A stretch of 63,140 nt of DNA, the filler included, from Hyphochytrium catenoides (taxonomy: Eukaryota; Protista; Hyphochytriomycota): the NCBI GenBank assembly GCA_900088475.1. It is 9 parts of 9 records of this genome, joined end to end, with 100 filler letters (N's around TTAATTAATTAA, not from the genome) between each part and the next. Parts side by side here need not be neighbours in the genome. Positions count along the whole stretch, not along the records: positions 12,161 to 22,382 come from FLMG01002536.1; 8 more parts are not named here. One strand, written 5' to 3'. The notes below the pieces were generated by a model that did not search any database, had not been told where the DNA came from, and saw only the letters and a program-made list of their open reading frames with translations. Positions 1-63,140 of the stretch are shown one piece after another. How positions within the stretch are numbered: the stretch's first letter is position 1; each line of letters starts with the position of its first letter. A program made the position numbers and the translations under genes.

Positions 1-847
1 AGAGAGAGAGAGAGAGAGAGAAAGAGAGCTGAAATATTTATCTTGAGAAGAGGAGCCGGCCTGCCAGCTCTTAACGGCGCCTTGCCATGAGTTGTTTCTG
101 ACAAGCCTCCTCTCTCTCCTACAGCTTCTTTCTCTTTCTCTCTCTCTCTCTTCTCGGAGAGCTGCAACATTGAGGGAGACCCTCTCTTTTGCAAGACCCA
201 GGAAAAATTTGCTTCTGCGTAAAGTTTTCTCTTCTCTTTCTAGCTCTTTTTTATCTCCTCACTTACCCCTGTCGTCACATCTAGGCTGGTCTCTTTCTCT
301 CTCTCTCTCTACTCTAGAGGAGCCCTCTAGTCAAGCATTAGCGACCACTTTCTTCATCTCTGTCTCTCTCTCTCTCTCTCTTCTAGAGGAGCCCTCCAGT
401 CAAGCATTAGCAACCTCTTTCTTCATCTCTGTCTCTGTCTCGAATCTAGAGGAGCACTTTATTCAAACATGAGCAACCTCTTATCTCCATCTTCTTTCTC
501 CGTCTCTCTTTCTTTCTCTCTCTCTCTCTCTCTCTCTCCTAAACGGACTCCGTTCCTTTTGTTCTCTTCACCTCTCCATCTCCCCAGTAATCCTGCTGAT
601 GGTTCTGGAGCACTGGCAGGCCCAACAAGACGTTGCCTTACAGGGGCGACAAGAGCTCAAGAAAACTAGGTGGAAAGTTCCAGCAGCGCGTTATGCGGTC
701 TCTTTTACCAGCAGAATCGGTGGTGTCTCTCTCTCTCTCTCTCTCTCTCTGTCCAGCCAGTGTTCGCTGGTTATTTTGATGTCCCAAAGCGCAGGACTCT
801 TTGCTGGCACCCGCGGCCTCTGAGAGGAAGGAAGGAAGACAGACTGT

Positions 848-888
<41 letters not shown>

Positions 889-1182
889 ACTGATAGAGCG
901 AGTAGAAGACTGGAGAGACAAGGCAGAGGATGGTCCAACTTCACCTGGTTGTCCTGTGACTAAGTTCCTTTCTCTCCTAACGATCTGTGAGACTCCTGGG
1001 GGTCAGTGGCACGACTGAGGAGAGAGAGAGAAAGAGAGAGAGAAACTTGTCAGGGAGAGAAGAGCAAAGAGAGGCAAGGAGGAGATGCACATCATCAGTA
1101 GTTTAATTTAGGAAAGACTAACTCTTTGGGTGCCCAGACGTTCTGGGATCTCTCTTTAATGTTACACGGCTTTCTAGGCGAA

Positions 1183-1219
<37 letters not shown>

Positions 1220-2387
1220 CCCATGAACCTCGATCAACGACTCTCTCTCCTCCTTGTTTTTCGATCAACGAGTCTCTCTCCTTTAGGTGCTCTTTCGCTG
1301 AAGTGACATGTTTGTGCAATGGCAGGAAAGGGTAAAGAGAGAGAATAAACTGGTCAACGTCCTCTCTCTCACTGTCGTCTCTCTCCCTTTTACAAAAGAG
1401 AAAGGAGGAAATTCTTTTGAATAGTGAAGAGACAGAGACAGAGAGACATAGAGAACGAGAGAGAGAGAGAGAGAGATACAGAGCGAGAGAGAGAGAGAGA
1501 GAGAACCGATGAAGGGAGACATGGTCATTAGAATGTAAGAGTCACACATCAAATAGGAGAGAGAGACGGAAGTGGAAAGAAGAAGAAAGGAGAAAGGCGT
1601 ATGACAGAACGGAGAAGGGAAGAGAGGGAAACAGAGCCGTGTTGTCAGGGGAAGTCAAAGAAGTTGAGAGGAAAAGAGAGGGAGAGAGAGACAGAAGTCA
1701 GAGAGAGACAGAAGTCAGACAGAGACAGAAGTCAGACTGGCCAGCGACACACAGGAGGAAACAGAGAGGATGAGGAGATGGGGACGGCAGAGAAAACGGT
1801 GAGAAGAGAGAGACAGAGAAAGAGGTAAAACTGTAGAACTAGAACAAAGAAAAAAAGAAGAGAGAGAGAGCACAGGACCGGGGAGGTGTGGAGAGAGAGA
1901 GAGAGAGTGAGTGTGGAGAGAGAGAGGCGTGGGACAGGAAAGAGGGAGAGAGACAGAGAGAGAAAGAGAGAGACAAAGAGAGAGAGAGACACAGCATCGC
2001 AATCAGTAAAACCACTGTGTTGTCATCAAGCTGCGTCACACAAACTCCAGAATACATTTGTGCGGAATGAGGTTTATACCGAATAGTACTAGCTGAAATA
2101 CTGAATCTAGCTGATGAAGAGGATTGCTTCTGGTGATTCACGTTGGACAGGTGCCGTTTGGGCCAGACGTTCGCCAGACAGAGAGGTTAGGTAACGAGAC
2201 AGAGTAAAACATAGACAAAATAGATGTATTATATTTCAGGTTAAATGGAAAAAGCGATCTCGTACTAGATGAGCTCTGGAAGGATAGAGGTAGGGACGAG
2301 ATGGATTCTTTGCAGAGAGAGAGAGGAGAGAGGAAAAAGGAATCTTCCCACTCAAACCAAAGGTCAAACCGATCTGTAAGATGCACT

Positions 2388-2443
<56 letters not shown>

Positions 2444-3011
2444 GAGAGAGAGGGAGAGAGGAGAGGAGAGAGAGGGAGGGAGAGAGGGAGGGAGAGAGAG
2501 AGAGAGCGCGTGGAATAGGACAGAGGACAGAGAAGGGAAACAGCAAAAACGTCTGAGTCTTGCTCATAGACTCATGAGGCTCAGGCCGCAGAGCTGCCAA
2601 GCTGGACAATGGGTTGACGAAGAGAGAGAGAGAGAGAGAGAGAGCATCCAAGCAAGAAGGGAAACAGAGTTGAGAAGGACAGAAGAGAAAGACTAGAGCG
2701 AGCGAACGAGAGAGAGAGAGAGAAAGAGGGAAAGGAATCATGGAGGACACTGTCGTCCAGGCAGCAGGGAGAGCGTTGGCCTGAGGACACTACCAATTTT
2801 CCTAATCGTCTCTCTCTTGCTCTTCCAAAGGCATCGCGCGGGGCTAGAAAGAAACACACATATATATATACGTGGAGAGCAATAAGGCCGAGAGAAAGAG
2901 AGATTCTAAGGTGGAAAGAGTACGAGGCTTGCTCTTCTGCCAGCGACAGCCAGACAATACAACCGGGATCTGAGCTTTTGTGTCAGAAGAGAGAGAGCGA
3001 GATAGACGGGG

Positions 3012-3046
<35 letters not shown>

Positions 3047-3326
3047 GAGAGAGCGATAGACGAGCGAAAAAAGAGAAACGGCGCACTCTTTTCTTGAGAG
3101 AGAAGGAGGAACAAACCATCATGAGCCTGCTTTCTCTAAGAACAGACTCAAGCTTTCCATGCGGCCACCGCGACAGAAAAGAGAGAGGAGAGGGAGAAAG
3201 GGAAACTCGAGAGTCACTTCTCTTCGACAGCGAGCGTGGCTGGAGAGAGAGAGAGGAAAATGCGAAAGCCACTAGAGAAGAGACAAGGAGAAAGACAGCC
3301 AGCAGGTTCTTTCGGTGCTGGACAGG
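1..3326. repeat. Contig dominated by (AG)n/(CT)n microsatellite and low-complexity sequence
   Basis: Numerous GA/CT dinucleotide tracts; ORFs translate to ERER/LSLS low-complexity peptides; no recognisable domain. Confidence 0.85.
313..500 (+). repeat. Short degenerate tandem repeat (three copies, about 65-70 bp)
   Basis: TCTAGAGGAGCCCTC(T/C)AGTCAAGCATTAGC...CTTCATCTCTGTCTCT at about 313 and 382, with a diverged copy at about 445. Confidence 0.7.
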
Positions 3327-3426
3327 NNNNNNNNNNNNNNNNNNNNNNNNNNNNNNNNNNNNNNNNNNNNTTAATTAATTAANNNNNNNNNNNNNNNNNN
3401 NNNNNNNNNNNNNNNNNNNNNNNNNN
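3327..3426. other. Artificial contig-joining spacer (N-run/TTAATTAATTAA/N-run); first of eight
   Basis: Identical 100-nt spacers at 3327-3426, 12061-12160, 22383-22482, 24756-24855, 48482-48581, 53535-53634, 55829-55928 and 61109-61208. The core has stops in all six frames and genes are truncated at these points. Confidence 0.97.
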
Positions 3427-6400
3427 ACCCTGTCTGCTTCGTTCTTAGTAGGCTGTGATGGTGCCCGTAGCCGTGTTCGCTCCCTGATGGGCCTTCCTGC
3501 TTCACAAGGGGAGGTCTATCAGCATCTCATGAACTTACATTTCACATGGAAACCGGTAAGGCTTATTGGACTGCGCGCCCTAAGAAAACGAGGTTTCTAC
3601 GTTAAGGATCTTGAGACCATGAGGACAGGAGAGCACCATTAATGAACTAGTTACCTCTGCTTTACTGTTGCTCTTATCACTGCTACTCCCGAGCTTTGAC
3701 TCAACGCATAGTCTGCTTGCAAACCTCTCTAATCTGTCGTCTCCTTGTTCTATTTTGTCCTACGTTTCCCGAAAAGTACTCTGGTTGATCAGTTTCTTTC
3801 TTCCATCAATATTATGTTCCCTTGTACCAGGATGAGAGCGAAAAGCTATCGCACCCTGCAATGCTTTACTTCGTTGTAAGTCAATTTCTCGCCCTTATCC
3901 GCTCTGTCTCGGCCAGGGCACTATGACCCGTTCTCCCACTATCAGTGACGCTTTTGCTGCTATGTAAAAGATTCTTTCTCTGCCTCTTCTAGCCCTTGTA
4001 CTTCTCTCCTTTCTATCGGGTGAGCTGCCTACTTCTTCCAATTCCTGTGCTACAGTCTGCATAAGGAAAGATAGAACAACTAGCTGAGAGCTGATCAGAG
4101 CGGCTATGCCAGGGCCAAAACAATCACTTCGGTCTCCTTGTCTCCTTGTCTCTATGGTCCTCTATGTTGACGTCTCCGGTTAAGGTGCTCTCACCTCTTT
4201 GCAGTTCAACAAGGACGTAATAGCCGTATTGATAGCCCACAATGTTAGCAGAGGAGAGTGGGTCGCACAGGTGCCATACTTTCCCCCTTATCAGACGCCC
4301 AAGGTAATATACCACTGCTAGACATAGGCTCATCATCGTCTCCATCGTATGTTCGCCAAGCGATGTCAAATACTACCCATGAGTTTCATCCTTGCGTTTA
4401 TCGTCTGATATGTCTAGAGGGGTTCTCTCTCTATATATATAGATTTTGAAGGCTCCCGTTTTCTTACGGTTCTCTTGTCTTTTCCTGACGCTTCTGGGTG
4501 CCACTGTCTGCTTTCCGCTGATATGTCCTGTGTACTACGCTCTTGATAGAAAATTCTTTGCATGATCCAACTTTGCACCTTCTTCCCTGACTGTCTCGGT
4601 TTCTGGTAATAGATGTTCACCGAAAGCTATTGCGAAGAGATTCTTCGCAAAGCATTCTATGGACCTCGCAGCGGTCAAGACCTTGGGAAAAGGTTCAGTA
4701 TACATTCTAAGCAAAGCTGGAGGATGACCGCGGACGTGGCTGCAAACTATGTAAATGACAGGGTACGTGTTTGCCCCTCCAACCCATGCGCAGCTCCCTC
4801 TTCAGTCGCATATTTTGCTTGCACGCGAGGGTTTGTCTCATCCTGGTCTAGCCTTTTCTATTTCACTCTTAACGGCCTGTTTTGGCTGCATCGTCTTTGA
4901 TACTCAAAGAGTCAAGTAAATGTCTCAATCCGAGTGCGGCCTGTGTCTTGATTGCCCAGATTATCATTGCTGGGGACGCGGCCCATCAGTTCCCTCCCGC
5001 TGGAGGCTTTGGGATGAACACTGGCATCCAGGTAACCAATCTGGATTGTCTCCACCGTTTTACTATCGCTGTCCCTACTCTTTCTTGCTTGCTTGGTGAA
5101 CTTCATCAGACTCAATGGCCCTTTCTTTCCTAAAGTTACTATCTCCCGCGAACTTCTGCAGCCCTGCCTCGATACCTATGGTCAACTCCGGAGGGCCTGC
5201 GCTTAAAGGCATAAGCTGGCTTCTTTTTCTAAAGCCCTTCTTGACAGGATGTCCACAATCTCTATTGGAAGCTCGCTTTAGTGCTGCAAAATAAGTTCCC
5301 CCGGTCTCTGCTTCGCACGTACGAGGTGGAAAGGAGGCAGACCGCTAAGGAGAACACATCCCTAAGCCTCAAAAACTACGAAAGGAATAGCAGAGTACCT
5401 AGAGCACTAGGAGTTGATCCCGACATGGCAGGACTCTTGATGAAGGTAGTTGCGATCCTTGAATGACTATGGTAGCCGCAACGTTTAGATGAATCACAAT
5501 GGGAGACGGGAACCATTTTTGATGGCTATCCGAAAGGGCAATTTGATGCTGTCCGAATGGGCAATTAGTATAGCTAAAGGGAGGGAAACAGCTGTTGACC
5601 AGAAGCTGAATTTTTATCTACAGACAATGTCGAGCGGCGTTATGGCTTTCTTACCCTTCGGGGCGCAACAAGCAGTGAGTACAGGCGCAGTAATTTTCCT
5701 ACCGTGCTCGCTAACAGCTCCAGACCCAAGTTACCTTGCATAGCTGCTGCTCCCGTTAGCCTTCTTTTCACTCCCTCCTCTCCACTCGTTTAGACAGTTT
5801 GAGGCAACACTGTCTTTTGTCCTAGACCTTGACCCAGGACTATCGGGGTGTCCGTTTGTTTACGCCGCGCTCTCTTGTGCTTCGTGATACCGTTGTTAGA
5901 TGGTGCAACAGACGCTATCGCTTGGTGCAAGTCAGCTGGACTGGCTGGATTTTGATGACAGCTTCATCGGGAACTCACGGCGTGCCCTTGCACGGACGCT
6001 GGTGAACAATAGAGAGTCGCTTGGCATGCTGGTGGGTGGCTGTGTGTGCAGTCTGGTCTTTCTGTCCAGTGTTCTGCCATTCCATTTCCTCGCCCCCTCT
6101 GACTTAATTTTCTATCTGATTCCGTTCATCCTTGAGCAACCACATAATGCTAGCCCTTCATTAGACAAACTTTACCTTCTCTCGTACCTCTCTCTCTCCC
6201 TTGTCGCTTTGTCGGTCTCTGTTCTGCGTCTATTTCCTCTACCCCATCCCCTTCTCTCTCCTTCGCTCTCTCTCTCTCTCTTCGCGCTCTCTTTCCCTTC
6301 CATTCTCTCTCTCTCTCTATCACATATCTATCAATCCTCCCTCCTTCTTCCCAATCTTTACTGTCTATCTAAAGCCGCGAGATTTGTTTTCGATCTGCTG

Positions 6401-7234
6401 GGCGTTCAACATCCCTGACACTTTCTATGCTTAGTATCCCGCGCAGGACCTTGGGTTCAGATACTCGGCCCCGGGAAGCTTCATTGACGCATCAGCTGCG
6501 CTGCGTAAAGACGAAGAGGAATTCTACAGCAGAAAAGCGCTGTCTGATGCGGTCATGAGAGAGGACAAGCTTATAGGCGGAAGAGGAGGTTATCACTTCT
6601 TCTCCTCTCCGGGGGCGCGCCTTCCCCATCTGATGGTGCAAGTGCTTGACAAGGCTGTGGGCCGCAAGGTAAACGATTGCGGAGGGCCTCTCCCCACCTT
6701 TGCCTATCACCGCCCTTTCCCCCTCTATTCCTCTCTAGGTAATTCGTTGCTTCCTGCCGTTTGGTGATTCTGACTTCCCATCCTTCCCACTATGATCCTG
6801 CTCATTCTCNNNNNNNNNNNNNNNNNNNNNNNNNNNNNNNNNNNGTCTCCTTCGCATCTCCGGTTTCTTTCGTTTTGCTATCCACGCTAGAGAATGGCCA
6901 CAAGCTTTTAGAGGCCACTGCTGAGCTGAAAAGAGTGCTTCCGAACCTAGAGCTTCCTCTTTCTGTGGCACTTCTAGCTTCATGCCAGGACCAGTTTGCT
7001 GGCCATAATCTGTTTGTGGGCGAGGACGGGACAAGAGAAGATGTGCTGATTGCTGTGCCCTTGAACGAGGGCGAGCAGAATGTATGGGAAGGAACACTTG
7101 GAGCTGAAGAAGGAAGCGTGCTCTTTATTCGGCCCGACGGACACGTTCTCTCCAGGGTGAGCTGCCAAGAGATGTCCACGTCTTCATCAGTCCAGCTTGC
7201 CCAGAAGCTGAGCCAGATATTTGCTATGCTCTAG
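3427..7234 (+). CDS. FAD-dependent aromatic monooxygenase (PheA/TfdB, FAD_binding_3 family; resembles Arabidopsis EMB2421-type), multi-exon, 5' truncated
   Basis: Exons encode FLVGCDGARSRVR (DG motif), IIAGDAAHQFPPAGGFGMNTGIQ|DVHNLYWKL (GD motif), TYEVERR, YPAQDLGFRY, PGARLPH and C-terminal LFIRPDGHV; GT-AG introns; stop at 7234. Confidence 0.92.
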
Positions 7235-8029
7235 CCTCCTATATCTACTGACGGGAAAGCTGAGGACCTTTACTCAGCAGCAGCTGTTCCTCTTCTCTGT
7301 CGGACTTTCGGAAAATAGGGACGTTGGGGAGCTGGATCCTTGACTCTAGCCAATCCTGCTAGCGTGTTCCTCTCGGGCAATATGCTCAAGAGCAACATCG
7401 AGGTCGATCTGCAGGTGACTGAGAACAATCAAGGAAATCAGGAGTTGCCTCTTGCTGCAAGGCGACGCAGTCGAAGCCGCAGCTTGCCGGGAGGGGAGAG
7501 GCATATTTGGCGCCTTCTGTAGAAAGTCCTCACATAAACTATCTTAATCCCCTAGCTTCCTACTCTTGTCTCTTGACAGTGCAGTAGATGCGAGACGGGA
7601 AGATAGAACACATAGCGCCCATTCTTCAAGTTCACCTAGCTCCCAGCCGTCGCACTTCTCCTGAAGAGCGTATAACCACCTCCAAGATTTTGAGAGGCAA
7701 GCGGGCAGGGAAATTTTATACGACAAAAGTCCTTGTTGCACCTTCCGACGGCTTCGATGCAAAGCATCGGAGTGCGAGGAAAGTGACAAGAACCATTTTC
7801 TGAACATATGACAGACGTAGGTAATAAAGAGGGAGCAACTGCCAAACGTCGGCGCTCTGAAGTGCCCAACATAAATCCTTCCTAAACGAGAGAGCGAGAA
7901 AGACAAAGCCCAGGGAGCAACACGGGAACAGGCCCACAGAGAGAACTGAAAGAAGGAGAGACAGAGTTATGGCGGAAGAGAATAATGGGGATTGACTGAG
8001 AAATAGCTGATGTCGCTGTAAATATCTTA

Positions 8030-8233
8030 TTAGTATCTGTGATTGACCGCAAACTTCTGCGGGTATTGGAGAGTCTCTGTCCAGTATCCTTGCACAGATG
8101 GTGTCTGACTCTTCACTGGAACCTTAAGGCGCGTCATCTTTCTGCCACTGGTGTCTCTCATACGCTGAGCCATCATTGAAATAAAGCTAACATCCTTGTT
8201 CCTAAGGTCCGCGACCTTCTGCTCGTTTGTGCC

Positions 8234-8269
<36 letters not shown>

Positions 8270-8880
8270 ACAAGTAAGCACGACAGCAACAACAGCGTCA
8301 CCTTCGATGGACATAATGAGCAACCTAGCCATAAAGAAGGTAGGACCATGTAAAAAGAGCACAAAGTACAGATCAATGACCGCGATGGGGTCCAGGTCCC
8401 GCAGAGCTAAGTAGAGGAGCGGTAGAGACAGAGACAAGGAAAGACAGCTCGACAGGGTAGACTAGTGAATAGACATCCCACACTGTAAACGGGGAGAGAT
8501 AGTGAAAGGAGCAAAGGGTTTCATACACGATAGGGAACCAAGACCATCGAATACTCACAGTAGTTTGCAATAATGACGGGATGTCTCCCGGGCTTGATCT
8601 CTGTCCTAATCTGGAGCTGGGGATTTTTTCTCGCGAACTCAATGAGCCCTTCAGAGATGTACTCCCTTTGAAGGCACAAACGGACCATTTGAGTCATCGT
8701 GAGAGAGAAATATTGCATAAGACCGTCAAGGAACAGGAGAAGAGCAGCAGAAATCAGCTGTGAGCTACTGAAGCTTCACCTATCACTATTGAACACATAC
8801 CTGGCACCCTTGCTGCTCCCTGAGTGCTCACAATACCGGACGACGAGCTCCTTCAGCTGCCAAACACCCCTGTTTGCCAT
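8030..8880 (-). CDS. MRPL43: Mitochondrial ribosomal protein L43 (mL43; L51/S25/CI-B8 domain), 3 exons
   Basis: ATG at 8880: MANRGVWQLKELVVRYCEHSGSSKGAR|EYISEGLIEFARKNPQLQIRTEIKPGRHPVIIANY|...RMRDTSGRKMTRLKVPVKSQTPSVQGYW; GT-AG junctions. Confidence 0.93.
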
Positions 8881-9434
8881 ATTCCAGTAGTAATGAAGTG
8901 GGTTCAGACCCAAATAGTCTGGTGTACAAGGCAACCAACTTCCCAAGCTCCCAGATTTGTCTCCCTGGCGCGTCTGTCCGACGATAGAGTGTCAGAAGAT
9001 GTCTGCAGATGGAGCTTTTTCGCGCCTTCAGTCAGTCTCCGCTGCGCGGGTTCCCGATGAGAGTTGTTGATGGCCCTGACTAACACACAAAGAGAGGCAA
9101 CAGCCCTACAAACCCACATCTGACCTACAGACCAATCCCAAGCCATTGACTGAGTCCTGAACTCAAACACATATAGAACCAAACCCACCACGATACCAAT
9201 AGCTGGTAACGCCTAACAAAAGCCCTTGGGTAGCCGCTAACGATAATGTTTCGCAAACCACATTGAGGCTTCTGATCCTCTGACTGATGAGCTTCACATC
9301 ACAAAGCCCAAGATCCTTCGACAGTTAGAAGAGAGACTTTGACTCCTAGCTGAAGCTCGTCCCCTGCCCTCTGTGAGGTCAAACAGAGGCAACGGAGAAC
9401 TTAAGTCAAGGTCAAGAAACTTCAGAACCTACCG

Positions 9435-10019
9435 ATGGCGTTGCGGGGCGTATCTTTGAAGCTCGTTAGAGCTGGCTCCTCTCTGAGGTCTGGCAAGAGC
9501 TTCTCTATCAGTACTAGAAGTTTAACCACTTCTTCCAGAGGCTTGACTTCCACACCTGCCCCAACACGTCTTCCATCCTTTACTACGGTCGGAAGGAGCC
9601 CTCACTTCAGTGGCTCGATCATACCTCTCAGAGCTAACTTCTCTAGTCTCACCTCGGGCTCCAACTTTGAGGATAGCCCCCTTATCAGGCGGTTGAGAGA
9701 GAGGCTGCAAGAGAAGCCTGAGTTCATGGAGTTGACGACTAAGATCATAGGCAATCCAGAGCTGATGAAAGCTTTTAGCGACCACCATGCGCTACTGCAG
9801 CGGAAAGGATTTATTGATATGCTCCCGAAGGAGGGCGGCAAGAGCTTAGGGATGATGCAGATGGCGCGGCTGATGCAGAAAGGAATGATGGATTCGGAGG
9901 TTAAAGACAGCAACATGGCGCTGCTAGAGCATATGAGGCGAGCTGGGCTGAGCCAAGAGGAGTTCATCCCCTTTCTGAAGATTTTGAAGGAAGAGCTGAC
10001 CTCTCCTCCACCACCATAA
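9435..10019 (+). CDS. Single-exon 194-aa hypothetical protein with mitochondrial presequence-like N-terminus and Met-rich helical (STI1-like) C-terminus
   Basis: N-terminal ~75 aa rich in R/S/L and lacking acidic residues; C-terminal amphipathic Met-rich helices (GNPELMKAF, MMQMARLMQ). Confidence 0.7.
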   Translation: MALRGVSLKLVRAGSSLRSGKSFSISTRSLTTSSRGLTSTPAPTRLPSFTTVGRSPHFSGSIIPLRANFSSLTSGSNFEDSPLIRRLRERLQEKPEFMELTTKIIGNPELMKAFSDHHALLQRKGFIDMLPKEGGKSLGMMQMARLMQKGMMDSEVKDSNMALLEHMRRAGLSQEEFIPFLKILKEELTSPPPP

Positions 10020-11042
10020 CTGTGATGAATGAATAATGAGAGAAGCGCCATCCGACAGTTCAGATACATCTTGGGTCCTGCTAATTGATTTCCTTCCCTT
10101 CTCTCTTTGCTAAGTTTGCTTTTTCTCTCTCGCTCTCTCCCATGCTTCTTCTCTCGGCTCTCGTTCTCTGTCGCTTGCTCTTGCCTTCCTCGTTTGCTCC
10201 CTTCCTGTGTCTCTTCGCTCTTCCTCGGTTGCCTCTCTTCGTTGTCACTCTCTTGCTTTCAATCTCTTTCTCCGTCATCGCCATCTTGTCAAGTTCACTT
10301 CCCTGTCTTTTCCTCCTCCTCTGGACTAGATACATGTTAGAATAGGGAGGAGCTTGTAGGACGGAGGACACTGCCTTGGAGGGAGAGAGAGAAAAAATGA
10401 AAGAGAAGGAGAGAGAGAGAGAGAGAGGCGACAGAGGACGAGCGAGAGAGTGCTAGACAGAGTGTGCGTAGTGTGGTCTGCTAGAAAGTAAGAGAGAGAG
10501 ACAGAGAGAGAGACAGAGAGAGAGGCAGAGAGAGAGGCAGAGAGAGAGAGAGAACTGAGAGAGGAAATAAAGTGCAGGTAAAGCGCCTACATTGCGTGAG
10601 ATTGTCGCATTCTGAAGCACAAACCACCATAGAGTGAGTTCTGGACTATGTAATATCAAGTCTCCATTCTTATCACATCGTCAACTTGCACAACAACTGT
10701 CCAAATAATTTCGCTTAGCAAAGTGGTCTCATGCTGTTCTGATGTACTGCTCTCTCTCGCACACCAAACGACACCGCCAACAGGTGCTTCCTACATCCTT
10801 CTTCCTCTCTCTCTCCTTGGCTCTTCCCGTCGCCTTGCTGTCTCTTCCCGGACTCGTTCTTCCCAATCCAATCTTGCCTGTCTTTCGCACTACGAAGATC
10901 TGTGCGTGACAAGTCGAGATCCTATTTCCAGAGAGAGAGAGAAGGCAGGGAAGATGCCAGGGCTGCGGGCTGAGGAGATGGAGCCAGTGCGGCTGCACTG
11001 ATTCACCTTCCAGAGCCTTGCCCCACGATCCTGTCTGCCGGG

Positions 11043-12060
11043 ATGGCTGAGATATGGGGCTCGCTCGTGCGACTCGGTAAGAAAGAATGGTCTCCTTCAT
11101 CAATGCTTGTCCTTCTGTCGACGGCGCTAGTTAGGAGGCTTGCTTGTTGTCTCTCTTCTCACACCAACGCTCCCACATCTAGAAAGTCTTTGTAGAACGC
11201 GATATGTTCCTTCTAATTCGCTTGCCACTCTCCACTATTTATTATCACTTTTTACGCAGACAGGTATATGCCAATGACTCTCTTCCGCCTTTGTCTCCCT
11301 TCCTTCTCGCCTTGTCTTTCTGACTAACGTTATAATCTGTCCAGGACCTAATGGGAAGGCAGTCCACCAGGATCTGCTCTATAAGGAGGAAGTACTAGTT
11401 GGAAGAGAGCGTCACTCTGCTGATGTCCACATCCCAGAACGCTACGTCTCCTCGAGGCACTTCACTCTTCGCCGCAATAGGTGCCACGCTCTCCTTCGTC
11501 CTCCTTCGGACGTCTTCGTTTCTCTTTCTTTCTCTCTCACTCTCGTGCTCTCTTTTTCTGGATATCCCTTCCCTCTTATTTGTAAATTTCCCTGGTAGGC
11601 TGGACGGCAGGTTGGAGCTTCAGGATCATAGCAGGAATGGCACGCTAGTCAACGGGAACTTGCTGAAAAGAGCTACAGTCCTTCTTTCCCAGGGCTGTGA
11701 GCTATCGTTTCCACCTACAAAGGGAGAACAGCAGCCCTTGAGGCTGAAGCTCTGTCTGGGGAGGAGGCGAGATAGACCTAGCAATGGGGAGACTGGAAAG
11801 GAGACAGAGAGTCATCCTGGCGGTAGGAATGATCCGCCTCGATCCATCCTCCCTCTCCTCTATGTTCCCCTTAACACCCATCCTGTCTCGCTAGGATGAG
11901 CCTTAAAACCTTGACGCTTTGTTGCTCCTAGCAGACTTGCAGAAACAGCCTGACCAGGAGTTACCGTTGACCTCGGACACGGTGGATAGAAGTGATGGGC
12001 TACGGCGAATGGAAACAAGTGAACTCTCCTCGGCACCACAGGCCAGCTGCACCATCTCGC
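11043..12060 (+). CDS. FHA-domain protein (N-terminal FHA as in CHFR/Chk2-type proteins), 3' truncated by contig end
   Basis: Exon 1 MAEIWGSLVRL|gtaag; exon 2 (from about 11345) EEVLVGRERHSADVHIPERYVSSRHFTL; exon 3 LELQDHSRNGTLVNG. These are the conserved FHA GR, SxxH and NG motifs. Confidence 0.8.
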
Positions 12061-12414
12061 NNNNNNNNNNNNNNNNNNNNNNNNNNNNNNNNNNNNNNNN
12101 NNNNTTAATTAATTAANNNNNNNNNNNNNNNNNNNNNNNNNNNNNNNNNNNNNNNNNNNNTCAATGCTAAGAGAAAGCGTCGTCGGCCGTATCGTACGGG
12201 AGCAACTTTCCCCTTCTTAGTAAAGGCAGGTGCTCAGGGCGACAGAGTATATAAGGCGAGCTCGAGCGGATAAGGATTCACTTGGTCATGTCCTGTGGCG
12301 TTGAAAGGGAGTCCCAGCGGCATAGGGGCATGCTATAGACGTATAAATGACAGAATTAATATGATGGTATAGACACTTCTCTGCTTTCGGGTTAGCCTTT
12401 AGACTTGTTAGCAG

Positions 12415-15400
12415 TTAAGTCTGAGGAGGGGTCCGAGGAGGAGCTTGGTTCATCTTTTCCTCAGGACCACGAGGCGGTGCAGGTAGATGCCCTTCTCTGT
12501 GGACTCCTACTGGTATCGACTTGTTCGCCCAGGGAGCAGCTGTGGAGGCAGAGGGAGCAGCCCAAGGAGCGCGAGTAGCAGGGAGCCCATCTGCCCCAGC
12601 AGCAGCCCATGGAGCTTGTGTCTTCACTCCAAGACCTGGAAAGGGGCCGCAGCAGTAGTGAAAGAGTTGTGAGACGGGGTTAACCTCTCACGAATAGGCA
12701 TAGTCTGGTGAGACTTGCGAGCTTTACCATATCCTGGGCAGTAACAGAGAACATTGCGATCAACTAAACTTACTGGGCTGTCTGACTTCTCTTTCTCCGC
12801 CAGCAGCTGGCTCCCAGTCACAAGGAAGAATTGCACCAAAGACGAAGTGCTGGATGACAGGGAGCTTTCCCAGCACTTCGTTATCGTAGTACTTGAGCAT
12901 CCCACTGTTCACCTTTGTCCAGGATGGGACGCCACTGATGTCGTTCAGCATGGGTGAGCTCTCCGCAAAGGGAACTCCTTTCTTCACCTACAAGGGGTTG
13001 CATCCAGCGCTATTTAGTGGACATGAGAGTCTTTTGACGGCAATAGAAGTTGTTGCAATAAGGCTGAACGTTGACCATCATATCTATAGGAAGTCCTGAG
13101 AAGGACAAGGACACGAAATGGACAAGGTGATAGTTTGGGGCTACGGAGGTTTGACCAGACAGTGATTTGGCTCTTCAAGGAGGGAGCAGAATGTAGTTGG
13201 AGAGGTACAAGAAGTTTCCCGTACTGTCGTGATGAACTTTATGGCATCGAGGTACAGATAGTCGTCCGCGAACTGGGAAATAATATCCTCGTTATGTATG
13301 GAAGACGGCTGAATAAGGGGATGTTCTTCAGGCGGGACGGCGGCATGTCAGAGATACAGTCAAGCACGAAGAGGACCATATTGATATCCATTATATGGGG
13401 CCAAATCAGGCAGAATACGAAGAGTAACGACCCAAGGAGTGCCAGGATGAAAGGGTTGAAATAAAGAGTAGAAGAAGCTCAAGCAATAGCTTCTCAGAAG
13501 TTTCAGTAGACTCGAGTTATCAGAGAGAAATGTCTTGGGCGATCGCTGCAGAGCAAAGCAAGCGCCATAAGTATGGGCGGGGAAGTCATCGAGACGTTGA
13601 GGTAGGAGGGCGACATACCTAAAAGCTGGCTGGCTCCCCAGTAGAAGACTAGCATCTGGTAGTCGTCGAGACCCCAGACGCCATGCGACCCAGCGGGCTC
13701 TAGCATATAAACAGTTTGCAGCCGACGCATCAGCTTTAAATACCTAGAAATAGAGGGATGAACAAAGAATCAGCGTATGCCCAAACATCTCAGGTCAGGG
13801 AGGAAGAATTATTCCAGCTTCAAATGTCAGTGGGGAAGATGATGGCGTCAATCGAAGGTGAGCAAGGACGAGAACAATCCCAAACCCTAGGTGGCTCCAT
13901 AAGAGAAAGCGAACGAATTGGAAAAGGTGTAGGACAGAGAGCCTATAGACCACTAGCAAAGTCCTACTCCTCTCTACCTATCAAAAACTCGCAAAACAAT
14001 GGCTGGGCAGTCAGGGGCCTGCAGGTACCCAATTTTATACAAACAACCTGAGATAGAGGGCAATATCGTCAGCTCCACACACGAAAGAGCAAAGAGCACA
14101 GAGTCAGAACATGCCAAAAGAGGGGAGGTCGCTACGAACAACGAGACTCAGTTCCAAACCCTATGTACCAAACGCCAAGCAGTGATGCTTGCATATGAGA
14201 GCCTAGTAGCCGTGCTTACAAAGGAACATGACGAAGCATGTCTCATGCCCGCTTCCGTAATCTATCCGGGTAGGATTGCCGAAGGAGTCTTGGAGATAGG
14301 GGAGTAGTTCCACTACAGCAGCGTGCAGCTCGGAAGGAAGAACTTCTGAGAGCATATGAGGACTCCTCTGAGCGCAGGCGCGATCACGAGCCAAAAGATT
14401 CGATTTGACGACGTCCAAAAAAAGAGCGAGAAGAGAGCAGAGAGGACCAGCTGAGTACAAGAGTGAAAACAAGAAGGGCTCGGGAGCCTTTTAAGTCATT
14501 TTGTAGAGTCGGCCGGTCGGCTAGTGCATGTGGTATAAGAGACAAAGCAGCATCTCATAACCCCGCAAGGTGGGGAGCTGAGTGGGCCGGATAAACCAGA
14601 AGAGAGTTGCACGGCCAAACAGTGCACGGCCTGGAACTTGCACGATAAGAAGCCCACATTCATCTGAAATGAAAGAAGACTCATATAGACCCATACTTTT
14701 TGTGCACCTACCTCTACGAGTCTTGCATGAAACTTTTTGAAAGCTTTGTTGCCGAATCGGCCCAAAGTTGAGGGTTCTGGCGGGATCTCATCTATCCAGC
14801 TGTCCATCGTATCCAGTATAGACTCTACCTTTGCCAGTGCCTAAGGAGGAGCATATGTCAATAGGACAGCAAGATGTGGGAAGCAAGGGTGCCACTCAAA
14901 AAAGGAAGGGACAACAAGCAAAAGAAACCCAAGGACCAGTGGAAGGGGCAAGGCAATTGTAAGGAGATGAGTCATAGAGCATAAAGGATTTTGCAGATGA
15001 AGCTTTCCAACTTGATTGGTCCGGCCTGCAAACACGACGAATATCAAAAGGGCAAAGGAGGTAGATGGGTGCTAGATGGGTGCTGAATTGCCTCCACTGG
15101 CTCTTGGACTAGAGATAATCTTGGTATACCTCAGAGACAGGATAAGAGTCACTTTTCTTCTTTCCCTTCACACTTTCATTCAGTAACCGCACGAAGAGCA
15201 TGAGTTCTTTATAGCTCTGAGGACGAAGGCATGCGAAGAGAAAAGAAGAGAGATGAGGGGGTGATGGGCATTGAGGAACAGAAAGAGCCATGAAGGTAAA
15301 GGCGTATTAGGCTGAAGGATAAGCAAAACTCCGGCAGATGTTCGCGCGATTGAGAAAACGAGAGCTGAGCAGAGGGATGGAAGAGTGGAAGAAGCTTGAA

Positions 15401-15827
15401 GAGGAAAGGAAGGATTGTGGAGAGAAGGGCACCCTATAGTATGTCCCTCACGAAAAGCGAGAGATGCTGATAAGGGCTGTCTCAACACGTTAGGGAGCCG
15501 CTGAGGGAGCAGAGGTAGAGTGAGATAATAGATCTCAGGCCAAGCAAACGAGCACAAACAGGAATGCAAGGAGGAAGAAAATATTGAGGGCGCCTTAGCT
15601 GTGGCAATCAACTCACACTTAGAGAGAATTGCGTGAAGCAAAGAGGAGAGACTTGACAGGGCGGCATCAGAGAAGTAAAGAAGATAAGAAGCGCAAACTA
15701 AAACCTGAGACTGCCGAAAGGCATGCAGGTCCTGCGGGACGAAGATGGCGCGTTTCGGGAGCTTGTACTGAAAGTCCGCAGCCTTGGTGGGACCGGAGTC
15801 AGTCACTTGTCCCGTTTCGGATGCCAT
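12415..15827 (-). CDS. PTPA: Serine/threonine phosphatase 2A activator (PTPA / Rrd1-Rrd2 family), multi-exon
   Basis: Exons encode [53 protein letters not shown] and [15 protein letters not shown]; ATG at 15827; last exon ends at 12415. Confidence 0.95.
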
Positions 15828-16721
15828 AGTCGCTCGCTTGCTTTAGGAAATCTGGCTTGCTTCTATCCTCCTAAAGCAATGCTGCGTCTTAGCACTGGGC
15901 AGTTCCACTGCGCGGCTCTGTCTTCTCCTGAAGAACTTCTCTATTTGCAGCGCCTCTGTTCTGCTGAAGAAAGCGAGTGTGGAGCCTGCCGCTGCTCGGT
16001 GGGGTGACGCTCCTGCCGCTGCTGCCGCCAGCTCGCGATCAGAACCCTGGCGTTATCTTTTTTGGTACAGACTTGAACTAGATCTGCACGAAGAACTTAG
16101 TCATCTCTTAGAAAGTAACAACCTATCTCCCGAATATGGCTCTAAGTCTGATATTATAGCGCTGCAAGGAAAAGCGTTACCGAATATAGGTGGTGACACT
16201 AAAAGCAGTGATGACAATGGACAGAAAGCAGTAGCAACCAGTTTCTCACTCAACAGACGAAGAGCAAGAAGCCCTGTCCTCTTCCGCTTTGGGATGCTCC
16301 TCGACACCATGCGGCCTTCTCCTCTCCTGTTTCTCCGCCGCTGCTGGTGACCGACCTCATGCAAAAAGCTGGCTACTACTTCGTAGTTTGACGGCGGCTG
16401 CTTCTCTTATAGAGCTGAGGGCCATGGAAGAGCTGGGTTGGAGGACGGTTTAGCTCGTTTCGAAGCCAGTCAACGGCCTAACATACTCATCTCATCGCAC
16501 TCACGCAGAGGCTAGTCAAGCAGAGAGCCCTGTGTGTAGGTTTTGTCTAGGTAGATCGCTGTCTCGAACACATTGGGACGGAGGGAGTCACGCCCAGGAG
16601 TATCGTCCTTGTAGGGTTAGTAGTATCTACATCGACTATCTAGTTTAGGTTATATATATATATATATGTGCAAGGGAACAAAGGGATTCGCTATGCCACC
16701 GTAGAGCTGGTGCTTCGACCC

Positions 16722-19700
16722 TCACGTTATAGTACATCCACCGCTGTATCCATCAAGGTTAACATCGGTCTCACGTCCCCTTCCCCTTGCCCTGAAGAGT
16801 GAATAGGTAAGGTAAGCGCCCAGAAACTCTTGAGTCGTCAACGTCACGCAACAGACAGAATGACAGGACAGGACAAAAAGAGAGAGAGAAAGAAAGAAAA
16901 GTGAGAGACATAGAGAGAGAGAAAGTGAGGAAAGAGGACCGATTAGCGAGTAGTTGCGCATACAATGTCACTTTGGTGTCCTCGATCACTTTCGAAGTAC
17001 CAACGGATAGTCTCCAAGGCCTTACCTCCTATTCTCCGAGTACGCGATCCCATAGTTTCTCTTCAAAAAGCCCCTCAATGACCGATATTCGCTGCTCAGT
17101 CTGCTCATCTGCTTCTCTAGGGTCTGGCGATGCTTTTCATCGTCTTCCTGGGCAAGTTTCTTACCTAAATCTTCAACAGCGTAGGCAGCAGCTCGGAGCC
17201 TATAGCGGGAGGAAGTTCGCGAAAAGCGGAAAGTGACGCAGCGCTTAGACAGAGTAGTAGAAAATGATGGCCCTATAAAAGAATAGGCATCCAACCTCTC
17301 TGCTGCCACATAACTCGAAGCTCCTTTCAGAGAATGTGCTTCCCGATACATTGACGACCAATTTTCCATGTTATAAGCCTAATGAGCAGTTGCCAAACAG
17401 AACAGTATTAGTGAGCAAAACCGGACCGACGTGGCAGCTCCCAAGATCTCTGCCACCTTACCTGAAGGATCCTCTGCATCGTCTGCTGGCTCCCTGCCGC
17501 GAACTTCTGCAGCATGTTCGAGAAGAGCTCTTCATCGCCTCCGCAGTTTTCGAGCCCACTTTCATAATCTATGGGATCGAATCCCTCATTGCCTCCCTCT
17601 AGTCCCTCTGGGGCTGTTTCTCCCGAGGCCTCAAGTTGTCTCTCTCCCGCCGCAGCACTTTGTCCTGGCAGATCTTCTCCTTCGTCGTCTTCCTTTTCTT
17701 CTTTTCCTTCCTCACTCCTCTGTCGCCGCTCTTCTTCAATTCTGGCTCTGAGGATACCCTCAAGCGCGGAATTGGTCCCTGACCCGCTGTCAATAGTGCT
17801 GCCGTTCCCCGGGTCCCCAAAGTCTTGCCCATTCTCGCTACTGTTGGACATGTAAGTGTCTGTGAAGCGTGACGAGTCCCCGGCAACCGCAGCATTAACC
17901 TTGATTCAGGCAAGCAGGAGTTAGTCAGGGCGAACCAGTACGTGTAAGATAAGAAGTGATTGTATAGGGAAAAGGTTCTGGTTTAGGCAAGAGCGGATTC
18001 AAATTAGGCACAACCAAACTCAAAAGCAGAGGAAATCTTATAGAACAGGCCACAGGAGCAGCTGCTCCTGATCCTAGGAATCCCCAGGGACGGGTGTTCG
18101 TTTGCGCAATGACGTGATAGAACAGAACGTTTGATAGAGATGAAAAGTGGGTTTCCGGGTCAAGAGCAGACCTCAAGTTTCATAGTCTCCAAAGCCTGGT
18201 TAACATTGATCGTGTCAATGGCATCAACAGCAGTCGAGGGTAGCTCTTCTCGCTTGAGTACTTCTCCCTTCAGAGGGGTTGACAACTCTTTGCGGCTACT
18301 CTTCCGATCCAAAAGGCATCGCATTACGATGCTGTTCAACTTTTTCCTGGAAAGCAGACAAGGACGGTTGAGTTGAGGTGACGAGAGGTCCAAGCACAGA
18401 CAGATAGTGAACCAGTATGAAGCACACCATCAGAAGGTTAGGAAAACGAAGTGGACATGAAGATTGGCGGACATGGATCATCTCGTACAAGAGCATCGCG
18501 ATTTTCCTGGGAGGGCACAGAGCAAAGTGAACCTGTATCTACCCCTTGCTCACCTTGTAACTGGTTTTGAAAGATACTCGTCCATTCCATGCTTGAGACA
18601 CTTTTCCCGGTCTCCAAGCATTGTGAAGGCAGTCAAACCCACGATAGGAATACGAGGGAGGTTGTGTCTTTGTTCGTACTCTCTTATGCGCACGGTGGCC
18701 TCATAGCCATCCTATGCATGGAGAAAGTGCATAGAGCGAGAGCGAGAGGAACATAGCGGAATGAGAGCCTGTATAATTGGCTCCTCCTCCGACCCTACCC
18801 CTTCATACGTAGCGAGAGCATTCCCCATAATGAACCACTTTTCTTACCATCACTGGCATCTCACAGTCCATGAGTATGATATCATAAACGTTAGCATTCT
18901 TCTCGTATTTCTTGACCGCCTCCTTTCCATTCGTTGCCCAGTCAAATGTGTGCCCTTCTTTCACTAGGAAATTCTGTACTACCTCCATGTTGAAGTTATT
19001 GTCCTGTAAGGGTGTGGAAAGGCAGTGAGAAACACACAGTGGGAGGACTCGGTTTGAAGGGTAGCCCTAGCAGGCGGACCTGAATGAGAGCCAGATTTCA
19101 TCCAAAAGGAAGTGAGAAAGTAGGTGGCATAACCTTCTAGCTGTTTGAGAAACGTGATGACTACGAGGTCAGCTTTGGGACTGATCTGAGACTATAAAAG
19201 TAGGTAAAAAAAGGCTATGATTTGGGAAACTGGCTCACCTCCACCACAAGAACATGTGCTTCCGCCTGCTTCTCTTTCTCTCCTTGCATCTTCAGCAGCG
19301 CCTTCGCTTCCTCCTCATAGCCAATGACATCCAGGACGTTGCTTGGGCCCTCTTGCAGGGCTCCAACATCGGCGCTGGCGCTTTCATTTCTCATGAAAAC
19401 AACCGTGAAATAGAAGGTGGAGCCTTGCCTACCCAAGATGCAACACCGCACAAGTGGCAGTAGGAGACAGTCATGAGGAAGAAAGAAGTGAGCCACCTAA
19501 AAGATACCCTTGGCTTTCGGGGCTACCTTCTCAAGACTGTAGCGTGCAAACCGAATTGATCATGTGGCCATCACACCCGTTAGAACCGTCGAGAATGTTC
19601 CCGGTCGCACTATCTTTTTGTATCATCCTCCCAACCTATTGCTCCGGTCTGAGGCAAGTCTTACTTTGGTTTGCTTTTGACGCCGATCTTTCCGCCCATG

Positions 19701-22382
19701 AGCTCTACGAGCTGCCGGCAAATTGCCAGTCCCAGACCGGATCCAGTGGGATTCTGCTTCCTCGTGCTATTTAACTTGGTGAACATCGAAAATAGATGTC
19801 GCATATCCTCAGTGTTCATCCCAATGCCAGTATCAGTCACCTGTGAATAAGGGATCGTAGTCTTGGTAAGTGCTGCTTATGGCTCAATTTGTTTAGTGCC
19901 GATGGGCACTTAGACGCTCAGACCTTGAAGAGGAGGCACAGCTGACTATCGGCTAGGCCTTCAGGCTGCGGGTCCGCGACGTGACAGCTGACGATAACGC
20001 TGCCTCCCTTTGGGGTGAACTTCACAGCGTTTGATATAAGGTTGAGGATCACCTGCACAGCACAACGAAGCTACATTAGTGGTTGACACAGAGAGAGGCT
20101 GGCAGGCGGCCACCAGTGACAAGGGCCTTTGGGTAAGGGTTAATTAAGATGGAGACAGCTCAAAACTCCTAAGAAGCATGAGACGAGACGAAAGGAGGGG
20201 TGGGGTGTACTCACCTGTCTTAGTCTCATGACATCCCCAGCAACCACTGCAGGTACATCTTGGTCCACTTCCAGCGTCATGACGATGTTGTGGGATGCAG
20301 CCTGCGGCTTCATAAACGCCAGAGTGGTCTCCAAAGCGTGCTTAACATTAAATGGAGAGCATGACACTTCCAGGCGACCAGCCTCAATTTTGGAGAGGTC
20401 CAAGATATCATTGATAAGGTTGAGCAGAAGCGATCCAGAAATGAAAGCAAGTCTAGAGGTGGAGGAGTGTTAGAAGTTGCACACTCGCCAATGGACAGGG
20501 GGTTTACAGGGGAAAATAGAGAGATAGCGCGATAGGAGATGGCCAAGAGCAGCAATGACGAGCAAAGGGACTGCCCCATGACAGGCGATAAAGTAGCCAG
20601 CAAGACGACGGCAAGTGAAATCCGGGCAGTCCATTAAAGTAAAGGAGAAGGGCTTTCACGATGCCAATACGAGCCGCTATCTACTGGTGACCGTTACCTT
20701 GCATATCTCCGTGCTTCCTCGTCTAGATCCATCCCCATTAAGAGCTCCAGCATACCAAGAATGCCATTGAGAGGTGTCCGCAGCTCGTGGCTAAAGGAAG
20801 CAAGGAAGGTGACCTATCGGAGGTACGGAGACAGGTCAAGATCAGCCTCAAGAGCAAAAGGCGACCTATCGAATCAACATCCATTCTNNNNNNNNNNNNN
20901 NNNNNNNNNNNNNNNNNNNNNNNNNNAGCTCCCTCATGTTTTACACCCAAACCAAGCTTGCGCACCTTAGCTTCTTCCATCTTCTTTCTCGCAGTCAAGT
21001 CTTGTCCAATACAGACTACGCTGATGACGTTGCCGTCTACGTCCTTCCTGCCAGTTGCTGACGCCAGAAGTACTCTTTCTTCACCCCTTTTGGTCTTGAA
21101 GGGAAGTTCAAACTCCTCTGTCTCAAGACCGATAAGAGCATTCTCCAGGACCCTGCGTACGTTTGCTCTGCTTTTGGCGGCGACAAAGCTTCGAACCTTT
21201 AAGAACATATATATCAGCACAAGGGTCAGGAACAGCGATGAAATCAAGAATGCTAGAGCGAGCAAGAAAGGAAATGATGTCATTGCTTGCGCCCTTCAGA
21301 CTTATATCCTTACCAGCACCCTCCCAATGACCTCAGACTTGGAGAAACCAGTTATCTCCTCAATCTTCAGGTTCCACTCATTTATTTGCCCCTTGGAGTC
21401 GATTCCAAATATCGGCGCTGCAGAATTGAGAAACATGGATGAGGTTCGCGATAAGTTACGCCGTGAGGGGCGCGTGAGGGGGGAATGGAAGGACAGTTCA
21501 ATAGAAAAAAGATTGGAGCGGAAAGACAGATGGTAGGGCCCATCTACGACTAGACTTTCCGTATGGGATGACGCATCGCCGTTGCAGAAATCGGAGTTGC
21601 TTTGGTACGCAAAAAGAAGAGCAGTACGACTTGAAATGATAAAGGACCAGGAAGGTGGGCACAGGGAATGAGACGAACCATTGGCACTCTCAATGAGTCT
21701 AAAATACTCCTTCTCTTGGGCGATTCTCTCTGTGATGTCCTGCCCAATTCCAACCATGCCCACAATATTTCCCAGATGATCTCGACGCGGTGTCGCACTC
21801 AACAACAGCTCAACCCGTATCCCTATAATCAAACGTCAGGGTCAGATTGAGGAAGGGGGCACAGGATCGTCGAGTCTTGGGCTTTCAAGGGAACATTTAC
21901 TAGTGGATACGAAAGTATGTAGCACAACGCACGAAAGTGTATGCGAGATCGCGGAACAATCTCTCTTTGGAGGGATGTTACCTCTTCTGGTGATCAGTGG
22001 GAACTGGAAATTCGCTGTGTCTTCACCTTGGAGGGCAGATTGAATGACAGCGTTGACCGCATCCCGGTATTCAGGGATGATAAAGTCCTCAACTAGGTTA
22101 CGACCCATAACGTCTTCTTCCTGTGGTTATTGTCAGCTGGCATCCAAAGATAAGTTCTTCCATAGTTCTTTCATTCTACCCTATCTCTTACATCTACAGA
22201 TATTCTGTCCGCCAGCTTCCTGCGCCACGTGCCTCTGTGACCCCTCCAGAACTTACTCTTACATTAATAACCTAATCTCGCTCCCATTCCTTTAGAAGAA
22301 AGTGGTAGCTGCTGCACTGCCTTGACTGAAGGCAATCGGTACGAACCCTATGGTACTCTCTCTCACCTTGAAGTGCGTGATG
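16722..22382 (-). CDS. Multi-PAS hybrid sensor histidine kinase with receiver, fused HPt domain and CaaX-like C-terminus; 5' truncated
   Basis: PAS repeats (APIFGID...NEWN, GIGQDIT); H-box [11 protein letters not shown]; N/G boxes [24 protein letters not shown]; REC (LVVE|[12 protein letters not shown]|DG, GLTA, SKPV); HPt AHSLKGASS; final exon ...GGCTIT*. Kinase and REC are certain. Fusion to HPt and the last exon rests on phase-compatible splice sites. Confidence 0.85.
17026..17899 (-). CDS. Linker and histidine phosphotransfer (HPt) exons of the kinase gene
   Basis: [24 protein letters not shown]...[18 protein letters not shown]|RAAAYAVE. The acceptor before 17899 has a CTGACTAAC branch-like motif and is in frame with ORF 17408..17851. 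Confidence 0.88.
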
Positions 22383-23458
22383 NNNNNNNNNNNNNNNNNN
22401 NNNNNNNNNNNNNNNNNNNNNNNNNNTTAATTAATTAANNNNNNNNNNNNNNNNNNNNNNNNNNNNNNNNNNNNNNNNNNNNTCAAGCAAATGTCCTTCT
22501 GAAGGGGCTCCGGCGTTCGAGGGTTAACTTGGTAGACCAGCGGGTTACGCACCTGCTAAAGTTGCATCAACGTCTTGCTTCCCCCCAGCATCCTTCCTCA
22601 CATCTCACTCACACATCATCTTACCTCCCACTCCCGTAGGTAGGCTTTTCTTCTTCTTCGCACGACTCGCCTGCTCCTCCCGCGCTGCTGCTGCCATCAT
22701 CATAATGCTGCCTTACTACTACTGCAGTCATGTTGGAGGCCATTACTCAAGCTCTACTTCTTGCGTCTCTTCTGCAGCTATAACATATGGCAAAAATGTA
22801 GGTTGCCGCCAGTAGTCTTCTTAGGATTACTACCCCAACTCAGTAACAAAGGTAATTTTCGTCCGTAATGAGGGACCTTTTTTCCAACTGCTGATGATTG
22901 AGGCGATGACATAAAAAGGAGATTTATGGCTATCCGTAAGGGAAGTGAGGTCAGTTGCAGCGGATGCGGTGAGAAAGGCCATAATATCCCAACATGTCCA
23001 ACAAAAACGTACAGGTTCTGTGCGGAGTGCCACCAGTAGACGTTCTAATGGTAGTAGCGGTAATAAATGGTAATAAGTACTACCATCATCGGCGACGACT
23101 GTTTCCGGGAGGTTGAAAGGGAACAAGATGATGGAGAACGAGGACGCGGGGGAGTCCGAGACGCGGCGTGGAAGAGAGGCCAACCGCTCGCGGGACTAAT
23201 AAGGGCCATGATGGCAACAATTTGTCCATTTGGCGGTCGTTCAGTACTTTGGCGGTACTCTTTGACGACAACAACATCATCCACACCACCCAGCCAGGCT
23301 AACAGAACAAGCGCAAGGGAATGGACAACAAAGAAAAGAGAATGGTAAAGCAGTCGCTACTAGTACCACAGCAGCAGTCACAATCGGCAATAGACGAGCA
23401 GCAATTAGCACTGACACTCCAGCGGTCCGCAACAACAATGCTAGGGCAAACAGCAGTG

Positions 23459-23914
23459 TGTTATAGGTGCACTTCCTCCACTGCTGGTTAACCACCTGAT
23501 TCGCTGGATGATGATCGGGGCCCGCATATGGGATGCGACCTCTCCTTTAGACATAATTCTCAGGTAGTCCTGACTCGAAGAGTCAACGAATAGCTCTGAC
23601 GACGGATGCTCTCTTTCATTTCCCTTTCTTCCCTCTTCTTCTTCTTTGCATGTGCTTAGGATAGCCTGCTGTTGACCCAACCTCTCTTGCAGGTTACTCT
23701 TCTATCTTCGCATTTCTCAGCTAGAGTGACTCTTTCATGAGGGAGACTCTTTCACCTATGTATGGCAGTTAATAGAGTAATCTCTAAAGTAGAAGATACT
23801 TTGCTCCTTGCGAGTGTTCCCGCGAAGTCTTACTTTGCGTGGTGCTTGTCTGAACTGAGGCCTGGCCAGCCAAGGTACAGACAGAGCACCTTCTCTCTCT
23901 CTCTCTCTCTCTAG
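23459..23914 (+). mobile_element. LTR copy (same family as the solo LTR at 54037-54504), 3' end lost in an N gap
   Basis: Starts TGTTATA and is colinear with 54037-54470, sharing e.g. GTGTTCCCGCGAAGTCTT and AAGGTACAGACAGAGCACCTTCTCTCTCT. Confidence 0.8.
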
Positions 23915-25814
23915 NNNNNNNNNNNNNNNNNNNNNNNNNNNNNNNNNNNNNNNNNNNNNNNNACCAGAGGAGGAGGAACCTTCGCCTCCATCTCAGCAAG
24001 CTATTTAAAGAAGAGAAAAGCTGAGAAAGTTCGAGAACGCCAAATTGGCTGAAGTGTGGTCGCAGGTCTACAAGACAACAGCTTTAAGTGCGCCTCTTCT
24101 AGGTTCATATGTCTCTCTGTGATTGGGACCTTGTGTAATAAGCTCACCACCAGCTCACCTGGGCTGGAAATAGCCACCACTGTTCTTCAGGGCTCCTGGA
24201 GGACGGACATCTTATCTCAGCAGCTGTTATGCCACGTCAAGGAGCTACAGTTCAAGACTTCTAAGGGCAAGAGTAGCTATCGTGAATGATGCTAGCTATC
24301 AAACAATTTAGCGGATTCAACACAGAGAATCCGCGATGTCTTAAGCCGTCCGTTTGGGATCTGAACTTGATCCTCACTGAAGCGATGGAAAGATACCAAC
24401 GCCCATGACTGCTAAGGCGATTTTACGGATATGTACCCCTTTCTCGTGCTGTTGTTTTCTCTGGTGCGGCAACCACATAAACTTGTTGTTGCAGAGCCAT
24501 AATGTCTCCATGAGAGAGGAGCCTGTCTGGCTGTACAAGAATCTACAACAACTCTAACAAGCCTATAGGGCGCTTATGAGTCATGTTCATTTATCTACAC
24601 TTGTACTCTTGCAGCCTGCTTCCTGTACGCAGCAGTGGCTTTTGTGCCGAGTACTTCAATTCCTCATGTCTCTGTTCTTCTTGGCGTGCCATATTCCCGA
24701 AGAACACAACAATCGATAAATAATAAGCGACAGATGTACACAGTGGTGGCTGTTTNNNNNNNNNNNNNNNNNNNNNNNNNNNNNNNNNNNNNNNNNNNNT
24801 TAATTAATTAANNNNNNNNNNNNNNNNNNNNNNNNNNNNNNNNNNNNNNNNNNNNGAGAGAGAGAGAGAGAGAGAGAGAGTTTTACCTACATTTACAAGA
24901 TCAGCTGGCACACCAGAATCCACCTTTTCAATCAGAAGATTTCATTTCTCCGTTCTTTTCAATTATTCTCATATATATTTCAATAGACTGACCGCTATTC
25001 AGAACCGGACTTCTAAAGCTATGACCATACCCAATTACGCTCTTTTTATCGCTAATCCCGCCGCTTGGAAAGCTTCCAATATTCATCCTCTGCCCTTGTC
25101 AATCTTCAAGCTGCTCAGAACAGAACAGTATCTCTCTCTCATCCTAGTAAACGGTATAGACAAAAGCTATAAGGCAACAAGAAGCCTACTATGAAGGCTT
25201 CACTATATCTTTCTTCTGATGACCATCACCGCCGCCTCCTATAGAAGCCCTCCAGCAACAGCGGCTCCAGGAAGAAGCTGTGATGATGACCCAAGACCAT
25301 GTTCTCAATGGGCGAAGCAGCAGGCACGCGCGGCTGGGGCACTCGATGAAACTCCATCTCTGCATTACTGCTGCGTTGCAGGAGGAGGACAGAGATCGAT
25401 CCGTCTGTAGGTGATGGTGGTGGCCGTGATGAGTAGAGACGAGAGGAGAGGAAGATCCGCGCTCCCACCACACCTGTCAGAGGAGATAACCCTAATAGGC
25501 CATTCTTCGTTCATGGTGGAATGAACCGTCTCCGGATCCGTCTTGGCTCCACCAAAGGACTCCCACGCGTGGGAACGCTAAGAAGGGTCGGAAAACCGCA
25601 GCCTTGAGCCGCACACTCCTCGGCGTCGAGGACGACTTTCCTCCTGTGCGCACCAGGAGGCTCTGCGATTCTTCCTTTGTATTCTGGCTATACGCAGGTT
25701 TTTTGAGAGCCAGCCAGAACTCCGTCCATAATAAAACTGCGACAGTGCTTGACGTGACATCCGCCAATCCAAAAAGGCAAGCTTCAGATGAATCCATAGT
25801 CCCTGACGACTGCC

Positions 25815-26810
25815 ATGGAGGAGAAACAGACTGAACAGTACTTATGGGTCAAGTTCGAAGAGGATGAACCTGTGGAGATTGAAGCTACCGGTTGTCCGAA
25901 TGTATCGAGGTTCATACGACACGCTCAACAAGTGTTGGAGGTTCCCCTGCGAGCGGGCCGACTGCTCCTACAGCGGCATGATGGACAAATCTTGGATCCG
26001 CAAGATCCACCGTCCGTGTATAGCCAAGGAAACACCGCATATACCCCGTTCCTGTTGACGGATCTGTCAAAGAAGAGGAAAATCGACCAGAAAGAGCCAT
26101 CACCGCACATCAAGCGGCTGGAACGTTGGTCACAACTCAACACCATTTTGGTGCAGTTTGAAGCATCTGCTGTTCAAAAATCCTCCGGTGGGAAAAAAAA
26201 GTCGAAGGGCAGCAGCGTCCCACCCTCATCAATCACATGGGACCTGGTGTTTCCAGTTTATGAGCCTCTGTGGAAGGACTACATTCAACCTGTCAAGGAC
26301 ATTCCTTCCGAGGCAATGGATACGCTGCATGATTATCTCAAGATCCTGTCGGTAACTGTCGGTCCGCTGATCACGACAGGCAAGGGGTCACAAAGGCTAC
26401 ATTTTATAGCACCGATACTTGTGTATGTTGCCAAATGTTTCCCACCTGATGACGGAGTCCGCCTTCTCATTGAAGAGAATTTGGTCGGGAACCAAGTGAA
26501 AGCACATGGCCATTTTGAGTTCATCCTGAAGAGAAGAAACAAACGAATATGTATCGTGGAGGCGAAGAAGGACAAGATGGACCAAGGAATGGTTCAAAGT
26601 TTACTTGGTATGGAGGTTGCGGCAGAGCTCGATAATCTATCCACTGTTTATGGCATTGTTACGAACTATGCGCAGTGGTGCTTTCTAACCAGCCAGGATG
26701 ATCTTGTCCTTGTAGACTTTGACACTTTACATTTTGAGCTTGAGGTTGTTAGCAAAGAATCGTTGCAGCGAGTAGCAGGAAAGATCTTTGCAGTTTTGTC
26801 AGATGATTAG
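25815..26810 (+). CDS. Crinkler (CRN)-like protein: N-terminal ubiquitin-like header plus C-terminal PD-(D/E)xK restriction-endonuclease-fold domain; intronless
   Basis: Header LWVKF...LDPQDP...NTAYTPFLL; NLS-like KKRK; C-terminus HGHFEFILKR...ICIVEAKKDKMDQGMVQ...VYGIVTNYAQWCFL...AGKIFAVL, matching CRN nuclease-type domains I recall from oomycetes. Confidence 0.85.
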   Translation: MEEKQTEQYLWVKFEEDEPVEIEATGCPNVSRFIRHAQQVLEVPLRAGRLLLQRHDGQILDPQDPPSVYSQGNTAYTPFLLTDLSKKRKIDQKEPSPHIKRLERWSQLNTILVQFEASAVQKSSGGKKKSKGSSVPPSSITWDLVFPVYEPLWKDYIQPVKDIPSEAMDTLHDYLKILSVTVGPLITTGKGSQRLHFIAPILVYVAKCFPPDDGVRLLIEENLVGNQVKAHGHFEFILKRRNKRICIVEAKKDKMDQGMVQSLLGMEVAAELDNLSTVYGIVTNYAQWCFLTSQDDLVLVDFDTLHFELEVVSKESLQRVAGKIFAVLSDD

Positions 26811-26919
26811 CGAACTGACAACTAACTCTTCAGGAGGGAAACTTCGTCGATCCTAATGGAGTCCGGTACCTGCTCAGCATCTAGTACTTCTCTTTGGAAC
26901 ACCCTCACGCCGACGTCGC

Positions 26920-27690
26920 CTCTACATTCTGCAACCTAAACTGTTCACGCTGCTGTCGTTCCCGTGAGCAAGACGTTGTTCTGCTATCTCAACACGCGCT
27001 TCTTGTGGAGGATCAACCTAACTTTCCGTCACAACCGGTGTTGTGGTGATGAAACGTTAGATACATTCCCGCCGATGAAACCAGTGCCCACATGTTGCTA
27101 AAGTAACGCTGCTGCGTTCATCATCATTGTCCTCCTCGAAACAAATCATGCGCTTGTCTTCTCCACCACCCCGACTGACGAGTGATGTTACTTCGGCTGC
27201 TGCACTGTGCCGGCAACAATCAACACTAAAACCATTATACACTGATTAAAGTTCGGATCTTGTCCCCTGGTATAAATATAGTAAACCAGCAATGACTAAC
27301 CACTTTATTGGATTCGGATCTGATTTGAATCAGGTCCTGGGTGGATCCTTTGAAGACTGCATCTATGAAGAAACGATCCTCTATTCCCCACATGAAGACA
27401 ACCATGTCGTCTACTATGTTGAACGGTGTACAGGGAGGGGACATGGCGGTAGCCCTAGCATAGAGTCTTCTTGTCCTAGCTGCTTTGATGCATATTTGAT
27501 GCACTGGTTGTCCTTCTTCTCTTCTCATCTTGTTCCTTCCATCCTTGTCGTCGTCCCACCGGAAGGGAATAATGCTAGTTCCCACTATGATATTCTTGGA
27601 CATCAATAGTGTCTTCGCCCCCTCGCGCTGGTGCCCGTTCGTCCTACTGTGATCGTTCACATGCTCCTTCTCGCTTTTCAGTACAGTCAA
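26920..27690 (-). pseudogene. Decayed RING-H2 finger protein remnant
   Basis: (R)MICFEE...TLATCGHWFHRRECI* with the first Cys replaced by Arg, an in-frame stop and a frameshift relative to upstream ORF 27235..27690. Confidence 0.5.
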
Positions 27691-29308
27691 TAGTCGGACT
27701 TTGCCGCTGCCTGTCAGTCATGGTCTATCTGCATCACTACTAACACTATAGCCATGATGATGACAAGAAACGTAGTGGACATGCCCGAAGGTTATGATGA
27801 GCTCTTCTTTCGACTGAATAACGACCATCATCAGTGATAAATGTCTGAGATCTATGTAACATCATCTTCTTTTTGAATCGCCCTTGGCCCTACCGAAGGG
27901 CAACACACTTGTTGGCCAGCCGGCGGTTCGATCGTCCACTCCAATAAGCTAAGAATGCCATTCTCGGTCAGGGATTGGGTTACATTCGGGAGCAAAACGG
28001 TAGTCTCTTATACTCAAGGCCTCCTTTATAGTCTGGGGTTCGGGCTGTAGCCTAGAATAGGCCCCTACCGGTAAAATCGGACAAGGCCCAGTGTAGTGCA
28101 TTCTTAGGCTACTAGTAGAAGAAGCAGGGCCAGTTGTTCTTCTCATCGCAAAAGAATTAAATAATCTCCTTGGTGCTTCTTCCATCGTGAGAAGAGGAAG
28201 AAAACACCGGTGACCAATGGCCAACGATGCTTCGACTTGGTGAGTGTTGCGCCTGTCGTTCGGAGTGAGTCAACGCACCGTTAGCTAGGAATGATGGGAG
28301 TAAGAAGAGGTCATAGAATGAAGAAGTGGAGATTGGTACATATGTACAAACCGCTGGTCAATCTACTAACTATAGAAGAATTAGGATATGTCTAGTTGAT
28401 CACCTGTGAGCTTCCGCCAACCACGTGACCTTCTGAATGGCGGATGATGGAAGATAAAGACGAAAAGTTCCCCTAAGAAATGCGGAAAGAGGAAAAGAAC
28501 AACAGGAAGCCCCGGGGCGAGTTGGTTGCTTGGTGTGTGGAGTATTATTATGACAAAGATGGAACGTTGGAGAAGACGACAGAGTGTGACAGGGACAGGA
28601 TGAAGCACGAAGCAGGTGTGGGTGGTATCACTTACGAAGTAAGAACAGACATGGAAGACGTTCTTGAACCAAGTCGGACGTTCTCCTTAGAATCTTAGGA
28701 CAGTGACCGGGCATCATGACCAAAGTAGATGGGAACGGTATCGTCATCAGCTCTGCAGAACCTAGCTTTGCTTATGATGATAGAGAAGCGGTCTCAAAGG
28801 CGGCCTGACTACGGCAGCGGTCATGCCTTTTATAACAAGTACAGCTGTACTTTTGATTAGCCGGCCGCTGAAGGTTCAGTATGGATGGCCAGTGCAAGAC
28901 GGGCTTGCAAGTGGTATTCTTCCTAGATTTAGCCTTCGTCGACCTTCTTCTGCACCGGACCTTTTGTTGGAAGCGATAGCGACAGGTCGGTCAGTGAAGA
29001 GCCCATACGCTCTGTGTGCCGGGTACTGGCTCTTCATCTAGTAGAACTACTGCAGTATGTAGAGCACAGAACTACAGGCTGATAATAATGGCTCATCATC
29101 TTCTTTGCGTTTTCAACTTCTGCCAAGCTCATATCCGCACTTCCTCGTGATTAGAAGAGCTTCTTGTTGGGAGTCATTGTAGTGTCACTCTCTACTTTGC
29201 TGCAAGGGAAGCCACGCAGCACCATATACCAGCGCGGCTAGCATCCATACGTAAAAAAGAGAGGCCATCTGGTGACTAGTAGGCACATAACCTCCCAGAG
29301 GAAGAGCC

Positions 29309-29923
29309 ATGGTCAACCTAGTCAAAGGAGACGCAGTAGCCATCACTGCCCTAGCTATTGTACTGACTACCACCACAGCTAGTATCCTGGCAAGTGCTGC
29401 GCCTCCGCACTACCGTTATACCATTGACCAATGCCAAGAAAGGCCAGCACGAGGAATCCGGGTGTGTGCCGTCAACTACAATGACGTGATGCAAGGAGGA
29501 AGACCTATTCTTGACATTGGTTATGGCGGGAGCTCTTGGGCATACAACGTAATGGATACGGTCCAGCATGGTGGACAGCTTTTCGTACGGGTCAAAATGA
29601 ATGGCAAAGGGTGGACAGACTTCAAGCTGTACAACTCGTCCCAGGAGCAGGAGTTCTATACCTGGAAACGCCCAGAGATGGTAAAGTTTTACCTTCCAAT
29701 CAACGACGTACGTTATATTAACTATAACAGCAACGAGCCACCAGCCGAAGAGCAGGATTTGATGTTCTTTGCAAAGGATGGAAGGAAGATGAATGCTTGG
29801 GATGTGGAGTTCGCCTTCTACGCCATGGATAACGATAATAAGAAGGTTTGGGATAACAATGGCGGCAACAACTATCACATGCGCTTCGAAGTTGACGATC
29901 CCCCTAAGTGGACGCCTTATTAG
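29309..29923 (+). CDS. Intronless secreted 204-aa protein with a CBM21/CBM25-like (starch/glycogen-binding-type) C-terminal motif
   Basis: Signal-like AVAITALAIVLTTTTASILASA; aromatic-rich beta region ending WDVEFAFY...WDNNGGNNYHMRF, resembling the EFA...WDNNxGxNY signature. Confidence 0.7.
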   Translation: MVNLVKGDAVAITALAIVLTTTTASILASAAPPHYRYTIDQCQERPARGIRVCAVNYNDVMQGGRPILDIGYGGSSWAYNVMDTVQHGGQLFVRVKMNGKGWTDFKLYNSSQEQEFYTWKRPEMVKFYLPINDVRYINYNSNEPPAEEQDLMFFAKDGRKMNAWDVEFAFYAMDNDNKKVWDNNGGNNYHMRFEVDDPPKWTPY

Positions 29924-31448
29924 TAAGAAGCAATGAAGCTCTTCGCCCGCCCTCTGCGCCTCCTCTCCTACCTAAAACGAGCAGGAGGACGTTCGTCGTC
30001 TTTAGTCGACTAACGCTACACTTTTTGGGCTGTTAATTATTATCTGCATAGAGAGGCAGCAGCTGCAAGGTTGCTTATTTTGGCCCTCCACCACCCAGTG
30101 TTTTTTTCTATTTTAATTATGTTCTAGCATAACTTACCCAGCGTAGCGCTTGTTGGCCCCAGAAGAATTGTCCAACGTTCCTTTCCCCTTATCGGAAGTA
30201 CAAACAGCCCGTGGCGGCGATGTCTGATGGTAGCAAAGCAATCAGCGCCGTCCGACCTCTAGGAGGGAAAGAGACAGTATCTCAGACAACCCTCATCATC
30301 ACTCGACCGAGTCAGAGAGCGCTTTGCCAGACGCACATGAGTATATATATTCGTCATGATGCACCTTGGCGGGGCAAACCACCAACGCCCAGCGGCTCGG
30401 GACTTGTTAATCTTAGATGGCCAAAGTAAGAAAAGATCAGTCAAACCGGCAGCTACTTGGTATCGACACCTAGTTCCTCCTTTGTTAACGAGCAAGAGAT
30501 GCTTCTACGCAACCTTCTGTTCATTCTCTAGGCAGCCACCAGCAGCTCAGGCTTTACCCAGCGACCAAGATCTCTAGAAATCGGCGCCAGGCAGGCGCGC
30601 CTTCTTCTTCATCTTCTTCTTCTTCCAGCAGTAAGTTGAAGGCTGCTGTTGCGTCTCTTCTACTATCTTTGGTCTGGCGCCTGCACTCGTCAGGATGGTG
30701 TTTGACCTTTCGTCAACCAGTAATCCCCCTTGACCTAACAATACCGAATATGAAAGATTTCGCCGTTACTTTCGAATGAATTGTTCCAGTGACCTATTGT
30801 AGAGCTATCACAGTGGTGTTTATACTACCTTGGTGTGAAGGTTTCAGTTGCCGATGGCTATATTTTTCCAAGGAAGTAAAGAAACTCTGAAGAGGCAGGG
30901 CAGGGAAGGTGAAGATGATGCGCGGGCCCAGGAGCGCGGCGAGCAGAAGACGCAAGTGACACTCCGCATCCAGCTTCCATGAGCAGCTTCATCTTCTTCA
31001 GAGCCACACGCTCCGCATGGCCTTGACTGGGACAGTTGTCTCTTGACTATCAGCATTGACACTAGCCGTAATAGAAGCAGTAGCAGCGGCAACGGAGGGC
31101 AGACTTCCTCGTCAATCTACAAGGAGTCCTGGTAGTGGTGGACATTTCTCTTCTATTCCAAAGTCGTCGCAGCGAAACAGAGCAAGCTCCTCCACCTGTT
31201 AAGAGACAATTAAGAGATCATTAGCCCTGGGATGGCACGCTATTGAAGACAGTCGGTCACTTGTACTGGCAAGCGTCTCACCGGATGTCTCTCTTGGGTG
31301 CCGGAGCCTATTGTGAGACTCATGTCACAAGGTTATAGCAAGGTGTGACAGTTTAAGGCCAAGAGGTTTTCATAAAACCTTGGCAATGGAGGGCGCTAGA
31401 TGTAATAACTCGCTAGCAGGCGGTCGGAAACTGCTGCTCAGGCGAAGG

Positions 31449-34400
31449 ATGGCCATCTTCCTCCTCGTCCACAGCTTTCATCTGCTCTGTCTCATAGAGG
31501 TGTGCGTGGGCTATCGAATCGTTGGTGAGACGGACTCCGTCCCTTTCGACTGGTGGGAGAAAGGGTTCACAGGAAGCCTTGAAGAGCCTTCCACTTCCCA
31601 TCAGCCAGACAGGATCAATGAAGGAGCGCCCTCAACACCAGACTACTCTCGACTATGGGAGTGGGATACACCTCCGCCTAATCGTAAGATAGCCAGTCTT
31701 ACTATCCCAAAGTGTTTGAGGATTATTCTCTCTCTTGGTATCCTGCTAGCCCATCATGCTCCCTTCTAGTTGCTTATCCGATATCCATCTGCTTGGGCCG
31801 AATAACGTAATCCTATTGACTGTTGTTGGTGCTTCTCCCGACGGGCAACCAGAGCGATGTCCAGGAATGAAGATAATTGATGGAGAAGCTTACTGCCATG
31901 ACAAGACGTTTGGATACTGCGACCAGCGTTCCGGTACCTGCTTCTGTGAGCAAGGATATCAAGGGATTGACTGCACTCAGTGTACTTCCACCCACTATAA
32001 GGAAAACGGACTCTGTTATCCAAAGCGTAAGTTCACTAGAAGTACGGGCGGAGCTCTGATGGCGCAAGAAGGAGTGATCTACAGGTTGGCAGTATTAAAA
32101 GGGTAGAAGCCCTAAGATAGAAGCCCTAGAGCGGGCAGTTAAGCGTCTCTGGCCTTCCCCTCAAGGCAGATCTTAAGGATCAACACTGAAAGAGCAGGTG
32201 GCATAAGAGAGCGCAGGGAATAAGAGGGCTGATCGGGGAACAAAGTAGCCAAGATTCGTAAACATCTGGGTCAGGTCAAACCTTCCTCAAACTACCGTTA
32301 TTCCAGGACCTTGCCCCAATGCTTGCTCTGGGGAGGGGATTTGCGACTACCGCCGTGGCAAATGTCAATGCAATCCTGAGTACATTGGATTAGACTGCTC
32401 AACACGTAGGCATTGCTTCTCCAAGAGTGTGCATTGGCGGTTTGCGCTCATTTCTCTTGTCACTGTTTACTGCCCTGCACTCCTCCCTTCTCGGTGCTTC
32501 ACCTTTCGGTCACTAGCGTTCCTTTTCTAGGTCCATCCTCTGTCTATATTCGACCTGCAGTCCTTGATGCTCCGCCTCATGTTACAGCCCTGTGCAAATC
32601 CTTCAGCCCTCTGTGCGAAGAGTGTACGAGCAAGAATTGCACTCAGTGTCGACAGGGGTTCTACGTGAACCCGTCACCTCCGGATTGCTACACAGATATT
32701 TGCTGTAAGCCTTGAAGTCTCTGCAATTTCCTTTCGCTGTCTTTCCTCTCCCGGCAACGTTCGTCCTGAGAACTCAGGTTATTCATATCCTGGAGCCTGT
32801 TTCTGATGTTCACTTATCTTGTTCTATGTCTATTGAGACGAAGGATAGCACCCGCTCTTTCCTAGCTAACTTCGAGAGGCTGAATGATACATGATCGGTA
32901 TTGTCTGGAGAAAGTAAGCTCACGTCCCATTGTTTCTTCTTCCCTTACGTTTCTTAGTATCCTGCGCGGACAAATTCGATGTTCGATGCACATCGTGTGA
33001 CTCTGAGCGGTGCTTCCATTGTACGGACCTTCTTCTCTTGTCAATCAAGAGAAGCGGAGCTCGGAAAGGGATTGACCCACCTCTACCTCTAGAGGAGTCT
33101 TCTCGAGTTCTCTCCTACTCCCTTCCGTTTGGGACGCAGGACCCATCCTATTTTGACGAGGCTGAGCCCTATCATGTCATCGATGCCAGCAAGGTCCCCT
33201 TACATTCCCGTGCTAAGACGTGTATACAGGTACTACCACTTTTGGTGTACAGTTTTCTCCTCCGTCATCATAAACTACGTGTCCCGTCACACACAATCTA
33301 GTCAAGAGCTGAGCATAAGCTCATCATTCACAGCCGGTTATTGCCTTCCTGTAGCGGCCACTGCAACATACTCAGCTCTAGCCTTCTATATCGCATGTCG
33401 TCTATCGCTGTTTAAAATACTATGCCCATTGTTCTCCTCTGCCACATCTTACAATGTAGTCTTTTTGTCTCACGCCGCCGCATGACATCATACCTGTCTC
33501 TACTAGGGTCTGAGCAATGATGACTCCTGGAGATGCGTCAGTCCTCCTATTGGAGTTCCTGTTTCACATCGGATTTGTGGAAGTCTGGGCACAGTTTACT
33601 TTTCTTCCCCATGGTACATCGCTAATGAGAACCAAAGATATATGAATCTCACAGTGCGAAGAACAGGAGGCGGAGAGGGCTCACTGACGCTCAATTTCAC
33701 ATTATCTCATCTCTCTTCGGATTCGTCCGATGTCTCCGCAAGCCCTCCATACACCTCCTCACAGCGCCTCGTCTTTCAAGAAGGAGTGGTTGAGCTCATT
33801 TTTCCGGTGAGTAGCCTTAAGTTTAGGACCCTCACCCTAATTTGGAGGCCACGTGTAGCTATGTTGGCGACGGATTTCCAGGGCAAAAGACTTAGAAGGA
33901 CTAAGTTTACTGATAGCCCGGTGGGTGATAACGTGCTAACAGAACCTGTAGGTTCACATCTTAGATGACCGGAAATTTGAGCCTGCCAAGAGGTTTTTGG
34001 TGTCCTTGAGCCAACCCAATCTCGGTAGTCTCGGCAACACCAAGAGTGCTGTCGTTGAAATAGTGGATGACGATCATAACAGGACAGAGGCAAAGAACAG
34101 GTCTCCTGCTCCTCTCCCTTCACCTTACCTTGACATCCACTAGCTCCTTCCATGTCTCCTTGTTCGCTTTCGGCTTTGCATATCGGTTGCATCTACCTTC
34201 GAGCGCAAATTAGCTGGTTATTTCTTCATTGCTGTCTACTCAGCTCTCATCATTTCTTCGCCATCGCAGCTACATCCGCCAAGCAGCAGGTTCCTCTCTT
34301 CCTACCGCTGTGGTTGGCGTCCCTCTGTCTCTTCAGCTCACTGCTGTGTCAGGGGCAGGAGCAACCCGCACGGTAGGAGGGGATGCGTTTCTTCTCGTCC

Positions 34401-37400
34401 AAAAAATGACAGAAGACACATGGACGGAGACAGCAGGTGAGGACTCACGTGGAGAGTCAAAAAGACATCAGGGCTTGTATCAACCCCTTTACATAAGTTT
34501 ACCACGTTTATTGGGGAAGGCTGCGCGTGCTTGCATCTCACGCTTTAATCTCTTGACCATATCCAAGCCGTGGAAGAATGGTTACCACCGTACCCCCTTC
34601 CTTAACTAAGTTTCCACGCTCTGCCATTCAGAGGTCAAACCTTGTTTCCATGTCAAATTAGCTCATTGGGCTTCTGATTTTGCGTTCTCTCTCCCAGACC
34701 CTGATGTGGATGTCCAAAGGCCTCCTCTCACAATGCTCGAGAGCTTGGACCAAGGAAATGGCTCCTACACGTTCTCCTTCATAGCACAGACGGTTCGATC
34801 TCTCTCTCTCTCTCAATCTCTCTCTTTCTCTGTCTTTCTCTCTCTTCCTCTCTTTTTCTCTCACTCCCCAAGCTTCGCTTCATAGCCCCATGCCCCACTC
34901 ATTCTAGAGCGATCTCGTCTTATTCTCTCCTTCACATCATAGGCGGGTGTATCTGAGGTATCCGCTTTCTTGACTGTGCCTGGAGGCCTGCGCGGGGAGT
35001 ATTATAACAGCGCATTCTTTGGGGTAGGTATGCTTGGCTATCGCTCTGTTTCAGTTTATCTTTTCCACCTGGCCTTGTACCGCTGATAAGCTCGATGTGA
35101 CCCCTAGAGATTCCCTTAGTCGCTGATCTTTGTCGTCCGCCTCAAAAGGGGCTTATATCCATCCTGCTTTTCTATTAATTGACGAAATTGGTGCATCTGC
35201 CAAGAGAAGTTAGGAAAATTCTAATTTATACTTCTCGTCAGGGTCCATCTGTTATTACCCGCATTGACCCTGTCGTGAATTTCACTTGGGGCGAAGGTCG
35301 CATCACGGCAGAACAAAGAGACCTCGTCACGGTCAGATGGAATGGGGCTGTAAGAGCGAGAGCCGGGGGAATTTACTCCTTTTTCGTCAATGCGGACGAC
35401 CATGTGCGGCTCTACCTAAATGGTGTCTTGCTGATAGATGGGTATGCTTGTTCTCCGTTGCAGGGGAAATCATCTTCCACTCCTATCGGCACACTTTGTC
35501 TAGTTTCAGACCCCAATACCAGTCGTATGCTTCTTTCTTTTTACCTTTCTTCCTCCTCTTCTGATTCCATCCAATCTTCATATGGCAGATTGGGCAAGCT
35601 TTACCCTTGCCTTCTGTGGGTTGTTATGGTCCTCCTACCCATATGAAGTTCCTAAGTTAGTCATCTTCTAAACTGTCTTAAATAGCTGGGAGAGGAACTG
35701 CTCGGATACGTCTGGCGATATCTACCTTTCTTCCGGTTCCCTTAACCTGATTCTTTTGGAGTACCGCGAGGTATATCGCTCCGCCTCAATCCGATTGGGC
35801 TGGAGCGCTCCCTCCTTTACAAGGGAAGTCATCCCCTCCAGTTCTCTCCTCTATCTCGATCATATTAAGGGCTCGCCCTTCTCTTTGCCAGTGAGATCGG
35901 CAGCAACAGACGCGACTGTAAGCTATGCCTATGGAGAGGGGCTTGTGGATGGTACGGCACGTTTTCGCCGAATTTGCTTATCTATTCGCCATTATCGTTC
36001 AATCTGCGGTTTAACCGAGAGATCAACGTCTACCTCTTGTGGCCACGTTAGGGACAGCTCCGCATTATGCGTTTAACCCTTCTTTCCCCGCCTTTCTCTG
36101 AAATCTGTTCTTTGTTGTTGCCGCTTTTTTCTCTCTATTAAACTATGCTTTGGTCTGGCACGGTGTCGTGTGTACAAGTCTTTTACAACCGGGTGATCTA
36201 CCTAGTACTCCAGCTTTCTTTACCTTATGCTGCTTCGTCTATTTTAACTGCGGTCGCTGCGCCATCTCACGTTGTCCCTCTCTGACGATTAGGTGTGGCA
36301 GGAAAGCCCATTCTCTTCTCCATTGTCCCCCTGGACACCATGGGTAACCACAGAGCTCAGAATGCCTCCACGGACCGCGTCACTGTGATTGCTACCGCAC
36401 TAGGCCAAACCTTAGCAGATAGCTCTGCTGCTGTTACTTTTAACCGTTTTGATGGCGAGTTCGAGTCCAATCTCAACCTATATGTATCTGGCCAGTACCA
36501 GGTGAAGGTGGAGATCAATGGACAAAACCTCCAAGGCAGCCCTTTCCCATTCTTTCTATATCCTGGGGAGCCCTCTGGAATGCGCTCTACTGCGACTGGG
36601 GCTGGACTGCTCTCTGCTGTGGCTGGAATACAATCTTCCTTCACAGTGCAGATCCGTGACGCGTTTGGCAACGCCCGAGTAGGGTTTATGGATGATGTGG
36701 AAGTCTGGATCTTCAGCTCATCCGAGCCTCAGGTATGGCGCCATTTCAGAGCGTTCCTAGCCTAAATTGTGCTCTTAAAGAAGAGTTGCTGACCAGGCCT
36801 TGCCTTAGCAAAACTCCGGATTGTACTGCGAACGTGGAGATCCCTTCCATTCCATAGTTGTTCATCCTTTGCAAATATTCTAAGTCTCCTGAGCACCTTA
36901 GCCATATTACTACAGTTCTTCCACGGCTTTTCTGTCACCAAAGTGCTAGTGCTGCATATTTGCTGTTCTTGCTCGCTAACGGTTCTATTCTCTAGGTAGG
37001 AACGGTCCTTCCACTTGGTAATGGCCTCTATAGTGTCTCCTATACGCCTAAAGCGATGGGTCCAAACAAAGTTGCGGTGACGGTCGATCGCAATCCGCTG
37101 AAAGATAGCCCTTTCATTGTGCTAGTTAGCGCTGGAGACCCAGCCGCACCACACAGTACGGCGGAGCCCATCATGAATGTGACGGCTGGACTGAGCACTG
37201 CGTTCATCTTCCAGCCTTACGATACTTTCGGTGAGCCCTGGCACTTTGCGACGCCTTTGTGCTCTGTGTTTCTGTCTCTCGTTCCGAGGCTGTCCTTGCC
37301 TAACACTTACACTGACTCTATCGACTCTATCGTTATGTCTCTTGTGGAGCTTGCGCTCCCTTTGATTCTCCTTTTGATGCATTCTGTACTCCTCTGACTC

Positions 37401-40400
37401 TGTCTCCATCGTGCTATTACTCCCCCCTAAAGGAGACACCGTTACCCTTCTGGGCTGCCTCACCTCGAGCGCGATCCTTGTTTCTTCTCAGTAAAGCCAT
37501 ATCAAATTTTATCAACTCCAATGACGGTTGGATTATATCCTTTTGCCATTCTGGGTCTGCAGAATCATTATAACTTCATCCGCTGTGCTTCGCTTTCTTC
37601 TGCGCTTTCAGCAGGGCAGAGTCCCATAGTGCGCTCATTGACATCTGACCACTCTCCCTCTAATTTTCATTGTTTCCAGGCAACATAATTACGACGGACA
37701 TCTTGTCGTCTACCCCTTCCCGCATCTCTCTATTGATTGATGGCCTGCCTGCCCACGGAGTATCGGCCGCTTATGTGACAGATGGTCAAATCAGAGTCTC
37801 TTACACTCCCATCCGGGTCAGTTCCCCAGCATCCCGACTTTGTCTGGCTGTGCATTGCTTTGTTCTCGAGCCTTTATCCTACTACCTGTGACATATGGTT
37901 ATCTTGCATATAATATTAGCGCGGAACTTGTATCATTTGAGTCCGTGCTTACCCAGCTGCTGCACATTGCTGGCCTCACATGGGCATCCTTGGGTTGCGT
38001 TATGATTACACTTTTGCTTCTCCACGCTGATCTTTCCTCTCATTTGGTTCTTACTAAATCATCCAGGCTGGACCCTCTCGGCTTGCGGTACTTCTTGACG
38101 GCAACGAGATCAAAGATAGCCCTTTCACCATTTTCGTCCACCCATCATCTGTCTCCCCCTCAACGACGACTGCTTATGGGCCGGGGCTCTCATTAGCCAT
38201 CGCTGGGGAGACCACCGAGTTCTTTATCGAAACAAGGGATGGCCAAGGAAATCTATCTCCAATGCAAAAAGACGCCATAACCGCTACCCTTACCGGGCCT
38301 GGTGCTACTACCGTGCCCGTTCTAGTCAATGGAGAGGAGTCCCTCCTGGCATGCAGTTATAATGCAACTCTTAGTGGCTCCTATTCGCTTACTCTCCTTG
38401 CTTCGGGTTCTCCGATTCCCGGTTCTCCGTTCACTCTCTCGGTTATCCCTGGAAGTGTTGATGCATCGCGCAGTCTCATTTTCGGGTCTGGAGTGGCTAA
38501 GGGAACGGCAGGAAGGGTAGCCCCTGTTACCTTGCAAGCACAGGACTTCTGGGGCAATAACCTTACTCAAGGTGAGTTGGGATTGGGCCTCGTTTTAGTT
38601 GCACTCCGAGCCTTTAGAGGTTCTCTGTTAACTTGTTAGTGGTACTTTTGAAGCTTTCAACACTTTCCTCGTCTCTCTGACACCGAACATTAAGGATCTA
38701 TGAGCTGTGAGACTCTTATACTCGCCCTTGCCAGCTCCATCGTGGAGCTCTTCCGTCGTCCAGCTCCCTCTGCCATCAGACCTAGGGCTTACCTCTCTAA
38801 TTCTCGCACAACTCCTTTACGTGCTCTTCTAGGTGGAGAGCGCTTTGAAGTTACTTTGAATGGGCCAGAACGGATCCCTATGGTTGTTGTAGACAAGGTG
38901 GATGGAAGCTATGATCTCTCCTACACGCCTAGAAAGATCGGCTTGTACGTCTTGACGGCTCTGCTTGTCCTTCCTGGAGGAATGAATGGCACCTATTATA
39001 GAAACGCGGACTTATCCGCCCCTGTCCTACAGAGAAAAGACGAGGTAGTAGACTTCTCTTGGGGTGAATGGCCTCCGGTCGACCCCTTCCCTGCCCAGTA
39101 CTACTCAATCAAGTGGGAGGGCTTTCTCAAGCCTACTCACAGTGAAGAATATACTTTGAGTCTTTCTTCAAGCGGAGGCGTGAAACTTGAGTTGGATGGG
39201 AAAGAGATAATAGATAACTGGGAAGGGACACAGCAGGAGTCTTTCGTGGTTGTGCGACTAGAAAAAGACAACCTTTACTATCTCTCTATCGCTTTTCGTC
39301 ATTCTACGGGATCCTCCTCAATTTCCTTTAGCTGGGAGAGTTCCTCAACTCCACGAGCGACCGTCCCTTCCTCCGCTTTGTACAGGAAGCTCTTCGTTGG
39401 AACAAGCCACCATACTCCCCTTATCTCTCCATCTCTCCCTTCAACGGCCTCATCGGCTGAGGGAAGTGGGCTCCATGCTGGCACTTCTGGAGTCCCCTCC
39501 TTTTTCAACATCACTTTAAGAGATGAGTTCGGTAACGCCATAGGAAAACGACCAGCAGAACCAGGTTTTGAAAGCGTCATTGTCTTTGGAAAAGCGGCCT
39601 CCTCCAAGGTTATTGACTATGGAAGTGCTCGAGACCTAAAAAATGGGTTCTATGCAGTTAATCTTGTACCCTCAGGGTCTGGAGTCTACGAGACGTACGT
39701 CCTTGTCAGTCCTCTGCCCCTTTCACTTCCTTCCTTTTCTCTCGGACTGTCGACAGTCCTCTCTATGATATCAGCGTACAACATAAAGGGAAGCCCTTTT
39801 GTGGGCCTTGTGAAGCCCAATCTCCCATCCAACAATAGTAGAGTCGAAGGACCAGGGACAACCTCCGCCGTTGCAAGCCGTGTCGCGTATTTCTCTTTGC
39901 TAGGCTTAGACCTGAATGGCAATATGGCCACGGAGGACCAGACAAACGTGACTGGAGAAATAACGTGCAGGGAAAGAAGGCAGGCAGTCCTCTTTGAGTA
40001 TGAGGGAAGAGGAAGGTAAGAGGCGGCGCGCCCTTGTCTGCATCTGGACCTTGTATCCCCTACTCCATATCATAGTCGGTTCAGAGGGAACGCTAGAGTT
40101 GAAGCTTTAGTGCCTCCGTCCGTCTTCTAAAGCACAGAACTATTCTTGTGACTCCAAAGCCCATCTGGCGCTTGCACACTCACAAGGATGCTTCTTAGGT
40201 ACCGATGCTCTTACACTTCTAATGCCACCGGGCTCTGTGCTCTCTCGGTGTACGTGGGAGGAGCCCTTATCAAACAAGGACCTCTACCTGTCACTGTTTA
40301 CCCAGACGTCGCTTCCGCTTCTCAGTCTCTAGCTGAGGGACCGGGTCTCGGTGAAAGTAAGATCAATCATCTCTCTCGTCCTGGTTAAAAGATCCTCCCA

Positions 40401-41450
40401 GCATATTTGAAGCGGAATTCAAGCACACTAGTTCATCCTTATATCTCTCTGTGTTTCCCTCGTCGTCATGCTCTGGCTCTCTCTAACCTTCTACCCGTTC
40501 TGGAAACCACGATGTCAGTGTCTCATGGATCGTCCTCTTCGTAGCTCCTGTACAAGTCGGACTAGCGACCACTTTTGTCGTCAACGTGAATGATCGCGCA
40601 GGCAATCTTGTTGAGGTATCGTTGGAATTGTCATCTCTTAATGATCACGTATCTGCCTGGCTTGCTCTTACCTCTGTACACCTATAAACGTCGTTTAGAA
40701 GAAGACCATGTACCCTAGATCTTGGTGGCCTTGTTTCTCCATGCCAACACCTCTCGCTGTTCCTTCATCGTAACTTTCTTAGTTAACGATTATTTCTAAC
40801 AGACTGGAGGACATGGAATATATGTTCGCGGTAGAGGGCCTGAGGACTTTCAGGGCAGCGTCTTCGATGGAGGAGATGGGCGATATACCGTCACATACAC
40901 TCCTCAGGGAGCTGGTCCCTACAATCTCACTGTGAAGCTTGCAAGTGGGACGCTTACAGGGGAAGACAGCGGGTTGAAAGGAGAATACTTTGACAATCCT
41001 CTTCTCGATGGGCCGCCCAAAGTCATAGCTGTTGATCCTGTTGTCCATTTCTCCTGGGGCTTATATGATGGCCAGCCTATCTTGCCTAATGCTGCCACGG
41101 GAGTCAGTGTCAGATGGACAGGCTTCCTTTTGGTCAAGTATAGGACAACATACCAGATCTTAGTAGCCACAATGGATAGCGTAAGGCTGTGGGTGGATGA
41201 TGTACTGGTGGTAGACAGTGTAGGGGCTACTGTCCGCTTCGAAGAGACTGCTGATGGACCGCAGACACTTCCTCTCCTTCTTGTGCCTGGAGCACATGAT
41301 ATAAAGCTCGAGTATACAGAAGGGCATGGGAGAGCGATTTCTTTACAATGGACGGTGAAGAACCAGCCGCGAGAGGTCATCCCGTCTGCGCATCTCTCGC
41401 CCTCCGCAAGACATATAAACTCTAGCCCATTCCGCATCACTGCTGTCTAA
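31449..41450 (+). CDS. Large secreted multidomain protein: EGF/furin-like Cys repeats, Calx-beta, many filamin/Ig repeats and three PA14 domains; multi-exon
   Basis: Signal MAIFLLVHSFHLLCLIEVCVG; CFCEQGYQGIDC and CQCNPEYIGLDC; Calx-beta LTVRRTGG...ILDDRKFE...EIVDDD; repeated GSPF/DAFGN filamin motifs; PA14 motifs (IDPVVNFTWG...VRWNG, GTYY...IKWEG, GEYF...VRWTG); stop at 41450. Confidence 0.88.
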
Positions 41451-41953
41451 CACAGCGGAGTAATGAATTTGCGGGCCAGGCACTGTAACATAAAGCTTTA
41501 TAACAGCTGCGCACTAATCTTTCGCAGTGAGCATGCAAACAGGAAAATGAGCGTCTTAGTTTCCCTCACTCGTCTCTCGTGCTTTAGCCTACCTCCTTCT
41601 CCCTCTCTTAGTTTTGCTTCGCCAAAAGGGAGTGCAAGGATAGCGAGAGTAGAAGAGAGAGCAAACGAGAGCGAGAGAAGAGAACAATAGAGTACGGCGG
41701 AAGGAGAGCAAGACAGAGTCACGATCTGCAGAGACCGCAAGATGGACAAGAGCCAAGAATTGATTTACATATATTGGTGACTGGATAAAGTCGAGAGGGT
41801 GTCAACCTGTAGATGGAGCTTTAGCGCTGATGTGTGTCTCTCTCTCTCGTGCGCGCCCGCGCTCTATGTCCCTTCCCTCATACTTCGTAAACTTTCTCTA
41901 CTATACAGCTCGCTCTCGCTCTTGCTTTCTTCTTTCTTCAACTTCTCCACAGA

Positions 41954-43273
41954 CTAGAGACCTGTTTCTCGTCTATAGTTCTCTTCAATCTCTTCGTCTT
42001 CTATGATCCGACGCTTCTCCGTGCTAGGTCCCCCTACCACCACTGCTATTGTCCTGTCCGCGTCAACGGAAGGATATCGTCGTCCTCCTCCGTCCCATCT
42101 TCTCTCTCTTCTTCGTCGTCCTTCTTCTTCTTCTCCGCTTCCTTGGGGCCGATGGCCTGCCATCACTGCCGTCGTCTCCGAATCCACGAGTTGGACATCC
42201 GAGACGGCTAATAAATGTATGGGAACAGCCTCAACTGCGGCGCCGAGAATCCGGGGAGCAGTGGCTGGCGACGTGACGGAGCTCTCTTGTCCTCCTCTTG
42301 TCGCTCGTTGTTCTTCGTCTTCTTCTTCCTGCAAAAGAGAACTTCGCTTTCCTCGTCCTTCTCCATCGACCTCTTCAAATCTCTTTCGCCTACTGCGACG
42401 CCTCAAGAAGATAAACGTGCCAACAGCAAGCAGGAACAAGAGGACAACGCCAAAGATCCCGAGCACAAGCATGGTGCTTGTGTTATCGCTCTTCGCTTTT
42501 CCTGCGTCATCCGTCTGCGTCCCCATCGCTGGTTCCTTGGAGTCCGTGGAGTTACCAGCCATCTGCCTCTGAAATTCCACTTCACAGATTCCTTTCTTCC
42601 TCGCGTCTTGTACGGTCTTTGGAAGCTTGCCGTTGCTGCTGCAGACAGCAGTAATTCTGAGCTCTTTTAGCACGCCTGCGCAAGGATCGTCGCCGATGAA
42701 GGTATTTGTCGGCGTTATAGTACAATTTCTCTCTCCCAGACACTCTTCAGCGACCGGACAGCGCGCCGAGAGGCCTTCACATCTTGAAGATTTCGTCGTG
42801 TTGAGATGGATTTCCCAGAGCGGCGCGTAGACAGCGGTCACAATGCCACTGATGACCTGCTCTTCCTTGGGACAGCTAAGGAATAGGGGCGGATGGCTCT
42901 CTAAGCCGTTGGTCTCGGTCCCCGTCGCGTTGATTTCCATCGGAGAGCATTCGACCCATACTTTTAGCGTTGCAGGGCTGTCGTCAGCAGCACATCGAGG
43001 CTTGCCATACCACTGTTTATCCTTTTCATAGCGCGTCAATGGCACGAGAAGAGGGCGAAGCGGGCACTTTCTCTCCCCCAGGCAGTAGGAGCTCACGATG
43101 GTGGTCGCGTTCCCAGCATTGCATGAGGCTGAGGTTCGAAAGCTTGAAGGGTCATTGCAGGTGCCTGTGGGCGCGCCGAAACCCGCGAATTTGACAGCAC
43201 TGATGACTTCGTTCCGGCCCGGACAGGTGAGAACCGTTCCCTTCGCCTCTGTCACGTCGTCTGCGCAGAGCAT
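41954..43273 (-). CDS. Type I membrane protein with two SUEL/Gal_lectin (rhamnose/galactose-binding) domains; true start uncertain
   Basis: LTCP...ISAVKFAGFGAPTGTC...CLGERKC and LSCP...CLGERNC...GDDPCAGVLKELRITAVC; transmembrane segment MLVLGIFGVVLLFLLAVGTFIFL followed by RRRSRRKR and a low-complexity tail. Confidence 0.85.
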   Translation of the reverse strand: MLCADDVTEAKGTVLTCPGRNEVISAVKFAGFGAPTGTCNDPSSFRTSASCNAGNATTIVSSYCLGERKCPLRPLLVPLTRYEKDKQWYGKPRCAADDSPATLKVWVECSPMEINATGTETNGLESHPPLFLSCPKEEQVISGIVTAVYAPLWEIHLNTTKSSRCEGLSARCPVAEECLGERNCTITPTNTFIGDDPCAGVLKELRITAVCSSNGKLPKTVQDARKKGICEVEFQRQMAGNSTDSKEPAMGTQTDDAGKAKSDNTSTMLVLGIFGVVLLFLLAVGTFIFLRRRSRRKRFEEVDGEGRGKRSSLLQEEEDEEQRATRGGQESSVTSPATAPRILGAAVEAVPIHLLAVSDVQLVDSETTAVMAGHRPQGSGEEEEGRRRRERRWDGGGRRYPSVDADRTIAVVVGGPSTEKRRIIEDEEIEENYRRETGL

Positions 43274-44955
43274 GGGTCCCTGTCTCTCTTTCTCTCTCTT
43301 GATCCGCTACAGGAGTCTGTTCGGCTCTCTTCTCTCTCTTGTTCAATTCTCTAGGTGATTGATTGTAAGAGTTGGCGAGAGGAGAGAGAGAAGCGTAGTA
43401 GGGATAGTAAGACAGACAGAGTAAGAGAAAGTAGAATAGCAACCGAGAGCTGGAAGCTGGGCAATTTAGCAGGGAAAGGCACAGAGAAAAGCAGAGAAAC
43501 GGCAGTCCAAAATGGTAGAAGAAAGATGATGGCAGGTGTTGGACAGAGCAAGAAAGAGAGATTGCCTACCCTTGGGAGCGCTGCTAACACACTAATGGTA
43601 TCGGGCAATAATATCGCTGCTAAGGCCGCAGTTTGAGAGGGAGAACATGATGTGTCCCCCTGTAACTCATTTTTACTCTCTCTCTCTGTGGTACCGTCTT
43701 TCAGTGCCTTCTCTCTAGCTTCTTGCTATCCTTTCTTCTTGATCTATAAACCTCTTTCTTGAACAGCTTCCACCGAAGAGAGAGAAGTAGTCTCCTAGCA
43801 GCAGATATATTCTGCCTATGGCGGATTCGTCATCCACCTGCCGCTGCAATCCTGTGTGACCGCGCTTCAACAGCTATCTGACACCACTTCCCGCCCCTCG
43901 GTCTTTTTCCCTCTCCGCCTTAGACTCTCCCTCTCTCTCCTTCTCTACGCCCTTCTGTCTCTCTCCCTCTTTTGTTTATTTTTATAATCAACCTTTCTCT
44001 CTCACTCATTGTCTCTCTCTCTCTCTCTCTTCTGCTCGCACTTCTCCCTTTTCTCTCTCTCCTCTTTATTTCCCTCTTCTCTATCTTCTATCTCACTTCC
44101 TCTCGCTCGCTTATTCTCTCTTTCTCTGTGCTTGGTGGTGGGGAGGGCAAAGAAAGATTCGGAGCAAGAAAAAGCAACGCTGATAAAGCAAGTTCAAGCC
44201 TCTTCCGCCTTCTGCAGCAAGAGAGAGGGGAAGTGAGGAAGGAAATTGATGACTGGGTGGCTCCTAGTTCTCACTATCTGGCTGCTTTCAGCCGTACGAT
44301 GTCATCGCATGACAAGAGCCTTGTCCATATCTTAGCTCTTATCCGGATCACTCGAGAACCGCAGGCGGTGGCTCTACCAAGAGAGGAATAGAAAGGGGAG
44401 GAAAGAAAGAGAAAAAATTGAAGAGGAGGGAAAGAAAACGACGCAGAGAGATGGTGAAATGCCGCGATTCCCTGGGGTTAGTATGGCCCATCATCAAGCA
44501 GAGCATCGAGAGCTCTGACAGTGCACAAGCAGAGTCGTTGGCACCAGAAGGTAGACATAAGAGATACTCCAATAGTACCGTAGATATTTTGGAAAGAAAC
44601 AAAGGACGAGAGAGAGAGAGAGAGAACGAGAGGAAGGAAGAGAGAGAGAGGTAGAGAAAGAGAGAAAAAGAGAGAGAGAGAGTATACGAGGAAGGAGAGA
44701 GAGAGAAGCGGCTAAATATTAAGGCCTATCGCAGGAAAGAGAGTTATAGACGGAAGGCGTCTTGCTACTCCTTCTATAATCAGGGAGACGATGGAAAGTA
44801 GCTCTCTGGATTCATAGGTTCTTCTTTTATTTACATCTTAGCAGTGAAGGAATCTTAGGCCATCTTACTCCCCGCTAAATACTGATAATACGGCGCGGAG
44901 CATCTCACTCTTTCTTATCGCTTCTTACTTCTTATTACCCTTGTCTTCTTGCTTT

Positions 44956-45100
44956 CTATCGCATTCTTCTCTTTCTTGTCCTTTCACGAGTCATAGAGAG
45001 AGGAGCAGATAGATGTGGACGACGGAAACGAGGAGACTTTCGGAAAAGAGGGACGACAGAGACAGAGAGAGAGAGGGAGAGAGAGAACGAAAGAAAGAAC

Positions 45101-45164
<64 letters not shown>

Positions 45165-46816
45165 CAGAACCAGAGTTAGAGCCACAGATACAAAAAGGGA
45201 GAAGAAGCAGGAGTTGATGAAAAAGAAGAGCAAGTGATGAGAGGTAAATAAGACAATGATGCGGCATTGCATAGACGAGGATCTCCTTCAACTCTAGAAC
45301 CTCCTTCTGCCGCCTGTTGCTGCCCTGACAGGAGGCTACGTCATGCCTCTCCGGACTTCCTAGTAATAAGTGTGTCATGCCTCCTCGAGGCTCTTCCAGT
45401 AAGCAGTGCCAAAGTGCTTCTCTTTCCGATTCCATTGCAATAGTGTAGTTCTAACGACAGAAGAAGAGGAAGGTCATCAGCGTCTCAACCAGGGAAGGAT
45501 CTACCCTACCCCTCGTAGTATATGAGCTCAGCCGTCGGAGACGCACTTGCAGATGTCAAGGTGTCCAAGTGCAGGACAAGAGGAACAGTAATAAAGCCTG
45601 CAGCCGGGATGATAAAGGACCTTAGGAGAGCCTTTACCTCCTCGACGCTGACATCAATCGTTTTGAGTTTTTCACTTGGTTGTGCGTCGTCGGGAGATGG
45701 TCCTAGGAACCTTTCTGTGGAGGCTTTTGCATCTTCATACTCCTTCGCCGGATGGATCTCTCCGTATTAGGCTGCAGTCGGAGCGCGTCTAATGCCATGG
45801 ATAACCAAGATTTCTGCTCTCGCATTGAGACGCTAATCTTCCCTTTCCCCTTCTTTATAGTGGGTTTACATGCAGAGAAAGCATGGAGAGAACCAGCAGC
45901 TCATACTCTCTCAAAGCATATGTATACAACGCTTTGACAAAGAGCCACCAAGAGCTATAACAAGGATCTCAGAGGAGCACAAAGCCTATCAGAACGGCAA
46001 CAGGAGCCTCCTTCCTTGGGACCCCATAATTGTCTCAGTTGTTCTTCTTGTCTGATCTCCCCACTTCCTTCCCTCAGTTTGTGACCCTTGCCGCCTGTAT
46101 GTTTATCAGTGTCCTTGCACTGCTGATGGCGTGATGAGATCTGCTAGCTAACCCGAGAGAAGATGTAACGAAAAGCATCACTTTACTTAGAAAGCTTCAC
46201 CGTCTCTCCGTCCCACTGCTGCTGTTGGAACTACTCCATATCCTATAGGTAGATAGCTGAATATTGCCTAGCTAGTTGATAGTGCTGCTAGACAGGGAAG
46301 GAAGATGAACTTGTCGCTTAGTATCTTACGTAGCTAGCTTTGGGACAAGCCTCTTACGAATACCATGATGTCCACTGAGCCAAGAGTTCCGTCCTGCTGG
46401 ATACAGTCAGGTTAGAGCCCAGTAAAGCCGAGCGTCAGTGTGAACTCCAGCGAGAACACGCTTACAGCCGGTTGTGCCCTTGTCGTGATCCGGGTCAGTA
46501 GAAGGATAGGAAACTTCACGACACGGCAAAAAATAGGTACCAGGCTGCTGCTGGACACGCAGGCTATGCTCACTTCGGCACCACTTGATGGCACTTTCTT
46601 TGCAGTCAGACTAAACTCTATTAGGCCAGTAGAGCTGAGAAAGATCGCAACTAGAAAGAGAAAGAAGACAGAGACAGAGAGAAAAAGAAAGTAGAGATGC
46701 ATTAAGACTAGATTTCGATTGACAAAGAAAGCTGACACACTAGAACTGCAGCCATCGGGCCAAGCCTCTAAAACGTATGTAGTAGCGCCTCTCCAAGGAC
46801 GAATTGACCATCGCAT
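44956..46816 (-). CDS. Possible multi-exon gene of unknown function
   Basis: Several complex, protein-like minus-strand segments (GLIEFSLTAKKVPSSG..., IDVSVEEVKALLRSFIIP..., MESEREALWHCLLEE...) with no recognised domain and in-frame continuity not established. Confidence 0.3.
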
Positions 46817-47350
46817 CCTGTGGGAACTAAGGAGTCGCCTCCTTCTTTCGTTGAGCTAACAGCTCTTCAGAACAGTTTAGGTCAACCGTTACCGAGTCCT
46901 TGAGAAAGGAGGAGGCGAACCGTATAGCTGAAAGGTGCGATTGGGCGGGCGCTAAAGCGAGGAGAACAATGAGTACGGCGAGGAGGAGAAGCAAGAAGAC
47001 TCGGTGGTCAGGACATTGGTACCGCTACCGCTTCACTGAGCTTTGTTGATGGCAAAGCACTTTCTTGTCCATATAGCACTTAGGCAGCAGAACTCTTCGA
47101 CTTTACATCTTTAAGTATATCTTATAAGAGACAGGCAAACCCTAAGCTACGTGGCCGAAGCCTTTGTTGACAGACTCCTTGTGACCAACCAGACAATGCT
47201 AAGACTAAAAAGCAAAAAGGAGCGACCGGGAGGAGGAAGAGGAAGAAAGGGGAAGGTAGAGGATGAGGAAGGAGCCCTAGTGTGGAGGCACAGCAGAGAG
47301 AACGGTGGTGAAGGCTGTGACACCGCTGCCGTTGTCTGCTGGTCATCACT

Positions 47351-48481
47351 TCAGAATAGACCACGCTGCGAGACAGCTCGGAGAACGGTGCCTGCCACTG
47401 TGGACACAAGGCGTATCTGTCTGACTGCATTACGACTCAGGCCCGATCGCGTCCTTGGGCCCCGCTCTGCTGCCGCAATTTCCACAGTTAGGTGTTGAGG
47501 TGCCTGTCGGTGGATGAGCTCTAGCATCAGCTCTTCTGGGCCCAAACAACAACCTGATTGTGGGGTAGGTACCTCATCGCTTTCCGGGTCCTTCACCTCT
47601 TCTGAAGCTCTGGGCGTCAACTCTCTCTCAGGTTCAGCCTCAGCAGTGTCTACGCAACCATCAACAAGGCCATCAGCTGGCGACAGTGAAGGCCGCACAA
47701 GTCCTTGTTGATCTTCATCCTGATATACAAGCGCTTCATCAACCGGTAGAGAAGCGGAACCTGTCCCCAAACCTGTGAATTAATAGACAACAGAGTTTAC
47801 CAATTCTTCCCTTCTATCAAAACGAAAGGAATCAGAGGAGTGTTTGATTCTCACCGTCATTTTGCGCTGGAGTGCCCGCACCAGCAGACTGCTCAGCAGC
47901 AGCAGCTCCTTTCACCGTCGTCCTTGTCTCCCACGCGTTCAATCCAGCTTTCGCCTCTGTATATTTCCTCAGCCAAAGCTGAGCGTCAGCAGACAGCGAC
48001 TGACACCTTCTCTCTAGGTCTATAACGAGGTACAAGCGACCGTCGGGTTTAGTTGAGAGCGAAGTCAAGAAGAGCAGTAAGGTCTCGGGACGTCAAGTAT
48101 ACTAGGTACTGGTCACAGCGCTCAGCGCTCACCTTGTAGGCGAAGAGTCACAGCGGTAACCCTTCGCCGTGTCTCCTGCTGCTTGGCTTTTTGAGCCCGC
48201 AGTTCCGCCTTCAAAGCCTTAGTATGCTGGGAAGCGCGCTCTCGATCTCTTATGAGTGCTGCTACTTCAGCCTTGCGAGCTGACACTGTGGACTCCCATT
48301 GCTTAACTTCCCTCCGTAAAGTCAAGCGCTCTCGATTAAGCACTACAGCCAGTGTCAGTATGGATAGGAGCAGATGGGATATCCAGGAGGAGCGGATTAC
48401 GAAGTACCCCTAAGAGCCACCAAGAAATCAATGTTTGCTGCTCCTGCACGCTTACCTCCGATAGACAAGGATTGCCCCTTA
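47351..48481 (-). CDS. Coiled-coil protein of unknown function, 5' truncated
   Basis: Heptad-like exons (RERLTLRREVKQWESTVSARKAEVAALIRDRE...; DLERRCQSLSADAQLWLRKY...) with GT-AG-like boundaries; last exon ends at 47351. Confidence 0.6.
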
Positions 48482-49950
48482 NNNNNNNNNNNNNNNNNNN
48501 NNNNNNNNNNNNNNNNNNNNNNNNNTTAATTAATTAANNNNNNNNNNNNNNNNNNNNNNNNNNNNNNNNNNNNNNNNNNNNGAGAGAGAGAGAGAGAGAA
48601 AGAGAAAAGACAGGAGGAAAGATGAGGGACATACACACAATGATCCAAGCCCTCACACCAATCTAGCCATGTTACCCATAATATCCACCACCGCCGAAAA
48701 ATGTATGGAATCAAGGTCAACCTACCTCTCGGGTATGGAACCCAGGTCAATTAGCCGTTACATATTCTACTCATTCTGCATAGTATCGCTTCTATAGAGA
48801 ATAACATAGCTATATATTCTGCATATCAACTCCTTCGGGCTGTGCCTTTGTCTATTGCTTTCATGAGATAAAAACTGTTCCCAGCACTATCGAACCGGCT
48901 CCTCGCATCTTCGAACAGTCGCCCCTCTCTCTCTCTCTTTTTCTCTCCCAGTCTCTCGCGCCCCCCTTTCACACGTCTCTCTCTCTCTCTTTCACTTCCC
49001 CTCTCCAACCTCCGCGGTTCCCCCCTCTCTCTCTGTCTCTCTCTTTATCTCTCTCTGTCTCTCTCTTTCTCTTTCCGTCTCTTTCCGTGTTTCTCTCTCT
49101 CTCTTTCTCTCTCTTTCCTACTTTCTCTCTCTCCTATCCCATTCATTCCTTCCTTCTTCCCTTGTATCACTTTTTACCCTTATCTCTTGGTTCGACTGTA
49201 GAGAGGTAAAGAGAAACTCACATACCAAGGGTATATCCGTCCTTCAGCGACCCCTGCCATGATTCGAGTTGCACTTCCCTAATAATAAATAGATCTACTC
49301 TTTCTCTCCCTCTCCCTCTCTCTCTTGGTCTCTCTCTCCCTTATTACACATCACGTCACAGACACCCAAGGTTCCCATAGAGAAAGCCACGATGGAACTG
49401 AAGAACTCACATTTTCTGTCTCCTTTTTCATGGGAGGAAACGTCCTTATAAAATGACGTGCGTCCCAAAAATCCCGCGAACTCGCTCTCTCTCTCTCTCT
49501 CTTTGCTGGAAACGCTGCTTGGACTGGCACAGAAATAGAGGTCGGGAGAAGAAGAGCAAGAGAAGGTAGAGATGAAAAAACGGAGAACACAAGGTTTTAG
49601 CAGAGGACTCAACGAGGGTGATGAGCGCAGCAAAGGAACGGAAAGAGAGAGAGAGGGAGACTGTATCTGTGTGTGAGGGAGAAAGAGAAGCCAAAAACTA
49701 GAGAGAGAGAGAAGCTGTATGCCTTGTGTGTGTGTGTGGCTGGTCAACGCAATGACCAGGGGCACAAGCTCCTTAAAAATTTAATAGTCTTAGTACTTGC
49801 CTGGGACGTTGTCTCTCTCGCTCCTTCTCTCTCTCTTTCCGCTCTACCTTCCTCTCTTTCTTGCTCTCTCTCCTCTTGCTCTTTCTCTCTGTGTAGAAAT
49901 GATGTCTACGGTCACCACCCTTGCTCTGAATCTGTCTCCTCAAAAACTAA

Positions 49951-51616
49951 CTATTTCTCAGCTTTTCTCTCTCTCTCAAGTTCCTTTCGCGCCAAGACGA
50001 TTAGCAACCGCGGACAGGACGCTGAAGAAGAGAGAGAGACAGGAAAGGAAGAGAGAGAGAGAGCAGGAGAGACAGAAGGCATCGCACTTGAGAGAAAGTT
50101 CAAGGCGTTGTTGGCTGTGCTTCTCAGCTTTGGGTCAGGAGAGAGGAAGAAACGGAGAAGACTTTGCAAGACAGGGGCGGGAGATGATGAAGAAGATGAC
50201 GGAAGAGATGAAGAGAGAGAAGAAGTGGGAGGACATAAAGGGAGAGAGAGAGACGCTTCTTTCACGATCTCTTCTATCTTTCTTCGCGAGAGAGAGTTTG
50301 GCCTTTTCCCTGTGATCATTGTCCATACTACGCAACCGAGGGAGTAGACGTCCGAAGAGAGAGAGACAGAATCCGTGCTCCACGCCTCAGGAGGAGAGAA
50401 AGAGACGTCATCTCCTGCGGTGGAGAGAGACACTGGAACTGAAGTACGATTGGAGGGAAGGGAGACAGGGGTCAGTCTTTTTCATGGAGCTAGAAACACA
50501 GAGAGAAGACATCTAATGAAGATAGGTAGAAAGGAACGAGACGCAAGCAAGAGAGAGAAAGACGAAAGAAAGAGAGAAAGGAAGGGGAGGGAGAAGGAGA
50601 CAAAGAAAGATGAAGAAAGAGTAGAACGGAAATAAACGAACGAAAAGAAAAGGGAGAGAGAGAGAAAAGAGAGTGAGAGAGTTAGGTGAGAGAGAGAGAG
50701 AGAGAGAGTGAGAGAAGGAGAGACATGCCCCTAAATATTAGAGTACGCAATGACCTGTCTGTCCATCTCCCTGTCTGCCCCGATCTTGCTCTCTCTTCAC
50801 CGTCTGAGAGAGCTCTTGGGGAGAGGCGAGCTGAATCTCTCTCTCTCTCTGGAAGAGCAAGAAGCCTCCAAGCTTTAACCGGATCTCTCCCTCTCTTTCT
50901 CCTTCCGTAATGAAGAAAGAGAGAGGAGAAATATTCCGGTGTGCAATCTTTTTGCTATGAAGGGAAGTGAGAGCTGAGACCATTTGATAGGCCCAGAGCT
51001 CCATCTCCGGGAGAGAGAGATGAGAAATCAATCCTTTTTCGATGTCTGTCTCTCTTTTCTTGTGCTGACTCTCTCTAGGCGTCCTGTTTTCTCTCATTAG
51101 GCATTCTCCCCCTTTTTCTCCTCTCTCTCTCTCGGTGGCGGAGAGGACAGCACTGATGAGAGAAACTTGGGGACTGTGCCGGAAAGGAGAGAGAGAAAAG
51201 CAAGAAGGAAGTGCTTTCCAACTGGTGATTCCGAGAAGCTGAGAAAGCGACAGCTCGTGACAGAACTCCTGCAGGAAAAAGAACTAAAACGACAAACGAG
51301 AGAGTTAGGGGGAGAGAGAGAGAGAGAGAGAGAGAGATAAGACAATATATTGTTCCGAAAGAGCAAAGATATATCCAGACCAAACATTCCAAAAGTGAGA
51401 AGGGACGGAGCAAGATGAGCTACGTATAACCGGGAACACAAGGAGACGGGTGAAAGAAAAATTGACAGATAGGGTGGGAGAATGACAGACAGACAAAGAG
51501 TAGGCGAGAGAGAGCGAGAGCGAGAGAGAGAGAGAGAGAGAGAAAGAAGAGAGACAGAGAGAGAGTAAGATAATAGAGAGACAAGAGAGAAGAGAGAGAG
51601 ACAGAGAGAGAGAGCA

Positions 51617-51651
<35 letters not shown>

Positions 51652-52940
51652 GGAGAGAGACAGAGAGAGAGTAAGATAGTAGAGAGACAAGACAGAGAGA
51701 GAGAGCACGACAGAGAGAGAGAGAGAGGAAGAGAGAGAGAGCTTACAATCTCCGCTCTCTCTATCCTGGTGCCATAGATGTTAAACTTCTGCAGCGTGTG
51801 ACGGAACACTTCCTTCAGAGCCACTACGAACGGACTTCGAACAGATTGAATGACCCTCGCCTCCTAGGTTATCATCAAGGAGAGAGAGGGTGGAGAGACA
51901 AAGCATTTAGAAGATAATGAGAGAAGGAAAGAGAGAGAGAGAGCGAGAGAGAGAGAGAGAGAGGGGAGAGAGAGAGATAAACAATAGGGAAAGAGTAGAG
52001 TCAACTCAAGTAGGAACAAAAGAACAAGCCTCTTGCTTCTCCGTTTGAGTCAGCAAATGAGAGGAAACACAGTGTCACAAGCAAAGTAAGAGGAAAAATG
52101 AGAGGGAAAGAAGGGGGAAAGAGAGAGAAAGCGAAAGACAGAGAGAGAGAGAGAGAGAGATAATAATACGGAGAGCGAGAGAGAGAGAGAGAAAGGGTGA
52201 AGACAGAGCAACGAGAGAGTGAAAGGAGCGACGGGGAAGGAGAGAGCAGAGAGCGAGAGCGAAAGGAGGCGACAGAGAGACAGAGAAAGAGAGAGCTCGC
52301 GGAGAGCCGACAAGGGAGAAGAGAGATATGAAAGGCTAGTCCTTACTTTCTCCACGAAGTCAGCTTCTCTTTCGTTGACGCAGACCAAAGTCTGAAGCAA
52401 GTATTTCTTTCCATCCGCTGTGTCTTCTACGATTGCCTTCAACTTCTTTTCTCCCCCTTTCTCTTCTTCTGTTCTCTTCATGTCTCTCTCTTTTTTCTCT
52501 CTTTCTTCTGTCAGGGCCCGCTCCCACCGCAAACGGCGGAGCAGTGGGGCAGGAGAGATGCAGAGAGAAACGAGAGAAAGGAATTCTGCCTGTGCTCTCT
52601 CTTGGTATCTGCTCTCTTCTCTCTCTAGAGAGCGAGTATGAAGTTCCTCTCTCTGCAGACCAGTAACCGCCCATTCCACAGCGCATAGATATCAGCGAGA
52701 GAGAGAAAAATAGAGAGAGAGAGTGAGAAAGTGGTGCATAGTCCAGGAAAGGAGAGACAGAAAAAGAAAAAAAAACGGAGAAGGAGAGGAGAAAACATTT
52801 GATATCAGAGAGATGCAGAAAGACCAAAAGAGAGAGGGAAAGATGAGTCACAGCGGATACGTTTGGAAAGACTGGCCGAACGTTCAAGGAAAGAAAAACA
52901 GTGATCGACATAGTGGTCATTTGAGGGAGAGAGAGACTGT

Positions 52941-52984
<44 letters not shown>

Positions 52985-53278
52985 TACCAAGAGTTGTCTA
53001 TCTTCCTCTGCGGCCATCTTGCGCCTTTCATCTTCTTCACGTCCCATTCGCGTCTCCAATTCGACTGCTCGGGTCCATCCATCCTTCGACTCCTCTTTTC
53101 TTAGAACGTTGTCTCCTTCTTTTTCGCCTTTTATCTCTTGGTTGCTTCTGTCTCTCTCCTTTTCCTCTTTGTTTCCGTTCTCCTCTTCTCCTAGGTTTGC
53201 CATCACCTCGTCTACCTTTTGGTGCCACGTAGCTCTGGTCAAAAGGGCAGGAGAGAGGCAAGAGAGAGAGAGGCGCAT
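49951..53278 (-). CDS. Protein-kinase-fold protein with degenerate catalytic motifs (pseudokinase), multi-exon
   Basis: GKKYLLQTLVC...EK|EARVIQSVRSPFVVALKEVF; WAYQMVSALTSLHSKKIAHRNISPLSFFI...LKLGGF; FSPPEAW...SDVYSLGCVVWTMITGK. Confidence 0.75.
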
Positions 53279-53634
53279 GCGGATGAAAGAGAAAGGCCAG
53301 CGTTAGGAAAGTCGACTTCAAGTGGGAATTCGTGCGGATGGAGGGGGCAGAGAGAGAGAGAGAAAGAGAGAGGAAGAAAGGCAGAATGTCTCGGTTGACG
53401 CGATAAAAGGAGAGAGAAAATGAGAAGCTCATGACAGAGAGAAAATGAGTATGACAAACGCTAAAAGAAAGAGGTGCCCAAAAAACACTTCAGAGAGAGA
53501 GAGAGAATAAGAGAGAGAGAGAGAGAGAGAGAGANNNNNNNNNNNNNNNNNNNNNNNNNNNNNNNNNNNNNNNNNNNNTTAATTAATTAANNNNNNNNNN
53601 NNNNNNNNNNNNNNNNNNNNNNNNNNNNNNNNNN

Positions 53635-55690
53635 TGGTCCGGGTAACCCTTCCACTTCAGCAGGTATTGACGACGCCCTCTGAACAAACGTGTATCTAGT
53701 ATAGCTTCTACCTCGTACTCCTCATGTCCATTGACTATGTCTGGCGGAGGCCTATCGTGTTTTGCCTGTGACTCCATATTAGAAAGATGTTCCTTCAACT
53801 GCGAAACACGAAAGACAGGGTGTGACTGTTTGTACGTAACCGGTAGATTAGGCGGTATGCGGTAGCCGAGATCACTCGTTCTATCGGAAAGGGCCCGGCC
53901 CGACAAACGCCTGGCCCAATTTGCGCTTCGGACGCGCCCGTTCGTAATGAGACATCAGAGCGGAGGTTTTGACCAGGACCATATCGCCAACCTTAAAGCT
54001 GACATCTTGGCGATGCTTGTTGGCCTGTAGTGCTTGTGTTATATGTATATCTCCCCAGACGGCTGCTATCGCTCTGGACTCGACCGGTGCATGGGATGGG
54101 ACCTCTTCTCTTGGAAACCACTATCAGGATGGGTAGTCCCGACTAGAGTCATCAACGAAGGGCTCTGACGAAGGATGCACTCTTCCTTTTCCCTTTGTCC
54201 CCTCTTTCTCTTTGCATGTTATTAGGATAGCCTGTTGACTGTACTTCTCTTGCATGTTGCTCTTTTATCTTTGCAGTCTCAGGTAGACTGACTCTCTGGC
54301 AAGGGAGATTCCCTCTTAACCTCTACACCTCAGTTAATAAACTTCTTTCTGAAGTAGAAGACCCTTTGCTACTTGCGCGTGTTCCCGCGAAGTCTTCTTC
54401 TGCGTGGTGCTTGTCTTAACTGAGGCCTGGCGAGCTAAGGTACAGACAGAGCACCTTCTCTCTCTCTCACTCTCTTGAGATCTGCATCAGTTTCTCATAC
54501 TACAGCTTGAGCTTGTTGTGCCCATCGAAGAATGTCCCGGGCTGCTCTTTGTAGTCCTGTCTCAAGGACTTCTACGAAATCCTCCACTGCTGGCACAATT
54601 GTAGGTGCTAAGAGGTCCAGCGGCACCCGAGGCTGCTGCCCGGTATTATCGAGCTCGAAGGGAGAGAAACCCGTAGAACTTTGGGTTGCATATTGATGGC
54701 GAACTCCGCCGCTGTTAGAAGCTCATCCCAATTGTCCATGTTGAAGTTCACACAAGCCCGAAGCGTTTCTTCCAACGTGCGATTCACCCGTTCTGTCTGA
54801 CCATCGGTTTGTTGAGGGTGTTGAGCCGAAGACAACGCCAACTTAGTGCCCAAGAGTTGGAACAGACTGGTCCAAAACCGACTGGTGAACCGCGGATCAC
54901 GATCTGATACGATGGACTTCGGGAGCCCGTAATGTCTAATGACATGATCGAAGAATAGGCGAGCTGTTTCCTCCGCATTGACGGTTGAATGGGTGGCCAC
55001 AAGAATGACTCGCTTGGACAACCGGTCTACAATAACCAATAGTGCATCGTGACCCCGCGTCGTCTGGGGCAGATCCATGATGAAATCCATTGAGACTGAT
55101 CCCCAACTGGGCGAAAAGATGGCTAATGGCTGGAGTATCCTGTGAGTCGACTGCGTGGACGGCTTAGACCGCTGCCATCATGTAGGGCACCGAGCTACAT
55201 AATTCTTGATAAACTTGTCCATCCGGGGCCAGTAAAAGAACTTCTGCGCCTGCTGATAGGTCTTCAGAAAGCCGAAGTGCCCCGCCTTAGGCACGTCGTG
55301 TAACTCTTCAAGAAGTTTTGGCCTAATCTTTGCATCGGTAGGTACACACACCCGTGACACGTGAGGGCACCAGCAAACCGGAAGGGTTCAGGACTTACTG
55401 TGACTGACGCTAGTGACGGGGAAGGGGCTGGTGTTGCTGCAGACAATGAACGATAACGCTAAATGTTGGATCCTCAGCATACGCAGCGATCAAACTCTCG
55501 CGGAGGGCGAGATCTAATGCCGGAAAAGAGAGGGGGAGAATAGGGACCGCGACGGCCGGAGCCGCAACATCCGGGCGGCGCGAAAGTGCATCTGCGGTGA
55601 GGTTCTTTTCACCCGGCTCATAGACGATATCAAAGTCATAGTCAGCAAGAAAGTCTAACCACCGAGGGAGCCGTCGTGAGAGCTTGGCCT
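53635..55690 (-). mobile_element. Decayed Ty3/Gypsy (chromovirus-type) pol fragment: RNase H end, integrase Zn-finger and core, chromodomain
   Basis: RWLDFLADYDFDIVYEPGEKNLTADALSR; HDVPKAGHFG...YWPRM...C; MDFIMDLP...VDRLSK...IVSDRDPRFTS...QTDGQTERVNRTLE; HPVFRVSQLK; EYEVEAILD...YLLKWKGYP; frameshifts and stops present. Confidence 0.95.
54037..54504 (+). mobile_element. Solo LTR (468 bp) nested in the Gypsy integrase C-terminal region
   Basis: TG...CA termini (TGTTATATG / CATACTACA, imperfect inverted repeat); GCTTG duplicated at 54032-54036 and 54505-54509; AATAAA on the + strand; excision restores the integrase frame. Confidence 0.9.
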
Positions 55691-55928
55691 CCCTTTCTTT
55701 TTCCAGGAAGTGTCTGTTAACCGATTCCTAAGTAGCAGCTTTCCTTCCCCTGTTGGCCTGAGCGTCAACGTTTAACTAATTCCAGCGCTTCTCTATCACC
55801 TCATTGCTTCTCTTTGTTCTATCGGCTTNNNNNNNNNNNNNNNNNNNNNNNNNNNNNNNNNNNNNNNNNNNNTTAATTAATTAANNNNNNNNNNNNNNNN
55901 NNNNNNNNNNNNNNNNNNNNNNNNNNNN

Positions 55929-57381
55929 CCATACGTCTCATTGTTCTTTCTCGGCCTTCTCTCTAACTGCCTCCCTCTCTCTCTCTTTTTTTTCTCTCTC
56001 TCTCTCTCTTTCGCTCTCTCTCTTTCGCTCTCTCTCTCATTCTCTCTCTCTTCTCTTGCTCTCAGGGCATCGCCTCTTTTTCTTTCAGTCTCTCTCAAAC
56101 TTCTATTGCTTTCAAAGAAGACAAGTTGTACCTGCCCGCGCTCCTCTGCCAGGTGAATGTTTGACGAAGACTGGCCCTCAATTTCCCTTGCAATTTGCTC
56201 TGCTTTCTTCCTAATTTCCCTGTAAAGTGGCGGGCCAAACATGCCGCAATCAGCAGAGGGCGATCAGAGAAAGTAGAGGAAGGCCAAACAAGGCTGAAGA
56301 GCCTTACTCTGGCATGTCTTCTTTGTTGAGGCGCGTGGTGTAGAGGTTCTCATCATAGGTGGACTTCACGCCGAACAAGCTTTCGTTCACCTTGAATTGG
56401 TCCCAGCTTTTGCCCTGCCATAAAATGCATCAACTTTGGTTACTTAGGTCAGCTACCCTGTCTTTGCTTTTATCATCACCTTATGGCTTTGTTCCTCAAG
56501 CTGCCCAACAGAAGCCGAAGGGGAGGCGCCAACGAGGTGATGCGCGACCTCGAGCTCTCGCCCGTCCAAGTCCGGGCGGTACGCCCGTGAGATATCTGCG
56601 TCTGTCTTAAATCCTTCCTCCTCCGTCCTCTCAGCGAGGCTGACGGAACGTGCGTGGAGTTGCACCAGGTCTTTTTGCTCGATCGTCAGCGTGCTGCCCG
56701 GCGTGAACTCGAAAGAAGGGGTCCCAGACTGGAAAGGAGTTAAGTTACCTTCCCTGGTTCTCCCACGGGTCCCACTTCTTACACAGCCTCACCTTGACAG
56801 AGGCCTCTTTGATAACAACTGCGAAGTCGTCGACGCCGCAGGTGTAGAAAATGCCCTCATACTTCACGCCGTCCACGGTAGAAATCTCCACGTGATTGCC
56901 CTGCACCTTATTGTTTAGAGCAAGCCCGAACAATCACTTCCCTCTCTGCCTGGACTTACCACCAAAGACTGAGAGGCGAAGAGGAACCTGTTCCGCATAA
57001 TCCTAAAGAACTCTGCGACGGTGCAGAGTTAGCTCGGGAGAAAGCGAAGAGGAGGGTAGATGAGCTTAGAAATGGTCTACCATTCTTGTCCTTAGAGGAA
57101 CTGTCCAGCCCTGGAGGGGCCCGTGCGTTTCCGGCTTCAGACTTCTTTCCGCGCACAGTCTCCCACCCGCGATTCCTGGAAGGTGGGGGCGCGCCTTGAG
57201 AACTGGCGCTGCCGCGGGGCGCTCCCCCCGCAGAAGGCTTGGGGGCCGGCTCTGAGGGGCGTCTAGGAACGCCAGTCAGTGAATTAACCTTCCACAGATA
57301 AGCCGCCCTTCTTTTCCCTGCATACCTGCGCGGGTTCTTGCCATCAGATTTGCCTGCCGGATGTCCTTGTCGGGCTTTCAT
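55929..57381 (-). CDS. ATXN2: Ataxin-2 / Pbp1-like protein (LSm + LsmAD domains), 3' truncated
   Basis: [18 protein letters not shown] (LSm), [34 protein letters not shown] and [23 protein letters not shown] (LsmAD); GT-AG introns; ATG at 57381. Confidence 0.92.
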
Positions 57382-57881
57382 TCTGACTGAACTAAACCCT
57401 TTACTAGCAGATGTTGGTGGGCGAATGGGGGAAAGCGGCTAGGAGGGAAGCCCCTGGAGCTAGAGATGCGGAAGACGAACGCCCTATTCCAGTGCCCTGG
57501 ACCCGGGTCTCCTTCCTTCACTCTCTGAAGTTGAGCAGCAGAGGCTCGACCGCTCGATCAATGCCCGTCCCTGCTCTTCTGTCAGTGTCCAGGCTGAGAA
57601 CAAGCTCCCTCTAATCGTTTCTATCAGGGGCGGCAGCACGGGGAGGGAAGGGAAGGAAGCAGGAGCTCATCATAGTTGCGGTCACAGACAGGCCATGGCA
57701 TAATTGACATATCCTAACACCCAGTCTCGTGCTAATTTACAGCGTGTGCTCGCAATTTATCAATCAGCTACTGTCAAATATGAGGAAGCAGTCAATTAAC
57801 AGCTGCAAAATCTGCAGTGTTTGTACGGTACTGTGCTCTGATTCTCCTCTCTCTCTTTACTGGGCTTGGCTTGGCCCCTAC

Positions 57882-58275
57882 GCAGCTCCTGCAAGCCGCT
57901 CTCACAGGGGCTCTAGCGCCCCTCCTATCCATAGCTAANNNNNNNNNNNNNNNNNNNNNNNNNNNNNNNNNNNNNNNNNNNNNNNNNNNNNNNNNNNNNN
58001 NNNNNNNNNNNNNNNNNNNNNNNNNNNNNNNNNNNNNNNNNNNNNNNNNNNNNNNNNNNNNNNNNNNNNNNNNNNNNNNNNNNNNNNNNNNNNNNNNNNN
58101 NNNNNNNNNNNNNNNNNNNNNNNNNNNNNNNNNNNNNNNNNNNNNNNNNNNNNNNNNNNNNNNNNNNNNNNNNNNNNNNNNNNNNNNNNNNNNNNNNNNN
58201 NNNNNNNNNNNNNNNCCAGCTCCTGCAAGCCGCTCTCACAGGGGCTCTAGCAGCGTCCCTCCTATCCATAGCTAA
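57882..58275 (+). repeat. About 57-60 bp unit repeated on both sides of an N gap (collapsed tandem array or scaffolding overlap)
   Basis: CAGCTCCTGCAAGCCGCTCTCACAGGGGCTCTAGC...CCTCCTATCCATAGCTAA on both sides of gap 57939-58215, with a small indel between copies. Confidence 0.7.
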
Positions 58276-61208
58276 TATATCATGGTACACGTCTATGAAG
58301 TGTGGCGCTGGCCCAGTCCTCTCTCTCACTGTATTCAGCCAGCTTCCCGCCCGGCAAAGAGATCTGTCCGCTTGCCCAAGCAGGCCCTTCATCAAGCAGC
58401 TGATACATGAGACAACATTAAAAGACGACTAGAGGAGGTTTGAGACTCCTCTCGCTGCGGAAGACAGCAGCAGCGCAGTGGGACGATGGAGGAGCTCCTC
58501 AGTAATATATTTCTCACTCCTCACTACTTTCATGCCCTACCATCGCTTAGACCAGTTGCAGCACATACAGCAATTAGCTCCTACCGCAGCAGACCAATCT
58601 CATGCTGTTGTTACCATTATTGGAGCCTAGGCGCAGCAGAAGGAGCGGTTGAAGGCTCCCCATGGACATTATTAGCGGGGCGGGGCTGCCTAAGTACGGT
58701 GAAGTTTGTACTGAAACCGGGCCTAACAGCTCCAATCTCGCTAGCACAAACCACCTTTTAGGCGTGGCAGGCGGATCAACAAACAGCTGCTTAGTAGTAG
58801 GCTCTAGCTCTATTGACAGTCTACAGCTTCTTGATAATTGAGAGCCTCTCACCTAAGATAACTCCATAGTCACCGCACCGTGTTATTAGTAGTACTCCTC
58901 GAGGTAAAGACGGTCTCCTTCGCAAGGAATTATGTGCCCGAACAGCTCCCCTGCATATTAAGCGCTCTTCTGCAGGTCGGCTAGCAAGCATGAGAATAGC
59001 TGCTGCTATTAATTCGCTCTCTAGCGGCCGTTCAGCTGCACCCTCCTCTACCACAGGCACCACCATTCTTATTCAACGCAGGAGGGTCCAGCTTGGAAGT
59101 GCTTACAGTCGGCCATTGCCGGGCACTCGTCTACTCATGACGTCTTAACAAAAAGATTGCCATTGGTTGCCTTGGATTCAAACCACTTTGATTGGGGTTA
59201 GCGGGGACTTTCGGTGAAGCCGCCTATGACACTTGGGCGAGGAGCTCGCTCGCCGTCTTAAGCTCTTGACTGCCAAGGCAGCTCTGGGCATTGAAAAAGG
59301 AGTGGGAGCCCATTTGGTCGATGACAGAGAGCCTTCTGACGTTGCCGATGCACTTTACTAGGAAACAATTGGGGCCTTTTTTTGACTGCTCCTCACGGGG
59401 GAGGCAAAGCCTCTGTATTCTGCGAGTGCTGATGCGCGAGCGCGAGCAGCCGGGAGCCCAGCCTCCAACCTAAGCCCGTCATAGAGCGCTTCACCGTCGT
59501 CAGAGACATCAGAACATTGCCCACAGCTTCCGCTCCTGGGGGAGGCCTTGAACCTTGGACTCCCACCCATCTCACTCGGCATTTTGTCTGACACGCCGTC
59601 TGGGGGCGGATGGGCGCCGTCATCATAGAAGAACTTTCCACACTGCTCTGCCACTGTCTGTCTGTAGTGCTGTCCTACACGCTGCCCGGCTATCCGCCAA
59701 CCGCGAGACAGAGGCGACAGGAGACGAGACAGAGCGAAGGTATTGTGCTATAAGAGACTGTCCAAGAAGGCAGGTCTCGCAGAGCCTGAGGAGAGAAATA
59801 GAGGGAGCGAGAGACAGATCGTCGAGCCTGCCTTCCAGTGCTGGTGCCCAAGGGAGCGCAGCTCTGCCCAGATCATCAGCAGTCTCTCTTCTTCTACAGA
59901 CTGCCTCCCTTCCTTCTTCCCTCCTCTTACCAGGCAACCGCACTTCTCTACCTGCCTGGCATTATCAGAGTAACATCCGAGACCTAGCTTCTCAGCTCCA
60001 GCCTCGGTTGCCGTGCAGTTGCTCCATCTGGCCCTCTTCTAATCCCACGACCTTATCTCTCTCCCTGCCCTAAACAAAATCCAATCGTCGAGGACATGTC
60101 AAGAGAGTAGGAGGAAGGGACAATAAGAACCGAGTGGAGACAACAGCGCCTTCTCTTTCAGTCCGCCTATCTGGTTGTTCAGCACGCAAACGCCACGGTC
60201 CTCCACAATATCATTGCGCAGCCGCCGCCACTGATTCCCTGGCCCCTGCTCTTTGAGCGATAGGGCCACAAATGCACGCCTTTCACCGCTGAGCACCTTG
60301 CAGGCAGAGAGTTCCCGAGTTAGAGCTGCGATGTCTTCATCACAGCCCCCCACTGAGAGAGGTTCGGACAGGGAGCTGGCGGGAGATGATGGTCCGCGGT
60401 CGAAACCTGACGCGAGACACTCGGTAAGTGCTCTTGAGCATCTATGCAGGCGCGAATGTTATTGATGTATACCATTCCCGCCAGCAGGGCCAGAAACCTG
60501 ACTTGGAAGACGAAGCAGAAGGCGTCACCCTAGCGCCTTCATGTCAGAGCAATCCACCACTCGAAAGCATCGCCTTCTCTCTCACTCCAAACGCCTTCAA
60601 GACGAAGATTCTAGCCCCTAGCGTCACTCCTGACGACCTGGACAGCCTTGAAACCTCTCTCTCTCATGTTGAGATTGACTTCGCGAGAACCTCCTTTTCT
60701 CCGGCAACTGCCCACTGGTTGCATTCCACGCTCGTTCCATCTGCTGATGGAAGTTATGATAATCTCTCACTCCTAGGCTCTCCCAACTTTCCTTTCGGTG
60801 CCGCGCAGGGTTTTGCTATACCTGGCCAGCCTAGGTAAGAGGCCTCTTCAAGGCACTATTAGGCGGCCTCGGTTAACAGCCCTCTTTCTATAGCATCACA
60901 CCCGGCGGAACCATCGACTGGAAGTCTATCGGCGACATGAAGCTTCTCGGCGAGGTTGGCGGCAGCACCCCTGGGGACGCTCAAAAATGGAAACAGCTCC
61001 CTCAACTTAGTCCTTATACACAAGCCGGTCCACCTACATACCCAGCGGCGCAGGAACCTACAGAACAGGGAATAGCGAAGGGCAGCCATATAGATGGTAA
61101 CCAGACTGNNNNNNNNNNNNNNNNNNNNNNNNNNNNNNNNNNNNNNNNNNNNTTAATTAATTAANNNNNNNNNNNNNNNNNNNNNNNNNNNNNNNNNNNN
61201 NNNNNNNN

Positions 61209-61408
61209 AGAGAGAGAGAGAGAAAAAGAAAGGGAAGAAGAAAGGGACGAGATGGCGAAAAGACGAGATATCAAAAGAGCATGCAGCTGCCAGCATTGAC
61301 AATGTGATCATGAAAGGAATTGAAAGAGTCAGAGAAAGTGCGAGCACCTGCAGGTCAGGACAATACGCATTTGAGGGGAAAGAGCAAACGAGCGAGAGGG
61401 AAAGAGAA

Positions 61409-61465
<57 letters not shown>

Positions 61466-62168
61466 AAGAGAGAAAGAGAGAGAGAGAAAAAGAGAGAGAG
61501 TAGCGAAGGTCGTGGAGTTGAGGGGCAGACTGATATGAAGCTTCTGGTCTATTTTGATGGAAGAAGTGCCAGCAGAAGAGGTTAACAAGAAAGAAAACGC
61601 TCGCTGCTTCTGGACTGAGCAGTTGCTGGGCACCAAGAGAGAAGAGAAAGACTATTGACGGGAAACTTCGTTCTTCACTGTTTCTTACCGTGGCCCTGTG
61701 CACGCTTCCTGCACACCTCTCTGTCTCATTTTGGATTCACTGGATGCTGATGACGTGGACCGTCACGAAGGCATGCTCCCGTCTTTTCTCTCTCTCTCTC
61801 TCTCTCTCTCCTTCTCGCTATTTCTCTCTCTCTCTTCTTCCGCCTATTCTCTCTCCTTTCTTCCGTGTTCGCTCTCACCTTTCAGCTGAGCTGGACAGTG
61901 AGGGACCCTGAAGCTAACGAGGCAACACGTCTGCGCTTCTATGGAAGAATGTGCGCCAAGGGAACTGGGTCTGGCGGATATCTCTCTGAATACTTTTCTA
62001 CCTTTTGGATCCCTGGCAGCTCATCGTCCTATCGTCCTTCAGCTTCGAAAAGGACTCCAGGCCCTCTGTTTCCCCCGTTATTGCGTCTTCTCTTATCGCT
62101 TCCTCTCTCTTATCCATTTAGTTTCTCTCCCTCTCTCCCTCTCTTTCTCTCCCTTCTCTCTCTCTCCC

Positions 62169-62209
<41 letters not shown>

Positions 62210-62417
62210 CTCTTTTCCTGCCTCTCGCTCTCCGTCCCATAGATGGTGGCGCTAGCAGGACGGGTCCAAAGGAGGTCAAGGGAGCGGTCTCCACTGGCTC
62301 TGTTGGCCAATCTTTCTTGATATCCATATGCCTGTACGTTAGATAGCTCTTTTTCTCTTCCTTTGCTTCAACTGTCTCCACACCAACTTTCATCTTGTTA
62401 TCGCGTCTTCATTGTTG

Positions 62418-62454
<37 letters not shown>

Positions 62455-63140
62455 GATATCTCTTGATAGCTCCCTATAACTTTGGACAGCTCTGTCTGCG
62501 GCCTGGCACTTCAATGAACTTTTGAATCTTGGCGCACCTTCAAGGTATCTTCAAGAAAAATAAGAGGCAAACCGTCATGCAAAGGCCAACTTCTTAGAGG
62601 TCCGGGGCCTTTATTGTGGCGAGTCTTCTTCAAGCTCCAGAGAGATGCGCACAGGCAGAGAGAGAAAGAGAGCGCTTGATACCTTTAGATAGATAGAGAG
62701 AGACAACTTTCCACTTTTATATAAAGAAAAGAGTGGCCCAGGAAGGACCTTCGGTCGTTCGACAACTTAGGCTTGCTGCCAGTGGATTCTGATTATCCAT
62801 ATAGGGCAAGATGGCCTCCGCATGAGATGGAGAGAGAGAGAGAACGCACAGGGATGTAGAAAGAGACAGGGAAAGAGATATGGCAGAGCGCTAGGAAGAT
62901 TATCTTCATCATCTCTCTCCATCTTGGTAACGACAACTTGCATTGTCTAGAATCAACAGACGTTCTCTTCTCCTCCATCTTTCGCGCCTTTCACTTAGAA
63001 AGTCATTAGGTGCTAGCATCTCAACAGCAGGCCAAGGAGGGATAAATACAGCATGAGAGAGAGACAAACAAGAGAGAGAGAGAGAGAGAGCCACGTGAAA
63101 GGGAAAGAGGATTCTTGTCCGAACGTCGTTGTGGCACTGT
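61209..63140. repeat. Contig rich in (AG)n/(CT)n microsatellites; no assignable gene
   Basis: Long GA tract 61390-61500 and CT tracts 61785-62460; intervening segments have no recognisable domain. Confidence 0.7.

What the first reader, a model, noticed from the sequence alone, without database searches (positions are those of the whole stretch)
16722..22382. Eukaryotic 'unorthodox' histidine kinase: whole His-Asp-His relay (PAS-PAS-HisKA-HATPase-REC-HPt) in one spliced gene
Seen: the REC exon ends KPVT-ag|gtgag and joins in phase 2 to [10 protein letters not shown]. That exon ends ...TMKLE|gtctgc (18172, phase 0). An acceptor with a CTGACTAAC branch-like motif opens an exon at 17899, 16 codons upstream of and in frame with the ORF track's separate 17851 ORF, which leads into HPt AHSLKGASS. 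All three phospho-acceptors (H-box His, REC Asp, HPt His) are intact. Known: fungal and plant relays normally use a free-standing HPt (Ypd1/AHP), whereas a fused HPt is typical of bacterial ArcB/BvgS/GacS kinases. Inference: a self-contained relay that gene callers would likely split in two. The GTCTGC donor is weak, so this join is the uncertain step.
Basis: partly seen in the sequence, partly recalled or inferred. Interest (0 to 1): 0.78.

Follow-up and report, generated by a model that had tools for sequence, protein, structure and literature searches.

The report
Spliced histidine kinase with built-in HPt
This is a real, intron-rich eukaryotic sensor kinase gene that very probably carries its own phosphotransfer (HPt) domain at the end, but the same design is already common in water moulds (oomycetes), so it is a new member of a known family rather than a new kind of relay.

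Summary
On the minus strand lies a gene cut at its 5' end by the piece's edge. It has 16 phase-consistent exons: two or more PAS domains, HisKA, HATPase_c, REC, a linker of about 150 residues, and HPt. All three phospho-acceptor residues are intact.

The N gap lies inside intron 5. In 82 of 82 homologues the residues matching exon 5 and exon 6 are directly adjacent, so no coding residue is hidden there.

Homology or Pfam profile continuity supports most other junctions. Only the key join (18172|17899) rests on splice signals alone. Its GTCTG donor recurs at exon 8 of the same gene. A join carrying the local signals arises in 0.35% of shuffles.

Relatives settle the architecture. The exons are collinear with, and 50-76% identical to, dozens of oomycete multi-PAS hybrid kinases that end in the same HPt module. 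Two related loci encode REC, linker and HPt in one uninterrupted reading frame.

This architecture is published for Albugo and Physarum, and a Phytophthora sojae member has been knocked out.

The window's kinase core is about 59-60% identical to every oomycete member, so it probably comes from another, unidentified lineage. No RNA data could be obtained.

The parts
22367..22382 (-). Exon 1 (partial; cut by the edge of the piece): ...ITHFK, inside a PAS domain
   Evidence: Donor AAG|gtgaga. Read by eye, ITHFK+[19 protein letters not shown] has the same spacing as ITKYSTAEVIGENLVETFISPEYR in P0024.
21982..22120 (-). Exon 2: middle of the first visible PAS domain
   Evidence: Pfam PAS profile 39-77. 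The junction to exon 3 leaves exactly the one split-codon residue in 80 of 80 homologues.
21679..21822 (-). Exon 3: end of the first PAS domain ([10 protein letters not shown]) and the inter-PAS linker
   Evidence: Pfam PAS_4 profile 81-108. Up to 72% identical to PAS repeats in metagenome loci.
21314..21417 (-). Exon 4: start of the second PAS domain ([15 protein letters not shown]...)
   Evidence: Pfam PAS profile 13-44, E 2e-8. Junction E3|E4 gives 1 residue in 79 of 80 homologues and E4|E5 gives 0 in 80 of 83.
20966..21196 (-). Exon 5: rest of the second PAS domain, ending ...[12 protein letters not shown]
   Evidence: Pfam PAS_4 profile 42-109. 47-49% identical over its full length to oomycete proteins.
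20814..20965 (-). Intron 5 (GTGCGC...AG), holding the assembly gap N 20888-20926
   Evidence: TAG directly upstream of 20813 closes the frame of exon 6. There are 0 residues between the E5 and E6 matches in 82 of 82 homologues. P0024 reads [18 protein letters not shown] across the same point.
20698..20813 (-). Exon 6: HisKA H-box ([11 protein letters not shown]; His codon 20789-20787)
   Evidence: Pfam HisKA E 8e-12. PDB histidine kinase and RetS E 7e-10. 73-76% identical to oomycete kinases.
20215..20452 (-). Exon 7: second HisKA helix ([12 protein letters not shown]) and the start of the catalytic domain
   Evidence: Pfam HisKA profile 48-66. 52-56% identical over all 79 residues to oomycete proteins.
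19924..20052 (-). Exon 8: HATPase_c N-box ([10 protein letters not shown]). Its donor is AAG|GTCTGA.
   Evidence: Pfam profile 9-34. A stop follows one codon after the donor, so this GTCTG donor is forced. E7|E8 gives 0 residues in 110 of 113 homologues.
19665..19840 (-). Exon 9: HATPase_c G1, F and G2 boxes ([21 protein letters not shown])
   Evidence: Pfam HATPase_c E 1e-14, profile 43-97. 70-72% identical to oomycete proteins.
19239..19428 (-). Exon 10: G3 box ([10 protein letters not shown]), a non-conserved spacer, and the first REC strand (HVLVVE)
   Evidence: [13 protein letters not shown] aligns to EGSEFFFTVVVRR of P0024.
18848..19003 (-). Exon 11: first half of REC with the phospho-acceptor Asp (ILMD; codon 18868-18866)
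   Evidence: Pfam Response_reg profile 6-55. Best PDB match is the AHK5 receiver 4EUK, with LMD aligned.
18554..18711 (-). Exon 12: second half of REC (GLTA..., SKPVT), donor AAG|gtgagc
   Evidence: Pfam profile 56-101. 63-69% identical to oomycete proteins. E11|E12 gives 0 residues in 116 of 117 homologues.
18172..18346 (-). Exon 13: last REC helix ([12 protein letters not shown]) and a lineage-specific linker. It ends TMKLE with donor GAG|GTCTGC.
   Evidence: No homology in relatives. In-frame TGA at 18162-18160 if the intron is not removed.
17900..18171 (-). Proposed intron 13 (272 nt): GTCTGC ... CTGACTAAC ... AG|G
   Evidence: It carries the signals typical of the other 14 introns: G|GTnnG, CTRAY 8-35 nt before the AG, and AG|G. 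Such a join arises in 0.35% of 2000 dinucleotide shuffles. No RNA evidence.
17462..17899 (-). Exon 14: acidic, disordered-looking linker, then the first HPt helices ([26 protein letters not shown]...)
   Evidence: Residues 71-144 are 41% identical to P0024 directly upstream of its HPt His. E14|E15 gives 0 residues in 75 of 75 homologues.
17296..17378 (-). Exon 15: HPt helix with the phospho-acceptor His ([11 protein letters not shown]; codon 17336-17334)
   Evidence: Pfam Hpt profile 22-45; 28.5 bits, above the cut-off, on the stop-free stretch. 54-62% identical to oomycete HPt.
17022..17199 (-). Exon 16: last HPt helices (...[12 protein letters not shown]) and stop TAA 17024-17022
   Evidence: The alignment to P0024 opens a gap exactly over the 32 codons of intron 15, and [16 protein letters not shown] aligns to LKSEHRALRGYLRRNF.

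Best explanation
Minus strand 22382-17022 holds the 3' two-thirds or less of one eukaryotic gene with at least 16 exons. It encodes a cytoplasmic multi-PAS hybrid histidine kinase that ends in its own HPt domain. It belongs to the family so far annotated almost only in oomycetes.

The inferred working is as follows, and none of it was assayed here:
1. The PAS repeats sense a signal.
2. The kinase core autophosphorylates the H-box His in exon 6.
3. The phosphoryl group passes within the protein or dimer to the REC Asp in exon 11.
4. It then crosses a flexible linker of about 150 residues to the HPt His in exon 15.
5. From there it would go to a separate response regulator.

Shown: the domains, the intact catalytic and acceptor motifs, most splice junctions, the intronic position of the assembly gap, and orthology-level similarity to fused oomycete proteins. 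Inferred: removal of the 272-nt intron 13 that links REC to HPt, and all biochemistry.
For: - Exon model: all 15 junctions are phase-consistent.
- Domains: Pfam per exon, with profile positions that continue across the junctions.
- Collinearity: the exons lie in the same order in oomycete proteins at 50-76% identity. Nine junctions, including the one across the N gap, leave exactly 0 residues (phase 0) or 1 residue (split codon) between the matches in most or all homologues (75 to 116 each; only 6 of 28 for E15|E16).
- HPt module: E14 tail, E15 and E16 match the C-terminal HPt module of the family (41% and 33% identity to P0024).
- Relatives: roughly nine in ten oomycete relatives carry PF01627 after REC.
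- One reading frame in relatives: L008 has a 2469-aa ORF with REC at 1963-2079 and Hpt at 2315-2392. L081 has one ORF for P0024.
- Junction 13: the donor G|GTCTG equals the forced donor of exon 8. The CTGAC/CTAAC branch motif and AG|G fit the other introns. A join of that quality arises in 0.35% of shuffles.
- Spacing: the HK stop to the HPt ATG is 309 nt, whereas the next gene (PTPA) starts 1.2 kb after the HPt stop.
Against: - No transcript evidence: no RNA run was listed.
- Exon 13 and the first ~70 residues of exon 14 have no homologue, so the exact junction cannot be checked by comparison.
- An in-frame TGA follows the donor by four codons, and an ATG lies 16 codons after the acceptor, so a two-gene reading is formally possible.
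- Some in-phase GT..AG pair exists in 72% of shuffles. The stricter criteria were chosen after seeing the site.
Confidence: 0.85

Rival explanations
1. Gene fission. In this lineage the ancestral fused gene has split. The kinase-REC gene ends at TGA 18160 (...LEVCS*), and a separate gene of about 216 residues starts at ATG 17851. That gene keeps a remnant of the old linker ahead of the HPt domain.
For: The in-frame stop and the downstream ATG are both present. No homology constrains the region 18345-17670. A minority of annotated family members lack Hpt. Free-standing HPt proteins are the eukaryotic norm (PMC6324907).
Against: - Only 309 nt would have to hold a 3' UTR, a terminator or poly(A) site, a promoter and a 5' UTR. 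The one measurable intergenic spacer here is 1.2 kb.
- The interval has a donor, branch motif and acceptor of the local type, which is rare by chance (0.35%).
- Surveys found eukaryotic two-component genes are not neighbours (PMC4558063).
- The relatives are fused in one ORF.
Confidence: 0.1
2. Both forms are made. Removing intron 13 gives the self-contained relay. Retaining it gives an HPt-less hybrid kinase, because of the TGA at 18160.
For: The donor departs from GTRAG and the stop lies four codons inside the intron. Intron 15 is also in frame and stop-free, so isoforms are conceivable.
Against: There is no expression data at all. The same GTCTG donor at exon 8 must be used constitutively to make an active ATPase domain, so this donor type need not be weak in this organism.
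Confidence: 0.04
3. The locus is a decaying pseudogene or an assembly chimera, and the apparent architecture is not expressed as a protein.
For: The piece is short, holds an assembly gap and lacks the gene's 5' end. The exon 14 search found no matching protein in the large library.
Against: All 16 exons are open and in phase. All catalytic and acceptor motifs are intact. The junction spacing matches the homologues exactly, including across the gap.
Confidence: 0.01

Closest known systems
Oomycete multi-PAS hybrid histidine kinases with a C-terminal HPt (Albugo laibachii F0WPU4 and F0WJK2, described in PMC6324907; Phytophthora sojae Ps130388, knocked out in PMC10072465; dozens of Phytophthora, Pythium, Aphanomyces, Saprolegnia and Bremia proteins)
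   Same: - The same domain order.
- The same PAS repeat type (ANAPIFG.D ... GIGQDIT).
- The same PAS-to-H-box joint (AK-V.[15 protein letters not shown]).
- A REC-HPt linker that is likewise long and poorly conserved.
- The same HPt module (DPIDY..G.E.CGG ... HSLKG.S.YVAA ... LRG.L.RN).
- Exons are collinear at 50-76% identity.
   Different: - The window gene has at least 15 introns. Two related loci, L008 (a more distant marine metagenome relative) and L081 (a Phytophthora-like contig encoding P0024), show one uninterrupted ORF.
- Its kinase core is about 59-60% identical to every oomycete member, while these are 71-99% identical to each other, so it lies outside that clade.
- The number of PAS repeats and the N-terminus are unknown, because the piece is cut at the 5' end.
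Physarum polycephalum PpolyHK5 and PpolyHK18 (PMC6324907)
   Same: These are eukaryotic hybrid kinases reported with an HPt fused after REC. The Physarum genome has many introns (median 231 nt) and gaps in scaffolds (PMC4758236), which resembles this piece.
   Different: Their sequences could not be obtained here, so no relationship was tested. Nothing shows that the window is from Physarum.
Bacterial unorthodox (tripartite) sensor kinases: ArcB, BvgS, EvgS, TorS, BarA/GacS
   Same: The same His-Asp-His logic within one polypeptide, and the same order HisKA-HATPase_c-REC-HPt.
   Different: - This is a eukaryotic, intron-rich gene.
- No transmembrane or periplasmic sensor is visible in the part held.
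- The HPt exons match none of the bacterial HK-REC-HPt proteins retrieved with the family and no solved HPt structure by sequence.
Canonical eukaryotic phosphorelays: Sln1-Ypd1-Ssk1 in yeast, AHK-AHP-ARR in plants
   Same: A hybrid kinase with REC. The receiver exon's best solved match is the Arabidopsis AHK5 receiver. By language-model features the HPt resembles eukaryotic stand-alone HPt clusters (a lead only).
   Different: There the HPt is a separate small protein shared by several kinases. Here it is most probably tethered to one kinase.

Membership tests
Oomycete-type multi-PAS hybrid histidine kinase with C-terminal HPt | Tandem PAS repeats of the ANAPIFG.D ... GIGQDIT type directly upstream of the kinase core | tested here: met
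   The two PAS C-terminal halves are 51% identical to each other. There are full-length matches to PAS repeats of L008 and of oomycete proteins.
Oomycete-type multi-PAS hybrid histidine kinase with C-terminal HPt | HisKA H-box and HATPase_c N, G1, F and G2 boxes intact and collinear with family members | tested here: met
   Pfam. 52-76% identity for E6, E7 and E9, in the same order and spacing.
Oomycete-type multi-PAS hybrid histidine kinase with C-terminal HPt | Receiver domain with its phospho-acceptor Asp following the kinase core | tested here: met
   Pfam Response_reg profile 6-55 and 56-101. LMD aligned to the AHK5 receiver. 50-69% identity to the family.
Oomycete-type multi-PAS hybrid histidine kinase with C-terminal HPt | Family-specific HPt module at the C-terminus with HSLKG His | tested here: met
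   Pfam Hpt 28.5 bits, above the 24.6 cut-off. Alignments to P0024. 75-76 family proteins are hit by E14 and E15, and no bacterial one.
Oomycete-type multi-PAS hybrid histidine kinase with C-terminal HPt | REC and HPt on one polypeptide | tested here: inconclusive
   Splice signals support the join, and relatives are fused in one ORF. There is no transcript evidence and no homology across the junction.
Oomycete-type multi-PAS hybrid histidine kinase with C-terminal HPt | Placement inside the oomycete clade of the family | tested here: not met
   About 59-60% identity to all members against 71-99% among them over 278 core residues; 15 introns. It is a relative outside the sampled clade, not an oomycete orthologue.
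Bacterial unorthodox sensor kinases (ArcB/BvgS/TorS/BarA type) | HisKA-HATPase_c-REC-HPt in one protein | tested here: inconclusive
   The domain order is met. The single polypeptide depends on junction 13.
Bacterial unorthodox sensor kinases (ArcB/BvgS/TorS/BarA type) | Prokaryotic gene, with an HPt related to the bacterial fused HPt domains | tested here: not met
   15 spliceosomal-type introns. The HPt exons hit none of the bacterial HK-REC-HPt proteins in the set and no solved HPt by sequence.
Bacterial unorthodox sensor kinases (ArcB/BvgS/TorS/BarA type) | Membrane-anchored N-terminal sensor | not testable with these tools
   The 5' end of the gene lies beyond the edge of the piece at 22382.
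Canonical eukaryotic relay with free-standing HPt (Ypd1/AHP type) | HPt encoded by its own gene and shared among kinases | tested here: inconclusive
   A two-gene reading is possible (stop 18160, ATG 17851). It is disfavoured by the 309-nt spacing, the splice signals and the family architecture.
Physarum HKs with fused HPt (PpolyHK5/18) | Sequence relationship to those proteins | not testable with these tools
   No supplementary sequences are held for PMC6324907.

The most novel reading that the evidence does not exclude
The locus makes two outputs from one gene. Removing intron 13 tethers the HPt to the kinase and gives a closed, cross-talk-proof relay. Retaining it (in-frame TGA at 18160), possibly with initiation at ATG 17851, gives an HPt-less hybrid kinase plus a free HPt. 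This would be a splice-controlled switch between a private and a shared phosphorelay, in a lineage outside the oomycetes where this family has not been described.
Probability: 0.08. Interest if true: 0.6.

Novelty: new member of a known kind. Interest (0 to 1): 0.33.

Why it matters
Self-contained His-Asp-His kinases are still widely thought to be bacterial. A 2021 review states that no eukaryotic hybrid kinase with a fused HPt has been reported (PMC8142344), although Albugo and Physarum cases were published in 2018 and a Phytophthora sojae member controls zoospore chemotaxis (PMC10072465).

This locus adds an intron-rich member that lies outside the oomycete clade. Together with an intronless CheR-fused relative from a marine metagenome (L008), it suggests the family is older and wider in eukaryotes than its current annotation implies.

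In practice it is a case where gene callers may cut the HPt off, because a stop follows the donor by four codons, or may read through the in-frame intron 15. It does not open a new kind of signalling system.

Tried and rejected
- RNA evidence. The look-up of sequencing runs listed no RNA run, so read laying could not be used.
- phmmer of exon 14 against 1.84 billion representatives gave 0 hits. The linker is lineage-specific, and the HPt part is too short for a library-wide E-value.
- A word search with the 118-aa stop-free HPt stretch gave 0 hits. The length window of 65-206 aa excludes fused relatives.
- PDB sequence searches with the HPt pieces found no HPt.
- Rfam on the whole piece found nothing.
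- An exact 27-mer from the end of exon 13 had no match in metagenome contigs.
- No supplementary sequences are held for the Kabbara et al. paper, so Physarum PpolyHK5/18 could not be compared.
- A dinoflagellate origin (AG|G acceptors, same-strand neighbours) was considered and dropped, because all 15 donors are GT.
- Physarum was considered because of its intron statistics and gapped scaffolds. Nothing tests it.
- An oomycete origin was rejected, because of the 15 introns and the equal ~59-60% distance to all oomycete members.
- A hidden exon in the N gap was rejected.
- tblastn of 120 relatives against 19100-16700 found no extra homologous exon inside the proposed intron 13.
- The organism was not identified.

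Full report
**What is there**

The feature lies on the minus strand. Six-frame reading and a phase check give 16 exons from the edge of the piece (22382) to a TAA at 17024-17022. All junctions are GT...AG and in phase.

Scanned exon by exon, Pfam finds:
- two PAS domains (exons 2-5);
- HisKA (exon 6 profile 4-39, exon 7 profile 48-66);
- HATPase_c (exon 8 profile 9-34, exon 9 profile 43-97);
- Response_reg (exon 11 profile 6-55, exon 12 profile 56-101);
- Hpt (exon 15 profile 22-45).

On the stop-free stretch 17378-17025 the Hpt match reaches 28.5 bits, above Pfam's cut-off of 24.6.

The three acceptor residues are present:
- His in [11 protein letters not shown] (20789-20787; PDB kinases E 7e-10);
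- Asp in IILMD (18868-18866; aligned to the LMD of the Arabidopsis AHK5 receiver);
- His in [10 protein letters not shown] (17336-17334).

The N, G1, F, G2 and G3 boxes can be read directly in exons 8-10. The first exon is cut by the edge of the piece inside a PAS domain, so the protein is longer than the roughly 890 residues seen.

**The assembly gap**

N 20888-20926 lies between the donor AAG|GTGCGC at 20965 and the acceptor at 20814. A TAG directly upstream of 20813 closes the frame of exon 6, so that acceptor is forced.

In 82 of 82 homologous proteins the residue aligned with the last residue of exon 5 is immediately followed by the residue aligned with the first residue of exon 6. One relative reads [18 protein letters not shown] where the window reads KKMEEAK|[10 protein letters not shown]. 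The gap is therefore intronic and hides no coding sequence. Frame continuity across it is not needed.

**Relatives**

Direct searches with the linker and HPt pieces found nothing. An alignment of the two PAS halves was used to scan metagenome contigs and returned 80 loci.

One of them, L008, holds a single uninterrupted 2469-residue ORF. Its architecture is CheR, PAS_10, eight PAS, HisKA, HATPase_c, Response_reg (1963-2079) and Hpt (2315-2392).

Searching the large protein collection with its C-terminal region returned dozens of oomycete proteins of 1400-4200 residues. They come from Phytophthora, Pythium, Globisporangium, Aphanomyces, Saprolegnia, Thraustotheca, Albugo, Bremia, Peronospora, Plasmopara and Lagenidium. 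Nearly all of them carry PAS, HisKA, HATPase_c, Response_reg and PF01627 Hpt.

The window's exons map onto these proteins in order:

| Exon | Identity to oomycete proteins |
|---|---|
| E6 | 73-76% |
| E7 | 52-56% |
| E9 | 70-72% |
| E11 | about 50% |
| E12 | 63-69% |
| E15 | 54-62% |

The tail of exon 14 is 41% identical to the segment just before the HPt His of P0024 ([19 protein letters not shown] against DPIDYSLGVEQCGGNESLF). Exons 15-16 align to its HPt with a gap exactly over the 32 in-frame codons of intron 15, and share the C-terminal LRG.L.RN motif.

P0024 is encoded by one continuous ORF on its contig. None of the bacterial HK-REC-HPt proteins retrieved alongside the family is hit by the HPt exons.

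**Splice junctions**

For E4|E5, E5|E6, E7|E8, E11|E12 and E14|E15 the homologues leave 0 residues between consecutive exon matches. For the split-codon junctions E2|E3, E3|E4 and E6|E7 they leave exactly 1, in 75-116 proteins each.

E9|E10 is supported by [10 protein letters not shown] against EGSEFFFTVV. E1|E2 and E10|E11 have equal spacing to P0024 when read by eye. E8|E9 has variable spacing in the homologues and rests on the forced donor of exon 8 and the continuing HATPase_c profile. E15|E16 rests mainly on the P0024 alignment, since only 6 of 28 homologues leave exactly 1 residue there. E12|E13 fits only loosely ([16 protein letters not shown] against KPISKNELRKAIRKWM).

The key junction E13|E14 has no comparative support. 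Exon 13 and the first ~70 residues of exon 14 match nothing, as expected for a linker that also varies among oomycetes (141-320 residues).

**Is junction 13 real?**

Evidence for the junction:
- The donor GAG|GTCTGC has G at -1 and +5, like 13 and 12 of the other 14 donors.
- Exon 8 ends AAG|GTCTGA, followed by a stop one codon later. It must be spliced there to give the conserved LLFK|VTDTGIGM, so GTCTG donors work in this gene.
- CTGACTAAC lies 20-25 nt before the AG. Eight of the other 14 introns have CTRAY within 12-29 nt of their AG, and 12 of 14 acceptors are followed by G.
- In 2000 dinucleotide shuffles of the interval, some in-phase open GT..AG pair exists in 72%. A pair with G|GTnnG, CTRAY and AG|G exists in only 0.35%. 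The criteria were set after seeing the site, so this figure is indicative only.
- The kinase stop and the HPt ATG would be 309 nt apart, while the next gene on the same strand (PTPA) starts 1.2 kb after the HPt stop.
- The HPt module is the family's own, and in relatives it sits on the same polypeptide.

Evidence against it:
- No RNA run could be listed.
- A stop four codons into the intron and an ATG 16 codons after the acceptor make a fission reading possible.

I put the fused reading at about 0.85, fission at about 0.10, and regulated retention or other outcomes at about 0.05.

**Comparison with what is known**

Kabbara et al. 2018 (PMC6324907) reported an HPt fused to REC in two Physarum kinases and in the two multi-PAS kinases of Albugo laibachii. 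They also noted similar multi-PAS kinases in Guillardia and Emiliania.

A Phytophthora sojae kinase with multiple PAS domains, a kinase core, REC and HPt was knocked out and found necessary for zoospore chemotaxis (PMC10072465).

A 2015 census found no HK-REC-HPt protein in eukaryotes (PMC4558063). A 2021 review still says none has been reported (PMC8142344).

**Which lineage?**

Over 278 core residues (compared exon by exon and summed arithmetically) the window is 58-61% identical to every oomycete member. Those members are 71-99% identical among themselves, including the split between Saprolegniales and Peronosporales and the paralogues within species.

Together with 15 introns of 83-272 nt, this places the gene outside the sampled oomycetes. 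The organism could not be identified. The intron statistics and gapped scaffolds recall Physarum, but nothing tests that.

All evidence is per exon or per stop-free reference.

**Verdict**

The single-gene reading is well supported but not proven. The architecture is already known in eukaryotes. This is a new, probably non-oomycete, intron-rich member of a known family.

Noticed in passing
window 12415-15827, minus strand: The downstream neighbour on the same strand is a multi-exon PTPA gene (phosphotyrosyl phosphatase / PP2A activator). ATG is at 15827 and the stop at 12417-12415. One 71-residue exon matches yeast Ypa2 and human PTPA at E 1e-14. Its C-terminal tail has repeated APWA motifs. 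Its introns are about 250-500 nt, longer than those of the kinase gene.
   Followed up: partly
window 17200-17295, minus strand (intron 15): This 96-nt intron is in frame and free of stops, with a weak GTTGGA donor. Read-through would insert 32 residues into an HPt helix, and an ORF-based caller would keep it. The homologue P0024 has a gap exactly there.
   Followed up: yes
L008:376-7785 (+), metagenome contig Ga0308021_10002365: A GC-rich, intronless 2469-residue ORF fuses a CheR methyltransferase and PAS_10 to eight PAS repeats, a kinase core, REC and HPt. L016 is a near copy (86% identical, P0003) whose REC is in another frame. The organism is unknown; its best named bacterial hit is Magnetococcus, and oomycete proteins cover more of its length.
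   Followed up: partly
window 19923-19918 and 18171-18166, minus strand: Two donors of the unusual form G|GTCTG occur in one gene. Overall only GT, G at -1 and G at +5 are conserved among the 15 donors, and CTRAY branch motifs lie 12-29 nt from the acceptor. This may help to recognise the source lineage.
   Followed up: partly
window about 16651-16668 and 16850-16935: A (TA)n microsatellite and long CT-rich tracts lie in the presumed 3' UTR and intergenic region after the HPt stop.
   Followed up: no
L004, L046, L061 (metagenome loci): Other relatives of the PAS/kinase core change reading frame between homologous segments. These are probably further intron-containing eukaryotic members of the family at 41-49% identity in the PAS exon. 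The contigs end before an HPt could be seen.
   Followed up: no
literature: A 2021 review (PMC8142344) states that no eukaryotic hybrid kinase with a fused Hpt is reported. This contradicts PMC6324907 (2018) and the many annotated oomycete proteins with PF01627.
   Followed up: yes

What the first reader, a model, noticed from the sequence alone, without database searches (positions are those of the whole stretch)
16722..17026. Hidden last exon gives the kinase/HPt a basic stretch plus CaaX-like box; intron retention would delete it
Seen: after ...YSENR a strong donor (ag|gtaagg, 17025) and a pyrimidine-rich acceptor (ctcttcag|g, 16791) join in phase 2 to give [24 protein letters not shown]. 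Cys at -4 preceded by basic residues is the classic prenylation layout (as in Ras/Rho and G-gamma), although X=Thr is a less typical CaaX end. Unspliced, the donor itself supplies an in-frame TAA (ENRR*). Inference: a two-component protein anchored by eukaryotic prenylation rather than transmembrane helices, with a possible soluble isoform. I do not know of a described prenylated HK or HPt.
Basis: partly seen in the sequence, partly recalled or inferred. Interest (0 to 1): 0.72.

Follow-up and report, generated by a model that had tools for sequence, protein, structure and literature searches.

The report
Possible CaaX-tailed hybrid histidine kinase exon
A signalling kinase gene of an unidentified intron-rich eukaryote probably has one more tiny exon, whose end (Cys-Thr-Ile-Thr) could take a lipid anchor, but no RNA or related genome was available to prove the splice.

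Summary
On the minus strand the HPt reading frame ends ...YSENRR-TAA, and that TAA lies inside a consensus donor, gag|GTAAGG (G at 17025). The best acceptor downstream is ttcag|g (exon from 16791). It gives a 234-nt intron and the tail [26 protein letters not shown] (stop at 16722).

In silico support for the intron is good:
- The donor ties with the best of 13 homology-backed donors of the same gene.
- A true TAA stop would sit in such a context with p about 0.001.
- Intron length and pyrimidine content match the real introns.
- Three internal introns of the gene show the same stop-inside-the-donor pattern.

CTIT is also listed as prenylation-positive and cleavage-positive in a published yeast Ras-reporter screen.

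The splice itself remains unproven. No RNA run was listed, and no orthologue turned up in a 1.8-billion-protein search or two metagenome scans. Codon usage of the 22-codon exon is inconclusive, and other acceptors would give tails without a Cys.

The basic stretch lies 13-20 residues before the Cys with an acidic gap between, so this is not the Ras/Rho layout. The N-terminus is off the piece, so "instead of transmembrane helices" cannot be judged.

My estimates: intron real about 0.7, CTIT tail made about 0.5, protein prenylated about 0.2-0.25.

The parts
19665..19840 (-). HATPase_c exon of the hybrid histidine kinase
   Evidence: Pfam HATPase_c E=6.4e-15. Flanked by GT-AG introns.
20215..20452 (-). 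Exon with the end of HisKA and the start of the catalytic domain. The H-box SHELRTPLN lies in the preceding exon, near 20800.
   Evidence: Pfam HisKA E=0.003 for profile positions 48-66. The H-box was read from the sequence.
18554..19003 (-). Receiver (REC) domain, two exons: 18848-19003 and 18554-18711
   Evidence: Pfam Response_reg E=1.3e-6 and 6.3e-7, profile positions 12-55 and 56-101.
17462..17899 (-). Linker exon, acidic and low in complexity. It ends with the first HPt helix (...[24 protein letters not shown]).
   Evidence: The frame is open and in phase with the REC exon through the intron 18171-17900. It resembles the HPt repeats of P0001 and P0003. Its link to the kinase gene is inferred, not shown.
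17296..17378 (-). HPt exon carrying the phospho-accepting His motif ([16 protein letters not shown])
   Evidence: Pfam Hpt E=4e-6, above the gathering score. 58% identity to the HPt repeats of P0001.
17026..17199 (-). Last homology-backed HPt exon ([15 protein letters not shown]...[14 protein letters not shown] + AG)
   Evidence: Read from the sequence and the model of intron 17295-17200. Pfam does not recognise this exon on its own.
17022..17024 (-). In-frame TAA that ends the unspliced frame. It lies inside the donor GTAAGG.
16792..17025 (-). Candidate terminal intron: 234 nt, phase 2, gag|GTAAGG...ttcag|g
   Evidence: Donor 11.3 bits and acceptor 5.5 bits. CT content 0.65, against 0.50-0.67 in 13 real introns and 0.36-0.53 in exons. 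Length is within the observed range of 83-272 nt. No RNA evidence.
16722..16791 (-). Candidate terminal mini-exon: G + [22 protein letters not shown] + TGA
   Evidence: CT content 0.34, which is exon-like. Codon-usage score +0.8 bits, inconclusive.
16725..16736 (-). CTIT, the CaaX-like tetrapeptide codons (tgt act ata acg)
   Evidence: Sequence. CTIT is in the yeast Ras61-screen positive sets of PMC9231725 S1 File.
16827..16830 (-). Rival acceptors caag|ag| (first exon base 16828 or 16826). They are the first AGs after the long pyrimidine tract.
   Evidence: They give the tails [19 protein letters not shown] and [33 protein letters not shown], neither with Cxxx. PWM scores are -2.1 and 0.0 bits.

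Best explanation
The gene on the minus strand is an intron-rich eukaryotic multi-PAS hybrid histidine kinase. Its order is PAS repeats, HisKA, HATPase, receiver, then a fused C-terminal HPt domain.

The apparent stop after ...YSENRR is most likely not the end of the protein. It is the TAA inside the GTAAGG donor of one more phase-2 intron (17025-16792). Splicing to ttcag|g adds a 23-residue flexible tail that ends in CTIT.

That tetrapeptide is a competent CaaX box in yeast. The spliced protein could therefore be farnesylated on the Cys, trimmed and methylated, which would hold the phosphorelay output domain at a membrane. Retaining the intron would give a protein that lacks the tail.

Shown: the sequence elements, the domain content, and the statistical strength of the donor. 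Inferred: use of the splice sites, the choice of acceptor, fusion of HPt to the kinase, and any lipid modification.
For: Domains:
- Pfam finds PAS, HATPase_c, Response_reg and Hpt on successive exons.

Donor and intron:
- The donor gag|GTAAGGC scores 11.3 bits on a matrix from 13 other introns of the gene.
- 0 of 501 other minus-strand GTs reach it.
- The chance that a real TAA stop has this context is 0.0012.
- Three internal, homology-backed introns (donors at 20697, 19664, 18553) are also phase 2 with the stop inside the donor.
- The candidate intron is 234 nt with CT content 0.65, like the real introns. The flanking segments are exon-like at 0.39 and 0.34.

Acceptor:
- 16792 is the best AG in the 500 nt downstream.
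- The AGs at 16786, 16780 and 16744 are in the same frame, so they also end in CTIT.

CaaX competence:
- CTIT is in both the prenylation-positive and cleavage-positive sets from the yeast Ras61 screen (PMC9231725 S1 File).
- The residues before the Cys (DGYSGG) are small and polar, as expected of an accessible linker. This last point is inference.
Against: - There is no transcript evidence at all, because no RNA run was listed.
- No orthologue or close relative was found, so the Cys cannot be shown to be conserved.
- The codon-usage score of the mini-exon is +0.8 bits. That lies between intron windows (-4.3 +/- 6.8) and exon windows (7.8 +/- 4.0), so it is neutral to slightly unfavourable.
- The acceptor matrix discriminates poorly: leave-one-out scores of real acceptors run from -3.3 to 8.0.
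- The first AGs after the pyrimidine tract (16829, 16827) give tails without a Cys.
- The nearest detectable HPt relatives, P0001 and P0003, do not end in Cxxx.
- The Arg cluster is 13-20 residues from the Cys with acidic residues between, so it is a poor second membrane signal.
- The yeast result is for a tetrapeptide on a Ras reporter, not for this protein or this organism.
Confidence: 0.45

Rival explanations
1. TAA at 17024-17022 is the true stop and the protein ends ...YSENRR. On this reading the donor-like context is a coincidence, the pyrimidine-rich stretch is ordinary 3' UTR, and the CTIT frame is never translated.
For: - The HPt four-helix region is complete before the stop. HPt is the last domain in comparable kinases (PMC6324907).
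- Codon usage of the mini-exon is not clearly coding.
- There is no RNA or orthologue support.
- High-scoring unused donors do occur, for example tag|GTAAGAA at 17164 inside the HPt exon at 9.1 bits, and 2 of 519 plus-strand GTs at 11.3 bits or more.
Against: - The probability of such a donor context at a real TAA stop is about 0.001.
- The stretch after it has the length and composition of this gene's introns, and an exon-like segment follows.
Confidence: 0.28
2. The intron is real but a different acceptor is used (16829, 16827 or one further downstream). The tail then has no Cys at -4 and there is no prenylation.
For: - caag|ag are the first AGs after the roughly 80-nt pyrimidine tract.
- aAG acceptors are used elsewhere in this gene, at 21197 and 17900.
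- These acceptors give open tails of 19 and 33 residues.
Against: - Their matrix scores are -2.1 and 0.0 bits, against 5.5 for 16792.
- The 20 nt before them are only 45-50% pyrimidine, against 80% before 16792.
- A cttac branch-point-like repeat sits roughly 12-27 nt upstream of the 16792 AG (read from the sequence).
Confidence: 0.2
3. The mini-exon is internal. Its TGA also overlaps a donor-like ac|GTGAGG (G at 16725, phase 2), so further exons would follow and CTIT would not be the C-terminus.
For: The donor-like site scores 5.8 bits, inside the range of the weakest real donors (4.9-8.0).
Against: - Position -1 is C, whereas 12 of 13 real donors have G there.
- About 4% of decoy GTs score as high.
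- Pfam found nothing in the one downstream ORF tested (16104-16364), and the PTPA gene starts at 15827.
Confidence: 0.05

Closest known systems
Multi-PAS hybrid histidine kinases with an HPt domain fused after the receiver. These include the Albugo laibachii HKs and Physarum polycephalum PpolyHK5/PpolyHK18 (Kabbara et al., PMC6324907), and the bacterial tripartite kinases of ArcB/BarA type.
   Same: The domain order is the same: PAS repeats, HisKA, HATPase, REC and a C-terminal HPt with the HxxKG motif.
   Different: No lipid-anchor motif is described for any of them: 'prenyl' and 'farnesyl' occur nowhere in that survey. Here the fusion of HPt to the kinase rests on an inferred intron (18171-17900). 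The N-terminus is missing from the piece.
Canonical CaaX proteins (Ras, Rho/Rac, G-gamma, Ydj1), which are farnesylated or geranylgeranylated at Cys -4
   Same: The tail has a Cys at -4 with an aliphatic a2 (Ile). CTIT itself scored as prenylated and cleaved in the yeast Ras61 screen (PMC9231725 S1 File). A flexible Gly/Ser linker precedes the Cys.
   Different: The tail exists only if an unverified splice is used. There is no polybasic or palmitoyl-Cys second signal next to the Cys. The Arg cluster is 13-20 residues upstream, behind an acidic stretch. X = Thr is uncommon among natural substrates; that last point is from my own knowledge.
Metagenomic multi-HPt proteins P0001 and P0003, the only significant HPt relatives among 1.84 billion representatives
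   Same: They share the HPt core motif [14 protein letters not shown], with 57-58% identity over 27 residues.
   Different: They are Ala-rich proteins of tandem HPt repeats with no kinase. They end in ...APPSVV and ...GEPPS, not Cxxx. They are not orthologues.

Membership tests
CaaX prenylation substrate | Cys exactly four residues from the C-terminus of the translated protein | tested here: inconclusive
   This holds only for the spliced model 17026^16791 or the in-frame acceptors 16786, 16780 and 16744. The splice has in silico support but no RNA evidence.
CaaX prenylation substrate | Tetrapeptide accepted by a protein prenyltransferase | tested here: met
   Tested against the literature only. 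CTIT is listed under 'Prenylation (positive)' and 'Cleavage (positive)', sets drawn from top-scoring yeast Ras61-screen sequences (PMC9231725 S1 File). It has not been tested for this organism's enzyme.
CaaX prenylation substrate | Conservation of the terminal Cxxx in orthologues | not testable with these tools
   No orthologue was found. The word search was blank. The HMMER search of 1.84 billion representatives gave 3 non-orthologous hits. Two metagenome scans were blank.
CaaX prenylation substrate | Demonstrated lipid attachment or Cys-dependent membrane localisation | not testable with these tools
   This needs an experiment.
Polybasic-plus-CaaX membrane anchor (K-Ras4B / Rac type) | Cluster of basic residues directly upstream of the prenylated Cys, within about 10 residues | tested here: not met
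   In [24 protein letters not shown] the nearest Arg is 13 residues before the Cys. The 12 residues between hold three acidic and no basic residues.
Hybrid histidine kinase with fused HPt (tripartite, ArcB-like) | HisKA H-box, HATPase_c, receiver and HPt domains all present | tested here: met
   Pfam HATPase_c 6.4e-15, Response_reg 1.3e-6 and 6.3e-7, Hpt 4e-6, HisKA 0.003, plus the [10 protein letters not shown]-box read from the sequence.
Hybrid histidine kinase with fused HPt (tripartite, ArcB-like) | All domains on one polypeptide | tested here: inconclusive
   The frames join consistently through the inferred intron 18171-17900. A separate HPt gene starting at ATG 17851 is not excluded, and there are no transcript data.

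The most novel reading that the evidence does not exclude
A eukaryotic two-component phosphorelay protein (a hybrid kinase with fused HPt, or a stand-alone HPt) is farnesylated at a C-terminal CTIT encoded by a 70-nt terminal exon. Retention of the last intron, whose donor supplies the stop codon, then switches the protein between a membrane-anchored and a soluble form. No prenylated histidine kinase or HPt protein was found in the full-text searches.
Probability: 0.2. Interest if true: 0.6.

Novelty: new variant of a known kind. Interest (0 to 1): 0.4.

Why it matters
Eukaryotic two-component kinases are placed at membranes by transmembrane helices, or else they are soluble. A lipid-anchored one would be a new way to localise a His-Asp phosphorelay. 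A terminal intron whose retention removes the anchor would be a simple switch for it.

There is also a practical lesson for annotation. In this genome a stop codon inside GTAAG or GTGAG is a recurrent signature of phase-2 introns, seen in 3 of 13 internal introns here. ORF-based gene ends are therefore likely to be truncated.

As it stands this is a reasonable, testable hypothesis that rests on splice-site statistics and a four-residue motif. It is not a demonstrated feature.

Tried and rejected
- RNA evidence. The look-up of sequencing runs (kind rna) on 16500-18000 listed no run, so read laying could not be used.
- Earlier scan findings.
- Orthologues:
  - The word search with the 115-aa HPt ORF was blank.
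  - The full HMMER search gave only two multi-HPt proteins and one spurious repeat protein.
  - Metagenome scans with the last HPt exon and with the linker/HPt exon were both blank.
  - Exact look-ups of two window ORFs found nothing on record.
- Organism. It was not identified. The pyrimidine-rich introns of about 230 nt and the gap inside the gene resemble what is described for Physarum polycephalum (PMC4758236). However, peptides of this gene do not occur in that paper's held supplements, and the Kabbara survey has no held supplements. This remains a guess.
- Codon usage. The coding-potential test of the mini-exon was inconclusive.
- Pfam. It does not recognise the last HPt exon on its own.
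- Rejected reading. The hydrophobic ORF start [29 protein letters not shown] (around 21283-21197) is not a transmembrane helix. It lies inside the intron 21313-21197.
- Left out. The two-base join was made only inside scripts, to read the candidate tails.

Full report
**What is there**

The piece (12161-22382) carries two minus-strand genes of an intron-rich eukaryote.

The upstream one runs from the piece edge at 22382 down to about 16700. Pfam finds the following on successive short exons:
- PAS folds
- the end of HisKA
- HATPase_c (E=6.4e-15)
- a receiver domain in two exons (E about 1e-6 each)
- an HPt domain (E=4e-6, above the gathering score, with the motif [16 protein letters not shown])

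The H-box SHELRTPLN is readable near 20800. I placed 13 GT-AG introns of 83-272 nt, using domain continuity and reading frame.

The gene is therefore a multi-PAS hybrid histidine kinase with HPt fused behind the receiver. That architecture is already reported for Albugo laibachii and for Physarum PpolyHK5/18 (PMC6324907). The link between the receiver and HPt rests on an inferred intron (18171-17900), so a separate HPt gene starting at ATG 17851 is not excluded.

The downstream neighbour is a PTPA (PP2A activator) gene, with ATG at 15827 and its last exon ending at 12763.

**The observation**

It holds as described.
- The HPt frame ends ...[12 protein letters not shown].
- The TAA (17024-17022) is part of gag|GTAAGG, with the G at 17025.
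- The intron would be phase 2.
- The acceptor ctcttcag|g (exon from 16791) gives R + [22 protein letters not shown], then TGA (16724-16722).
- Unspliced, the protein ends at ENRR.

**Is the intron real?**

No RNA run could be listed, so I tested the sequence against the gene's own introns.

The donor is strong.
- A weight matrix from the 13 other introns gives it 11.3 bits, equal to the best real donors.
- None of 501 other GTs on this strand reach that score, and only 2 of 519 on the other strand do.
- Enumerating all contexts, a genuine TAA stop would fall in a context this good with p=0.0012.

The 'stop inside the donor' picture is what real phase-2 introns of this gene look like. The donors at 20697 (ag|GTAACG), 19664 (aa|GTAAGA) and 18553 (ag|GTGAGC) all end their ORFs the same way.

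Length and composition also fit.
- The candidate intron is 234 nt with 65% C+T on the coding strand.
- The 13 real introns have 50-67% C+T and the exons 36-53%.
- The flanking HPt exon has 39% and the mini-exon 34%.
- The sequence further downstream has 52-44%.

The acceptor at 16792 is the best AG in the next 500 nt (5.5 bits, 80% pyrimidine in the 20 nt before it). A cttac repeat sits at a distance typical of a branch point.

Three points weigh against it.
- The acceptor matrix is weak. Leave-one-out scores of real acceptors run from -3.3 to 8.0.
- The first AGs after the long pyrimidine tract (16829, 16827) would give tails without a Cys.
- The codon-usage score of the 22 codons is +0.8 bits. 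That lies between intron windows (-4.3 +/- 6.8) and exon windows (7.8 +/- 4.0, scored on their own training data), so it is inconclusive.

My estimates are about 0.7 that an intron starts at 17025, and about 0.7 that, given the intron, the tail ends in CTIT. The acceptors 16792, 16786, 16780 and 16744 all share that frame.

**Is CTIT a prenylation signal?**

The supplement of Berger et al. (PMC9231725, S1 File) lists CTIT in two sets:
- the 'Prenylation (positive)' set, which combines sequences from a yeast Ras61 screen (enrichment above 3 at 37 C) with sequences from a Ydj1p screen
- the 'Cleavage (positive)' set, drawn from the top-scoring Ras61 sequences

The tetrapeptide is therefore a working canonical CaaX box for yeast farnesyltransferase. 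The residues before the Cys (DGYSGG) are small and polar.

The 'basic stretch plus CaaX' layout does not hold, however. The five Arg lie 13-20 residues before the Cys, with ETDVNLD between them. The stretch reads more like an RG-rich segment than a polybasic membrane signal.

**Relatives**

Conservation could not be tested.
- The word search was blank.
- The exhaustive HMMER search of 1.84 billion representatives gave three hits. Two are Ala-rich multi-HPt proteins from a metagenome, 57-58% identical over the His motif. They end in ...APPSVV and ...GEPPS.
- Two metagenome scans and two exact look-ups found nothing.

The organism was not identified. Its introns and the assembly gap resemble descriptions of Physarum (PMC4758236), but that is a guess.

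**Novelty**

Full-text searches for histidine kinase or phosphotransfer proteins together with prenylation terms returned only unrelated papers: bacterial Abi/CaaX-protease-like proteins, cytokinin reviews and optogenetic CaaX tags. The eukaryotic HK survey does not mention prenylation. A prenylated HK or HPt would therefore be new.

**Verdict**

- The hidden exon is likely but unproven, at about 0.5 for the CTIT tail.
- Prenylation is plausible, at about 0.2-0.25 overall.
- The claim 'instead of transmembrane helices' is untestable, because the N-terminus lies beyond the piece.
- The soluble isoform is speculation.

The joined spliced protein was not submitted to any search or fold tool.

Noticed in passing
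window 12763-15827, minus strand: The downstream neighbour is a multi-exon PTPA (phosphotyrosyl phosphatase / PP2A activator) gene. Pfam PTPA matches four ORF pieces, with E down to 3.5e-22. The ATG is at 15827 and the stop at 12762-12760.
   Followed up: partly
window 20888-20926: A run of 39 N (assembly gap) lies inside the kinase gene, between the last PAS exon (...KKMEEAK) and the H-box exon. The stretch that should precede SHELRTPLN (usually ...FLA..) is missing, so a small exon may be lost in the gap.
   Followed up: no
window 16725, minus strand: The TGA that ends the mini-exon also overlaps a donor-like ac|GTGAGG (5.8 bits, phase 2). This weakly raises the possibility that the mini-exon is internal.
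   Followed up: partly
window 17164, minus strand: A strong donor-like site, tag|GTAAGAA (9.1 bits), lies inside the last HPt exon (codons D-L-G-K-K). It is presumably unused. It shows that good decoy donors do occur in this gene.
   Followed up: no
window about 16651-16668: A (TA)n microsatellite lies about 55 nt after the mini-exon stop, in the presumed 3' UTR or intergenic region.
   Followed up: no
window 21197-21313, minus strand: An intron translates into a very hydrophobic peptide ([29 protein letters not shown]). An ORF-based reading could mistake it for a transmembrane helix.
   Followed up: yes
whole piece 12161-22382: The introns are pyrimidine-rich on the coding strand, with a median length just over 200 nt, and there is a gap within a gene. 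This matches published descriptions of the Physarum polycephalum assembly (PMC4758236), but the organism was not identified.
   Followed up: partly
L001 (ENA ERZ841384 NODE_27973), P0001: A 587-aa metagenomic protein made of three near-identical tandem HPt units in an Ala-rich frame. It is the closest detectable relative of this HPt domain.
   Followed up: no
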